Source: Eledone cirrhosa
Lineage: Eukaryota
Length of the DNA: 64,000 nucleotides
Direction: 5' to 3'
NCBI GenBank assembly: GCA_964016885.1
Contig: OZ024752.1
Coordinates: 29,574,001 to 29,638,000 of the forward strand
Of the stretch, positions 1 to 64,000 are shown in pieces. Position numbers and translations under genes: made by a program. The notes below the pieces were generated by a model that saw only the letters and a list, made by a program, of their open reading frames with translations, had not been told where the DNA came from and made no database searches. How positions within the stretch are numbered: the stretch's first letter is position 1; each line of letters starts with the position of its first letter.

Positions 1-3000
1 CTCTCCAACGTAGCAGAGTTGGCAGTAATGGTAGCTACATGTAGAAGTGAGAGCTATCACTCTCCAATGTAGCAGAGTTGGCATTAATGGTAGCTACATG
101 TAGAAGTGAGAGCTATCATTCTCCAATGTAGCAGAGATGGCAGTAATGGTAGCTACATGTAGAAGTGAGAGCTACTACTCTCTAATGTAGTAAAGTTGAC
201 AGTAATGGTAGCTACATGTAGAAGTGAGAGCTACCACTCTCCAATGTAGTAGAGTTGACAGTAATGGTAGCTACATGTGGAAGTGAGAGCTATCACTCTC
301 CAAAGTAGCAGAGTTGGCAGTAATGGTAGCTACATGTAGAAGTGAGAGCTATCAGTCTCCAATGTAGCAGAGTTGGCAGTAATGGTAGCTACATGTAGAA
401 GTGAGAGCTACTACTCTCTAATGTAGTAAAGTTGACAGTAATGGTAGCTACATGTAGAAGTGAGAGCTATCACTCTCCAATGTAGTAGAGTTGACAGTAA
501 TGGTAGCTACATGTGGAAGTGAGAGCTATCACTCTCCAAAGTAGTAGAGTTGGCAGTAATGGTAGCTACATGTAGAATTGAGAACTATCACTCTCCAATG
601 TAGCAGAGTTGGCAGTAATGGTAGCTACATGTAGAACTGAGAGCTATCACTCTCCAATGTAGCAGAGTTGGCAGTAATGGTAGCTACATGTAGAAGTGAG
701 AGCTATCACTCTCCAATGTAGTAGAGTTGGCAGTAATGGTAGCTACATGTAAAAGTGAGAGCTATCACTCTCGAATGTAGCAGAGTTGGGTGTAATGGTA
801 GCTACATGTAGAAGTGAGAGCTCTCACTCTCCAATGTGGTAAAGTTGGAAGTCATGGTAGCTACATGTAGAAGTGAGCGCTATCACTCTCCAACGTAGCA
901 GAGTTGGCAGTAATGATAGCTACATGTAGAAGTGAGAGCTATCACTCTCCAATGTAGCAGAGTTGGCAGTAATGGTAGCTACATGTAGAAGTGAGAGCTA
1001 TCACTCTCCAATGCAGCAGACTTGGCAGTAATGGTAGCTACATGTAGAATTGAGAGCTATCACTCTCCAATGTAGCAGAGTTGGCAGTAATGGTAGCTAC
1101 ATGTGGAAGTGAGAGATATCACTCTCCAATGTGGCAGAGTTGGCAGTAATGGTAGCTACATGTAGAAGTGAGAGCTATCACTCTCCAATGTAGTAGAGTT
1201 GGCAGTAATTGTAGCTACATGTAGAAGTGAGAGCTATCACTCTCCAATGTAGTAGAGTTGGTAGTAATGGTAGCTACATGTAGAAGTGAGAGCTATCACT
1301 CTCCAATGTAGCAGAGTTGACAGTAATAGTAGCTACATGTAGAAGTGAGAGCTATCACTCTCCAATTTAGCAGAGTTGGCAGTAATGGTAGCTATATGTA
1401 GAAGTGAGAACTATCACTCTCCAATGTAGCAGAGTTGGCATTAATGGTAGCTACATGTAGAAGTGAGAGCTATCACTCTCCAATGTAGCAGAGTTGGCAG
1501 TAATAGTAGCTACATGTAGAAGTGAGAGCTATCACTCTCCAATTTAGCAGAGTTGGCAGTAATGGTAGCTACATGTAGAAGTGAGAGCTTTCACTCTCCA
1601 ATGTAGTAGAGTTGGCAGTCATGGTAGCTACATGTAGAAGTGAGAGCTATCACTCTCCAATGTAGCAGAGTTGGGTGCAATGGTAGCTACATGTAGAAGT
1701 GAGAGCTATCACTCTCCAATGTAGCAGAGTTGGCAGTAATGGTAGCTACATGTAGAAGTGAGAGCTACTACTCTCTAATGTAGTAAAGTTGACAGTAATG
1801 GTAGCTACATGTAGAAGTGAGAGCTACCACTCTCCAATGTAGTAGAGTTGACAGTAATGGTAGCTACATGTGGAAGTGAGAGCTATCACTCTCCAAAGTA
1901 GGAGAGTTGGCAGTAATGGTAGCTACATGTAGAAGTGAGAGCTATCAGTCTCCAATGTAGCAGAGTTGGCAGTAATGGTAGCTACATGTAGAAGTGAGAG
2001 CTACTACTCTCTAATGTAGTAAAGTTGACAGTAATGGTAGCTACATGTAGAAGTGAGAGCTATCACTCTCCAATGTAGTAGAGTTGACAGTAATGGTAGC
2101 TACATGTGGAAGTGAGAGCTATCACTCTCCAACGTAGCAGAGTTGGCAGTAATGGTAGCTACATGTAGAAGTGAGAGCTATCACTCTCCAATGTAGTAGA
2201 GTTGGCAGTAATGGTAGCTACATGTAGAATTGAGAACTATCACTCTCCAATGTAGCAGAGTTGGCAGTAATGGTAGCTACATGTAGAACTGAGAGCTATC
2301 ACTCTCCAATGTAGCAGAGTTGGCAGTAATGGTAGCTACATGTAGAAGTGAGAGCTATCACTCTCCAATGTAGCAGAGTTGGCAGTAATGGTAGCTACAT
2401 GTAAAAGTGAGAGCTATCACTCTCCAATGTAGCAGAGTTGGGTGTAATGGTAGCTACATGTAGAAGTGAGAGCTCTCACTCTCCAATGTGGTAAAGTTGG
2501 CAGTAATGGTAGCTACATGTAGAAGTGAGCGCTATCATTCTCCAACGTAGCAGAGTTGGCAGTAATGATAGCTACATGTAGAAGTGAGAGCTATCACTCT
2601 CCAATGTAGCAGAGTTAGCAGTAATGGTAGCTACATGTAGAAGTGAGAGCTATCACTCTCCAATGCAGCAGACTTGGCAGTAATGGTAGCTACATGTAGA
2701 ATTGAGAGCTATCACTCTCCAATGTAGCAGAGTTGGCAGTAATGGTAGCTACATGTGGAAGTGAGAGATATCACTCTCCAATGTGGCAGAGTTGGCAGTA
2801 ATGGTAGCTACATGTAGAAGTGAGAGCTATCACTCTCCAATGTAGTAGAGTTGGCAGTAATTGTAGCTACATGTAGAAGTGAGAGCTATCACTCTCCAAT
2901 TTAGTAGAGTTGGCAGTAATGGTAGCTACATGTAGAAGTGAGAGCTATCACTCTCCAATGTAGCAGAGTTGGCAGTAATAGTAGCTACATGTAGAAGTGA

Positions 3001-6000
3001 GAGCTATCACTCTCCAATTTAGCAGAGTTGGCAGTAATGGTAGCTACATGTAGAAGTGAGAGCTATCACTCTCCAATGTAGTAGAGTTGGCAGTCATGGT
3101 AGCTACATGTAGAAGTGAGAGTTATCACTCTCCAATGTAGCAGAGTTGGGTGCAATGGTAGCTACATGTAGAAGTGAGAGCTATTACTCTCCAACGTAGC
3201 AGAGTTGGCAGTAATGGTAGCTACATGTAGAAGTGAGAGCTATCACTCTCCAATGTAGCAGAGTTGGCAGTAATGGTAGCTACATGTAGAAGTGAGAGCT
3301 ATCACTCTCCAATGCAGCAGACTTGGCAGTAATGGTAGCTACATATAGAATTGAGAGCTATCACTCTCCAATGTAGTAGAGTTGGCAGTAATGGTAGCTA
3401 CATGTAAAAGTGAGAGCTATCACTCTCCAATGTAGCAGAGTTGGGTGTAATGGTAGCTACATGTAGAAGTGAGTGCTCTCACTCTCCAATGTGGTAAAGT
3501 TGGCAGTAATGGTAGCTACATGTAGAAGTGAGAGCTATCACTCTCCAATGTAGCAGAGTTGGCAGTAATGGTAGCTACATGTAGAATTGAGAGCAATTAC
3601 TCTCCAATGTAGCAGACTTGGCAGTAATGGTAGCTACATGTAGAAGTGAGAGCTATCACTCTCCAACGTAGCAGAGTTGACAGTAATGGTAACTACATGT
3701 AGAAGTGTGAGCTATCACTCTCCAATGTAGTAGACTTGGCCGTAATGGTAGCTGCATGTAGAAGTGAGAGCTATCACTCTCCAATGTAGTAGAGTTGGCA
3801 GTAATGGTAGCTGCATGTAGAAGTGAGAGCTATCAATCTCCAATGTAGTAGAGTTGGCAGTAATGGTAGCTACATGTAGAAGTGAGAGCTATCACTCTCC
3901 AATGTAGTCGAGTTGGCAGTAATGGTAGCTACATGTGGAAGTGAGAGCTATCAATCTCCAATGTAGTAGAGGTGGCAGTAATGGTAGCTACATGTAAAAG
4001 TGAGAGCTATCACTCTCCAATGTAGCAGAGTTGGGTGTAATGGTAGCTACATGTAGAAGTGAGAGCTCTCACTCTCCAATGTGGTAAAGTTGGCAGTAAT
4101 CGTAGCTACATGTGGAAGTGAGCGCTATCACTCTCCAACGTAGCAGAGTTGGCAGTAATGATAGCTACATGTAGAAGTGAGAGCTATCACTCTCCAATGT
4201 AGCAGAGCTGGCAGTAATGGTAGCTACATGTAGAAGTTAGAGCTATCACTCTCCAATGCAGCAGACTTGGCAGTAATGGTAGCTACATGTAGAATTGAGA
4301 GCTATCACTCTCCAATGTAGCAGAGTTGGCAGTAATGGTAGCTACATGTGGAAGTGAGAGATATCACTCTCCAATGTGGCAGAGTTGGCAGTAATGGTAG
4401 CTACATGTAGAAGTGAGAGCTATCACTCTCCAATGTAGTAGAGTTGGCAGTAATTGTAGCTACATGTAGAAGTGAGAGCTATCACTCTCCAATGTAGTAG
4501 AGTTGGCAGTAATGGTAGCTACATGTAGAAGTGAGAGCTATCACTCTCCAATGTAGCAGAGTTGGCAGTAATAGTAGATACATGTAGAAGTGAGAGCTAT
4601 CACTCTCCAATGTAGCAGAGTTGGCAGTAATGGTAGCTACATGTAGAAGTGAGAGCTATCACTCTCCAATGTAGTAGAGTTGGCAGTCATGGTAGCTACA
4701 TGTAGAAGTGAGAGCTATCACTCTCCAATGTAGCAGAGTTGGGTGCAATGGTAGCTACATGTAGAAGTGAGAGCTATCACTCTCCAACGTAGCAGAGTTG
4801 GCAGTAATGGTAGCTACATGTAGAAGTGAGAGCTATCACTCTCCAATGTAGCAGAGTTGGCAGTAATGGTAGCTACATGTAGAAGTGAGAGCTATCACTC
4901 TCCAATGCAGCAGACTTGGCAGTAATGGTAGCTACATATAGAATTGAGAGCTATCACTCTCCAATGTAGCAGAGTTGGCAGTAATGGTAGCTACATGTGG
5001 AAGTGAGAGATATCACTCTCCAATGTAGTAGGGTTGGCAGTAATGGTAGCTACATGTAGAAGTGAGAGCTATCACTCTCCAATGTAGCAGACTTGGCAGT
5101 AATGGTAGCTACATGTAGAAGTGAGAGCTATCACTCTCCAACGTAGCAGAGTTGGCAGTAATGGTAGCTACATGTAGAATTGAGAGCAATCACTCTCCAA
5201 TGTAGCAGACTTGGCAGTAATGGTAGCTACATGTAGAAGTGAGAGCTATCACTCTCCAACGTAGCAGAGTTGACAGTAATGGTAACTACATGTAGAAGTG
5301 TGAGCTATCACTCTCCAATGTAGTAGATTTGGCCGTAATGGTAGCTGCATATAGAAGTGAGAGCTATCACTCTCCAATGTAGTAGAGTTGGCAGTAATGG
5401 TAGCTGCATGTAGAAGTGAGAGCTATCACTCTCCAATGTAGCAGAATTGGCAGTAATGGTAGCTACATGTAGAAGTGAGAGCTATTACTCTCCAACGTAG
5501 CAGAGTTGGCAGTAATGGTAGCTACATGTAGAAGTGAGAGCTATCAATCTCCAATGTAGTAGAGTTGGCAGTAATGGTAGCTACATGTAGAAGTGAGAGC
5601 TATCACTCTCCAATGTAGTCGAGTTGGCAGTAATGGTAGCTACATGTGGAAGTGAGAGCTATCAATCTCCAATGTAGTAGAGTTGGCAGTAATGGTAGCT
5701 ACATGTAGAAGTGAGAACTATCGCTCTCCAATGTAGCAGAGTTGGCAGTAATGGTAGCTACATGTAGAAGTGAGTGATATCACTCTCCAATGTAGCAGAG
5801 TTGACAGTAATGATAGCTACATGTAGAAGTGAGAGCTATCACTCTCCAATGTAGTAGAGTAGGCAGTAATGGTAGCTACATGTAGAAGTGAGAGCTATCA
5901 TTCTCCAACGTAGCAGAGTTGACAGTAATGATACCTACATGTAGAAGTGAGAGCTATCACTCTCCAATGTAGCAGAGTTGACATTAATGAAAGCTACATG

Positions 6001-6617
6001 TAGAAGTGAGAGCTATCACTCCCCAATGTAGCAGAGTTGGCAGTAATGGTAGCTACATGTAGAAGTGAGAGCTATCACTCTCCAATGTAGCAGAGTTGGC
6101 AGTAATGTTAGCTACATGTAGAAGTGAGAGCTATCACTCTCCAATGTAGCAGAGTTGGCAGTAATGGTAGCTACATGTAGAAGTGAGTGATATCACTCTA
6201 CAATGTAGAAGAATTGACAGTAATGATAGCTACATGTAGAAGTGAGAGCTATCACTCTCCAATATAGTAGAGTAGGCAGTAATGGTAGCTACATGTAGAA
6301 ATGAGAGCTATCGCTCTCCAATGTAGCAGAGTTGACAGTAATGATAGCTACATGTAGAAGTGAGAGCTGTCACTCTCCAATGTAGTAGAGTTGGCAGTAA
6401 TGTTAGCTACATGTAGAAATGAGAGCTATCACTCTCCAATGTAGTAGAGTTGGCAGTAATGTTAGCTACATGTAGAAATGAGAGCTATCACTCTCCAATG
6501 TAGTAGAGTTGGCAGTAATGTTAGCTACATGTAGAAATGAGAGCTATCACTCTCCAATGTAGTAGAGTTGGCAGTAATGTTACCTACATGTAAAAATGAG
6601 AGCTATCACTCTCCAAT
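1..6617. repeat. 59-bp tandem satellite, about 112 units in the window, continuing past the left edge
   Basis: Consensus ctctccaatgtagcagagttggcagtaatggtagctacatgtagaagtgagagctatca. The motif shifts 1 nt per 60-nt line, and stop codons occur in all frames. Confidence 0.98.
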
Positions 6618-6683
6618 CAACTTGTGGCCGTTACTCTTTCAAACCTATTTCTAATTTTACTGATAACTTTCTTTACTCTAAAA

Positions 6684-7022
6684 CAGAGTTTCTCAAAGTG
6701 GGCGCTACCTGGGGGGGGGGGGGGGACATTGAGAAGGTCCAGGGGCAATAGAGATGATATAATAATATATTAAATATCAAATGATACATAATATACATAA
6801 ATATAGTAAAATAAAAAATATATATATTTATTTATACATAGTATATATTATATTATTTACTACATATAAATTAATGATTTTATTTATCATATATTATTTA
6901 CAATTTGCATGTAGGCAGGTCTCTCTGGAAATAGGGGTGGGGTGCTGAGGGTATTACATGGCAGTAAGGTGGTGGAGGTGGTGGAAGCTTGGGGTGTGGC
7001 CCCAAAAGTTTGAGAACCTCTG
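6684..7022. mobile_element. hAT (Charlie/MER5-like) MITE
   Basis: TIRs cagagtttctcaaa / tttgagaacctctg (13/14 match) and a perfect 8-bp TSD ctctaaaa at 6676-6683 and 7023-7030. Confidence 0.9.
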
Positions 7023-7787
7023 CTCTAAAAGGTGAGTTTTGGTTTTACAAGCCTTAGTGAAGGAAATTCATTGAAGAAATGTGTTTAACTCAATAGAATA
7101 TAGAAAATATGTACTGTTAATATCATGATAGCTACATCTTCCACTAAATTTGTAAAAATTCAAAAGCAATATCAATCATCATTTTCTCTCTCCTTGAATT
7201 ATGTTCTCTGTCTTGTTATTTTCCTTTCTCAACAACCCCTTATATTTTAGTGCTAGGGGTGAGAAAATAAAAAAAAATATCTGATCTTCCTTTGGAATAG
7301 CCTCCAGCTGCAAAAACTTCCAGATGCTTTTACTCTTTTACTAGTTCCAATCACTGGTCTACAACTATGCTGAAGAGTAAGTCTTTAAGAGTTTTACTCC
7401 ATTATACTGACTCCAGTACTTTGTCTGATACATATTTTATTGACCTCAAAAGAAGGAAAAGCAGAGTTGACTTGGGTAGGACTTAAATTATAAAGAGATA
7501 TGTCCAAATTCCACAATGTATTTTATTGATTATCCAAATTAAGAAATAAGGTTGTCAACATACCTGATTGGGTTCTTCTGATTTACTATTTCTAGGTGTC
7601 AAACTGAAATCATGTTCTGTCAACTCTTTATCATCTTTTGAAGTTTTAAGCAAAGCTGAAAAGAAAATGAACCAAAAAGAATTATATGTTTTCTGTTTAG
7701 AATAAGCTAGTTTGGAATATAAAGAAGCTGAAAATAGTTGACAATATATGTGTAAATTAAGATATCTTAAAAGTCTGGAATAATAAT

Positions 7788-7972
7788 TGTTTCTACTTTT
7801 GGCACAAGGCCAGCAATTACCCAGTGCATTACTGGTACTTTATTTTATCGACCCCGTAAGGATGAAAGGCAAAGTTAACCTCAGCGGGATTTGAACTCAG
7901 AATGGAAAGGGGTGTAACTCCATGTGTCAAAGCATGGCGTCCGACCCTCTACTGATACTGCTAATCCACCGC
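7788..7972 (-). mobile_element. Full-length tRNA-derived SINE (family A: Meta-like central domain, (TTA)n tail)
   Basis: B-box gagttcaaatccc and central gcctttcatccttacggggtcgataaaataaagtaccag on the minus strand. 14-bp TSD tctggaataataat at 7774-7787 and 7973-7986. Confidence 0.92.
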
Positions 7973-8273
7973 TCTGGAATAATAATGGCTATTTAAGAGG
8001 ATGTCCCAGGATGAACTAGCAGCAGACAATTGACAGGGACCTGAAATCTATCAACAAAACTTGAATTGATGTGTATTGATAGATGCAACAGACCATAGTC
8101 ATTGCAGCACTTTGGCTGTGAGATTCTCAGTCTAAGTAAAGTTGGAACACTGTATTGATAGATGTAACTGACTGTGGTCAATGGGGCACTTTGGCTGTCT
8201 CATGTATCTCAAGACATGGGACATATTGACAGATGCAGCTGACCATGTTCATTCATATATTACTATTACACAT

Positions 8274-10234
8274 CTAATGGAGCATGCATGCTTCGTTCCT
8301 TTCCAGTCTGCGCAGGTCCTCTGCACGTAATGCCCATGTCTCACTGCCATGTAGCATTGCTATTTGTATACAGGCATCATACAATCTGCCTTTCATTTTT
8401 AGAGAGAAACCTTTTGTGGCCAACAGCGGTATAAGCTCTCTGAACTTTTTCCATCCCGTTCTGACTCTGGCTACTGTACTTTCAGAACACCCTCCACCAC
8501 TGCTGATTTCATCACCCAGGTAACGGAAAGTGTCCACTATTTCTATAGAACCATCTGGGCAATAGAAGGAGCTAGTATCCTGTGGACACTTGCTACTTAT
8601 TGCACCTGAGCCTTGGCCACATATAAAGTCTACGTTCTTAGATAGTTTACCTGTGATCCCACTACATCTTTTGTGTACCCATACTTTGCATTTGGGACAT
8701 AAAATGGAATTTCTGCCTACTCCTTTCCTACACACTGAGCATGGCCATTTCCCTGAGGGCACCTGTGCCCTATTTTCCTTTCTACAAACTAGAACTTTAG
8801 TCCTAGACAAGTTAACTTTAAGGCCTTTTGATTCTAGGCCATGCTTCCATGTTTGGAATTTCTTCTCTAGTTCAGCCATTGATTCAGCTATGAGCGTTAG
8901 ATCATCTGCGTATAGGAGTTCTCATGGGCAGCCAGTCTTGAATTCCTCTGTTATAGCCTGAAGGACAATAATAAATAGGAGGGGCTAAGGACAGAGCCTT
9001 CATGAGCGCCAACTTTGACACTAAATTCTTCACAATATTCATTGTTAATTCTAACCTTACTGACTGTTTCATTATACATAGCTTGTATAGCTCTCACAAG
9101 CCATTCATCTACACCTAGTTTTCTAAGAGCCCACCAGATAATGGAGCAGGGGACTCTGCCAAAGGTTTCTCCAGGTCTACAAAAGCTAAGTAGAGGGGTT
9201 TACTTTTAGCTAGGTACTTCTCTTGTAGTTGTCGTACAAGGAAAAGAGCGTCTGTGGTACTTTTACCTGACACAAACCCAAACTGCATTTCATCTAGATC
9301 AATTCACTCTCTGATTAGTTGCGCTATAACTCTTTCGGTGACCTTCATGACTTGGTCAACTAACTTATTGCCTCTATAGTTTCCCCTATCTACCTTTACC
9401 CTTGTAGCAGTTAATGATGATGCTGCTACGCCAGTCTTTCAGTAAGACCCCATTCTGTATTACTTGGTTAACTATACGGGTGAACATAGTGTGTCCCACC
9501 ATACCAGATGCCTTCAACATCTCAGCAACTATCTCCGAAGGCCCAGCTGCCTTGCCTATCTTCATATCTTTGATTGCCTTATTTATTATACTTCCTTTAA
9601 CTTGCACTGCTGGTCCTTCTATTGGATCGATTTGGGGCAGACTATCTTTTTCCCATTTATTCTCCTCATTTAGTAGCCTTTCGTAGTGACACTTCCAAGC
9701 TACCTTCTTATCAGTATCAGTGAGGGCAAGTACACCATCGTCATTACAGACACACTTCTCCCCGACAATATCACGGTTTTCCTTGACACATTGTCTAGCA
9801 ATCCTGAACACCTCACATTTTTGGTCCTCACGTTGTAGAACATGCTTGAACTTTCTATCCTCTGCTTCCCTTTTTGCAAGGTACACTTGTCTCCTAGCTT
9901 CTCTCCTGGCCACTTGATAGTGCTCTCTACTTCCCCCATCCTGCCATACTTTCCAAGTCTGCTTTTTTTTGGCCTTGACTGTCTCTTCCACCTTACTGTT
10001 CCACCACCAAGTTACTCTCCTCCTGCCAATAGGTCTGCTCCAGCCACAGATTTCATCCGTTGCTTTCAGCAGATTCACTTTCAAGAATTTCCACTGTTCC
10101 TCTATATCGCACGTCCCTAATTGCTCTTCCTTATTGTCAAAGGCATCAAGTAATAAGCTTTTAAATTTGTCACTGGCTACGGGGTCCTTCAACTTCCATA
10201 TTCTTCTCCTGAACTGAAATCCACCAAACATCAC
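8274..10234 (-). mobile_element. Decayed RTE-clade LINE (reverse transcriptase region with an inserted Cys-rich PHD-like finger), frameshifts and stops
   Basis: ORF pieces 9386-10234 (WWWNSKVEETVKAKK, KIGKAAGP, DWRSSIIINCYKGKG) and 8274-8879 (GLKVNLSRTKVL, FRYLGDEI, MLHGSETW). The catalytic LLYADDL at about 8895-8920 is preceded by an in-frame TGA. Confidence 0.92.
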
Positions 10235-10464
10235 CTGTTATTGTTTTCAGTCTTGTATTATATTACTAACACACCATTTTTCCTTGCATTGGGAATTTGT
10301 TGAGGGAATTCTATTGGAGTAGTTACTTCATTTAATGACATGCTAGCAGGGGAAGCAGATGCTAAACTGAGGATGATGTTTTAACATAAATCCCTCTTGT
10401 TGACTCATTAAAAGACACTGCTTTTTTACTGATATGAAATACATAGGCAGTTTGATTTTGGAAA

Positions 10465-11030
10465 TACAGTGCTGTGCTATTTTTTGATATAAATACAATA
10501 TTGGGCTATTTTTTGATATAAATACAATATTTTGCTATTTTTGATATAAATACAATATTTTGCTATTTTTGATATAAATACAATATTGCGCTATTTTTTT
10601 ATAGGATAAAGGATAAAGATCCCATAACTCCTTGTGGAGTCATAGAGGCACCGTCAAACGGCATGTCTAGGGCACTTTTAAACCAGGTCTGAACACAGCC
10701 AATTTTTTTCTATGGAAGAAGAATTGACCCAAGTACTGGACTGGTACTTTTTTTTTATCAACCTCGAAAGAATGAAAGGCAAAGTTGATCCCTGTGGGAT
10801 TTGAACTTAGAGTACGCAATGAAGTGGGACGAATACTGCAAAGCATTCTATTCGACATCATAACAACTCTGCCAATTTGCCACCTTTTTTTTTTTTTTAT
10901 AAAAATACAATATTGTGCTATTTTTAAAAAATATAAATACAATATTGTGCTAAACCTGATATGAATAAAATATTGTGTTATCTTTGATATAAATACAATA
11001 TTGTGCTTTTTTTTATAGAAATACAATGTG
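10465..11030. repeat. ~28-bp AT-rich minisatellite (ctatttttgatataaatacaatattgtg) interrupted by a SINE
   Basis: Repeat units at about 10465-10600 and 10895-11030, on both sides of the SINE. Confidence 0.8.
10618..10885 (-). mobile_element. tRNA-derived SINE (family B: Meta-like domain, tail ...ctatgactcc...gagttatggga)
   Basis: gaaaggcaaagttgatccctgtgggatttgaac, the reverse complement of the B-box plus central domain. Related copies at 27498, 39115, 39962 and 57820. Confidence 0.8.
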
Positions 11031-11042
11031 CTAAATTTAATA

Positions 11043-11261
11043 TACTATATGTACTTGAATATAAGCCAATCCAAATAAAAGCAGACCGACCCCACTATTT
11101 TATGTCTGAGAAATTGACAAAAATCCAAACCTTATTTAAGTAGAATTGGAAGTTGGTGTAAATCATCAAAATATTGACCCCAAATATAAACCGACCCTTC
11201 ACCTTCTACCATCGATTTTGGGGTCACATATTCCTCAGCTTATATTTGTGTGTATATAGTA
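11043..11261. mobile_element. pogo/Tigger-like MITE
   Basis: Degenerate TIRs TA-ctatatgtacttgaatataagc / gcttatatttgtgtgtatatag-TA with TA flanks. Confidence 0.65.
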
Positions 11262-11291
11262 AATACAATAAATAATATTGAAAATATTTAC

Positions 11292-12273
11292 CGAAATTGT
11301 CAACTTTAATATTGTTGAATTGTCCTTTTTCAAGATTGGCTTCTGCTTTCTCATTACTATATATTTCTTTCAAAACTTTTCTTTCCTCAACATCATTGCA
11401 TGGTTTGACAGCATCACTGTATATGTTTTCAGAAGTATTGTTTCTTCTTTCAATATGATCATATGTTAGGTCCTCCACTGATTTTCTTTTTATAGTAGCA
11501 TATAATGGTTCCTTCACATCTTTTTTCAAGTCGCTTTCATCAAATGACATTGCTGTAGCTTTATTGTTTAAAACATTGGTATACATTAGTGTCATATCAA
11601 CAGGTAGTTTATTAGATTCAGTGTTTAAAATATCATCAGATGTTGGTTCTATATGAGCATACAGTGATTTAGATTTATTAAAAGCTGGTTCAATATTAGT
11701 TTGTTGTATTAAAATATCATCAGATGTTGGTCCTATACAAGCATATGGTGATTCATGTTCAGTAAAAGCTGGTTCAATCTTAGTTTGTTGTATTAAAATA
11801 TCATCAGATATTGGTCCTACATAATAATACGGTGATTTAGTTTTATTAAAAGCTGGTTCAATATTAGTTTGTTGTATTAAAATATCATCAGATGTTGGTC
11901 CTATACAAGCATATGGTGATTCATGTTCAGTAAAAGCTGGTTCAATCTTAGTTTGTTGTATTAAAATATCATCAGATGTTGGTCCTATATAATAATACGG
12001 TGATTTAGGTTTAGTAAAAGCTGGTTCAATATTAGTTTGTTGTATTAAAATATCATTAGATATTTTAGTGTCAGTCTTTATTGTTCCAATGCTGTTAAAG
12101 GCCAGATCAACATCTATCTCTGTCATTATATCTTCAAATATTCTGTTCTCACTATCTGATATTGCTGAGTTGTTTGGTACTTCTATGGTAGCATATTCTG
12201 CTTCAATGTTAGAAGAGGGGTTTTCAATATTTGATTTTCTTGTTGCTTCATCAGCATTCATATACACAGGACT
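11292..12273 (-). CDS. Large internal coding exon: tyrosine-motif-rich, probably disordered signalling region (receptor cytoplasmic tail or docking protein) with five 28-aa repeats
   Basis: Stop-free for about 327 codons in AT-rich DNA. Strong acceptor (long T tract + AG at 12275-12274), phase 0 start SPVYMN, donor G|GTAAAT at 11291. Motifs include VYMN, EYATI, SPYYYI, SPYACI, SLYAHI, PLYATI, LTYDHI and IYSN. The ORF tail beyond the donor runs into a MITE. Confidence 0.8.
11627..12060 (-). repeat. 84-bp coding tandem repeat (5 units, alternating A/B types)
   Basis: aaaatatcat recurs at 11627, 11711, 11795, 11879, 11963 and 12047. Translation SDDILIQQT(N/K)IEPAF...SPY..IGPT. Confidence 0.95.
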
Positions 12274-12322
12274 CTAAAAAAAAAAAAAAAAAGAAGAAAA
12301 CCTTAGAATATTATATATTAAT

Positions 12323-12510
12323 GGTAGTGGATTGGCAGTATCGGTAGAGCATCAGACACCATGCTTTGCTGCATAGAGTTATGTTCTGAGTTTAAATCCT
12401 GCTGAGGTTAACTTTGCTTTTCATCCTTATGGGGTTGATAGAATAAAGTACCAGTAATGCACTGGGGTAAGTAACTGGTGGCCTTGTACCAAAAGTAGAA
12501 ACAATTATAT
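12323..12510 (+). mobile_element. SINE family A
   Basis: Head ggtagtggattggcagtatcggtagag, central domain and tail ccaaaagtagaaacaatta. Confidence 0.88.
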
Positions 12511-12784
12511 ATTAATCTGTATTAATGAAAAATATAACTAGACTGAAAATAAAGTAAAAATAAGAATGATACCCTAAATTTAGGTTTTGCAGAGGAATTA
12601 ATCAGGACAGCGCAATATTTATTCTATTTTAGTGGATCTGTTCTTTGCATAAATTTTCTGAAATTCAGATGTCTAATTCACTAGGATGGGCATACATATT
12701 TGGAATGTTAAACTGAAAGTGGCTGTTAAAAGATTACAGTTAACAAATGTTGTCGATTTGATAAACAATGGGGTTATAATAGCA

Positions 12785-13245
12785 TCCTATTATTGAGGCC
12801 GACCCTTACCTATGGTCATGAATCTTGGGTAATGACTGAAAAAATAGGATCATGAATACAAGCAGCCGAAATGAGGTTCCTCTGAAGTATCTTTGGGGTA
12901 ATGTTACTTGATAGAGTGTGTAGCTCAGAGATCAGAGAGTCACTCCAATTAGAGTCGCTACTTCTCCGAATTGAGAGATCACAGCTCTGATACTATGGGC
13001 CTGTGCTTAGAATGTCTCAGGAAAGAATCGCTGGACAGATTTTATGGGCAAAACCAACCAGCAAGAGACCCAAGAGTAGACCCTGAGCAAGATGGTTCGA
13101 TAACATTCATGAGCTTGGCTGGTCTCGCTTGGGGATCCAGCAGGATCAGGAGATGGTTGCTTCTAACAGGACCTGCTGGAAGGAGTGTTTGAGGGCTCTG
13201 CTCCCATGGCCCTCTCAGGAATAAGTGGGCGAAGAAGAAAGAGAA
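12785..13245 (+). mobile_element. 3' fragment of a second RTE-like LINE family
   Basis: Degenerate translation LRPTLTYGHESWVMTEKIGS*IQAAEMRFL...IERSQL*YYG and a gaagaagaa tail. Confidence 0.75.
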
Positions 13246-13473
13246 TGTGAAAGTGATGAAAGTCAAACAAATAAAGTATCAATTAAGATTCAGGAATGTG
13301 AGGAGTAGATAACTTGATATCATTAAGGAATTAGCCTGGTTATTAGACCATTCCAAAGCCTGGTTATTAGACCATTCCAACTCCTGAAAATTATTATTGT
13401 GTCTTATATGAGTTTTAATGTAGAAATATATAAATGTTTTAGAATGTGTGAGGTGACATCTAAAATGCAATTA

Positions 13474-14078
13474 TACTAGCTGATAGATCAGCAAATATAC
13501 TTCTTTGATACAACTTTTAATTATCTAGTTTTAACATTTCTTTCAATTATCATTAATTAACTTTACTTTCACAATGAAGGAGCTAATTCTAAAGATATTT
13601 TATTGTGAAACATCATATCACTAGAAATGAATGTTGATTGAGTTTGTTTTGACAAATGACGAGTGTAGTGAACTATCATTGCTTATTGCTGTTGAGTCAG
13701 TGCTGTTGTTTAGCCCTTGGTCAGTCTTGACCAATATGTCTATCGAGTTGCTGCTGCTGTTTAGCCCTAGGTCAGCCTTGATCAAGCAAAGTCATTCCAG
13801 CCATGACCAATATGTCTATTGAGTCACTGCCATTGGCCTTGTGCCTAAATCAGCAACCTATGCCAATATGGAAAATGGATATAAAATGATTGTTGTTACA
13901 AAACATGTTCTCTAAGAAATCCCATTTGCACCAATTATTCTGACAATTAACCAAACATTTTGTTCACCATCTTTAATTATTTAGTTATATTGGTTAAATG
14001 AATGGAAATATTGAGATCTATGTTGGCTGTTGAACATAAAATCCACTGATTATTGCTAATTAATTTAACAAAAGCAAT
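13474..14078. repeat. ~605-bp local duplication, copy 1
   Basis: Near-identical to 15299-15912. The ORF track gives the same 63-aa ORF twice. Confidence 0.95.
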
Positions 14079-14429
14079 CACCTAGTAAAAAGATATAGAA
14101 TTTAAACAAACCACTGAGGGTATCTTGACCTGTGAGAAGTAACAACCAAATTTCTCCCAATTCCCACTCTACCTTTATAAATAAAAAGAATACTTTGGAC
14201 AATGTAGTCCATAATATACATAAAAAAAGAAAAAAAAAAAAAGAAAGATAAAGGATGGACATGCCTTTGATCATAGGACTGCTTGATCAGAGTCGACCTG
14301 GGGCTAAACAACAACAAGAAGGGATTTCAACTTATAACAGTAAGATTGAATAACTAGAAAATCTTCTAATAACCGTAAAACCATTCAACTGATTACATTC
14401 TCAGATGAATTATAATTAGAGATTAATAG

Positions 14430-15133
14430 TCTATATATAATATAACAGAGGGATGCTGGCTGGCTGGTTAGTTGGTTGGATCACACGAAAACTACACACA
14501 CACACACATCTAAAGAGAGAGAGAGGCAAAAAGAGATAGATAGGCCGTTATACAGAGAGAGATACAATTAAAGTATTAAATATTCAGAGAGAGAGAGGGA
14601 AAGAGAGAGAGAGTAATGTCCCACAAAAGTCTAGAATCGACTTAAACTATTGATTCTTTGATCTATAGGAAGGTTTAACAATATTGCGTTAGCTTTTATA
14701 AAGTCGTTTTACAGTCTTTGATTTTACAGAACAAAGAAAAATTGATACTACTTGAAATTAATTTATCCTCCAGCTTTTATCCATATACTACTTACAGACC
14801 GTACTAACGAAGCTAAACACTTCAAAAGCAATGTTATGCGGCATATTGCTGTGTTTCAGATGACGTCCTTTGGAGGAGAAAAAGATCACACTGAATATGG
14901 TTATTTGACAACATTTAAAATCCAAGACCAATGCTACCATTTAATCAGCAGTTTACTCCCCCAGCCTAATAAAGGAAGTTTTATGATTGTTTTTTTTTAT
15001 GTCTCTCTCGCTCTCTCACACACACACATTACTGTCTCACCTGATACTAGACAACACCTGCAATACAGTCGTTTTCTCTTTTATCTGTCATCTCTTAACT
15101 ATTCTCCTGGGTGAAGCTGGGTACCTCAGCTAA
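14430..15133 (+). mobile_element. Non-autonomous Helitron with an internal RepHel-derived fragment
   Basis: 5' TC start (tctatatataatataac), peptide FQMTSFGG...TTFKIQDQCYHLISSLLP typical of the Helitron N-terminal region, 3' hairpin cctgggtgaagctggg followed by cagctaat (CTAG variant). Confidence 0.8.
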
Positions 15134-15266
15134 TACTTTATAATCAGAAAGAACTATTTATCACATTTACTAAGTGTTTTGTGGACTGATTGGAGCAATA
15201 ACTGTCTTATTTACATGTATATTACTGCAGCAATAACTGTCTTATTCCTGTATATATTATTGAAGC

Positions 15267-16020
15267 AATAATTGTTTCTACTTTTGGCACAAGGCTGGTA
15301 CTAGCTGATAGATCAGCAAATATACTTCTTTGATACAACTTTTAATTATCTAGTTTTAACATTTCTTTCAATTATCATTAATTAACTTTACTTTCACAAC
15401 GAAGGAGCTAATTCTAAAGATATTTTATTGTGAAACATCATATCACTAGAAATGAATGTTGATTGAGTTTGTTTTGACAAATGACGAGTGTAGTGAACTA
15501 TCATTGCTTATTGCTGTTGAGTCACTGCTGTTGTTTAGCCCTTGGTCAGTCTTGACCAATATGTCTATCGAGTTGCTGCTGCTGTTTAGCCCTAGGTCAG
15601 CCTTGATCAAGCAAAGTCATTCCAGCCATGACCAATATGTCTATTAAGTCACTGCCATTGGCCTTGTGCCTAAATCAGCAACCTATGCCAATATGGAAAA
15701 TGGATATAAAATGATTGTTGTTGTTGTTGTTACAAAACATGTTCTCTAAGAAATCCCATTTGCACCAATTATTCTGACAATTAACCAAACATTTTGTTCA
15801 CCATCTTTAATTATTTAGTTATATTGGTTAAATGAATGGAAATATTGAGATCTATGTTGGCTGTTGAACATAAAATCCACTGATTATTGCTAATTAATTT
15901 AACAAAAGCAATTACTGGTACTTTATTTTATTGACCCCCGTAAGGATGAAAGGCAAAGTTAATCTCTGCGGGATTTGAACTCAGAATGGCAAGGGCCGTA
16001 ACTCTATGCATCAAAACATG
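15267..16020 (-). mobile_element. SINE family A split by the duplicated 600-bp segment
   Basis: Tail aataattgtttctacttttggcacaagg at about 15267-15295. The body resumes gcaattactggtactttatt at about 15908. Confidence 0.85.
15299..15912. repeat. ~614-bp local duplication, copy 2
   Basis: Matches 13474-14078 with a few substitutions and a longer (ttg)n. Confidence 0.95.
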
Positions 16021-16108
16021 GGAATGGTCTTATTATGTATATATATTTTCTTATCAAGTGTTTTTCAATAGTTAAGGGAAAGTTGAATGAGAAGTAGAGG
16101 CAATACAT

Positions 16109-16343
16109 TTAACCCTTTAGTTAACAACCTGGCCAAAATTGGCTCTGGTTCTATAAAATAAAGTCACCAATTTTAAAGGTTTCTAATTTAAAAAAAATAT
16201 TCCAACATAATTTTATATAAGAACTTTACATTAAGATACTATCTTAGTAAGGAAATAATTAATAATTCTAGTAACTCCCTCAAAATTCTTCATTAATTAA
16301 AATAGAGTGTATTTCATTAGAAATATGGTCATGAAAGGGTTAA
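16109..16343. mobile_element. TTAA-flanked piggyBac-like MITE
   Basis: ttaaccctttag ... gaaagggttaa termini. Confidence 0.6.
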
Positions 16344-16869
16344 GTATTTTACTAAGCACTTAATATCAATATTCACGACAACAAACAGGTGAGAAGAGAT
16401 GAATGTTAAGTAGAAGAAATAAGAAAGATGAGTAGCCATCATATTCTTTCACCTTTATATATCATATTCTGTGTTTTTTTTTCTATTTGAGACAGAAACC
16501 CCATAATCTCTTACAAGAGAATGCTAATATTGATTTCTGTTCCATAATTTTTCTATTCAGCAAATTATTAATGTAGTCAGTAGATTTATGTAACAAACCA
16601 AATATTTGGTTTCTGAAGCTAAACAAAAAAAAAAAAAAAAATGGTTGTGTGGAAGATACATCATCTCTTTATTATAATTACTACTATTTTATTTATCTAA
16701 ATAATTTATATTTAAAAGACTTAGCAGGAATAAAACTTTTATGAACCTTTCTTATAGAAAATTAGACAGGAATAATATGAAATAACAGCTGTCATGACTG
16801 TCTTTTGTTACCAAAACTTACATTGTAACATTGTTGAAAGTTCAATAATTATTGGTAAAATATTGACAT

Positions 16870-17060
16870 TAGAAGAAATCTCCCTCACCATCCTCTGGGG
16901 AAATACCTTCTCTATTCTGTCTGCTGGGGCCGACGAGCAGCCAGTGCATGGGATCCCATTTGATCATAGTAGTAAGAGATGAGGAGGGTGAGAGAGATGG
17001 AAGTGATGACAGTGGGAGTTCAGCTCCTCTGTGTGCATGTTTACTTCTATTCATTCGATA
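16870..17060. repeat. Unclassified dispersed repeat, related copy at about 43950-44100
   Basis: Shared ccatcctctggggaaa...gggatcccatttg...gagagagatgg. Confidence 0.7.
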
Positions 17061-17243
17061 TTATATGAGGACTTCAACATTTACCTTTTCCTCACCATCA
17101 ACCTCAACAACATACAACATACACAGAGAAGACAAAATTACATACATACCACACACACAGAAAACAAAGTTACATACATACCATACACACACAGAGAAGA
17201 CAGTTACATACAAACTACAAAACACACATACACAGAAGACATA

Positions 17244-17465
17244 CTAAACAGTGTCCCCATGTACATGGCTTCTCCGATGATTTCCAAAGCCTGTCTTACT
17301 TAGACACAACCAGCCACATTCTTTACAGATTAAATCAACCTGCATGCCAAGATATTCAGGTAAATTAAACTGAAGGTTCTTATGAGCACACCACTTCAGC
17401 TGTTCATGCTCAACAGGGTTTCTTTGAAATTCTCCCTTCTCATCATGCACTGCCTTCCCCCAGGA
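17244..17465 (-). mobile_element. 3' end of an RTE/BovB-like LINE with C-terminal C2H2 finger
   Basis: LICKECGWLCLSKTGFGNHRRSH followed by a microsatellite-like tail. Confidence 0.7.
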
Positions 17466-17889
17466 AGAAATAGTATTAACACATTCTACACAGAGTAGGA
17501 AGGATAAGGAAATAACTAAATTTGATTTTTGCCTCTCAGATTTAGTGTAATACCATGAAAATAATAAAAAAGTTCTGATACAAGGAATTATTGGTTGTAT
17601 ATAATATGTACAGAATAATTATTCTATATCTTTCAATAATAACTTATGGCTAGGTTCAGAAACCCCTTTTTGTGAAGGATAATATATAATTAAGGACCTT
17701 TACTGTCTCAAATACTAAGCCAAGTGTAAAATCCTGAACTAGATACGAACATAACTTGCAATTCAGTTAGGGTTAGTGTTACATTTAATACCTAAATATC
17801 ACTGATAATATTCATTCCCGCCAACACCACCCTTTCTATATAAAGTTATGTTGGTACCACAACATCCAGTCCAAACTAATGAGATTGTG

Positions 17890-18140
17890 TAGGTGTCACG
17901 ACAAAAAAAAAACACACAGTCCACGGTGTAATGTGGTCGTGTAGGTAACACGGTAAAAAGTTCCCAGTCCACACTGTAAATGTGGTTGGTGTTAGGAAGG
18001 GCATCCAGCCGTAGAAAACCTGCCAGATAGTCCTATACGAGTGAGAGACGGTCATCCAACCAATCTTGCCTCAAGTGGGACAACTCCCATCTAACCCATG
18101 CTAGCGTGGAAGATAGACGTTAAACGATGATGATGATGAA
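17890..18140 (+). mobile_element. 5'-truncated SINE with RTE-type (GAT)n tail (family C variant)
   Basis: ggtgttaggaagggcatccagccgtagaaa ... ccatgctagcgtggaagatagacgttaaacgatgatg. Confidence 0.8.
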
Positions 18141-18459
18141 TATCACATCTGTAGTTTATAGAAACAAGGGTGTTGGAAAAGAAATACATAATTGCATTTA
18201 GTTTTTTCAGCCTTCTACAGTCACATTGCATGTCCTGAATGAACCAGCTTTGTTTTTCATCCTCTTGGAGCTTAATAAATATCAGTTTTATACTATTGGT
18301 TTAAATATCAGTATAAATATTTTTTTAATATTATTTTTTTTATATAACTGTTTTAGTTACTATATATATGCCAACACAAGAACAACCGGGTCATTCTACT
18401 GACATAGCTTTAAAGAGGCTGTTTGCATAATTGCAAATGAATCGAATATTATTATTTAC

Positions 18460-18885
18460 TGGATTGGCAGTATCGGTAGAGGCGTCGGATGCCATGCTTT
18501 GACACATAGAGTTACGGCCCTTGCCATTCTGAGTTCAAATCCCGACGAAGTTAACTTTGCCTTTCATCCTTACGGGGTCGATAAAATAAAGTACCAGTAA
18601 TGTACTGAATAATTACTGGCCTTGTGCCAAAAGTAGAGACAATTATTTACATTCGAAAAACTCAGATTACATTTATTATTATTATTGTGGATTGGCAGTA
18701 TTGGTAGAGGGTCGGACACCATGCTTTCCAGCATAGTTACGTCCCTTTATGATCTGAGTTCAAATCCCGCCGAGGTTGACTTTGTCTTTCATCCTTACGG
18801 GGTCGATAAAATAAAGTACCAGTAATGCACTGGTAATTGCTGGCCTTGTGCCTAAAGTAGAAACAATTATTATTATTATTATTAT
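18460..18885 (+). mobile_element. Two tandem SINE family A copies
   Basis: Copies at about 18460-18645 and 18687-18866, each with a B-box and an att tail. Confidence 0.9.
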
Positions 18886-19440
18886 AGTTGCATTTATCTT
18901 GCTTTATGTTCATACGAGTTATCACCAAGTCACAACCAGTGACCTCAAGAGACAACAAGGTCCGCCATGTTCAAGAAAGAACATACATACACACACATGC
19001 ATCTTTAGGTGTTTAGACTTGTGATGTACTTATATTGACAGAATCTTCCTTAGTATATGGGCAGTTCCCATTAGCACTATCTTTTGTATTTCTCCTATAC
19101 GTGGGTTTCCTGGGATTTGCGATAAGTAATCATTAGACCCCTTAGGTATCATTCCTAGAGCGCCTACAACCACTGGTATTGTTTTAGTTCTCAATTTCCA
19201 CATTTTTCCAATTTCTATCTCCAGGTTCTTATACTTGCTCAATTTTTCAAATGTTTTTATAGATACATTCTTGTCTATTGGAACGGACATATCAATTAGC
19301 AGGCATACCCTCTTTTTAATGTCCCTCAGTATTATATCAGGTCGATTTGCATCTATTTTTCAGTCTGTTTGGATGCTAAAGTTCCACAAGATTGAGATGT
19401 GATCTTTTTCAAGTATGGGAGGTGGTTGATGCTCCCACCA
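18886..19440 (-). mobile_element. 5'-truncated R4/Dong-clade retrotransposon (restriction-like endonuclease C-terminus plus 3' UTR)
   Basis: WEHQPPPILEK..ILWNF..NRPDIILRD..CLLIDMSVP..EKLSKYKNL..IPVVVGALG..LMGTAHILRKIL. Both ends abut (TAA)n-type sequence. Confidence 0.88.
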
Positions 19441-19487
19441 ATTCTATTATTATTATAATAATAATATATATATATATGTATTATAAG

Positions 19488-19816
19488 TGAAGGCACATGG
19501 CTTAGTGGTTAGAGCATTGGGCTTGCAATCGAAAGGTTGTGAGTTCAATTCTCAGACCGGGTGATGTGTTGTTTCCTTGGACTGAGGTCCCTATCATCCC
19601 ACTGCAAAGTGGTTGTGGAGGTGCCACGGTAAAAAAGCACCCAGCTCACACTGTAAAGTGGACGTGTAGGCGCCATGGAAAAAAAGCACCCAGCACTCAC
19701 TGTAAATGAAGTTGGTGTTAGGAAGGGCATCCAGCTGTAGAAATCAAACCAGAATCAGTTCCCGTCCCACCCTTGAAAGCAGGGAAAAGTGGACGGATGA
19801 TGATGATGATGATGAT
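19488..19816 (+). mobile_element. SINE family C (tRNA head, CORE-like middle, RTE-derived tail)
   Basis: A-box tggcttagtgg, B-box gagttcaattc, tail cccttgaaagcagggaaaagtggacggatgatg. Copies at 26620-27118, 35025-35290 and 39475-39812. Confidence 0.88.
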
Positions 19817-20041
19817 ATATATATATATATATATATACAGGGACCATGAAGCTATAAAAAGAGGCATGCATGAGCAAAAACACATACACAAAAACATGCT
19901 TCAAATCATTCTTCGAGAAAACTTTGTTTACAATGTGAATCAAGGCCCTTTGACCTGATCTCTCACAAAGGAACTGCCCTACCCACACTAGTGTGGAAAA
20001 TGGACGTTAAATGATGATGATGATAATGGAGATATATATAT

Positions 20042-20167
20042 ATATTTATTAAAATAACAGATTAAAGTTTAAGCAAAGAATCGCTGCTTTCACCCTTAAC
20101 GGGATCGTCTTAAGGGTGAAAGCAGCGATTCTTTGCTTAAACTTTAATCTGTTATTTTAATAAATAT
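20042..20167. repeat. Perfect 58-bp inverted repeat with a 10-nt spacer (Penelope-type inverted terminus)
   Basis: Arms 20042-20099 and 20110-20167 are exact reverse complements, adjacent to (TA)n. Confidence 0.9.
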
Positions 20168-20262
20168 TTGCTCTAGGATTCTTATATATTTGATATATAT
20201 TTACCCTTATCAAGCCCTCTTTGGATTTTAGTCTTCAAATTTATTATTATCTTGGGTACACA

Positions 20263-21028
20263 AGAGATGTAGTGGGATAGCAGGCAAACTAACAGGTAGG
20301 GAGAAATACGTATGCAGTAGATGTACAGGGAAATTTGACAGTAGGAGTCGCAGTGATAGACACATTTTTCAAATGCCGGCGGGTGCTATAGAAGTGGTTG
20401 ATAGCTTCCGGTACCTAAGTGATCAGATTAACATGGGAGGTTGGGGGTGATCCGAGGCCATAGTATCTAGAATAAGGACGGGTTGGAAGAAGTTTAGGGA
20501 GCTGTTTCCTCTGTTGACAAAGAAGGGTTTCTCCTTGCGTACGAAAGGCCGGTTATATGATGCCTGTGTGAGATGCACGATGCTGCATGGTAGTGAGACA
20601 TGGGCAGCAACTGCAGAGGATATGCGACGGCTGGAGAGAAATGAGGCAAGCATGCTCTATTGGATGTGTAATGTCAATGTGCGTGAACGACCAAGCATAG
20701 ATGAGTTGAGAGAGAAACTGGGTATAAGAGGGATAAGTTGTGTGCAGGAGAGAAGACTGCGATGGTATGGACATGTGATGTTCATGGAGGATGACCGCTG
20801 GGTAAAGAAGTGCCAAGAAATCTTAGTAGAAGGAAGACGCAATAGGGGAAGACCACGAAAAACATGGGCGGAGGTGGTGAGAGCAGACCTCTGATCACTG
20901 AAGCTCACAGAGGAAATGCTGAAGGACCATGACAAGTGGAGAGATGCTGTTCTGAATAGGACCCGTTTCACCCTTGCAAGCAGGAAAAAGGGGACGTAAA
21001 ATGATGATGATGATGATGATGATGATGA
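20263..21028 (+). mobile_element. 5'-truncated RTE LINE 3' end, same family as 8274-10234
   Basis: WVHKRCSGI...KGFSLRTKGRLYDACV..MLHGSETW..RRLRWYGHV..RGRPRKTW and a (GAT)n tail. Confidence 0.92.
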
Positions 21029-21599
21029 TATATATAAATATATATATATATATATATTTATATTATATATTAAAAGTGTTGAAATACTAACACCACCTCA
21101 CTATCTCTTTTTTGTAGAAAGCATTTTTCATTGGTAGAATATAGGATGGAATATTCTGTGGTATTTGGCTACATTTTTTTACATTTACGAGTCTAAATTC
21201 TCTACTGGTTTATTGCCTTTTATCTTTCTGAGATCAATAATATACACCATTGAAGCTGGTGCCTGAGCATTTCTTTGGCAGATCAATGACTGAAACTAAT
21301 AAAATAACAAAAGAATATCTATTAAATATCTATTAGTAATTCCTATGTTCTTCCCATTCCCCAGGTTTTTGACAACACCTTTTGTTTTGTAAATTTTGTT
21401 TCATTATTCGGCAAATCCAAGGAATATTTTAAATGAGATTTTCCAGTTGCAAAGACTTGTAGTTATTCCTCACTATTATTGTGACATCTTTATCTGGTGC
21501 TATCAACAACATGGTTTATCTTATTCACCACAATCCATATATCTGTTTTTGTGATGGCTGAAGTGGTTCACACAGCTTCTTTTTTCTTATTAAGCTCTA

Positions 21600-22082
21600 A
21601 TTTATTTGACTGAATGGAAAAATGGGATAAAAACTGTACAATAAATATAGCAAAGAAAGAAAAAGAAGAAAAAGTGAAAACAAAGAAAGAAAAGAAGAAA
21701 AAAGAGAAAAATAAAAATAAAAGAAAAAGAGGAAACAAAGAAAGAAAAGAAGAAAAAGAGAAAAAGAGAGAAAAAGAGTAAAAAAGAGAAAAAAGAAAAA
21801 GAAAAAAAAAGAATGAAGCAACGAGGGAAAGAGGGAGGTGGTGAGAGTGACAGACTCTACACCTCAGTCTGAGCTGTGTTTCAGCTACATCCCATGGACA
21901 AAACGGCAAAAATATTGCCAGAGAATGGCCAGTAACACCTGCTGCAACAGCCACCCCAGCTCATTAGGTTTTTTCCTCTGTTGGGTTGACTTCTGAATTT
22001 TGCTAAGGAAATCAGCATTGTGGGGACTGAGAACACCTGAAGTCTTGATGGTGACTGGTACAAAAAAGATGCAGCCAGTCAA
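21600..22082 (-). mobile_element. 3' fragment of an RLE-type (CRE-like) non-LTR retrotransposon with a pyrimidine-rich tail
   Basis: FVPVTIKTSGVLSPHNADFLSKI...ELGWLLQQVLLAIL..GN resembles the F.P.A.ET.G...FL...QR.S.A.QRGN motif of RLE C-termini. Confidence 0.6.
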
Positions 22083-23841
22083 GCCCTAATATCAAGTTAT
22101 CTTTCTCTCCTCTAATTTGAGGGTGGCAGTGCCCTGGTTTGCAGCTCAATTAACAAGGCTGGAGTGTATTTATTATTTCATCAATGTTAAAGAGGTTTGC
22201 ATGTCCTTGATGCAACTAATGAGTCTTTTGGGCTCTATTTTAGCATGGCTTCTACAGCTGGATGTCCTTTCCTATAACCAACCCTCTTACACTAGAGAGG
22301 TTGTGCTGTTGACATAACAGAAGCATCCAATATTCGAACAGCAACCGATATCAGGATGAAGATATGGCTGAGAGACTTGTTGCAGAAATAGCCTGCAGGC
22401 TAGCTAGTCAGCTACCACTGACATTAAGATTGTCACATAGGAGGAGGGAAAACAATGATAAGCCCAAGGTTAGAAACTTAACTCATAGAAGAACATTTGA
22501 TCCTTTTTTGACATAGGAAAGGTATCTAACTGTAGAAACTATCACCAACCCCCTTACACTGAGTAAGGACAATAAATATCAAATGTTTACAAAAGCAAAA
22601 CCTATATTAATAATGTTCAAAATAATTTCCAATCACATTAATACATTGTTGTTCATACTTCTTCAATAATGACACCAATAGCTAATATCATTTGAAGTGT
22701 CAGTAAAAACAATAAAGTTTCACTGCTAACATCACAAGATTCTGAATGACTCAGATGCAGTTTAGACAGAAATATTCTCCAAATTCAGTCATCCATGACA
22801 TTAAGGTGAAGCTAGAGTTGACTCAATAGTCATGACATCGAATAAATTATGACAGGTTATTTTTTAACTAATCCACAGTACCTGTAGTGGTGTGTGATTT
22901 GTTATATATATTGTAGCTATAGCGAATGTTGTATAACTTACATCTGGAAACATAAAAGGAAATATCTCTTCACAGAAAACATGTTCAATGATCTTTTCTT
23001 TTCATATTGTTCATTTTTATATGGTCCTAGACAAAAGCTTGGTTTTCAAAGAAAAACGAATGTTTTTTTTTTCATGCTCAAAACAAGTTTATTTTACTTT
23101 GCTAGGAAATGACACTATAGAAGGCTGTTAGATGGTTCTCTTCTGTAGAAGATAGCAAAGATGACACATTTCTGTTTTGAAGATAGCAAAGATGACAAAT
23201 TTCTGTTTTGAAGTTTACACATTTAAGGTTTAAATTTCATCTGTTTAATTGTATTTTGAATAATTAAAAAAACAAAACAAAACAAATTAACTGCTATAAA
23301 TTTCCAATTTCAAATTTATTTTAAAATGTTTCTGCCTTCAACTTTTGTAATTTTAAGTGAGTGATAGTCAACTTGTGACACCTAACATTTTGATGACATT
23401 TCAAACAGGATTTCTTAACGATTTCTTAATGATTAAAGATATTTCCTTTAATAGTCCAGTTTGATCTCTGATCTGATATTGATCTAATATTGGAGTAGAG
23501 AAAGTGATTGAAATTCCCACTTTTTTTAGAGGCATCCTATAGAAGTAAATATTTGCTATTTTCTAGAGTTTTGCCTGCCCATACTTCAGGAATTCCATCT
23601 GATGAGCAAGAATTGGTGTAATTTGGTTAAGTTAATGTAGTTAAATTTATATTTGACATTTTTTGAGAATACACACATAAAAAAATAGTTAGGGTTAAAT
23701 GGATGTAGTTTAGTTATAACAGGTTGCACATATTCATGTTTTAGAATGGGTTGAAAGAAAGAAAACAAAAAAAGACTGTTTTACCCATCATTTTTCGACC
23801 ATTTACACCCTATGTCAATACCAACACCAATAAAATTACAA

Positions 23842-24037
23842 TTAACCCATTAGCATTTAAACTGGCCATATCCGGCCAGAATTCTCTCACCTCTAACCAG
23901 CTGCTCATACTTATGTTAAGGTATTGTTCTTAAAATAAATAACATCAAAATCTCATAGATTCAATATTATGTGAGATAAAGCCTTTACTGTGAAAATATA
24001 ATAGTAAATATAGAGTAATGTAAATGCTAAAGGGTTG
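23842..24037. mobile_element. piggyBac-like MITE family (TTAA-CCC..GGG-TTAA)
   Basis: ttaacccattagcatttaaa ... taaatgctaaagggtt. Copies at 43556-44290, 54747-54962 and 59038-59219. Confidence 0.8.
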
Positions 24038-24211
24038 AGAAAGTTCTTCAGAGTTGAAAGAAAATGGAACTTGCTTTCTCATGTTTAAAAGTAGATGACT
24101 TAAACAAATACGTCCATGAATTTTCAGTTAGCTTACTAAAAATTAATTTCAAGTATTCATGCCTGATATTTCCTTTCAATAAAGTATCAACAATTTTCCC
24201 AGGAAAATAAC

Positions 24212-24270
<59 letters not shown>

Positions 24271-24574
24271 TATTAATGTAGAGAAATAATAGAATTAGGT
24301 TGAATTAATATTTCTGAATTATTTGAATATGAAAACAGATGAAGAAATAAGAACTATTAGCAATTCAATAACATAGGACAATATTATTAAAAATAACCCA
24401 AATAACAGCCAACTTGAATGTCTTGGATCAGTTTCATGATTATAAAGGAATTAACACTTGATATAAATTAAAACAAATTACATTTACTAAAGTCAGATTT
24501 CCTCTCACTAAGGGTTCTAAATTGTTCTCAAACGAAACAGAAAATGATAATGATGATGTCGATGATGATGATTA

Positions 24575-24915
24575 ATAATAATTTTTAATTTACGCACAAG
24601 GTCAGCAATTTATGGAGAGGAGGAAGTTGATTTTATCAACTCTAGTACTTTAATGGTACTTTAATAATAATAATAATGGTTTCTGATTTAGGCACAAGGC
24701 CAGCAATTTGTGGGGAAGGGGAAGTTGATTTTATCAACCCCAGTGCATTACTGGTACTTTATTTTATCAACCCAGTGCATTATTGGTTCTTTATTTTATC
24801 GACCTCGTAAAGATAAAAGGCAAAGCTAACCTTGGTGAAATTTGAACTCAGACTGTAAAGGGCCATAACTCTATGCTGCAAAGCATTGTGTCCGATGCTC
24901 TACTGATACTACCAT
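24575..24915 (-). mobile_element. SINE family A subfamily with a duplicated 3' part
   Basis: Repeated gcacaagg..cagcaattt..ggaagttgattttatcaac tail, then the central domain and B-box. Confidence 0.8.
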
Positions 24916-25014
24916 AATAATAATAATAATAATAATAATAAAAGAATGATTTCTTTATTAACCACAATGGACTAATATGAAGAAAACATTAAGAACAACT
25001 CAGGTCAAAACACT

Positions 25015-25025
25015 GAGTGTGTGTG

Positions 25026-25063
<38 letters not shown>

Positions 25064-25565
25064 TGTGGGTGAGAGTGTGCATGAGTGTGTGTGTATGTGT
25101 GTGAGGGTGTGTGTGTGTGTGTGTGTGAGTGTGGGTGAGAGTGTGCATGAGTGTGTGTGTATGTGTGTGAGGGTGTGAGTGAGTGTGTGAGTGTGTGTGA
25201 GAGTGTGGGTGAGAGTGTGCGTGTGTGTGTGAGGGTGTGTGTGCATGTGTGAGTGTGTGTGTGAGAGTGTGGGTGAGAGTGCGCGCGCGCGCGCGCGCGT
25301 GTGTGAGGGTGTGTGTGCATGTGTGAATGCGTGTGTGAGAGTGTGGGTGAGAGTGTGTGTGTGTGCGTGAGGGTGTGTGCATGTGTGAGTGTTCATGAGT
25401 GTGAGTGTGTGTGAGTGCGCGCGCGCGCGTGTGTGTGTGTGTGAGTGTGTGAATGCGAGTGTGAGTATGAGTGTGTGTGAGTGTGTGTGAGTGCGTATGT
25501 GTGTGAGAGTGTGCGTGTAACAACAACAACAACAACAACAACAACAATAACAACAACAGCAACAA
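25015..25565. repeat. Complex (GT/GA)n microsatellite with (GC)n tracts, followed by (CAA)n
   Basis: Direct reading. Confidence 0.95.
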
Positions 25566-25849
25566 CCACATGAGTCTTCCAAATAACTATGTATTAAAAA
25601 AAATTAGATATGCTTTAAATAGATTAAAAAGATCAGTTCCTTTGGTTGAGCTTTTGCAGTCAATAATTTAATGTTTGATGTTGACATGATGAAGGTAAAA
25701 GTGTGAAGGAAATGTTGAAACTGTGACTCAAGCTTCAGGTTACTGCCATAAACTTAACACCCACTATGAAGCCTCACATGAGGTAAATGTTGGGGAGTTC
25801 TCATTTCACTGTTGCTATGTTAGCTTCTATATGGACTTATGGATAATAA

Positions 25850-26575
25850 GTACATTCATACACATACATAGAGACATATAGAGGCACACATATCCACACA
25901 TAGAGACACACACATACATACACATGCACTGACACACAGACACACACATACCCACACATACATAAACAGACACACATATGCTTTCTCACACACATAGACA
26001 CAGATACCCACACATAGAGACACACACATAACATACACATGCACTGACACACAGACACACACATACCCACACATACATAAACATGCACTAACACACAGAC
26101 ACACACATACCCACACATAGAAACACACATACATAAACATGCACTGTCACACAGACACACATATGCTTTCTCACACACATAGACACAGATACCCACACAT
26201 AGAGACACACACATAACATACACATGCACTGACACACAGACACACACATACCCACACATAGAAACACACATACATACACATGCACTGACACACATACCCA
26301 CACATAGAAACACACATACATAAACATGCACTTACACACAGAACTACACACATACATACACACACATTTACATACACACACACAGACACTTAGAGGCAAA
26401 CATACATACACATAGAGACACACATATACACATATACTCACACACATACATGCACATACATACACATACATGCACACACACATACATATATCCACACACA
26501 CACACACACACAGAAATACATACATACATGCACATACATACATACACATACAAACACACATACACACACATAATT
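25850..26575. repeat. CA-rich compound microsatellite with internal ~180-bp duplication
   Basis: Direct reading; atatgctttctcacacacatagacacagatacccacac occurs twice. Confidence 0.9.
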
Positions 26576-26619
26576 AACTACATGTGTGTAGTCATGCAAG
26601 GCTCTCTCATTTAAGTATC

Positions 26620-27118
26620 ACCATCATCATCATCATCACCGTTTTCATCCGTTCTTCCACGCTAGCATGGGTTAGACGGGTTGTCCTGTTGTGGGTAGTA
26701 TCCGGTCAGCTGACCTTGTCTTGCTCATACGGGAACTGATTCTGGTTTGATTTCTACAGTTGGATGCCCTTCCTAACACCAACCTCATTTACAGTGAGTG
26801 CTGGGTGCTTTTTTGCTGTGGCGCCTCCACGACCACTTTACAGTGTGGGCTGGGTGCTTTTTTTTTGCCGTGGCACCTCCATGACCACTTTACAGTGTGG
26901 GCTGGGTACTTTTTTTGCCGTGGCACCTCCACGACCACTTTGCAGTGGAATAATAGGTACCCCATTCCTATCATCTCATTTCTACAGCTGAGTAAACTGG
27001 AGCAATGTGAAATAAAGTGTCTTGCTCAAGGAAACAACACATCACCTGGTCTGAGAATTGAACTCACAACCTTTCGATTGCAAGGCCAATGTTCTAACCA
27101 ATAAGCCATGCGCCTTCA
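26620..27118 (-). mobile_element. Full-length SINE family C with an alternative tail
   Basis: Head and CORE-like region match 39475-39812. Three internal ~40-bp repeats. The tail resembles the 18090-18135 type. Confidence 0.88.
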
Positions 27119-27497
27119 TTTAAGTATTCCTGTGTGTGTACATGTGTTTGTGTCATATGCGTGTGTGTGTATGTGTGTATGTATGTACGTGTGTGTGTGA
27201 CTGTGTGGGTGTGTGCATGCGTATGTGTGAAGGTGTGTGTGCTTGTATGTGTGTACATGTGTGTGTACGTACGTGTATGTGTATGTACATGTGTGTAAGT
27301 TAAGAGACCTTCCCTAAATGCCACACATATTCAAAAGACCATTGCATGTCACTTGATTCTTTGCCAATTAGTTCATGAAGTGTACATGTTACCCTGGATA
27401 GGGTATCATAGGCTCACTTTCCATGTTGCCCTCATTCTAGTAATGTGCATTGAGGCATGTAGAGTGAAATGTTTGGGGAAACCTACCACAGGACTAA

Positions 27498-27850
27498 TAG
27501 GCGGAGAATAAGTAGAGTCGTTAGAATGTCGGATAGAATGCTTTATAGTATTCGTTCGGGCTCTCTGCTCTTGGAGTTCAAATCCCACCAAGGTCAACTT
27601 TGCCTTTCATCCTTTCGAGATTGATAAAAAAGTACCAGTCAAGTACTGGGGTCGATTCATCCTCTATATTTCTTTCTCGTTTCCTCTCTCTCACTTTCTA
27701 TCTTTCTCTGGAAGAAATCTGCTGTACTCAGACCTGGGGAGGAGGGGTGGGTTCCGCCAGGCTTAAAAAAAATGCCCAAGAAATGCCATATGACAATACA
27801 GCGCCCCTATGACTCTATCAGGTGTTATGGAACCATATATACATACATAC
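27498..27850 (+). mobile_element. SINE family B
   Basis: ggcggagaat..gagttcaaatccc..gcctttcatcctttcg..gcgcccctatgactctatc. Confidence 0.85.
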
Positions 27851-27987
27851 CACACGACTAGCTGTGTGGTTCCGGGTTCGATGCCACTAAACAGCACTTT
27901 GGACATGTGTCTTCAACTACAGACCCAAGTTCACTAATAGCTGTGTGTAGAATTTTGTAAATAGAAATAACATGGAAGCTCATTGAA

Positions 27988-29053
27988 TATAAGGAAGGCA
28001 AGTGGCCTAGTGGTATAAGGAAGGCAAGTGGCCTAGTGGTATAAGGAAGGCAAGTGGCCTAGTGGTATAAGGAAGGCAAGTGGCCTAGTGGTATAAGGAA
28101 GGCAAGTGGCCTAGTGGTATAAGGAAGGCAAGTGGCCTAGTGGTGTAAGGAAGGCAAGTGGCTTAGTGGTGTAAGGAAGGCAAGTGGCCTAGTGGTATAA
28201 GGAAGGCAAGTGGCCTAGTGGTATAAGGAAGGCAAGTGGCCTAGTGGTATAAGGAAGGCAAGTGGCCTAGTGGTATAAGGAAGGCAAGTGGCCTAGTGGT
28301 ATAAGGAAGGCAAGTGGCCTAGTGGTATAAGGAAGGCAAGTGGCCTAGTGGTATAAGGAAGGCAAGTGGCCTAGTGGTATAAGGAAGGCAAGTGGCCTAG
28401 TGGTATAAGGAAGGCAAGTGGCCTAGTGGTATAAGGAAGGCAAGTGGCCTAGTGGTATAAGGAAGGCAAGTGGCCTAGTGGTATAAGGAAGGCAAGTGGC
28501 CTAGTGGTATAAGGAAGGCAAGTGGCCTAGTGGTATAAGGAAGGCAAGTGGCCTAGTGGTATAAGGAAGGCAAGTGGCCTAGTGGTATAAGGAAGGCAAG
28601 TGGCCTAGTGGTATAAGGAAGGCAAGTGGCCTAGTGGTATAAGGAAGGCAAGTGGCCTAGTGGTATAAGGAAGGCAAGTGGCCTAGTGGTATAAGGAAGG
28701 CAAGTGGCCTAGTGGTATAAGGAAGGCAAGTGGCCTAGTGGTATAAGGAAGGCAAGTGGCCTAGTGGTATAAGGAAGGCAAGTGGCCTAGTGGTATAAGG
28801 AAGGCAAGTGGCCTAGTGGTATAAGGAAGGCAAGTGGCCTAGTGGTATAAGGAAGGCAAGTGGCCTAGTGGTATAAGGAAGGCAAGTGGCCTAGTGGTAT
28901 AAGGAAGGCAAGTGGCCTAGTGGTATAAGGAAGGCAAGTGGCCTAGTGGTATAAGGAAGGCAAGTGGCCTAGTGGTATAAGGAAGGCAAGTGGCCTAGTG
29001 GTATAAGGAAGGCAAGTGGCCTAGTGGTATAAGGAAGGCAAGTGGCCTAGTGG
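27988..29053 (+). repeat. 26-bp tandem repeat, 41 copies, made from a SINE 5' end (Pol III A-box)
   Basis: Unit tataaggaaggcaagtggcctagtgg; 1066 bp = 41 x 26; nearly invariant. Confidence 0.97.
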
Positions 29054-29215
29054 TATGAGTACCTATGATCATAATGTTGTGGGTTCGATTCCTGGATTAA
29101 GTTGTGTGTTGTGTCCTTGAGCATAAACACATCATTTCACATTGCTCCAGTATACTCAGCTGAAAATGAGTAACAGCAATAGCTGGTGGGAAGGGGGTTA
29201 ACAACAATAACAACA
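29032..29215 (+). mobile_element. CORE-like tRNA SINE whose head is the last 26-bp unit
   Basis: B-box gggttcgattcc, CORE-like tgtgttgtgtccttgagc...ttcacattgctccagt..ctcagctg, and an (aac)n tail. Confidence 0.85.
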
Positions 29216-29314
29216 CCACCCCCATTACCCACTGCCATCACTTCCACTGCCACCAGCACGACCACCCCCAACACCACCACCACCACCATTACCACTGCCA
29301 TCACTTCCACTGCC

Positions 29315-29345
<31 letters not shown>

Positions 29346-32290
29346 CCACCACCATTACCACTGCCATCACTTCCACTGCCACCAGCACCACCCCCAACAC
29401 CACCACCACCATTACCACTGCTATCACTTCCACTGCCACCAGCACCACCCCCAACACCACCACCACCATTACCACTGCTATCACTTCCACTGCCACCAGC
29501 ACCACCCCCAACACCACCACCACCACCATTACCACTGCCATCACTTCCACTGCCACCAGCACCACCCCCAACACCACCACCACCACCATTACCACTGCCA
29601 TCACTTCCACTGCCACCAGCACCACCCCCAACACCACCACCACCACCATTACCCACTGCCATCACTTCCACTGCTACCAACACCACCCCCAACACCACCA
29701 CCACCATTACCACTGCTATCACTTCCACTGCCACCAGCACCACCCCCAACACCACCACCACCACCATTACCACTGCTATCACTTCCACTGCCACCAGCAC
29801 CACCCCCAACACCACCACCACCACCATTACCACTGCTATCACTTCCACTGCCACCAGCACCACCCCCAACACCACCACCACCACCATTACCACTGCTATC
29901 ACTTCCACTGCCACCAGCACCACCCCCACCACCACCACCACCACCATTACCACTGCCATCACTTCCACTGCCACCAGCACCACCCCCAACACCACCACCA
30001 CCACCATTACCACTGCTATCACTTCCACTGCCACCAGCACCACCCCCAACACCACCACCACCACCATTACCACTGCCATCACTTCCACTGCTACCAACAC
30101 CACCCCCAACACCACCACCACCATTACCACTGCCATCACTTCCACTGCCACCAGCACCACCCCCAACACCACCACCACCATTACCACTGCCATCACTTCC
30201 ACTGCCACCAGCACCACCCCCAACACCACCACCACCATTACCACTGCTATCACTTCCACTGCCACCAGCACCACCCCCAACACCACCACCACCACCATTA
30301 CCACTGCTATCACTTCCACTGCCACCAGCACCACCCCCAACACCACCACCACCATTACCACTGCCATCACTTCCACTGCCACCAGCACCACCCCCAACAC
30401 CACCACCACCACCATTACCACTGCTATCACTTCCACTGCCACCAGCACCACCCCCAACACCACCACCACCACCATTACCACTGCTATCACTTCCACTGCC
30501 ACCAGCACCACCCCCAACACCACCACCACCACCATTACCACTGCCATCACTTCCACTGCTACCAACACCACCCCAACACCACCACCACCATTACCACTGC
30601 CATCACTTCCACTGCCACCAGCACCACCCCCAACACCACCACCACCATTACCACTGCCATCACTTCCACTGCCACCAGCACCACCCCCAACACCACCACC
30701 ACCATTACCACTGCTATCACTTCCACTGCCACCAGCACCACCCCCAACACCACCACCACCACCATTACCACTGCTATCACTTCCACTGCCACCAGCACCA
30801 CCCCCAACACCACCACCACCATTACCACTGCCATCACTTCCACTGCCACCAGCACCACCCCCAACACCACCACCACCACCATTACCACTGCTATCACTTC
30901 CACTGCCACCAGCACCACCAGCACCACCCCCACCACCACCACCACCACCATTACCACTGCCATCACTTCCACTGCTACCAACACCACCCCCAACACCACC
31001 ACCACCATTACCACTGCCATCACTTCCACTGCCACCAGCACCACCCCCAACACCACCACCACCATTACCACTGCCATCACTTCCACTGCCACCAGCACCA
31101 CCCCCAACACCACCACCACCATTACCACTGCCATCACTTCCACTGCCACCAGCACCACCCCCAACACCACCACCACCATTACCACTGCCATCACTTCCAC
31201 TGCCACCAGCACCACCCCCAACACCACCACCACCACCATTACCACTGCCATCACTTCCACTGCCACCAGCACCACCCCCAACACCACCACCACCACCATT
31301 ACCACTGCCATCACTTCCACTGCTACCAACACCACCCCCAACACCACCACCACCACCATTACCACTGCCATCACTTCCACTGCCACCAGCACCACCCCCA
31401 ACACCACCACCACCACCACCATTACCACTGCTATCACTTCCACTGCCACCAGCACCACCCCCAACACCACCACCACCATTACCACTGCCATCACTTCCAC
31501 TGCCACCAGCACCACCCCCAACACCACCACCACCATTACCACTGCTATCACTTCCACTACTACCAGCACCACCCCCAACACCACCACCACCACCATTACC
31601 ACTGCCATCACTTCCACTGCCACCAGCACTACCCCCAACACCACCACCACCACCATTACCACTGCCATCACTTCCACTACTACCAACACCACCCCCAACA
31701 CCACCACCACCACCATTACCACTGCCATCATTTCCACTGCCCCCCCCCATTACCACTGCCATCACTTCCACTGCCACCAGCCCCCCCCCATTACCACTGC
31801 CATCACTTCCACTGCTACCAACACCACCACCAACAACACCACTACCACCACCATTACCACTGCCATCACTTCCACTGCTACCAACACCACCACCAACACC
31901 ACCACCCCAACACCACCACCATTACCACTGCTATCACTTCCACTACTACCAGCACCACCCCCAACACCACCACCACCACCATTACCACTGCCATCACTTC
32001 CACTGCTACCAACACCACCCACAACACCACCACCTCAACACCACCACCATTACCACTGCCATCACTTCCACTGCCACCAGCACCCCCCAACCAGCAACCC
32101 CCCAACACCACCACCATTACCCCCCCCACACTACCACTACCACCACCACCACCACCATTACCACTGCCATCACTTCCACTGCCCTCCCAACACCACAACT
32201 ACCACTACCACCACCACTTCCACTGCCACCAGCACCACCCCCAACACCACCACAAACACCACCACCACCACCACCACCAACACCACTAAT
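29215..32290. repeat. 57/60-bp (CAC)-derived minisatellite
   Basis: Unit attaccactgccatcacttccactgccaccagcaccacccccaac(acc)4-5, with single-base indels that shift the frame. Confidence 0.97.
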
Positions 32291-32562
32291 AGTTCAGCTA
32301 TTGTATCAAGATAATTTTTGCAGCAGTTTTGGTAGAGATGATGATTTCTTGACAAAGAAATCAAAGGCTAACAAAAAGAAATGATTTGCATTTATTTGAA
32401 TTTTGTGGAATATTTCAATAATTTTTCAAGAGTAAATAATTAGATAATAACTTTATTTGATGTTTTCAAACACAACCAGACATTTATAATCGACAAATAC
32501 ATTATTTATCCATTTGATTTAAGAAACATGTTTGTTCTCTCATGGAAGACAACAATTTTTAA

Positions 32563-33477
32563 TACAAGGGTTGGCTGAAAACTTCACAGTCTGACCAAGA
32601 TACTCTCATGGAATGGCCAAATGAGGTTTATTTTTCAACATAGTCCCAGGAAAGAAACAATGCAGTTATTAATAAGAAGAGTTGAAATTAATGCATGCAA
32701 GATTTCACAGCTCTAGATTCACTCCTTCATTGACTGACCAAGATACTCTCATGGAATGACCAAATGAGGTTTATTTTTCAACATAGTCCCAGGAAAGAAA
32801 CAATGCAGTTATTAATAAGAAGAGTTGAAATTAATGCAAGCAAGATTTCACAGCTCTAGATTCACTCCTTCATTGACTGACCAAGATACTCTCATGGAAT
32901 GACCAAATGAGGTTTATTTTTCAACATAGTCCCAGGAAAGAAACAATGCAGTTATTAATAAGAAGAGTTGAAATTAATGCAAGCAAGATTTCACAGCTCT
33001 AGATTCACTCCTTCATTGACTGACCAAGATACTCTCATGGAATGACCAAATGAGGTTTATTTTTCAACATAGTCCCAGGAAAGAAACAATGCAGTTATTA
33101 ATAAGAAGAGTTGAAATTAATGCAAGCAAGATTTCACAGCTCTAGATTCACTCCTTCATTGACTGACCAAGATACTCTCATGGAATGACCAAATGAGGTT
33201 TATTTTTCAACATAGTCCCAGGAAAGAAACAATGCAGTTATTAATAAGAAGAGTTGAAATTAATGCAAGCAAGATTTCACAGCTCTAGATTCACTCCTTC
33301 ATTGACTGACCAAGATACTCTCATGGAATGGCCAAATGAGGTTCATTTTTCAACATAGTCCCAGGAAAGAAACAATGCAGTTATTAATAAGATGAGTTGA
33401 AATTAATGCATGCAAGATTTCACAGCTGCAGCTTCACTCTTTCTTAGTCACCCTTTGAACTTTTCAGCCTGCCCTCA

Positions 33478-33478
<1 letters not shown>
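32563..33478. mobile_element. mariner-like MITE with six tandem copies of a 143-bp internal segment
   Basis: TIRs tacaagggttggctgaaaacttca / tgaacttttcagcctgccctcat. ctgaccaagatac at 32591, 32734, 32877, 33020, 33163 and 33306. Confidence 0.9.
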
Positions 33479-34166
<688 letters not shown>

Positions 34167-34171
34167 GTATG

Positions 34172-34229
<58 letters not shown>

Positions 34230-34231
34230 CG

Positions 34232-34434
34232 TGAGGGTAGACTGAAAAATTCATAGTCTGACCAAGATACTCTCATGAAATGACCAAACGATGTTTATTT
34301 TTCAACATAGTCCCAGGAAAGAAAAAATGCAGTTATTAATAAGAAGACTTGAAATTAAAGCATGCAAGATTTCATAGCACTAACATCATCACTCCTTCAT
34401 AGTCAGCCTATGAACTTTTCAGCTGACCCCCATA
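34232..34434. mobile_element. mariner-like MITE monomer
   Basis: gagggtagactgaaaaattcata ... tatgaacttttcagctgaccccata. Confidence 0.85.
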
Positions 34435-34934
34435 TATTATTTGCCCATATTGATTTAAGAAACATGTTTGTTCTCTTGAAAGACAACATGGTTTTTAATA
34501 TGCAAATAATTTTCTGAAGTAAAGGGTGGCTGAACCACCCAGATTACTATTAAATTGTTAAGTTAAGAAATAATAACTTTGTGATACAGAAAAAGACATT
34601 TTTTCCCCCTCTCTTTGCCAAAAATATGAGTGAATGTAACAATTTAGTAAAAGGATATTGCTTGGCTATGAGCCTATCAATCCATGAAATTATATCTGAA
34701 GACAATCCCCAAAGGCCTAAATAGATATTTATGGCAATTTGATAATAAAAAAAATCTCTTTGTAAGATTTCTTCCTTGCTGAAGTTGAGGATTTAATATA
34801 AATCTTACCTTTTGATACCCACCCCTTCCCCCACACATCATGGGAAATAATGTTAAATCATCATCATCACCATCATTTAATGTCCATTTTCATTGCTAGC
34901 AAGGTTGTATATGATGATGATGATAATGATGATA

Positions 34935-35023
<89 letters not shown>

Positions 35024-35024
35024 A

Positions 35025-35290
35025 TCATCATCATTTCATTTTACGTCCACTTTTCCCTGCTTGCAAGGGTGGGACGGGAACTGATTCTGGCTTGATTTCT
35101 ACAGCTGGATGCCCTTCCTAACACCAACCTCATTTACAGTGAGTGCTGGGTGCTTTTTTGCCGTGGCACCTCCACGACCACTTTACAGTGGAATGATAGG
35201 GACCCCAGTCCCTATCATCTCATTACAGCTGAGTAAACTGGAGCAATGTGAAATAAAGTGCCTTGCTCAAGGAAACAACACAACACATCA
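35025..35290 (-). mobile_element. SINE family C (5'-truncated) within (TA)n
   Basis: Nearly identical to 39475-39735. Confidence 0.88.
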
Positions 35291-35296
35291 CATATG

Positions 35297-35327
<31 letters not shown>

Positions 35328-35384
35328 ATATATATATATATATGTATCTGTGTGTGTGTGTATATATATATATGTAATCAGCAT

Positions 35385-35665
35385 CATAATCATTTTATGT
35401 TTGCTTCTCCATGCTTGCATGGGTTAGACAGGTCTTTTTCAGCACACCATCTCTCCACTCTTCACATTCCTTCTTCATCTCTCCTGTGGGCTTCAATGAT
35501 TTGAAATCAGCTCTTACCACCTCCACACAGGCCTTCTTTGTCTTCCTCTACTACAGCATCCCTCCACCAGGGTTTCTTGTCACTTCTTCACCTAACAATC
35601 ATCTAATATATACATCACATGTCCATTTTAGTCCTCTCTCTCTTGCACATTACATCTGATTTCTC
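35385..35665 (-). mobile_element. Decayed RTE 3' fragment
   Basis: Minus-strand RERTKMDM*CI...RGRQRRPVWRW*ELIS resembles the 20750-20950 RTE end. Confidence 0.6.
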
Positions 35666-36919
35666 TTGGTGGTTACTAATATATTTAGCTATCATTACAT
35701 TTGTATGTCATTGTATTTAGTTCAATATGAGTTTTGTTCTATGATCGGATCAGGCTTCTGATTGCTACTAGTACCATGTAACCCAGTAAAACCTGCTTCA
35801 TGGTCATGTGGTTGATGACTAAACCAGCTCCCTCACCTGATCTTGGTTTGGTGAGGAGGTTAAGGGGATCCCCAGCAGCATAAAATACAAGAGCTGTTAA
35901 AAGGGAGGATGAACTACTCAGAGTCACTAGTTATCGACCCTGACTATGTGTTAAATAGCCTCACCAACCTGCAATTGGCTAAGCATGATGAGTACGGCTA
36001 CACACCTGACATGACCAAAACCAAACAGAAAGCAGTGAATGTCAATCAAGGAGGGGCTTCCTCCAACAAAAGTTAGAAAGCTCTGGATTGGATTTGAGTT
36101 TTGTTCACACATTAAAATTTTTTAATTTATGATTATATAAAAAAGCTTGTGACACATGATAACTGGAAAAATTGTCAAGGAATAAAAAGTATTGGACTAC
36201 CTGTACATGGATCACAAGTTCAAATCTACTACTGGTGTTACTGGGTTGAACGTTTGCTTGAGTTTATCTAGCAGCTGGGAATATCTATGAAGGCCAGGAA
36301 TGTTACTGCAAATAGACACTAGTATCCTACCCAGGGATATGTTTATCTTTCACCTGATTCACTCCAGGAAGTGAGCTAAGAAATTACTATCCTGATCGTC
36401 TTAATGCCATGAAGATACAACCTATAACTATATTTCCACCTTTGAAGTAGTTCATCTGACATATATTTACAAGAAATAATTGCATGTATTTCTTTACTAC
36501 ACTCTCTGCCCAACCACAAAAGAATAAAACTAAGTCTTTCATCTCATTATAGTCCCCCCCCCCCCCCCCAAAAAAAAAATGAATTTTTTTGTGGGCATTC
36601 ACCTCTGAATTTGTTACGGAAGAATTATGAAATAATTTTAAAAAACAACAAAAATGGATTTAAAGGACTTCAATTTATAATGACTTTGATGTAAAGTCCA
36701 TAAAAAAGTTTTTTTTTTCTTTACTGACACTTCCAAACTGGTTGCAACTTGATATCTTTTAAAAGCGACTAATTTAAAGACAGTTTATTATAATAATAGC
36801 TGTCAGTCAAGAATAACATAAAAAGTTAATGAGGATGCCAAAATAAAGGTGAAATTGTTGGGGATTAATGAGAAACAACAACAACAACAACAACAATAAT
36901 AATAATAATAATAATAATA

Positions 36920-37106
36920 ATTGTTTCTACTTTAGGCACAAGGCCAGCAATTACCCAGTACATTACTGGTACTTTATTTTATCGACCCCGTAAGGATGAA
37001 AGGCAAAGTCAACCTCGGCGGGATTTGAACTCAGATCGTAAAGGGACGTAACTATGCTGGAAAGCATGGCGTCAGACCCTCTACCGATACTGCCAATCCA
37101 CCGCCC
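36920..37106 (-). mobile_element. Full-length young SINE family A inside (AAT)n
   Basis: Complete head-to-tail consensus match, flanked by (aat)n on both sides. Confidence 0.93.
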
Positions 37107-37148
<42 letters not shown>

Positions 37149-37646
37149 TGATAATGATTTGCTTTCATAACACTACACAAAGAAATAATATATTATCTAT
37201 TATCTTAATTTCCTTCTAGTTGGATGGCTCACCCAATTTCTCTCTACATTATCTAACTTATAATGAATTTACATTACCATAATTGCTAGCAGACGATATT
37301 CCATTAGTTTTAGAGGCTACTAGAGGTACACTTAACAGTCTATTTGCATGAAAACTACACTAGATTTCAATGTTTAACATCTGATGTAGAACTTTGAAGA
37401 GATTTTTGCAAGATAGTTTTGAGAAAGAAAAGTTCTAAATTCTTCAGACACACGGATGTTTGGCACAAATAAGTCGGAGAGATAAAGAGAATTTAATAAT
37501 ACTGAGAATACATACAATCTAAGCAACTATAATTGGATCTTCCATGGAAAAATGTTGTTTATTAAAGAGATGTCAAATAACTTTAGTAGAGAAATTTATT
37601 TAATAACAAAACCAGTGGGAGTTTGGTTATATTGTGTTCAGACCTG

Positions 37647-37684
<38 letters not shown>

Positions 37685-37884
37685 TTACTGCACAATATTT
37701 TATTCAGACTCAGAACAATAATTTACTACCTCCTCTTCCTTGTATTTAAATATGAAATTGATATGGAAAATTATAGAGAAATTATTGAATAAGATAAAAG
37801 AGTTTCCAGGGGAGATTATAATGAGAAATATAAGGCTTTTTAAATAAAATGAATTTCACTAACAACAGGGATATATAATATATA

Positions 37885-38267
37885 GTAATGATGATGGTGG
37901 TGATGATGGTGGTGATGGTGATGGTGATGATGGTAGTGGTGGTGGCAGTAGTGGTGGTGGTGGCAGTGGCGGTGGTGGTGATAGTGGTGATGATGGTGGT
38001 GATGATGATGGTGGTGGTGATGATGATAATGGTGGTGGTGGTGATGGTGGTGGTGATGATGATGGTGGTGGTGATGATGATAATGGTGGTGGTGGTGATG
38101 GTGGTGGTGGTGGCAGCGGTGGTGGTGGTGATGGTGGTAGTGATGATGATGATGGTGGTGATGATGATGGTGGTGGTGATGATGGTGGTGGTGGTGATGA
38201 TTGTGGTGGTGGTGATGATTGTGGTTGTGGTGATGGTGGTGGTGGTGGTGATGATGGAGGTGGTGGT

Positions 38268-38301
<34 letters not shown>

Positions 38302-38336
38302 GATAACGGTGATGATAGTGATGAGGATTGTAATGT

Positions 38337-38382
<46 letters not shown>
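37885..38382. repeat. (GGT/GAT)n compound trinucleotide repeat
   Basis: Direct reading. Confidence 0.95.
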
Positions 38383-38384
<2 letters not shown>

Positions 38385-39096
38385 CTTTTACACACCATAA
38401 GGACAACAGATGAGAAGAAAATACAAGGAAACATAAAACTGATGGGGTTTTTCCATAGAATAGATAATGAAAAAACTGAGTTGGAAAACAACTGTATACA
38501 AAAGGTATGAAATAAGATATTCCAATAAGAGAACAGGCACTAAGCCTCAGTCAAGTAACCCCACAGATCCAGGATTACTTTAACTACCAACCTCTGCAAA
38601 ATAGAAACAAAACTGGTGAGAATAAAACCACTGAAGTAGGCATTAAAGTTACCATCTATGGTCTATCTTTAATTTCAAACATTTGAGCAAAAATGTTGTT
38701 AGAACATCTGTTGAGATCAAATAGTATATGCCCTTTATGCTCGGTCAAAGACATAATTGTAGATTTGTTATAACATCCCAGTTCTGACACTTGGGCCCAT
38801 AAAATGACTTTTTCATCCACTTATCACAGAGGGTGTACCTTAGCCCTGACAATACAGTTTCTATAAAACAAAACTAAGTAATGTTTTACCCAGTATATTT
38901 CAATATGATATTTCAGGGCTATTACCCTCTTCTCAAATGTGGGGCTGAAAGAGTTCAAAGCAAAATGATCGATTGTTGTTTGTTTTGCTTTTAACTGTTT
39001 CAGCTCCACTCAACACAGCAGATTTCTTCTAGGGAAGGAAAAAGAGTGAGAGAATTGAAGGGAGAAAGAGACAGAGTAAGAAATGACACCCAGTAA

Positions 39097-39398
39097 ATTT
39101 AAATATAAGACGTATGGTCCCATAACTCCCGATAGAGTTGTAGGGGCACCGTATTAGCATACAGCATTTCTTGGACATTTTAAGCCTGGTGGAGCCCATC
39201 CCTCTCCAGGCCTGAGTACAACAGATTTCTTCCAGAGAGAGGAAGAATCGACCACAGTACTAGACTGGTACTTTTCTATTGACCTCGAATGGATGAAAGG
39301 CAAAATAGACCTTAGCTGGATTTGAACTCAGAGATCAGAGAGACAGAACAAATACCACACTATCCAATTTTGCAACAACTCTGTCAATTCGCCACTAG
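39097..39398 (-). mobile_element. SINE family B (left arm of an inverted pair)
   Basis: Reverse complement of 39962-40271. Confidence 0.88.
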
Positions 39399-39474
39399 GT
39401 GAACTATATAAATTTAAAATAGTAAGTGAGATTTTATTCTGTTATTCAGTCTGGTCTGATGGGTACCTATTCAT

Positions 39475-39812
39475 TCATCATCATTTCATTTTTACGTCCG
39501 CTTTTCCCTGCTTGCAAGGGTGGGACGGGAACTGATTCTGGCTTGATTTCTACAGCTGGATGCCCTTCCTAACACCAACCTCATTTACAGTGAGTGCTGG
39601 GTGCTTTTTTGCCGTGGCACCTCCACGACCACTTTGCAGTGGAATGATAGGGACCCCAGTCCCTATCATCTCATTTCTACAGCTGAGTAAACTGGAGCAA
39701 TGTGATATAAAGTGTCTTGCTCAAGGAAACAACACATCACACGGTCTGAGAATTGAACTCACAACCGTTTGATTGCAAGGCCAATGCTCTAACCACTAAG
39801 CCATGTGCCTCC
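39475..39812 (-). mobile_element. Full-length SINE family C
   Basis: A-box, B-box, CORE-like region and RTE-type tail. Confidence 0.9.
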
Positions 39813-39961
39813 ATAGATATGATAAAAGCTTGACTTATTCATGTTGTTGTTGTTTAACACTAGGCCAGCTCAGATCCAGGAGACCTATGTATGATTAAAG
39901 GTATTTCATCTCTAACCATCCATATTTGGTTTTCCCTATATTATCTTATATTTATAAATAT

Positions 39962-40271
39962 AGGCGGCGAATTGGCAGAGTTGTTAGAACATTGGATAGA
40001 ATGCTTTATGGTATTTGTTCTGGCTCTCTTATCTCTGAGTTCAAATCCAGCTAAGGTCAACTTTGCCTTCCATCCTTTCGAAGTCAATTAAAAAAAGTAC
40101 CAGTCTAGTACTGGGGTCGATTCTTCCTCTCTCTGGAAGAAATCTGTTGTACTCAGGCCTGGAGAGGGATGGGCTCCACCAGGTTTAAAATGTCCAAGAA
40201 ATGCTGTATGCTAATACGGTGCCCCTACAACTCTATTGGGAGTTATGGGACCATACGTCTTATATTTAAAT
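39962..40271 (+). mobile_element. SINE family B (right arm of an inverted pair)
   Basis: ggcggagaattggcagagttgttag..gagttcaaatcc..gagttatgggaccata. Confidence 0.88.
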
Positions 40272-40687
40272 CAGTAGTGAGTGATTTGAGGGATATTTGG
40301 CTGCTTGCTATTTCCACAGGATCAAGAAAGTGCACAGAGACTCCCTCATTGGCTCAGCTCCTTTATATCAATGCTAGGGTTGGGGAGTGTGTGGTAAGAA
40401 ACATTTATGTGGTGAGTTAATAGTTTAAACAAATCATATAACACTTCCTGTTTTGCTTCTTTTTCATATTCCTGCTACTCTTGTTGCTATTTTTGATATA
40501 TTTATGGTTATTGATATTGTTGATATTAACTAGAGTGGTTAATGGTAAGTAGCAAAGTAGCAATGAGCAGAACTAAATGTCTTACAGTATTTGGGTCTGT
40601 CCCTTTATGTTCCAAGTAAAAAAGTAAAAACGCCCTGCTGAGACCAACTTTGCTCTTCCTTCCTCACACATACACAACTAAATTTTA

Positions 40688-40725
<38 letters not shown>

Positions 40726-40732
40726 TATAATA

Positions 40733-41478
40733 ATCCCGCTGAGGTTAACTTTGCCTTTCATCCTTTCAGGGTCGATAAAATAAAGTACCAGTAATACACT
40801 GGGTAATTGCTGGCCTTGTGCCAAGAGTAGAAACAATTATTATTATTATTATTATTGAGCGGTGGATTGGCAGTATTGGTAGAGTGTCAGACACCATGCT
40901 TTGTAGCATAGAGTTATGGCCCTTTACCTTCTGAGTTCAAATCCTGCCGAGATTAACTTTGCCTTTCATTCTTATAGGGTTGATAAAATAAAGCCCAGTA
41001 ATACACTAGGATAATTGCTGGCCTTGTGACTAAAGTAGAAACAATTATTATTATAATTATTATTAGGGTGTTGGATTGACAGTATCAGTAGAGCGTCAGA
41101 TACCATGCTTCACGGCAGAGAGTTACAGCCCTTTATGTTCTGAGTTCACATTCCGCCAAGGTTAGCTTTGCCTTTCATCCTTATGGGGTTGATAGGATAA
41201 AGTACCAGTAATGCATTGGGGTTGATTTAATCGACTATTCCTTTAATCCAAAATTATTGGTCTGGTGCCTAAAGCAGAAACCATGATTGGTGAATTGGCA
41301 GTATCGGTAGAGGGTCGGACATGCTTTCCAGCATAGTTACGTCCCTTTACGATCTGAGTTCAAATCCGGTCGAGGTTAACTTTGCCTTTCATCCTTACGG
41401 GGTCGATAAATAAAGTACCAGTAATGTACTGAGTAATTGCTGGCCTTGTGCCAAAAATAGAAACAATTATTATTATTT
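40733..41478 (+). mobile_element. Head-to-tail cluster of four SINE family A copies
   Basis: Copies start at about 40733 (truncated), 40858, 41065 and 41288, mostly separated by (TTA)n tails. Confidence 0.9.
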
Positions 41479-41756
41479 TTTTTTTTCTGTAAAATTTTCT
41501 GTAGCAAGGAAAATTTAATTTCAATACACTTTTTTACACTCTTTTTTAACACTCTTTACCTGTTTAACAATAACAACGACAATACTAACAACAACAACAT
41601 CATCGCAAAAGAGCAATGACATACAAGATAAAGTACCAAATATAGAAAATTGAAAGGTTTATGCCTGTAGCATTTGACAGATAACAGATTTGGTATGGTG
41701 GAGGAGTTTGAACATCATTAGAGAACAAAAAAAAAAAAGAAAAAAGAAATTCTTGC

Positions 41757-41879
41757 CTGTAAGCTGCTAGTGATATCATCTAGTAGATTGTTACTCTGTG
41801 GTTCCTCAGAAGATTCTTGTCTTAGAGTTGATAGAGAAGAGGAGGAGGTTGATGGTAAAGTCATGTTATTATCATTGGT
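41757..41879 (-). CDS. Candidate 123-bp Ser-rich exon (TNDNNMTLPSTSSSSLSTLRQESSEEPQSNNLLDDITSSLQ)
   Basis: Acceptor ctatttcacAG, 41 stop-free codons, phase 0/0, non-canonical donor CAG|GCAAGA. Phase-compatible with the exon starting at 12273. Confidence 0.5.
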
Positions 41880-42084
41880 CTGTGAAATAGAGTCATGAAA
41901 TTAGAAGGATTAAATATTAACATCAGTTGAAAATTATCTTGTCTAACAAAGTTCTTTATTATAGAAATGTCTATGAAGTTACTTGCAGAAGTGACAGATA
42001 CTTTCATACACATATATACATACAGAATTAGGTTGAAGAGGACTGACTTATTTGTATGTCTTCATGTATGTGTGTGTGTGTGTA

Positions 42085-42390
42085 TGTGGTTAGGGTATTC
42101 AGCTCACAATCGGAAGGCCATGAGTTCGATTCCTGGTGGCATGTTGTGACCTTGAGCAAGAGACTTTATTTTCCCATTGCTCCAGCTGGCAAAAATGAGT
42201 TGTACCTATAATTCAAAAGGGCAGCCTTGTCACATTCTGTGTCATGCTGAATCTCCCTGAGAACTAGGTTAAGGGTATGCATGTCTGTGGAATGCTCAGC
42301 CACTTCCATGTTAATTTCATGAGCAGGCTGTTCTATTGATTGGATCAACTGCAACACTTGTTATAATTGACGGAGTGCCTCTATGATGTA
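42085..42390 (+). mobile_element. CORE-like SINE (another family)
   Basis: tggttagggtattcagctcacaatcggaag..gagttcgattcc..gttgtgaccttgagcaag. Confidence 0.75.
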
Positions 42391-42449
42391 TGTATGTATG
42401 TATGTATGTATGTATGTATGTATGTATGTATGTATGTATGTATGTATGG

Positions 42450-43045
42450 TGTCAGGTTTTGTTTTTTGTCCTGCAGGGTGTCCAAAATCCTCCTCCTCGC
42501 CAAGTAAACTTGGTGGGGTTGCCGGTTTAGTCAATGGCCATCCAAAAATATGTAAATATGTATATACATGTATGCCTGTGTATGTATGTATGTATGCATA
42601 TATATATGTATATACATGTATTCCTGTGTATGTATGTATGCATATATATATATATATATGTATATACATGTATGCATGTGTATGCATATGTGTGGGGACA
42701 TAGAAATAATCGGGCTGGTTACCCAATCGCATGGTTAAACTACTGGGAGTGAAGGACCCCTAGCCTTTGTTAGGGTATTCTTCTAGGAGAAGGCAACTCA
42801 GAAAACTGGGATAACTCCGACATAAAACCTGCGGCTCAGTAGTTACCGATGATGTTGACCTCTTCTTCTTTTCGGGTTATAGCTACTGTCGCTCAGAGAG
42901 TGGGATTGGCTCAGTGCACAGTCTTTCCTCACTTTGAAAAGAATCTTCATGCATAGGCATTGCACGATAGAATTAATTGATAGTTATTAATAATGTTATA
43001 TCGTGCAATGGCCAAACTCGATAACGAGGGGGCAGCCATCATCAT
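42450..43045 (+). mobile_element. Non-autonomous retroelement copy with an inverted 5' segment
   Basis: 42450-42530 is the reverse complement of the element's 5' part as seen at 33715-33790 and 52280-52360. The remainder is forward. Confidence 0.7.
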
Positions 43046-43555
43046 GTATGGTGTATGTATGTATGGGCATGTGAGATGTATGTGTTTGTATGTATGTTTG
43101 TGCATGCATGTATATATGTGTATATGTATATGTTTGTGTGTATGTGAATGATATTTATAATGTCATCAAAATAAGATGTTATTAGTTAAAGCCATGGAAG
43201 GATGTTTAAAGTTTTGTTACATGACATAGGAAATAGCAGATAGATAGAGAACAGCTTAAATATTATAGAAAACATATAATCACAGAACTGATGTCAGTTT
43301 GTAACTGTGAAGCAACAACAAACATATGTAGATAGTAACCTAATGTGACTATATATACTCTAATAATGATAAACATATGAGCAGTGAGATTAATTTAGAG
43401 AAAAACAAAAACAAAACATTTGTTTATTCAATTTTCTATGTCAAGGTATTGTAGCAAGCTTCCCACACCTGTAGTTTATATCCTATGAAATTTGACCCCC
43501 CCCATAAGAAAAAAATACAAATAGAATAAATATTATTGGCCTAATATTTTATCAT

Positions 43556-44290
43556 TAACCCGTTAGCATTTACATTACTCCTTTGGAAGACCCTACATGG
43601 ACACACTAGAAGAGGAAGACCAAGGTTAACGTATGTTGATGCCCTAAGGACAGACACTGGTCTGTTGGAAATGCAGGACATGGCACCGATAATGAGGGAC
43701 AGAGACCGCTGGAGAGAACTCGTCCATGGATCTCGGGAATTTTACCCACCTTAGAATTACTCTATATTTACTATTGTATTTTCACAGTAAAGGCTTTATC
43801 TCATATCAGGTTTGTGGTTGTGTCCCTAGCAGTGGACTTCTGGTGTCCTTGACCCTAGGGCTACCTCTCTACTTACCACCATAGGCACTGAGCTGGCCAG
43901 CTACAGGTGTGAGCCTTGCCAGGTGGGATGGTTCTTCCAGTGCATTTCTTTTACCATCCTCTGGGGAAACGCCTTTTCCATTCTGTCTGTGAGGCAGCCA
44001 GCATGTGGGATCCCATTTGCTCATAATAGAGAGAGATGGGGAGGGCGAGAGAGATGGGAGTTCGGCTTTTCCGTGTTCGGATAAATTTATCAACTCTATG
44101 TACCTCTCACCCATTAGTTTTCATTAGTGGTCAGTTCTTCAGTCCATTATCTCACACAATATCAAATCTATGAGATTTTGATATTATTTATTTTGAGAAC
44201 AATACCTTAACGCCAGTATAAGCAGCCAGTTATGGGTGGTTTGAATAGAAAGAGGTGAGAGAATCCTGGCTGAATATGGATGGTTTAAAT
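43556..44290. mobile_element. piggyBac-like MITE carrying two nested insertions
   Basis: MITE pieces at 43556-43580, 43757-43806 and 44147-44290. RTE 3' fragment (RRGRPRLTYVDALRTDTG) at 43583-43755. Dispersed repeat at 43810-44140. Confidence 0.75.
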
Positions 44291-44664
44291 GTTAAAATAA
44301 TAAATATAACATCACTGAAATAGTTTAAAAAAAAAAAAATGATATTCTGTTGTATTGTATGATGGTGGATAATGAAAAACAGATGAATGCATCCATAAAA
44401 AAGAAATATATTTTTTTCAAGAGCAAAAAGTCTAGCTTGACCTGACAAAAGGTTAAGTTGTATTATTAAGATAACAACAAATATATCTTACTTTCCAATC
44501 CTGCATCAATTATCATCCAATGAAAACAATACATATTTAACAGAACATTGTCCACACATTACTGACTCTTACATGACCTCTAGTATTTTCAGATTTCTAT
44601 TTTCAGCCAAATGAGATATAGGTTTCTTCCTTAATCTTTATTTCAACTGCCAATAAGTGGCAGC

Positions 44665-44710
<46 letters not shown>

Positions 44711-45689
44711 AATATTGATTTCTTCCTCATTTCAATACAATTATCTCTTAATTCTCTGTAAGGATATTGTTAACAACGTGAAATTTTAAGGGTTTTTTCT
44801 CTTTTGCTTATGTACAAGCTATAAAGCTTGTTTGGATGTAATCTAGGAAAAGAAGCCATTTAAAAAGAACTGACCCATGACTGAGGAAATTTAGCTTTAA
44901 TAGAGGATATACCAGCTACTGGAATAATACAATCAAATTCAGTTATAGTTTGAGGCCAAATTTTAACTTTGATTCATACAATTCCTTCAAATAGACTATT
45001 GGGCTATTTTTAACCATCCTATAGTTCTGTTCTCTATAGGAATCTACTGTTTTTGGTTTTCTTTTTAATACACATGGTTAGAGTTTCTTTTCACAGATAA
45101 TCAGATTTTAAAAATATCTTCTCTCACACCTTTCCTAAGTGTAGACTAAATTGACATCTTAACTTTGTCTTTTAGCACCTATCATCTCGTTACAATAAGG
45201 TGATTAGTAAGTCATTTACTCTCTATTCAACATGTGACCTTGAGTTTAAAAACCAAAAAAAATTATTATTTTTTTTTTGTAACACTTTACATCGTTTTTC
45301 CATGTTAACAAGAAATGTGGTGATTTGTACTGGAACAATTGTTTTTACAGCTGACTGCTCTTCATACTAATAACTCAAACAAGAAGGAGATGTAAAGTCT
45401 GTTGCTTTGTTAGTCAGGCAAACTAGAGCAAACAGAGTTATATGCACAGTGGAAACAAGTGCCAGATTTAGGCACAAGCATGGGCTAAACAACCTACAAG
45501 CTTAGGGCTTTATAATTTACAGGTGCTTCAAAAAAATAATGAAAATGTATATGTTTTCAATTTTTGGGAGATGTTCTAATGTGATTTTTAAACAAGAAAG
45601 GGTCCTCCAGCTTTATATAGTTTAGGGTCTTACCAAGTCTAAATCTGGTATTAATAGTTCAATCTCTCGCAAAATATTCTAGTGATAGC

Positions 45690-45962
45690 ACTGACACACT
45701 CTGTTAGTGCTATCATGAATTAATAAAAGCATCCAGACTACTCTGTAAATTGGTAGTGCTGGTGACACAATAAAAAGCATCCACTCTACTCTGTAAGGTG
45801 GTTCATATTAAGAAGAGCATCCAGCTGTAGAAACCAAGCCAAAATACAGATCCATATGAGCAAGACATGGTCCCTGGATCATGACTTGTCTCATAACATG
45901 ACAACCCATCTAACCTATGCAAGCATGGAAGATGGACATTAAATGATGATGATGATGATGAA
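45690..45962 (+). mobile_element. Degenerate SINE with (GAT)n tail (family C related)
   Basis: aagagcatccagctgtagaaacc..aacctatgcaagcatggaagatggacattaaatgatg. Confidence 0.7.
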
Positions 45963-47000
45963 GCTTTCAGCAAGAATAGTTTGTTTACAAAATCTATAAG
46001 AAGGCAACATCTTTGGCACCACAATATCTTTGACCAAATGCATGTTTATGCACTGGGTAATTGCTGGCCTTGTGCCTAAAAGTAGAAACAATTATATGTA
46101 AACATATTATGTATGGATGTATATACATCTTTATTCTGAAAGAGAATATAGCTCACGGCAGAAAACAACAAAAAAAACAAAACAAAACAAAACAACAACA
46201 AAACATTTAATGATTTTATAAAGGTGGAGCTGCTACATTTAATATGGATTATCTTTATGTTGATTTCAAAGATTTTTAATGAGGAATTGAAGATAATTAA
46301 ATCAGTTATCCCAACCAAGAATGTTTGAATAATAATTTTTTTCTAGAGTGAAACTTTTCACTACATACTAATCTCAAGTTTTGTGATAATTAATCAATTT
46401 GCATTAACAACATTTTTAAATAGAATTACCATGTTTAAAGCTGAACATTTTAACTAAAAATAGACAAACAAAAAATATATTACATCATTGTGTTGTAGCA
46501 GTCATTGATTTTTTAAAGCACAATAGAATTTGCTGAAACCCTTCAAAATTTCAATTCTTTTATAGAAATCAGTGATATTGTATAAACAGCTGGAAGTATA
46601 ATAATTGATATATTTGTTCTCAATAACTACTTGTTTATCAGAAATAGCGACATATATGACATGAGAGACTAGAAATCTTCAACAATAGAGGAGTAGAATA
46701 CTTTTCCCTAGCAACAACTATAGACTATGATTTAATTTAACTCTTTATTATCTCTACAATACTAAAATATCATTAGTTATTGATAATGAAAGAAGATGTA
46801 GGATAGATTTTCTCCCATAAGGGATACTCCCAGTTGAATATCAAGCCTCAAGTGTAGAGTGCCCTATCTTCAGTGCTAGACTTACCTTTCAGTTAAATAA
46901 GCTATAACTGAGAGCCACACACCCACGAGGGCCTCATTAAAAAAAATATATATATATTTATTCTTTAACACTAAATCATCAAACATTATATATATATATA

Positions 47001-47135
47001 GTTACGTCCCTTTACGATCTGAGTTCAAATCCCGCCGAGGTTGACTTTGCCTTTCATCCTTACGGGGTCGATAAAATAAAGTACCAGTAATGCACTGGGT
47101 AATTGCTGGCCTTGTGCCAAAAGTAGAAACAATTA
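47001..47135 (+). mobile_element. 5'-truncated SINE family A in (TA)n
   Basis: Consensus-like body and tail. Confidence 0.9.
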
Positions 47136-47154
47136 TATATATATATATATATAT

Positions 47155-48430
47155 AGTGGTAGAGTACTCAGTCCATGGGACGAATTAGGTAGAAGTAGTT
47201 ACACAACAGTTAGTTCCCCATACCGAGAACAATTGTTTCACCTTAGCGGATCCTCAGCTCATAATGGACATGGTTATATGGAACAGGAAGGACAACCGTA
47301 CGAACGCGCACGTGCAGAAACGGTCACTTCACTGAGGCAATACTAAATTGCGTGCGAGAGGTGTAAGGGACATAACTGCTAAAGTCCAAAAGTTTCTAGT
47401 TGATAAGAAAATTAGGTTGTTGTCGAAATTCAATCCGGAGCTTTGTAGTTATGTAAGAGGTGTTTCCATACATGTGGACACCATGTGAAGAATTCATTTC
47501 TTAAGTTTAGGCAATCGCTATTGCGTAATCTCTTTAGAATATTTATTCGTTCATCAATACATAGTCCCCACGACGGATTGCCCCTTGCGTATGGCTTGGA
47601 CTTAGTGATGGCTTTCCATTGAATGGAGTAGTCTATACTTGAGTCCTTGAGGGACCATACATGGCTCGCGAGTTTCGTGGATGAACGTCTGTCCGGGTAC
47701 CTAAAAGTCAACTGGGGGTTCAGGAAACGTTCCTTAAATCGGCCCTCCGCCATACCCACATAGGATTTGACCTCCTGTGGTTGATTTGGTCGGTTGGAAG
47801 TGACCACAACTTCATAAACAACAGCGGGTGTGTTGCATTGCTGTTGAAGGGGACAAGCTTCGGGCTTACGGCAAGAGCACGCTGGTGGGATGTTGCTCTT
47901 AGGGCTGTTGGTGATGTGGGCCTTCATGTTCTTAGCGCAGGAGTATCGTAGTTTTACTTTGTGTCGGTTAAAGATGGAGCGGTATTTATGACCTATGGGA
48001 AAGTGCCTATCTAAGAGGGCTAGAAATTTTTTTGCCTACATTGGTTTTAACGTTGAGTGAGAAGGGAGGAGAGAACCAGATAGTTTGTCTATTGTTACGC
48101 TTTGTTTTCTTATTGCTGTTGTTGTTATGGGAGAGTAAGTGATAGGTTGCGAGAAGCCGCTGTTAGCCAACGCCGTGTTATAGTAGGGTGCCGCCCTGTC
48201 AAAGATAGCCTTATTAGAGGAGAGGTTTGAGATTCTAGTACTGATATTATTTACGAAGTTTCTAAAAACTGTGGGAGGGTGGCATGAGTCCTTGTGAATG
48301 TAATTGAGTTTTTCGTTTAGCTTATGGAAGGGTCTGTAGGTGTGTGTGCGAAGGTCTAAATTACTGTCTAAGAAATCTACACTAGAGAGGATGGTAGCTA
48401 CTGTTATCCTAAGTCCTAACTCATTGAAGG
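47155..48430 (-). mobile_element. Penelope-like retroelement (RT C-terminus, GIY-YIG endonuclease, 3' pLTR), frameshifted
   Basis: CSCRKPEACPLQQQC..VVYEV..KSYVGMAEGRFKERF..H..STKLASHVWSLK..C..E..LNLRNE..CPH. Upstream frames carry PT..VGKKFLALLDRHFP..IFNRHKVKL.YSC and YRPFHKLNE..YIH..S.HPP. Confidence 0.9.
47225..47260 (-). ncRNA. Minimal type I hammerhead ribozyme motif in the Penelope terminus
   Basis: Minus strand gag-CTGAGGA-tccgctaaggt-GAAA-caattg-TT-ctc: core boxes, short stem I and palindromic stem III. Confidence 0.6.
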
Positions 48431-48508
48431 TAGAAGCTAAGTCTTTCTACCTTCATTGTCCATGTCATTTGCTTTGTTATTTCTGTTTGTCTTTTGCATA
48501 TACATGTA

Positions 48509-48568
<60 letters not shown>

Positions 48569-48572
<4 letters not shown>

Positions 48573-48806
48573 AAAATGTTTAACCCCGACAGCAGAACTC
48601 AAGCCATTTCAACGGCTATTTCTGGTAAGGAACCAGATGGACCATAACGCACCAGAGTACTCAATACTTAGGGTATATACAGAAATAGCCGTCGAAACGG
48701 CTTGAGCTCTGCCATCGGGGTTAAACATTTTCCTATTACCCACTCTACTACCCTACGTATTGAGTAGAGTACTCTGGTGCGTTATGGTTCATCTGGTTCT
48801 TTACCA
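48569..48806. repeat. Interleaved inverted repeats A-B-A'-B'
   Basis: A at about 48569-48624 pairs with 48680-48735; B at about 48624-48675 pairs with 48749-48806. Confidence 0.85.
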
Positions 48807-49734
48807 CACCTCCTTCGTTATATAATGTATATATATATATATTATAATCGATTGTTTGGGATCGATAACCGATTACATAAATTGATTTTAAATTACATTC
48901 TACAGGATACAAAATATCGCTATTTGGTCTCTATTGATTCCATCTTGAGTACATGTTCTTTTCTGTAATATGTGTTTAGTATATATACAATATACTGTGT
49001 GTTCTATGAATATATGGTTCTTTCTCTCTCTATATATATACATATATCTTCTACATTTGACTTATTGTTCTGGATAATGTCTATTGAACTTGTTTATTGA
49101 GAAGCATATAATTCTCACATACTTAATATGTTACATTTGTGTGTATGTATATATATATATGATTTATTCTTTATCATTAACATTAATATAAAAAATAATA
49201 ATCATGTATAATTATATTTAATTTTTTAACCCAAACCCTTTTAGAGAAGGGCCTCAACTTTGATATGCCTTAGGGCCTCAGTAGGTGTAAGTTAAGTCTG
49301 GTCCTGCTCACTTTTGACCATTTTCAAAACAGTAGGTTGTCATGGTTCAGAGGTATGTGGGACAGATACAGCTACTTTACTGGTGGTAATCTTTCTTTTA
49401 GATATTTAAGTATTTGTTAAGTATATTTAATTCATCCAAGTTTTAGGATAAAGCGACAAGTATCACATGGGTTAAAGGGATTAGATTCCTTCTTCTTATA
49501 AAAAAAAAGAGAAGAAACGAAACCTTTTCCTAAGAAGAATAGAATCTTAGAAATGCCTTTGACAGGAACAATAAAATCTTGTCAAAATTCCACAATATTA
49601 ACACCACAGCTGAAAACCTTAATTTAGTGACCTTATGTTAAAACATCCCAAAGATTTCATGGTTGGGTGTTTACTTTTCTCTTTGATTGAAATTCATACT
49701 GTTGAATAAAATATATTTCATGTTAAATAAACAG

Positions 49735-50128
49735 TCAGACCCACCATCACAAGTTTAACATACACAGCCAGACCCAGCATCACAAGTTCCATCTATACAG
49801 CCAGACCCAGCATCACAAGTTCCAACTATACAGCCAGACCCAGCATCACAAGTTCCATATATACAGCTAGATGCATCATCACAAGTTCCACACACACAAC
49901 CAGACACATCATCACAAGTTTAACATACACAACCAGACACATCATCACAAGTTTAACATACACAACCAGACACATCATCACATGTTTAACATACATAGCT
50001 AGACACATCATTACAAGTTTAACATATATAACTAGACACATCATCACAAGTTTAACATATATAGCTAGACACATCATCACAAGTTTAACATATATAGCTA
50101 GACACATCATCACAAGTTTAACATATAT
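49735..50128. repeat. 33-bp minisatellite, about 12 copies
   Basis: Unit cagacacatcatcacaagtttaacatacacaac. Confidence 0.93.
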
Positions 50129-50494
50129 TTCCCTTGTTCAGGAAAAAAAATCTATCTATCTCCCCTTCCTGTTGTGACTCGTAAAGAGTTACAGATGGCA
50201 AAGATGATTGTGGATGATTGTGGATGATTTACAGTTCTGTGTTCAAATCCTGCTCAGTTTACTTTCCTATCACAACACCAACACCAGAACCAACAAAATA
50301 TATTGAAATTGAATCTATTACTTGCATGTAATGCATGTGTGTGTTTGTACAATATATGTATTTGTACATTGTACAGTATGTGGTAGTATATGTGCTTGCA
50401 TGTTCATCTGGATATAAATATGTATTTTCATTGTCATTGATTATTGTTGTTAGTTTTACATATTGCCAGCATAAATATATAAATTTATGAATTA

Positions 50495-50690
50495 CAATTC
50501 ATACGAAAATGGATAAAAACTCGGTATAAGGAAGCTGTTAAAACAACAAAATGCCATTGAAGTGGCATTGAGTAAAACACTGTCCTTCAAGGTAATGTTT
50601 TACCCAATACTGTTTAAATGGCATTTTGCTGTTTTAACAGCTTCCTTACACCAAGTTTTTCTTTTTTTTTCTATTTTCCTATGAATTCTA
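50495..50690. repeat. Imperfect ~190-bp hairpin
   Basis: taaggaagctgttaaaacaacaaaatgccatt / aatggcattttgctgttttaacagcttcctta arms. Confidence 0.85.
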
Positions 50691-51984
50691 ATACACTCGC
50701 ATTTCAAAACTCGATATTCGAGTTAATTTTGTTTATATAAATTACAGTTACACTAATGAAAGACGAAAATTATAGGTGAATGAATTGGTTGAAAAATAGT
50801 TATAACATCTGTATTTCCATAGATTTTGTATTTTATGTTGTCTCTAATGCAACATTGGTAACAGCTTGTATTTACAGAAGCACAATCAGATTCCTATAAA
50901 AAGGTCAAACAAAACATTATAATGTGTCTGATCTGAACTGTCATCTGAAGAAGAAGATAAAATATAAAAACTGATAGTAGAAAGAAAATAAAAGTAGAAT
51001 GAAAAATCAAATCAAATCAAAAGAAGATAGCAGAAGCAGGGGAGGGACTAAGTTTACAGTTAAGGAAAATGAAGAGGTGTGAAAGTTATGTGAATGGAGA
51101 TGTAAGTAGTTAAGGAGACCAAAGAGGAATAGGGTAGTAGTAGTGAAATGGAAGTAAGTTACTTGTAGCAAAGGGAATGAATACGAGGTATGAAGCAATA
51201 TGCTGATGTAAATAGAAAATCAAAGAAAGGAAGAGAAGGAAGGGGTAGGGGTTGGGGATAATGATGTTGGAGTAACATGAAACACAGAAATGGTAAGGAA
51301 TGAAGTTAGAAGGTGGTAAAAATGAAATAAGAGAAGTATCTGGAATAACAAGCAGGGTTACGAAAATAAATATTAAAAAACAAAAATGACCACATAGCCT
51401 AAAAGCATCAAGAGGTTGGATTTGGTACACTAAAATAAAAAGCAAAATGACACCTTAAAACTTTACTATCAGAGCCTATATTGTTGAATTCACTAATCCC
51501 CCCCCCCCCCCAAGTTGCATTCATACAGAATATTTCATAGCCAGGTATAAAATCTTCAAAGACCATATTTTTTTTATTTTTTTCCCTTTTTTAATTATTT
51601 TTATTTTTATTACTTGTCTCACTAGCTCTTTTTGATTACCAACTGTAAGGAGTACTCAATACTTTCCTTAGTCTGTCATAGCTTACTAGCTCTACACGGA
51701 CGTTTAAATTGATTAAATAAATAAATATTTGATAGAATAGATTTTTTAACAATTTAATAAACAGGTGTTCTTATAGTTTTGTCTTTTGGTTTCAAAATAT
51801 TTATAGAGATCATCTTACTCATTTGACTGCAGTTTCAGTCCTAGTAAGCAATGCTTCACTCTCTCTCTCTCTCTCTCTCTTTACATATATATAAATATAT
51901 ATATATTGCAATATGAATATAATGTAATAAATACAATTCATGCTAACATAACATCTGTCTTAACGTTATTACACCCCCCCCCCC

Positions 51985-52015
<31 letters not shown>

Positions 52016-52167
52016 GAAACTGAAAAGTCTGTTTGTTTGTTTAGAAACCCATGCAATACAAGTGGGTTAGATTGCCAAGGTAATAAGTCAGAAAGGAATT
52101 GAGAGAGGAAGCAAAATGAAAGAAAGGAAGAAAGACTGAAAGTTACCTTAGCAATTTAATATTCCCA

Positions 52168-52198
<31 letters not shown>

Positions 52199-52454
52199 GT
52201 TAAGTGTGTGAGGTCACTCTCAAGTGCTAATGGTAACATTTAGCTTAGTACAACCTGTCACATGGTCGAGCTGTTGGCAACTAAACCAGTAACCCCACCA
52301 AGCTTGTTTGGTGAGGAGGAGGATTTTGGACACCCTGCAGGATAATAAACAAAACCTGTTTAAAGGCAGAGGAACTCAGGGGAGTCAACGGCGATCTAAT
52401 AGTGTGTGCATATCTACATATTGAGTGTAGATGTGAATATGTGTATATATGTGA

Positions 52455-52645
52455 AGAAGTGCCAAGAAAGGCCAGTTGAAGGAAGACATAGTAGAGGAAG
52501 ACCACGAAAAACATGGGCAGAGGTGGTGAGAGCAGATCTCTAATCGGTGCAGCTCATGGTGGAGATGACAAAGGACCGTGACAAATGGAGAGATGCTGTG
52601 CTGAATAGGACCCGTCCTACCCTTGCAAGCAGGAAAAAGTGGACA
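52455..52645 (+). mobile_element. RTE LINE extreme 3' fragment
   Basis: High similarity to 20805-21000. Confidence 0.88.
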
Positions 52646-52681
52646 TGTGTGTATGTGCATGTATGTGTGTTTGTGTGTGTG

Positions 52682-52726
<45 letters not shown>

Positions 52727-52769
52727 AGGAATCTCAATCAATCAAAATTCACTTGCTTTGTTTGCAGTC

Positions 52770-53120
52770 CCCTGAGAAGTGTGTTACTGCAACCAAGGAA
52801 GCTGGGATGAATTAAACATGAGGTCTGTTGTTCACTGTCTTTGTGGTAAACATTTGCACTCATTCTGTGCTATTGGATGAGACTATGTGCCTGCCTGATG
52901 TCCAACTCTCAGGTAGCTTTTGAAGATCCTCTTAATCTGTCTAATTCCTAGCCCCCACAGGTCAACATTACTCGGCTCAGTTAGCTTCGGAAAATCCCTC
53001 TTAAGATCCAAAAATATCTCTACTGATATGGTTTGAATGCAACCAGACTGGATTTCTTCAGAGAACCAAGTAAATTTGGGTAAACTTTTTAAAAGCCTTT
53101 TTTTCTGGTAAAGTAACAAT
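52770..53120 (-). mobile_element. Decayed CR1/L2-like RT fragment
   Basis: Degenerate Q.GFRK / FLDLKRDFPKL..DLWG.GI / DLQKL..W...N..KC motifs across frames. Confidence 0.45.
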
Positions 53121-54069
53121 TGTTTATATATATATATACATACATAATACATACATATATACATACATATATACATACATATAAACATATATATGTGCAT
53201 GTGTTTGTATAGCTGGTAATAGCTCAGTCATAAAATAAAATTGGAATGTGTTGTTTATCAGAATGATTAAGGTAGCAGAGTTAATGTCCTTGGTATAAAT
53301 GCTTGCATTTATGATTGTGTGTCCAGCATTGAGTGACACACCTTAACCTTGCTGTTACTGTCTTCCTCTCGACAATTTAGGTACATTTATTCCAGTTTGA
53401 ACTTTGGGAAATATGAGGAGGAAAATGATGATGACAACAATGATGACAACGATGATGATCATGATGATGATGATGATAAGAAAGGACGATATTTAGGCCA
53501 TTAGTAGGTCAAATAAAGAACCCAGTAAATACCAAAGTCTAAGGTCACACTACAGAGCACAGCTAATCAAATATAAAAAATAATGAACTGTATTGGAAAA
53601 ACAAGTTGAAGGAACTTCATCTTTTAGTTTCCTTCCTCTCTTACCATAACCTCTATGGTGTTAACATGATTGTGTCGAGTGGGTGTGGTCAATAAAGGAG
53701 GGGGCAATAGAATAACAGATAAATTGATTAAGTTATTTCTACACAGAGTTTCTTTCTCTTTTGTTTTGAGAACAAAGAAATTCCAGGTGTGATTTCAATG
53801 TGAGAGGAGGCATTTTTTATTTATTATTATTCATGTTTATAGGTGTAATAACATAATCAATTAATCATGTTAATTTACCATCTTCAAAACAATATCAGGA
53901 GCCAAAAGAAATCTGCAAAAATATTTGCAATAAAAGCTTTGCAACTCCCACCCTTCCTCTCTTCTGCCCCCTCCTCTACTCCGGCTGCTCTTAAAAAGAA
54001 TATTAAATAATAAAAAAATGAAATACAAAGTGTTTACACATGACACCATGGTATGGATTATAGAAAAAT

Positions 54070-54185
54070 AAACACCACCACAGCCACTACTACTACTACT
54101 AATACTACCACCACCACCACTACTACTACCACTAATACTACCACCACCACCACTACCACTAATACTACCACCACCACTGCTGCTG

Positions 54186-54277
<92 letters not shown>

Positions 54278-54346
54278 ACTATTACTACTACCACCACCAC
54301 CACTACTACCACCACCACCACTATTACCACCACTACCACCACCAAT

Positions 54347-54377
<31 letters not shown>
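54070..54377. repeat. (ACT/ACC/GCT)n compound trinucleotide repeat
   Basis: Direct reading. Confidence 0.95.
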
Positions 54378-54746
54378 AAAGTAATATATTTTTTTCCTTT
54401 ATTAGCCGGAGGCACTGAAGACATATATTACAATACAACAGATAAATGTAAATCCTTATCTATTGTACGGAATTTAAAGTAAAAATGCAGGTGTTCTAAT
54501 CTGGTTAGATATTTCTGATTCAGAGCACTGCAACTAGATAGCAATACACCATACTGCAGAAAATGCAGACAGACAGTAGTAGACCACAGAAATGATGTAA
54601 GTATTTACCATTTCTGCTTCCTAACTTCCCCCTTTTTTTTGTCGAGGTAGAATTGTCTACTTTGTCCCATCCAGTTCCTTCCTATTCCCCCTGTCTCTTG
54701 AAACAAATCACAAGTAAGCTTAACTCTGTATATCTTGTTTGTATTT

Positions 54747-54962
54747 TTAACCCTTTAGCATTTAAACCGGCCATATCTGTCCAGAATTCTCTCACCTCTT
54801 TCTGTTCAAACTGGCTGTAACCAGCCACTTATACTGATGTTAAGGTACTGATCTCAACAAAAATAATATCAAAATCTCATATATTCAATATTATGTGAGG
54901 TAAAGCCTTTGCCATGAAAATATGATAGTATATATAAAGTAATGTAAATGCTAAAAGGTTAA
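54747..54962. mobile_element. piggyBac-like MITE
   Basis: ttaaccctttagcatttaaa ... aatgctaaaaggttaa. Confidence 0.85.
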
Positions 54963-57819
54963 GGCAGTATGACCTTGTATTTATTGAACAAAAGTTATAC
55001 AATGATGGAATTATTAAAAAAGGATAAAAACAGAAGTAAGTAATGAAAAAAAAAAGGTGTAAGGAGTAAAGAAGGGCAGATCTGGCTGTATAGGAAAGTA
55101 AAGGAAAATTCTCATTTTCCAGCAACAAATACTCACTGGTTAGTATGTAATTTGTCTTTTAACTGCTGACTTGCTAACCTACTAATTTTTACTGATTAAT
55201 CCTTGCTCTTGTTAAATAATCCTTAAGTTTGGTGGACAATTTCAATAGGAGTGAAGTTAAGGGCAGAAACACTTGCTTGGGGAAGCAAGGGTTCTTCTCA
55301 GAAAACGTTTTGCTGTCCAGCTCTCTTGAGAGTTTCTTACCACTTCGATACCATAATAGTGACACCCATGTAGAGAGATATAATAATTCTGACATCATCA
55401 ATGTAAAAAGACACCACCCAGTTTAAGTAGGATGCCTCTCAGTACATATAACTTATTTAGTGAAGGGTTCTTAATACCAAACTGCCTGAGGCCAACAATA
55501 GTTTGACAATATTTATTTAAAAATTTTTATATTTATCTAAAACCCTTCCATCATAATTTTATGTAAAAACTTTTGTTAATTTTTTAATGTTCAAAACACT
55601 AGATTATTAATGAGAAAGTTAGTTATATAACTAAATCCCAGGTTTGCTGTGTGGTTAATAATAAAATTGTTCAACAACTACATAATTCTAGTTAGATTCC
55701 AATGAGTTGTATCTTGAGCAAGTGTCTTCAATGCCTTGAGATGACCTATATTTCATGAATGGAATTCTGTAGATAGAAACTGTGCGAAAACTTGTATATG
55801 TATATTTTTTTGGCAATGTTTCTTGGCAAAAGATGTAAACATTAGCAAGAAAATTGATAAACAAGTGCATATGAACAAAGCCTCTTGTAATATTTGCTCC
55901 TCCCAAGCTGCTCAGTAATTCCTTGTGATGGTAAATGCAGTGAACCAATGATTGATTGGCCTGTTGGAAACCTGTTACTACCTTACTGTTTATAAAATGC
56001 TATATGAAATAAAATAAATAAGTAATAAACTAATTAAAACTGAGAATATTAAATTAGAATAGGACTACTTATACAGGTACTGATGAGCAGGTGAAGCTGA
56101 TAAGATAGAACATAGAAACCTGAAAAAAATAAAACTTAGAAGAGAGTAACTACAGAAGAATCAGACTGATATGACAAACTGATTTCAATGCCAGAAATAA
56201 CATTATAGATATAAATACACTATCTACCCTGTCATAAACTACTGATTTAATATAATAAACTGGAAGTTAAGTGAACTGAAAGCAAATCTAGATAGAAAAG
56301 CCAGAAGACTTCTCACTGTATTCTAAACCTAAGGCTGATATAAATAGGATATATACCTACCAGATACCCAGGGAATAAACGGTTTGATACAAACAGAGAG
56401 CTATTACAAAGTAACCACAGTGGGTTAGAAAAAAAAACCAGATTTAGAAGCAAGCAAAAGTAGACTGATTTGTATAATAAAGGAACACAATCCCTAAAAA
56501 AACAACAACAAAAAACCCAAAACACATTTCTCTGTACACAAAACACTAATGAAATGCTGAAGAAAAAGGTTTAGATAAAGACAAAAATATCAGAAAAAGT
56601 TTAACAAAATATAAGCAGAACTTCAAAACATACTGTCAAAAGAAGAAAATGTGAAAATAAAAAAAAAAAGAATTAATATGAAGGCAAATGGTGGCTCAAA
56701 AGTTTTGGACTAAAGGTAGCGATGAAAGGTTTAGTTTTAGCTACAAAAAATTACCCAAATAAAATAATAAAACAAATCTGTCAACTACATGGTATCATCA
56801 ACATTATCATCATCATCAAGGGGGGTCTACATAGAGCCAGTCAGAACTGAAGCGGAGCTACTGATCTCCTGGACAGGCTAGGGGTCTGTATCTCTCTTAT
56901 GTACAGTTTAATCAATAAAAGTTACCATTTCATATCTGGTTGTCTAGTTTTAGTAAAGACAGACTTTATGAGCTGCTGTATCAATTTGATACTATGTTGG
57001 TAGTTCAAGATTGAAACTAAATGGTATAAGCATGCACTAAATTCAGTATGTGGAAATGGCATAGCTATAGATATGTATGCCCAGACCTACAGGGAGATCA
57101 AAATGAAGTGATGATGTTGATGATGATGATAATGATGTTAATGACGATGATGATGATATTGATAAAAGCTTTCATATCAAACAAGTGCAGCCCTAAAATA
57201 CTGCAACAAAATGGAACAAAAGAAACCTCACAGCACAACAACAACAAAACTATTTCCATGGTAAGTTTTTACTTCATATAAAAGACAGAAAAGTGAGAAA
57301 AATTGTCTGTACAATAAAACAAACAAAAGAATTTGCTTCATTCACAAATAAGAATAAGAATTTTAGAGCTGCAGTAAAAGTTGTGACAGTTGCAGAAATA
57401 TACTAAAGAAATGGCATTGCAATTAAAAAGATCTTTAGCAACCAAAGAACTCTTGCCTGCAGCATGAATTACTAAAATTCAAGGAGATTAGTAATGGTTT
57501 TTGTGAACAAAAGTCACTGAAATGAGCTAAAAAAAGCGAAAATAATGTTATATTAAGTTGCTGCAAGGAGTGGCAATATTTTCATCAGAGTATGAAAGGA
57601 TCTGTCTGTAATATTTCTATTTTGCTTATAGCAACATAACATATTACATTTTTGCATCATGCATAAAATACTTCTGCTTGTAATGGAGATGTGTGACTTA
57701 CCAGTGATAGCACTTTTACACAAGTTTCACATGTTTCAATTATTTATCCATGAAGTTTTCAAATTAGCAGAAGAAATGACATAATATAGCTAGCTACCTT
57801 GGAATAAACTAAAGATATA

Positions 57820-58117
57820 CCATATGGTCTTGTAACTCCTGATAGAGTCGTAGGGGTGCTGTATTGCTACATGGCATTTCTTAGAATTTTTTTAAGCCTG
57901 GTGGAGCCCATCTCTCTCCAGGCCTGAGTACAGCAGATTTCTTCTAGAGATAGGAAGAATCGACCCCAGTATTTGTCTGGTACATTTTTTATTGACCTTG
58001 AAAGGATGAAAGGCAAAGTTGACCTCGGTGGTATTTGAACTCAGAGAACAGAGAGCCGGAATGAATACCATAAGGCACTCTATCCAACGTTCTAACAACT
58101 CTGCCAATTTGCCACCT
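57820..58117 (-). mobile_element. SINE family B
   Basis: Full-length match to the reverse complement of 39962-40255. Confidence 0.88.
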
Positions 58118-58314
58118 TATATACTATTGGTATATAAGCTGACTCTTCGCTCCTTTATTTTATGCCTGAGAAATTAGCAAAATTCCAAACCGCATGTATA
58201 AGCAAAGGTAGCTAATTAGCATATTATGTTTAGATGGCATGGGTTTGTAAATTCTCATGAGTAGAGAATATATTAAAACTAAAGATACCAAATTCAAAAT
58301 ACTTGTCTTAAAAG

Positions 58315-58607
58315 AAATCTTTGATGTTGTATAAAAATAGTCGTGCCTCAACAGGGGTCGCTGAGTATGATGACTTTGATGTGTAAAAATAGTCAACCAT
58401 GAGCAGGGGGCACTTGTATATAGTGACTTTGATGTTATGTAAAAACAGTCATAATTGAGCAAGGGTCACTTATATATGATGACTTTGATGTGGGGGTAAA
58501 AATAGTTGTAAATGAGCAGGGGTGCCTGAGTATGGTGACTTTGATGTGGGGGTAAAAACAGTCGTAATTGAGCAGGGGTCACTTGTATATGATGAGTTTG
58601 ATGTGAA
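58315..58607. repeat. Degenerate ~53-56-bp minisatellite
   Basis: Recurring gactttgatgt...aaaaa.agtc.taa.tgagcaggggt. Confidence 0.8.
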
Positions 58608-59037
58608 ATACTCATAGATAGTTGCACAATTAACTGAAAACAAAGCCAAGGTTATAATCTAAAGGCAAGCCTAATTGATGAAGAGTTCCTGTCTGAGAAT
58701 AGCTTCCTGTTAGCCTTCTGTTTCCTGTTAGTCTTCTGATTCCTGTTAGTCTTCTGCATGCCAATGAGGGTGATTGGGGTGGGGGACTTGAACTCATCTT
58801 TGCAGACTAAAGATGTACTGGTTAATTATATGTTGCTTCCTCTCTTTATAATAGTGAACTATAAATATGTTTATATGATACCTACTTAAAACAAATGGCG
58901 AGAGAGAGATGGAGAGAGAGAGAGAAAGAGATGAGTTAGCCATAGAGACAGAGCAATGTTGAATACAGGAGCGGAATACTGAATTTTTGGTACCAATAAA
59001 ATGTCCAAATAACTTCTGTGTAAAGTTGAACTGTGAC

Positions 59038-59219
59038 TTAACCCTTTAGCATTTAAACTGGCTGTAGCTGACCAGAATTCCCTCACTTCTTTCTGTTCAA
59101 ACCGACTGTAACTGGTCACTCATACTGATGTTAAAATCTCATAGATTCAATATTATGTGAGATAAAGCCTTTACTGTGAAAATACAATAGTATATATAAT
59201 GTAAATGCTAAAGGGTTAA
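59038..59219. mobile_element. piggyBac-like MITE
   Basis: ttaaccctttagcattta ... taaatgctaaagggttaa, perfect TIR with TTAA. Confidence 0.88.
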
Positions 59220-59492
59220 CACACAAAAGAGGAATTCTACTACAGGGCGAGATTGGTTTTGAAAAATAACCTCTGTTTTTAAAACAAAATTTAATCATGG
59301 CTATAACAGTCTTAATTTATCATTAATTATTCATCATATAATTGAGATGATAACGCTAGACAAAAAAATATTTGTGGACTTTTCAAAATTAGATAGGATA
59401 TTTGATAAATATGAGTCTAATATAATTACAATTTATTTACATTAGTTGGTTTGGAAGATTCTCTCAAAGATAAATAAAGAAACTATATAATG

Positions 59493-60003
59493 AAAATGGT
59501 GTCAGAAAATATACCTTCAATAGAAATAGAGAATCAAATAGACTTCTAATTTCAAATATATTACACTAAAATGGTGTCACAGAAAATATACTCTTAGCTG
59601 AACCCTCAATAGAAATAGAGGATCAAATAGACTTCTAATTTCAAATATATTACACTAAAATGGTGTCACAGAAAATATACTCTTAGCTGAACCCTCAATA
59701 GAAATAGAGGATCAAATAGACTTCTAATTTCAAATATATTACACTAAAATGGTGTCACAGAAAATATACTCTTAGCTGAACCCTCAATAGAAATAGAGGA
59801 TCAAATAGACTTCTAATTTCAAATATATTACACTAAAATGGTGTCACAGAAAATATACTCTTAGCTGAACCCTCAATAGAAATAGAGGATCAAATAGACT
59901 TCTAATTTCAAATATATTACACTAAAATGGTGTCACAGAAAATATACTCTTAGCTGAACCCTCAATAGAGGATCAAATAGATTTCTAATTTCAAATATAT
60001 TAA
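59493..60003. repeat. 89-bp tandem repeat, about 5.7 copies
   Basis: atggtgtcac at 59571, 59660, 59749, 59838 and 59927. Confidence 0.95.
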
Positions 60004-60584
60004 CACCAATGAAACAATGATTGATCAAAAAAATATCATTAGAAATTAAATGAAAGAGAAACTGTTGAAATGCAGGAAACATGACTATTATTTGATCAGT
60101 TATCAAAGAAAATAAACAGAGTTGTGAAAAGATAAAGTCTTATTGATAGCCGTAAAATTTCAGTTTTATAACTTATAGCTCAAAACTGGTGTTGGAAGCT
60201 TATCTCATAGTAAGTAGTAGCTCATGTGATAATCATCAGTTTGATTAGATGACCTCAGTGTTATCAACCCCAGTGGCTTTGCAGATGATTGACTATTAAT
60301 TTGATAATTAGTTGGCACAACCGCTCTAGTTAGCGGAGAAATCTATGAATAGGCAGGTGTGGCAAGCTCATGAATTCTAGCCATTTGAAAAAGCAAAATT
60401 AATGCTTCACCATCAATGGAGAGATGACTGAGGAAGACAAGAAGAAAAAGAAGGTGTTGGAATCTATCAGAAACAACAACAACAAAAACAACTAATACAA
60501 TAAGTTTGATAATATATCTGTATATAAAAACAATGAAAATTAAAATGCAGCCATAGTCATACAAGAAATAGTGAATACATAGTA

Positions 60585-60712
60585 ATGATGATGATACTAC
60601 TACTAACAACAACAACAACAACGACAACGACAACACCACCACCACCACCACCACCACCAACAGCAGCAGCAGCAGCAGCAGCAACTACAACAACAGCGGC
60701 GGCGGCGGCGGC

Positions 60713-60746
<34 letters not shown>

Positions 60747-60825
60747 CGAACAACAAGAACAACAACAACAACAACAGCAGCAGCAGCAGCAGCAACAACA
60801 ACAACAACAACAAACAACAACAACA
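60585..60825. repeat. Compound CAA/CAC/CAG/CGG trinucleotide repeat
   Basis: Direct reading. Confidence 0.93.
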
Positions 60826-61174
60826 TATAACAGGAATTATAATAATGGAAGAATAATTTCAATGCTTACAAGATTGCATTGGCAGAAAGAGCTGAAGATG
60901 CACATATTTAACTCTGTTAATGGTAGAGGAGATTATTCAGTTGTGAGGAATATTTTAAATAACTATAGAACGATCTGGATCTGATATCGAGAATGCCAGA
61001 CTTAGTAATTAGATATCTTGCAGTATCTACCGCAATGTTGGGGGTCAGGATGATCTTATATATTGGTAGAAATTGATGAACATGTAAAAAAAAAAAAAAA
61101 AAAAAAAATGGTTTATTTGTGGTCTTAACATCCATCTTGAGAAAGTACATACAAGGGTTGGATAAATTTCTGTA

Positions 61175-61377
61175 TAAAAGGGTTGGCTGAAAAGTTCATA
61201 AGCTGACCAAGAGACTCTCATGGAATGATCAAATGAGGTTTATTTTTCAACGTAGTCCCTTGAAAGAAACAATGCGGTTAGTAACAAGAAGAGTTGAAAT
61301 TAAAGCATGCAAGATTTCACAGCACTAGCATCAATTCTTCATAGTCAGCCTATAAACTGTTCAGCCTACCCACGTAT
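61175..61377. mobile_element. mariner-like MITE monomer
   Basis: agggttggctgaaaagttcata ... tataaactgttcagcctacccacgta; same family as 32563 and 34232. Confidence 0.88.
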
Positions 61378-61384
61378 ATAGCTA

Positions 61385-64000
61385 GACTTTCTTTGAAGAC
61401 CTTCTTCTGCTGTCCAGCTCTCCTGAGCTGTAATGCTTGCTTGAGGGAGGGGGAGGGGTTCTTTTCTGAAGACCTTCTGCTGTCCAGCTCTCCCAGGCCA
61501 AAACACTTGCTTGGGGAGGGGGAGGGGTTCTTTTCTGAAGACTTTCTGCTGTCCAGCTCTCCCAGTCCAAAACACTTGCTTGGGGAGGGGGAGGGGTTCT
61601 TTTCTGAAGACTTTCTGCTGTCCAGCTCTCCCAGTCCAAAACACTTGCTTGGGGAGGGGGAGGGGTTCTTTTCTGAAGACTTTCTGCTGTCCAGCTCTCC
61701 CAGTCCAAAACACTTGCTTGGGGAGGGGGAGGGGTTCTTTTCTGAAGACTTTCTGCTGTCCAGCTCTCCCAGGCCAAAACACTTGCTTGGGGAGGGGGAG
61801 GGGTTCTTTTCTAAAGACCTTCTGCTGTCCAGCTCTCCCAGGCCAAAACACTTGCTTGGGGAGGGGGAGGGGTTCTTTTCTGAAGACTTTCTGCTGTCCA
61901 GCTCTCCCAGTCCAAAACACTTGCTTGGGGAGGGGGAGGGGTTCTTTTCTGAAGACTTTCTGCTGTCCAGCTCTCCCAGTCCAAAACACTTGCTTGGGGA
62001 GGGGGAGGGGTTCTTTTCTGAAGACTTTCTGCTGTCCAGCTCTCCCAGGCCAAAACACTTGCTTGGGGAGGGGGAGGGGTTCTTTTCTGAAGACTTTCTG
62101 CTGTCCAGCTCTCCCAGTCCAAAACACTTGCTTGGGGAGGGGGAGGGATTCTTTTCTGAAGACTTTCTGCTGTCCAGCTCTCCCAGTCCAAAACACTTGC
62201 TTGGGGAGGGGGAGGGGTTCTTTTCTGAAGACTTTCTGCTGTCCAGCTCTCCCAGGCCAAAACACTTGCTTGGGGAGGGGGAGGGGTTCTTTTCTGAAGA
62301 CCTTCTGCTGTCCAGCTCTCCCAGTCCAAAACACTTGCTTGGGGAGGGGGAGGGGTTCTTTTCTGAAGACTTTGTGCTGTCCAGCTCTGCCAGTCCAAAA
62401 CACTTGCTTGGGGAGGGGGATGGATTCTTTTCTGAAGACTTTCTGCTGTCCAGCCCTCCCAGGCCAAAACACTTGCTTGGGGAGGGGGAGGGGTTCTTTT
62501 CTGAAGACTTTCTGCTGTCCAGCTCTCCCAGTCCAAAACACTTGCTTGGGGAGGGGGAGGGGTTCTTTTCTGAAGACTTTCTGCTGTCCAGCCCTCCCAG
62601 GCCAAAACACTTGCTTGGGGAGGGGGAGGGGTTCTTTTCTGAAGACTTTCTGCTGTCCAGCCCTCCCAGGCCAAAACACTTGCTTGGGGATGGGGAGGGG
62701 TTCTTTTCTGAAGACTTTGTGCTGTCCAGCTCTCCCAGTCCAAAACACTTGCTTGGGGAGGGGGAGGGGTTCTTTTCTGAAGACTTTCTGCTGTCCAGCC
62801 CTCCCAGGCCAAAACACTTGCTTGGGGAGGGGGAGGGGTTCTTTTCTGAAGACTTTCTGCTGTCCAGCCCTCCCAGGCCAAAACACTTGCTTGGGGAGGG
62901 GGATGGATTCTTTTCTGAAGACTTTCTGCTGTCCAGCCCTCCCAGGCCAAAACACTTGCTTGGGGAGGGGGAGGGGTTCTTTTCTGAAGACTTTCTGCTG
63001 TCCAGCTCTCCCAGTCCAAAACACTTGCTTGGGGAGGGGGAGGGGTTCTTTTCTGAATACTATCTGCTGTCCATCTCTCCCAGTCCAAAACACTTGCTTG
63101 GGGAGGGGGAGGGATTCTTTTCTGAAGACCTTCTGCTGTCCAGCTCTCCCAGTCCAAAACACTTGCTTGGGGAGGGGGAGGGATTCTTTTCTGAAGACCT
63201 TCTGCTGTCCAGCTCTCCCAGTCCATAACACTTGCTTGGGGAGGGCGAGGGATTCTTTTCTGAAGACCTTCTGCTGTCCAGCTCTCCCAGTCCAAAACAC
63301 TTGCTTGGGGAGGGGGAGGGATTCTTTTCTGAAGACTTTCTGCTGTCCAGCTCTCCCAGTCCAAAACACTTGCTTGGGGAGGGGGAGGGGTTCTTTTCTG
63401 AAGACCTTCTGCTGTCCAGCTCTCCCAGTCCAAAACACTTGCTTGGGGAGGGGGAGGGATTTTTTTCTGAAGACCTTCTGCAGTCCAGCTCTCCCAGTCC
63501 AAAACACTTGCTTGGGGAGGGGGAGGTGTTCTTTTCTGAAGACTTTCTGCTGTCCAGCTCTCCCAGTCCAAAACACTTGCTTGGGGAGGGGGAGGGGTTC
63601 TTTTCTGAATACTATCTGCTGTCCATCTCTCCCAGTCCAAAACACTTGCTTGGGGAGGGGGATGGATTCTTTTCTGAAGACCTTCTGCTGTCCAGCTCTC
63701 CCAGTCCAAAACACTTGCTTGGGGAGGGGGAGGGATTCGTTTCTGAAGACCTTCTGCTGTCCAGCTCTCCCAGTCCAAAACACTTGCTTGGGGAGGGGGA
63801 GGGATTCTTTTCTGAAGACCTTCTGCTGTCCAGCTCTCCCAGTCCAAAACACTTGCTTGGGGAGGGGGAGGGATTCTTTTCTGAAGACTTTCTGCTGTCC
63901 AGCTCTCCCAGTCCGAAACACTTGCTTGGGGAGGGGGAGGGGTTCTTTTCTGAAGACTTTCTGCTGTCCAGCTCTGCCAGTCCAAAACACTTGCTTGGGG
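61385..64000. repeat. 69-bp G-tract satellite, about 38 units, continuing past the right edge
   Basis: Unit cttttctgaagactttctgctgtccagctctcccagtccaaaacacttgcttggggagggggaggggtt. Confidence 0.98.

What the first reader, a model, noticed from the sequence alone, without database searches (positions are those of the whole stretch)
11292..12273. Exon encoding a tandemly amplified array of ITIM/EPIYA-like phosphotyrosine motifs
Seen: a spliceable ~327-codon exon with about 12 tyrosine motifs. Each of five 28-aa repeats ends in an ITIM-consensus (S/I/V/L)xYxx(I/V/L): SPYYYI, SPYACI, SPYYYV, SPYACI, SLYAHI. LTYDHI also fits. EPLYATI and EAEYATI resemble the EPIYATI motif, and YMN, YTN and YSN fit the YxN pattern. 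Established: ITIMs recruit SHP-type tandem-SH2 phosphatases, YxN recruits Grb2, and EPIYA copy number tunes CagA signalling. Inference: this is a receptor tail (possibly the juxtamembrane region of a receptor PTP) or a docking protein whose SH2-binding valency is set by a coding VNTR. That could be an uncharacterised immune or allorecognition-type signalling module in a mollusc.
Basis: partly seen in the sequence, partly recalled or inferred. Interest (0 to 1): 0.75.

Follow-up and report, generated by a model that had tools for sequence, protein, structure and literature searches.

The report
Octopod membrane-shaper's shifting tyrosine-motif array
This is a real coding exon of a cytoplasmic ankyrin/coiled-coil protein (UACA/RAI14/ANKRD24-like) of an octopus relative, not a receptor tail; its tyrosine motifs likely serve as docking sites for signalling proteins, and different octopod lineages have amplified different pieces of the exon.

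Summary
The exon (12273-11292, minus strand, 327 codons) and the five 84-bp units are there as described. It is not a receptor or PTP tail. It lies in an ~815-kb gene whose Octopus orthologues have N-terminal ankyrin repeats, a C-terminal coiled coil and no transmembrane segment; NCBI names them UACA- or ANKRD24-like (the N-Ank group). Both splice sites fall where the Octopus gene models join their exons. The exon is only 31-36% identical to its orthologues, and three different segments were amplified separately: a Tyr-free 38-aa unit (7-12 copies, Octopus), a 19-aa YDD(V/I) unit (3-6 motifs, Octopus and an unnamed octopod) and the 28-aa unit (5 copies, this genome only). The 'ITIM' tyrosine of that unit is Asp in all four orthologues, and no YxN is conserved, so the ITIM, Grb2 and immune readings fail. 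What is conserved: four tyrosines, one (E/D)PLYA(S/T)I motif and 8-12 Yxx(I/V/L) motifs per exon, more than shuffles give. Best reading: a likely disordered phosphotyrosine docking linker on a membrane/actin scaffold. Phosphorylation, SH2 binding and expression in this species are untested.

The parts
11292..12273 (-). Large internal coding exon (327 codons, phase 0 to 1): tyrosine-motif linker between the ankyrin repeats and the coiled coil. The rest of the gene lies outside the window on G000 C12, minus strand: start codon at 30306105, five ankyrin exons found between 30236023 and 29784774, two short linker exons near 29721800 and 29719800, coiled-coil exons from about 29516400 (largest 29502461-29501415), stop near 29491135
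   Evidence: Open frame and splice signals; matches O. vulgaris P0003 at E 2.9e-29 and an unnamed octopod P0014 at E 4.5e-10; junctions collinear with the Octopus models; outside exons
11641..12060 (-). Segment B: five in-frame 84-bp (28-aa) units, each with an invariant Tyr codon and Ile/Val at +3; single copy with Asp at that position in the orthologues
   Evidence: TRF; unit alignment; unit coordinates and codons
11491..11511 (-). EPLYATI motif, the best-conserved motif of the exon: (E/D)PLYA(S/T)I in all five lineages compared
12184..12204 (-). EAEYATI motif; Tyr and +3 Ile kept in three Octopus species, His in place of Tyr in the unnamed octopod
11412..11583 (-). Stretch holding the four tyrosines invariant in all lineages compared (Y231, Y258, Y271, Y285)
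41757..41879 (-). Upstream exon (41 codons, phase 0 to 0) with a GC donor; splices in frame to 12273
   Evidence: tblastn E 1.9e-4 to the Octopus protein; 21 of 40 aligned residues identical and in-frame join; sequence
7564..7655 (-). Downstream exon (phase 1 to 0); splices in frame from 11292
   Evidence: E 8.6e-4; 14 of 30 identical

Best explanation
The stretch is the large linker exon of a cytoplasmic ankyrin-repeat/coiled-coil protein (UACA/RAI14/ANKRD24-like, N-Ank group) of an octopod, and its Yxx(I/V) motifs likely act as a multi-site phosphotyrosine docking platform. Shown: gene structure, orthology to the Octopus proteins, no TM segment, three separately amplified in-frame segments, and conserved tyrosines. 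Inferred from vertebrate N-Ank work: the N-terminal amphipathic helix and ankyrin repeats would bind and bend membrane, and the coiled coil would self-associate. Inferred from motif likeness: Src/Abl-type kinases would phosphorylate the linker and recruit SH2 proteins (Csk or SHP2 types at EPLYA(S/T)I, Nck types at YDD(V/I) in Octopus), coupling tyrosine-kinase signals to membrane and actin remodelling. The exon is prone to unequal-crossover duplications, tolerated because they keep the frame. The five-unit array in this genome is a recent lineage-specific amplification, and its tyrosines are the least supported sites.
For: Orthology: the coiled-coil exon hits 3 proteins among 7989 scored, all Octopus; source names are UACA, ANKRD24-like or uncharacterized; Pfam finds only ankyrin families in the full-length one. 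Eight predicted exons join with 0 stops over 555 codons, collinear with the Octopus protein. Motifs: in the collapsed O. sinensis exon 8 of 10 Tyr have I/V/L at +3 against 1.6 expected (p 5e-5); in the unnamed octopod 7 of 8 (0 of 20000 shuffles reached it); outside the exon 6 of 18 Tyr do (Fisher p 0.023). 4 of 7 alignable window Tyr are invariant against 51 of 210 columns overall (Fisher p 0.06). (E/D)PLYA(S/T)I occurs once in 5 of 5 proteins. In the array the Tyr codon and the +3 I/V are kept in 5 of 5 units, while 14 of 17 changes cluster in a 33-nt window around them (scan p 0.009). Literature: EPLYA in p140Cap is an Abl substrate that binds Csk (PMC3561454, abstract and outline); YDDV in ADAP binds SLP-76, Nck and others (PMC2908683, passages); N-Ank anatomy (PMC13712265, introduction and passages).
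Against: No phosphorylation, binding or localisation data. No RNA evidence seen for this species, and the Octopus proteins are predicted models. The repeat Tyr is not conserved (Asp in 4 of 4 orthologues). The largest expansion in Octopus (38-aa unit) carries almost no Tyr, so amplification of this exon does not need tyrosines. Differences among the five units are 16 non-synonymous to 1 synonymous, which does not differ from neutral (p 0.09). Tyr invariance alone is borderline (p 0.06). Four Octopus YxxI/V sites have lost the Tyr or the +3 residue in this genome. The three Octopus species are close relatives, so they are not independent points. No tree against vertebrate N-Ank proteins was built.
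Confidence: 0.6

Rival explanations
1. Neutral spacer: the exon is a low-constraint linker whose minisatellites expand and contract by unequal crossover; the amplified tyrosines are passengers, and at most one or two old motifs matter.
For: 31-36% identity to orthologues against 60-80% in the ankyrin exons. The Tyr-free 38-aa unit is amplified 7-12 times in Octopus. The repeat Tyr differs from the orthologous Asp by what could be one base (GAT/TAT; inferred, no orthologue DNA seen). Unit differences are compatible with neutrality. The genome is rich in tandem repeats (98 TRF rows in the window).
Against: Yxx(I/V/L) is enriched after collapsing the repeats in all three lineages tested. The PLYA core is invariant. 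Tyr and +3 are fixed in 5 of 5 units while their neighbours vary.
Confidence: 0.27
2. The Yxx(I/V) motifs are unphosphorylated sorting signals for clathrin adaptor mu subunits (Yxx-hydrophobic rule, recalled), linking a membrane-bending protein to endocytosis.
For: The conserved feature is Tyr plus a hydrophobic +3 residue, not the -2 residue; N-Ank proteins shape membranes (PMC13712265).
Against: +3 is nearly always Ile or Val (9 of 9 here, 12 of 12 in O. sinensis), whereas mu2 is recalled to prefer Leu/Phe/Met. The acidic flanks and EPLYA match kinase and SH2 sites.
Confidence: 0.08
3. One reading: cytoplasmic tail of an immune or allorecognition receptor, or juxtamembrane part of a receptor PTP, with an ITIM array.
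For: 7 of 16 Tyr fit the loose ITIM pattern in this genome.
Against: Flanking exons encode ankyrin repeats and a coiled coil, in frame. No TM segment. No PTP match on the contig among 72. The ITIM pattern is absent in the three Octopus species.
Confidence: 0.02

Closest known systems
N-Ank subfamily 1: ankycorbin/RAI14, UACA, ANKRD24, ANKRD35 (PMC13712265, introduction and passages)
   Same: Short basic amphipathic N-terminus, 5-7 ankyrin repeats, disordered middle, C-terminal coiled coil, no TM segment; NCBI names for the Octopus orthologues are UACA-like and ANKRD24-like.
   Different: A tyrosine-motif linker with coding VNTRs is not mentioned in that paper (0 occurrences of 'tyrosine'). No KRAP-type syndapin motif was found by my pattern in the O. 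sinensis protein. Vertebrate sequences were not compared.
p140Cap/SRCIN1 and Pragmin, host EPIYA-type scaffolds (PMC3561454 abstract; PMC3593179 passages and section 11)
   Same: A cytoplasmic scaffold with an EPLYA motif; in p140Cap it is phosphorylated by Abl and binds Csk.
   Different: No homology tested or claimed. Those carry one or two such motifs; here one conserved EPLYA(S/T)I sits among 8-12 Yxx(I/V/L) motifs. The octopod motif is one conservative change from EPxYAxV, which that review reports as under-represented in mammalian proteomes.
ADAP/FYB YDDV motifs (PMC2908683, passages)
   Same: The 19-aa unit amplified in Octopus carries YDDV/YDDI/YEDI; ADAP's YDDV binds SLP-76, Nck and others when phosphorylated.
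   Different: This genome lacks those motifs (the two positions read SDDI and YTNV); ADAP has two motifs, not a tandem array.
CagA and Tarp EPIYA-type arrays (PMC3593179, passages)
   Same: Variable tandem copy number of tyrosine-motif segments.
   Different: Bacterial injected effectors; likeness of design only, no homology.
ITIM-bearing inhibitory receptors
   Same: Loose (S/I/V/L)xYxx(I/V/L) matches in this genome.
   Different: No ectodomain or TM segment; the -2 position is not conserved.

Membership tests
N-Ank subfamily 1 (RAI14/UACA/ANKRD24/ANKRD35) | Short array of ankyrin repeats near the N-terminus | tested here: met
   Pfam Ank, 5 stretches in P0004; five ankyrin exons found in G000
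N-Ank subfamily 1 (RAI14/UACA/ANKRD24/ANKRD35) | N-terminal amphipathic helix | tested here: inconclusive
   First 9 residues: moment 0.64-0.65, top 2% of the windows of P0008; first 11 residues only top 18%; net charge +4. Sequence-level only.
N-Ank subfamily 1 (RAI14/UACA/ANKRD24/ANKRD35) | C-terminal coiled-coil region | tested here: inconclusive
   Judged by eye from the E/K/Q/L-rich exon and from source names; no coiled-coil predictor run and no Pfam hit
N-Ank subfamily 1 (RAI14/UACA/ANKRD24/ANKRD35) | Phylogenetic grouping with vertebrate members | not tested
   No vertebrate N-Ank sequence came from the tools; the 60 PDB rows shown were generic ankyrin proteins; names come from NCBI annotation
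N-Ank subfamily 1 (RAI14/UACA/ANKRD24/ANKRD35) | Membrane binding and bending | not testable with these tools
   Needs liposome assays
ITIM-bearing receptor | Transmembrane segment and ectodomain upstream of the motifs | tested here: not met
   Upstream exons are ankyrin and linker; best hydropathy window 1.36, in an ankyrin repeat
ITIM-bearing receptor | Conserved (S/I/V/L)xYxx(I/V/L) | tested here: not met
   7 in this genome; 0 in each of three Octopus species, 1 in the unnamed octopod
Receptor protein tyrosine phosphatase | PTP catalytic domain downstream | tested here: not met
   0 of 72 PF00102 matches on contig C12; downstream exons run to the stop codon without one; none in the orthologues
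Dof/BCAP/BANK docking proteins | DBB domain before the ankyrin repeats | tested here: not met
   No DBB in the full-length orthologue; the genome search was blank and uninformative, as no control rang
EPIYA-type SH2 scaffolds (works-like comparison) | E-P-x-Y-A motif present and conserved | tested here: met
   1 per protein in 5 of 5, one with Asp for Glu
EPIYA-type SH2 scaffolds (works-like comparison) | Tyrosine phosphorylation and SH2 binding | not testable with these tools
   Needs phosphoproteomics and pull-downs

The most novel reading that the evidence does not exclude
Octopods turned their N-Ank membrane shaper into a multivalent SH2 scaffold, and selection holds the NUMBER of Yxx(I/V) sites (8-12) rather than their positions: where this lineage lacks four sites that Octopus has, it carries a Tyr seven residues upstream amplified five-fold, while Octopus amplified a neighbouring YDD(V/I) unit instead. 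That would be a natural test of valency-tuned phosphotyrosine signalling on a protein whose vertebrate relatives shape neurons.
Probability: 0.2. Interest if true: 0.72.

Novelty: new variant of a known kind. Interest (0 to 1): 0.42.

Why it matters
The immune-receptor idea is out. What remains is an N-Ank-type protein whose linker holds a conserved EPIYA-like motif and has been re-amplified three separate times in octopods. Vertebrate N-Ank proteins shape dendrites and stereocilia rootlets (PMC13712265). If the linker is phosphorylated, it would connect tyrosine kinases to membrane shaping in cephalopods and offer a compact case for asking whether motif number, not motif position, is under selection. 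If it is not, this is an ordinary low-complexity exon with coding minisatellites.

Tried and rejected
Receptor PTP: rejected. Dof/BCAP: rejected. Grb2-type YxN: 0 of 3 conserved. Word-based homologue searches with the exon found nothing; HMMER over 1.84 billion representatives found 3 proteins, one of them (P0015, trout SMCR8 with a Thr/Pro repeat, 18% identity) a chance repeat match that I dropped. RNA: no RNA holder listed. The three runs listed are contigs of one sample that cross both splice sites unspliced, with no joints, so they behave as DNA, may be the assembly's source and say nothing on expression; the intron to the 7655 exon was not covered with reads. The ESM Atlas gave no result. 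AlphaFold on a 5-row alignment gave mean pLDDT 31.8: compatible with disorder but uninformative at this depth; the low-confidence strands in the repeats were not followed up and no fold search was run. Two short coiled-coil exons of the Octopus model (12 and about 33 aa) were not found in the 65 kb after the 7655 exon (53% of that interval is tandem repeat); the frame is kept without them. My first exon join used a wrong acceptor for one linker exon and gave 31 stops; the acceptor 35 bases further on gave 0. Papers: octopus + uveal autoantigen + ankyrin 0 hits; cephalopod + RAI14 0; six-term motif-turnover search 0; RAI14 with tyrosine phosphorylation 2 hits, one of which lists RAI14 in a table under a section on phosphotyrosine profiles (PMC2967544, one passage seen, no site given); coding VNTR + octopus gave nothing on this gene (listing only). 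The library lacks most subscription papers, and no supplements were read. Earlier findings of this scan: nothing in 4 look-ups. No complex was predicted, since phosphotyrosine cannot be modelled there.

Full report
Observation. The minus strand from 12273 to 11292 is an open frame of 327 codons plus one base, between a poly-T/AG acceptor and a G|GTAAAT donor; the other five frames hold 6-65 stops. An 84-bp tandem repeat of 5.2 copies lies at 11625-12061, with a 168-bp higher-order period. It is single-copy in the 3.0-Gb genome by DNA search (1 match).

Finding the gene. Word-based searches with the exon gave nothing. I fetched 200 kb on each side and scanned for splice-bounded frames. This gave ankyrin-like exons upstream and a 349-codon E/K/Q-rich exon 72 kb beyond the window's left end, all on the minus strand. 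That exon hit 3 proteins among 7989 scored, from Octopus vulgaris, O. sinensis and O. bimaculoides, at 52-53% identity. Their sources call them uncharacterized, UACA-like or ANKRD24-like, with a few low-complexity names such as dentin sialophosphoprotein-like and TRIP11-like. Pfam finds only ankyrin families in the full-length one. An independent HMMER search with the window exon itself returned the same O. vulgaris protein (E 2.9e-29), an unnamed Logan protein (E 4.5e-10) and one chance repeat match. So the exon and the coiled-coil exon belong to one gene.

Gene model. tblastn with the O. sinensis protein placed exons in order along contig C12 from the start codon at 30306105 to the stop near 29491135, about 815 kb. 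Inside the window lie three exons: 41879-41757 (GC donor), 12273-11292 and 7655-7564. Eight consecutive predicted exons, from the third ankyrin exon found to the 7655 exon, join with 0 stops over 555 codons. The junction before the exon reads DDITSSLQ|SPVY here and DDITSSLQ-GPVF in Octopus, and the junction after it falls where the Octopus proteins pass into the next exon's sequence. The unnamed Logan protein, called on a 1.3-kb contig, reads past the donor into a tail like the window's own intron read-through, so the donor is conserved. These are homology arguments resting on predicted models; no spliced read of this species was seen. Two short exons of the Octopus model were not located.

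Not a receptor. The full-length orthologue has no transmembrane-like window (best 1.36, within an ankyrin repeat). It starts with a short basic, amphipathic stretch that is also present in this genome. None of 72 PTP-domain matches lies on this contig. The layout is that of the N-Ank proteins: amphipathic helix, short ankyrin array, disordered middle and coiled coil, as described for ankycorbin/RAI14, UACA and ANKRD24 (PMC13712265; introduction and passages read). Subfamily membership rests on this layout and on NCBI names; I built no tree.

The exon across octopods. With arrays collapsed, the exon aligns end to end with its orthologues at 31-36% identity over 210-214 columns, while O. sinensis and the unnamed octopod share 73%. 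Three segments are amplified in different lineages. Segment A (38 aa, almost free of Tyr) has 12, 10 and 7 copies in O. vulgaris, O. sinensis and O. bimaculoides, and 1 here and in the unnamed octopod. Segment B (28 aa) has 5 copies here and 1 in the other four. Segment C (19-aa spacing, Y-D/E-D/E-I/V) gives 4, 6, 6 and 3 motifs in those four; here the two matching positions read SDDI and YTNV. The O. sinensis isoform models differ by 4, 5 or 6 C motifs, and O. bimaculoides models differ in A copies; this may be modelling error inside repeats. B and C share a related start (shuffle p 0.001), which points to older duplications in the same region.

Which motifs hold up. The tyrosine of the five B units is Asp in 4 of 4 orthologues. 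Loose ITIMs number 7 here, 0 in each Octopus species and 1 in the unnamed octopod. None of the three YxN sites is conserved. What is shared is Tyr with Ile/Val/Leu at +3: 9 here, then 10, 12, 12 and 8. After collapsing, the counts exceed 20000 shuffles in all three lineages tested: 5 vs 1.6-1.9 (p 0.009-0.025), 8 vs 1.6 (p 5e-5), 7 vs 1.4 (none reached). Four of 7 alignable window tyrosines are invariant against 51 of 210 columns (p 0.06), and (E/D)PLYA(S/T)I occurs once in 5 of 5 proteins. Among the five B units there are 17 distinct base changes, 16 of them non-synonymous, not different from neutral (p 0.09). 14 of the 17 fall in a 33-nt window around the Tyr (scan p 0.009), yet the Tyr codon and the +3 I/V never change class. 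Gene conversion over the first half of the unit could give the same clustering.

Mechanism. The most likely reading is a flexible linker carrying several phosphotyrosine docking sites on a membrane- and actin-associated scaffold. EPLYA in p140Cap is phosphorylated by Abl and binds Csk (PMC3561454, abstract and outline). YDDV in ADAP binds SLP-76, Nck and other SH2 proteins (PMC2908683, passages). EPIYA-type segments of CagA bind SHP2 or Csk, and EPxYAxV is reported as under-represented in mammalian proteomes (PMC3593179, passages and section 11). All of this is motif likeness; nothing here shows phosphorylation. The structure prediction was uninformative (mean pLDDT 31.8). The main rival is that the repeats are neutral, which the Tyr-free A expansion shows to be possible in this very exon. 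The direction of the gains and losses cannot be set without an outgroup; none was found.

Novelty and score. The gene is a new member of a known group. The tyrosine-motif linker with three separate coding VNTR expansions is a variant I did not find described in five searches of the held library (one search found only the Ankrd24 paper). The immune-receptor reading that gave the first score is not supported. Interest 0.42; the bolder reading, that motif number is held constant by turnover, I put at 0.2.

Noticed in passing
window 41755-41756 (-): GC donor (CAG|GCAAGA) on the exon just upstream of the finding: a GC-AG intron of 29.5 kb.
   Followed up: partly
G000 C12:29491135-30306105: The gene spans about 815 kb with gaps of up to about 180 kb between located exons, largely filled with satellites; 49% of a 464-kb stretch was masked as tandem repeat.
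   Followed up: partly
window 61345-64000 and on for about 33 kb (L022-L025): 69-bp satellite with stop-free frames of hundreds to thousands of codons in several frames; intronic to this gene.
   Followed up: no
window 29214-32286: 60-bp C/A-rich array open for about 1000 codons in all three plus-strand frames; intronic, most likely a non-coding minisatellite.
   Followed up: no
window 1-6617: 59-bp satellite, 112 copies, inside the intron after the 7655 exon.
   Followed up: no
window 8274-10237, 20451-20894, 47430-48446: Broken frames that look like LINE reverse-transcriptase and Penelope-like element fragments (labels recalled, not tested).
   Followed up: no
G000 C12, about 29449100-29453900 (L014), minus strand: Two long WD40-repeat exons of the next gene downstream, resembling CIAO1/CIA1 (name recalled, not tested).
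   Followed up: no
window 11409: One base differs in contigs of 2 of 3 runs of one sample; it falls on codon 289 (Val) of the exon, possibly an allele.
   Followed up: partly
window 7563 down to G000 C12:29516420: Two short coiled-coil exons of the Octopus model (12 and about 33 aa) were not found; lost, diverged or hidden in repeats.
   Followed up: partly
G000 C22:17643413, C14:9149860-9164507, C10:12086702: Several intronless PTP domains inside frames of 390-1250 codons, three of them close together on C14.
   Followed up: no
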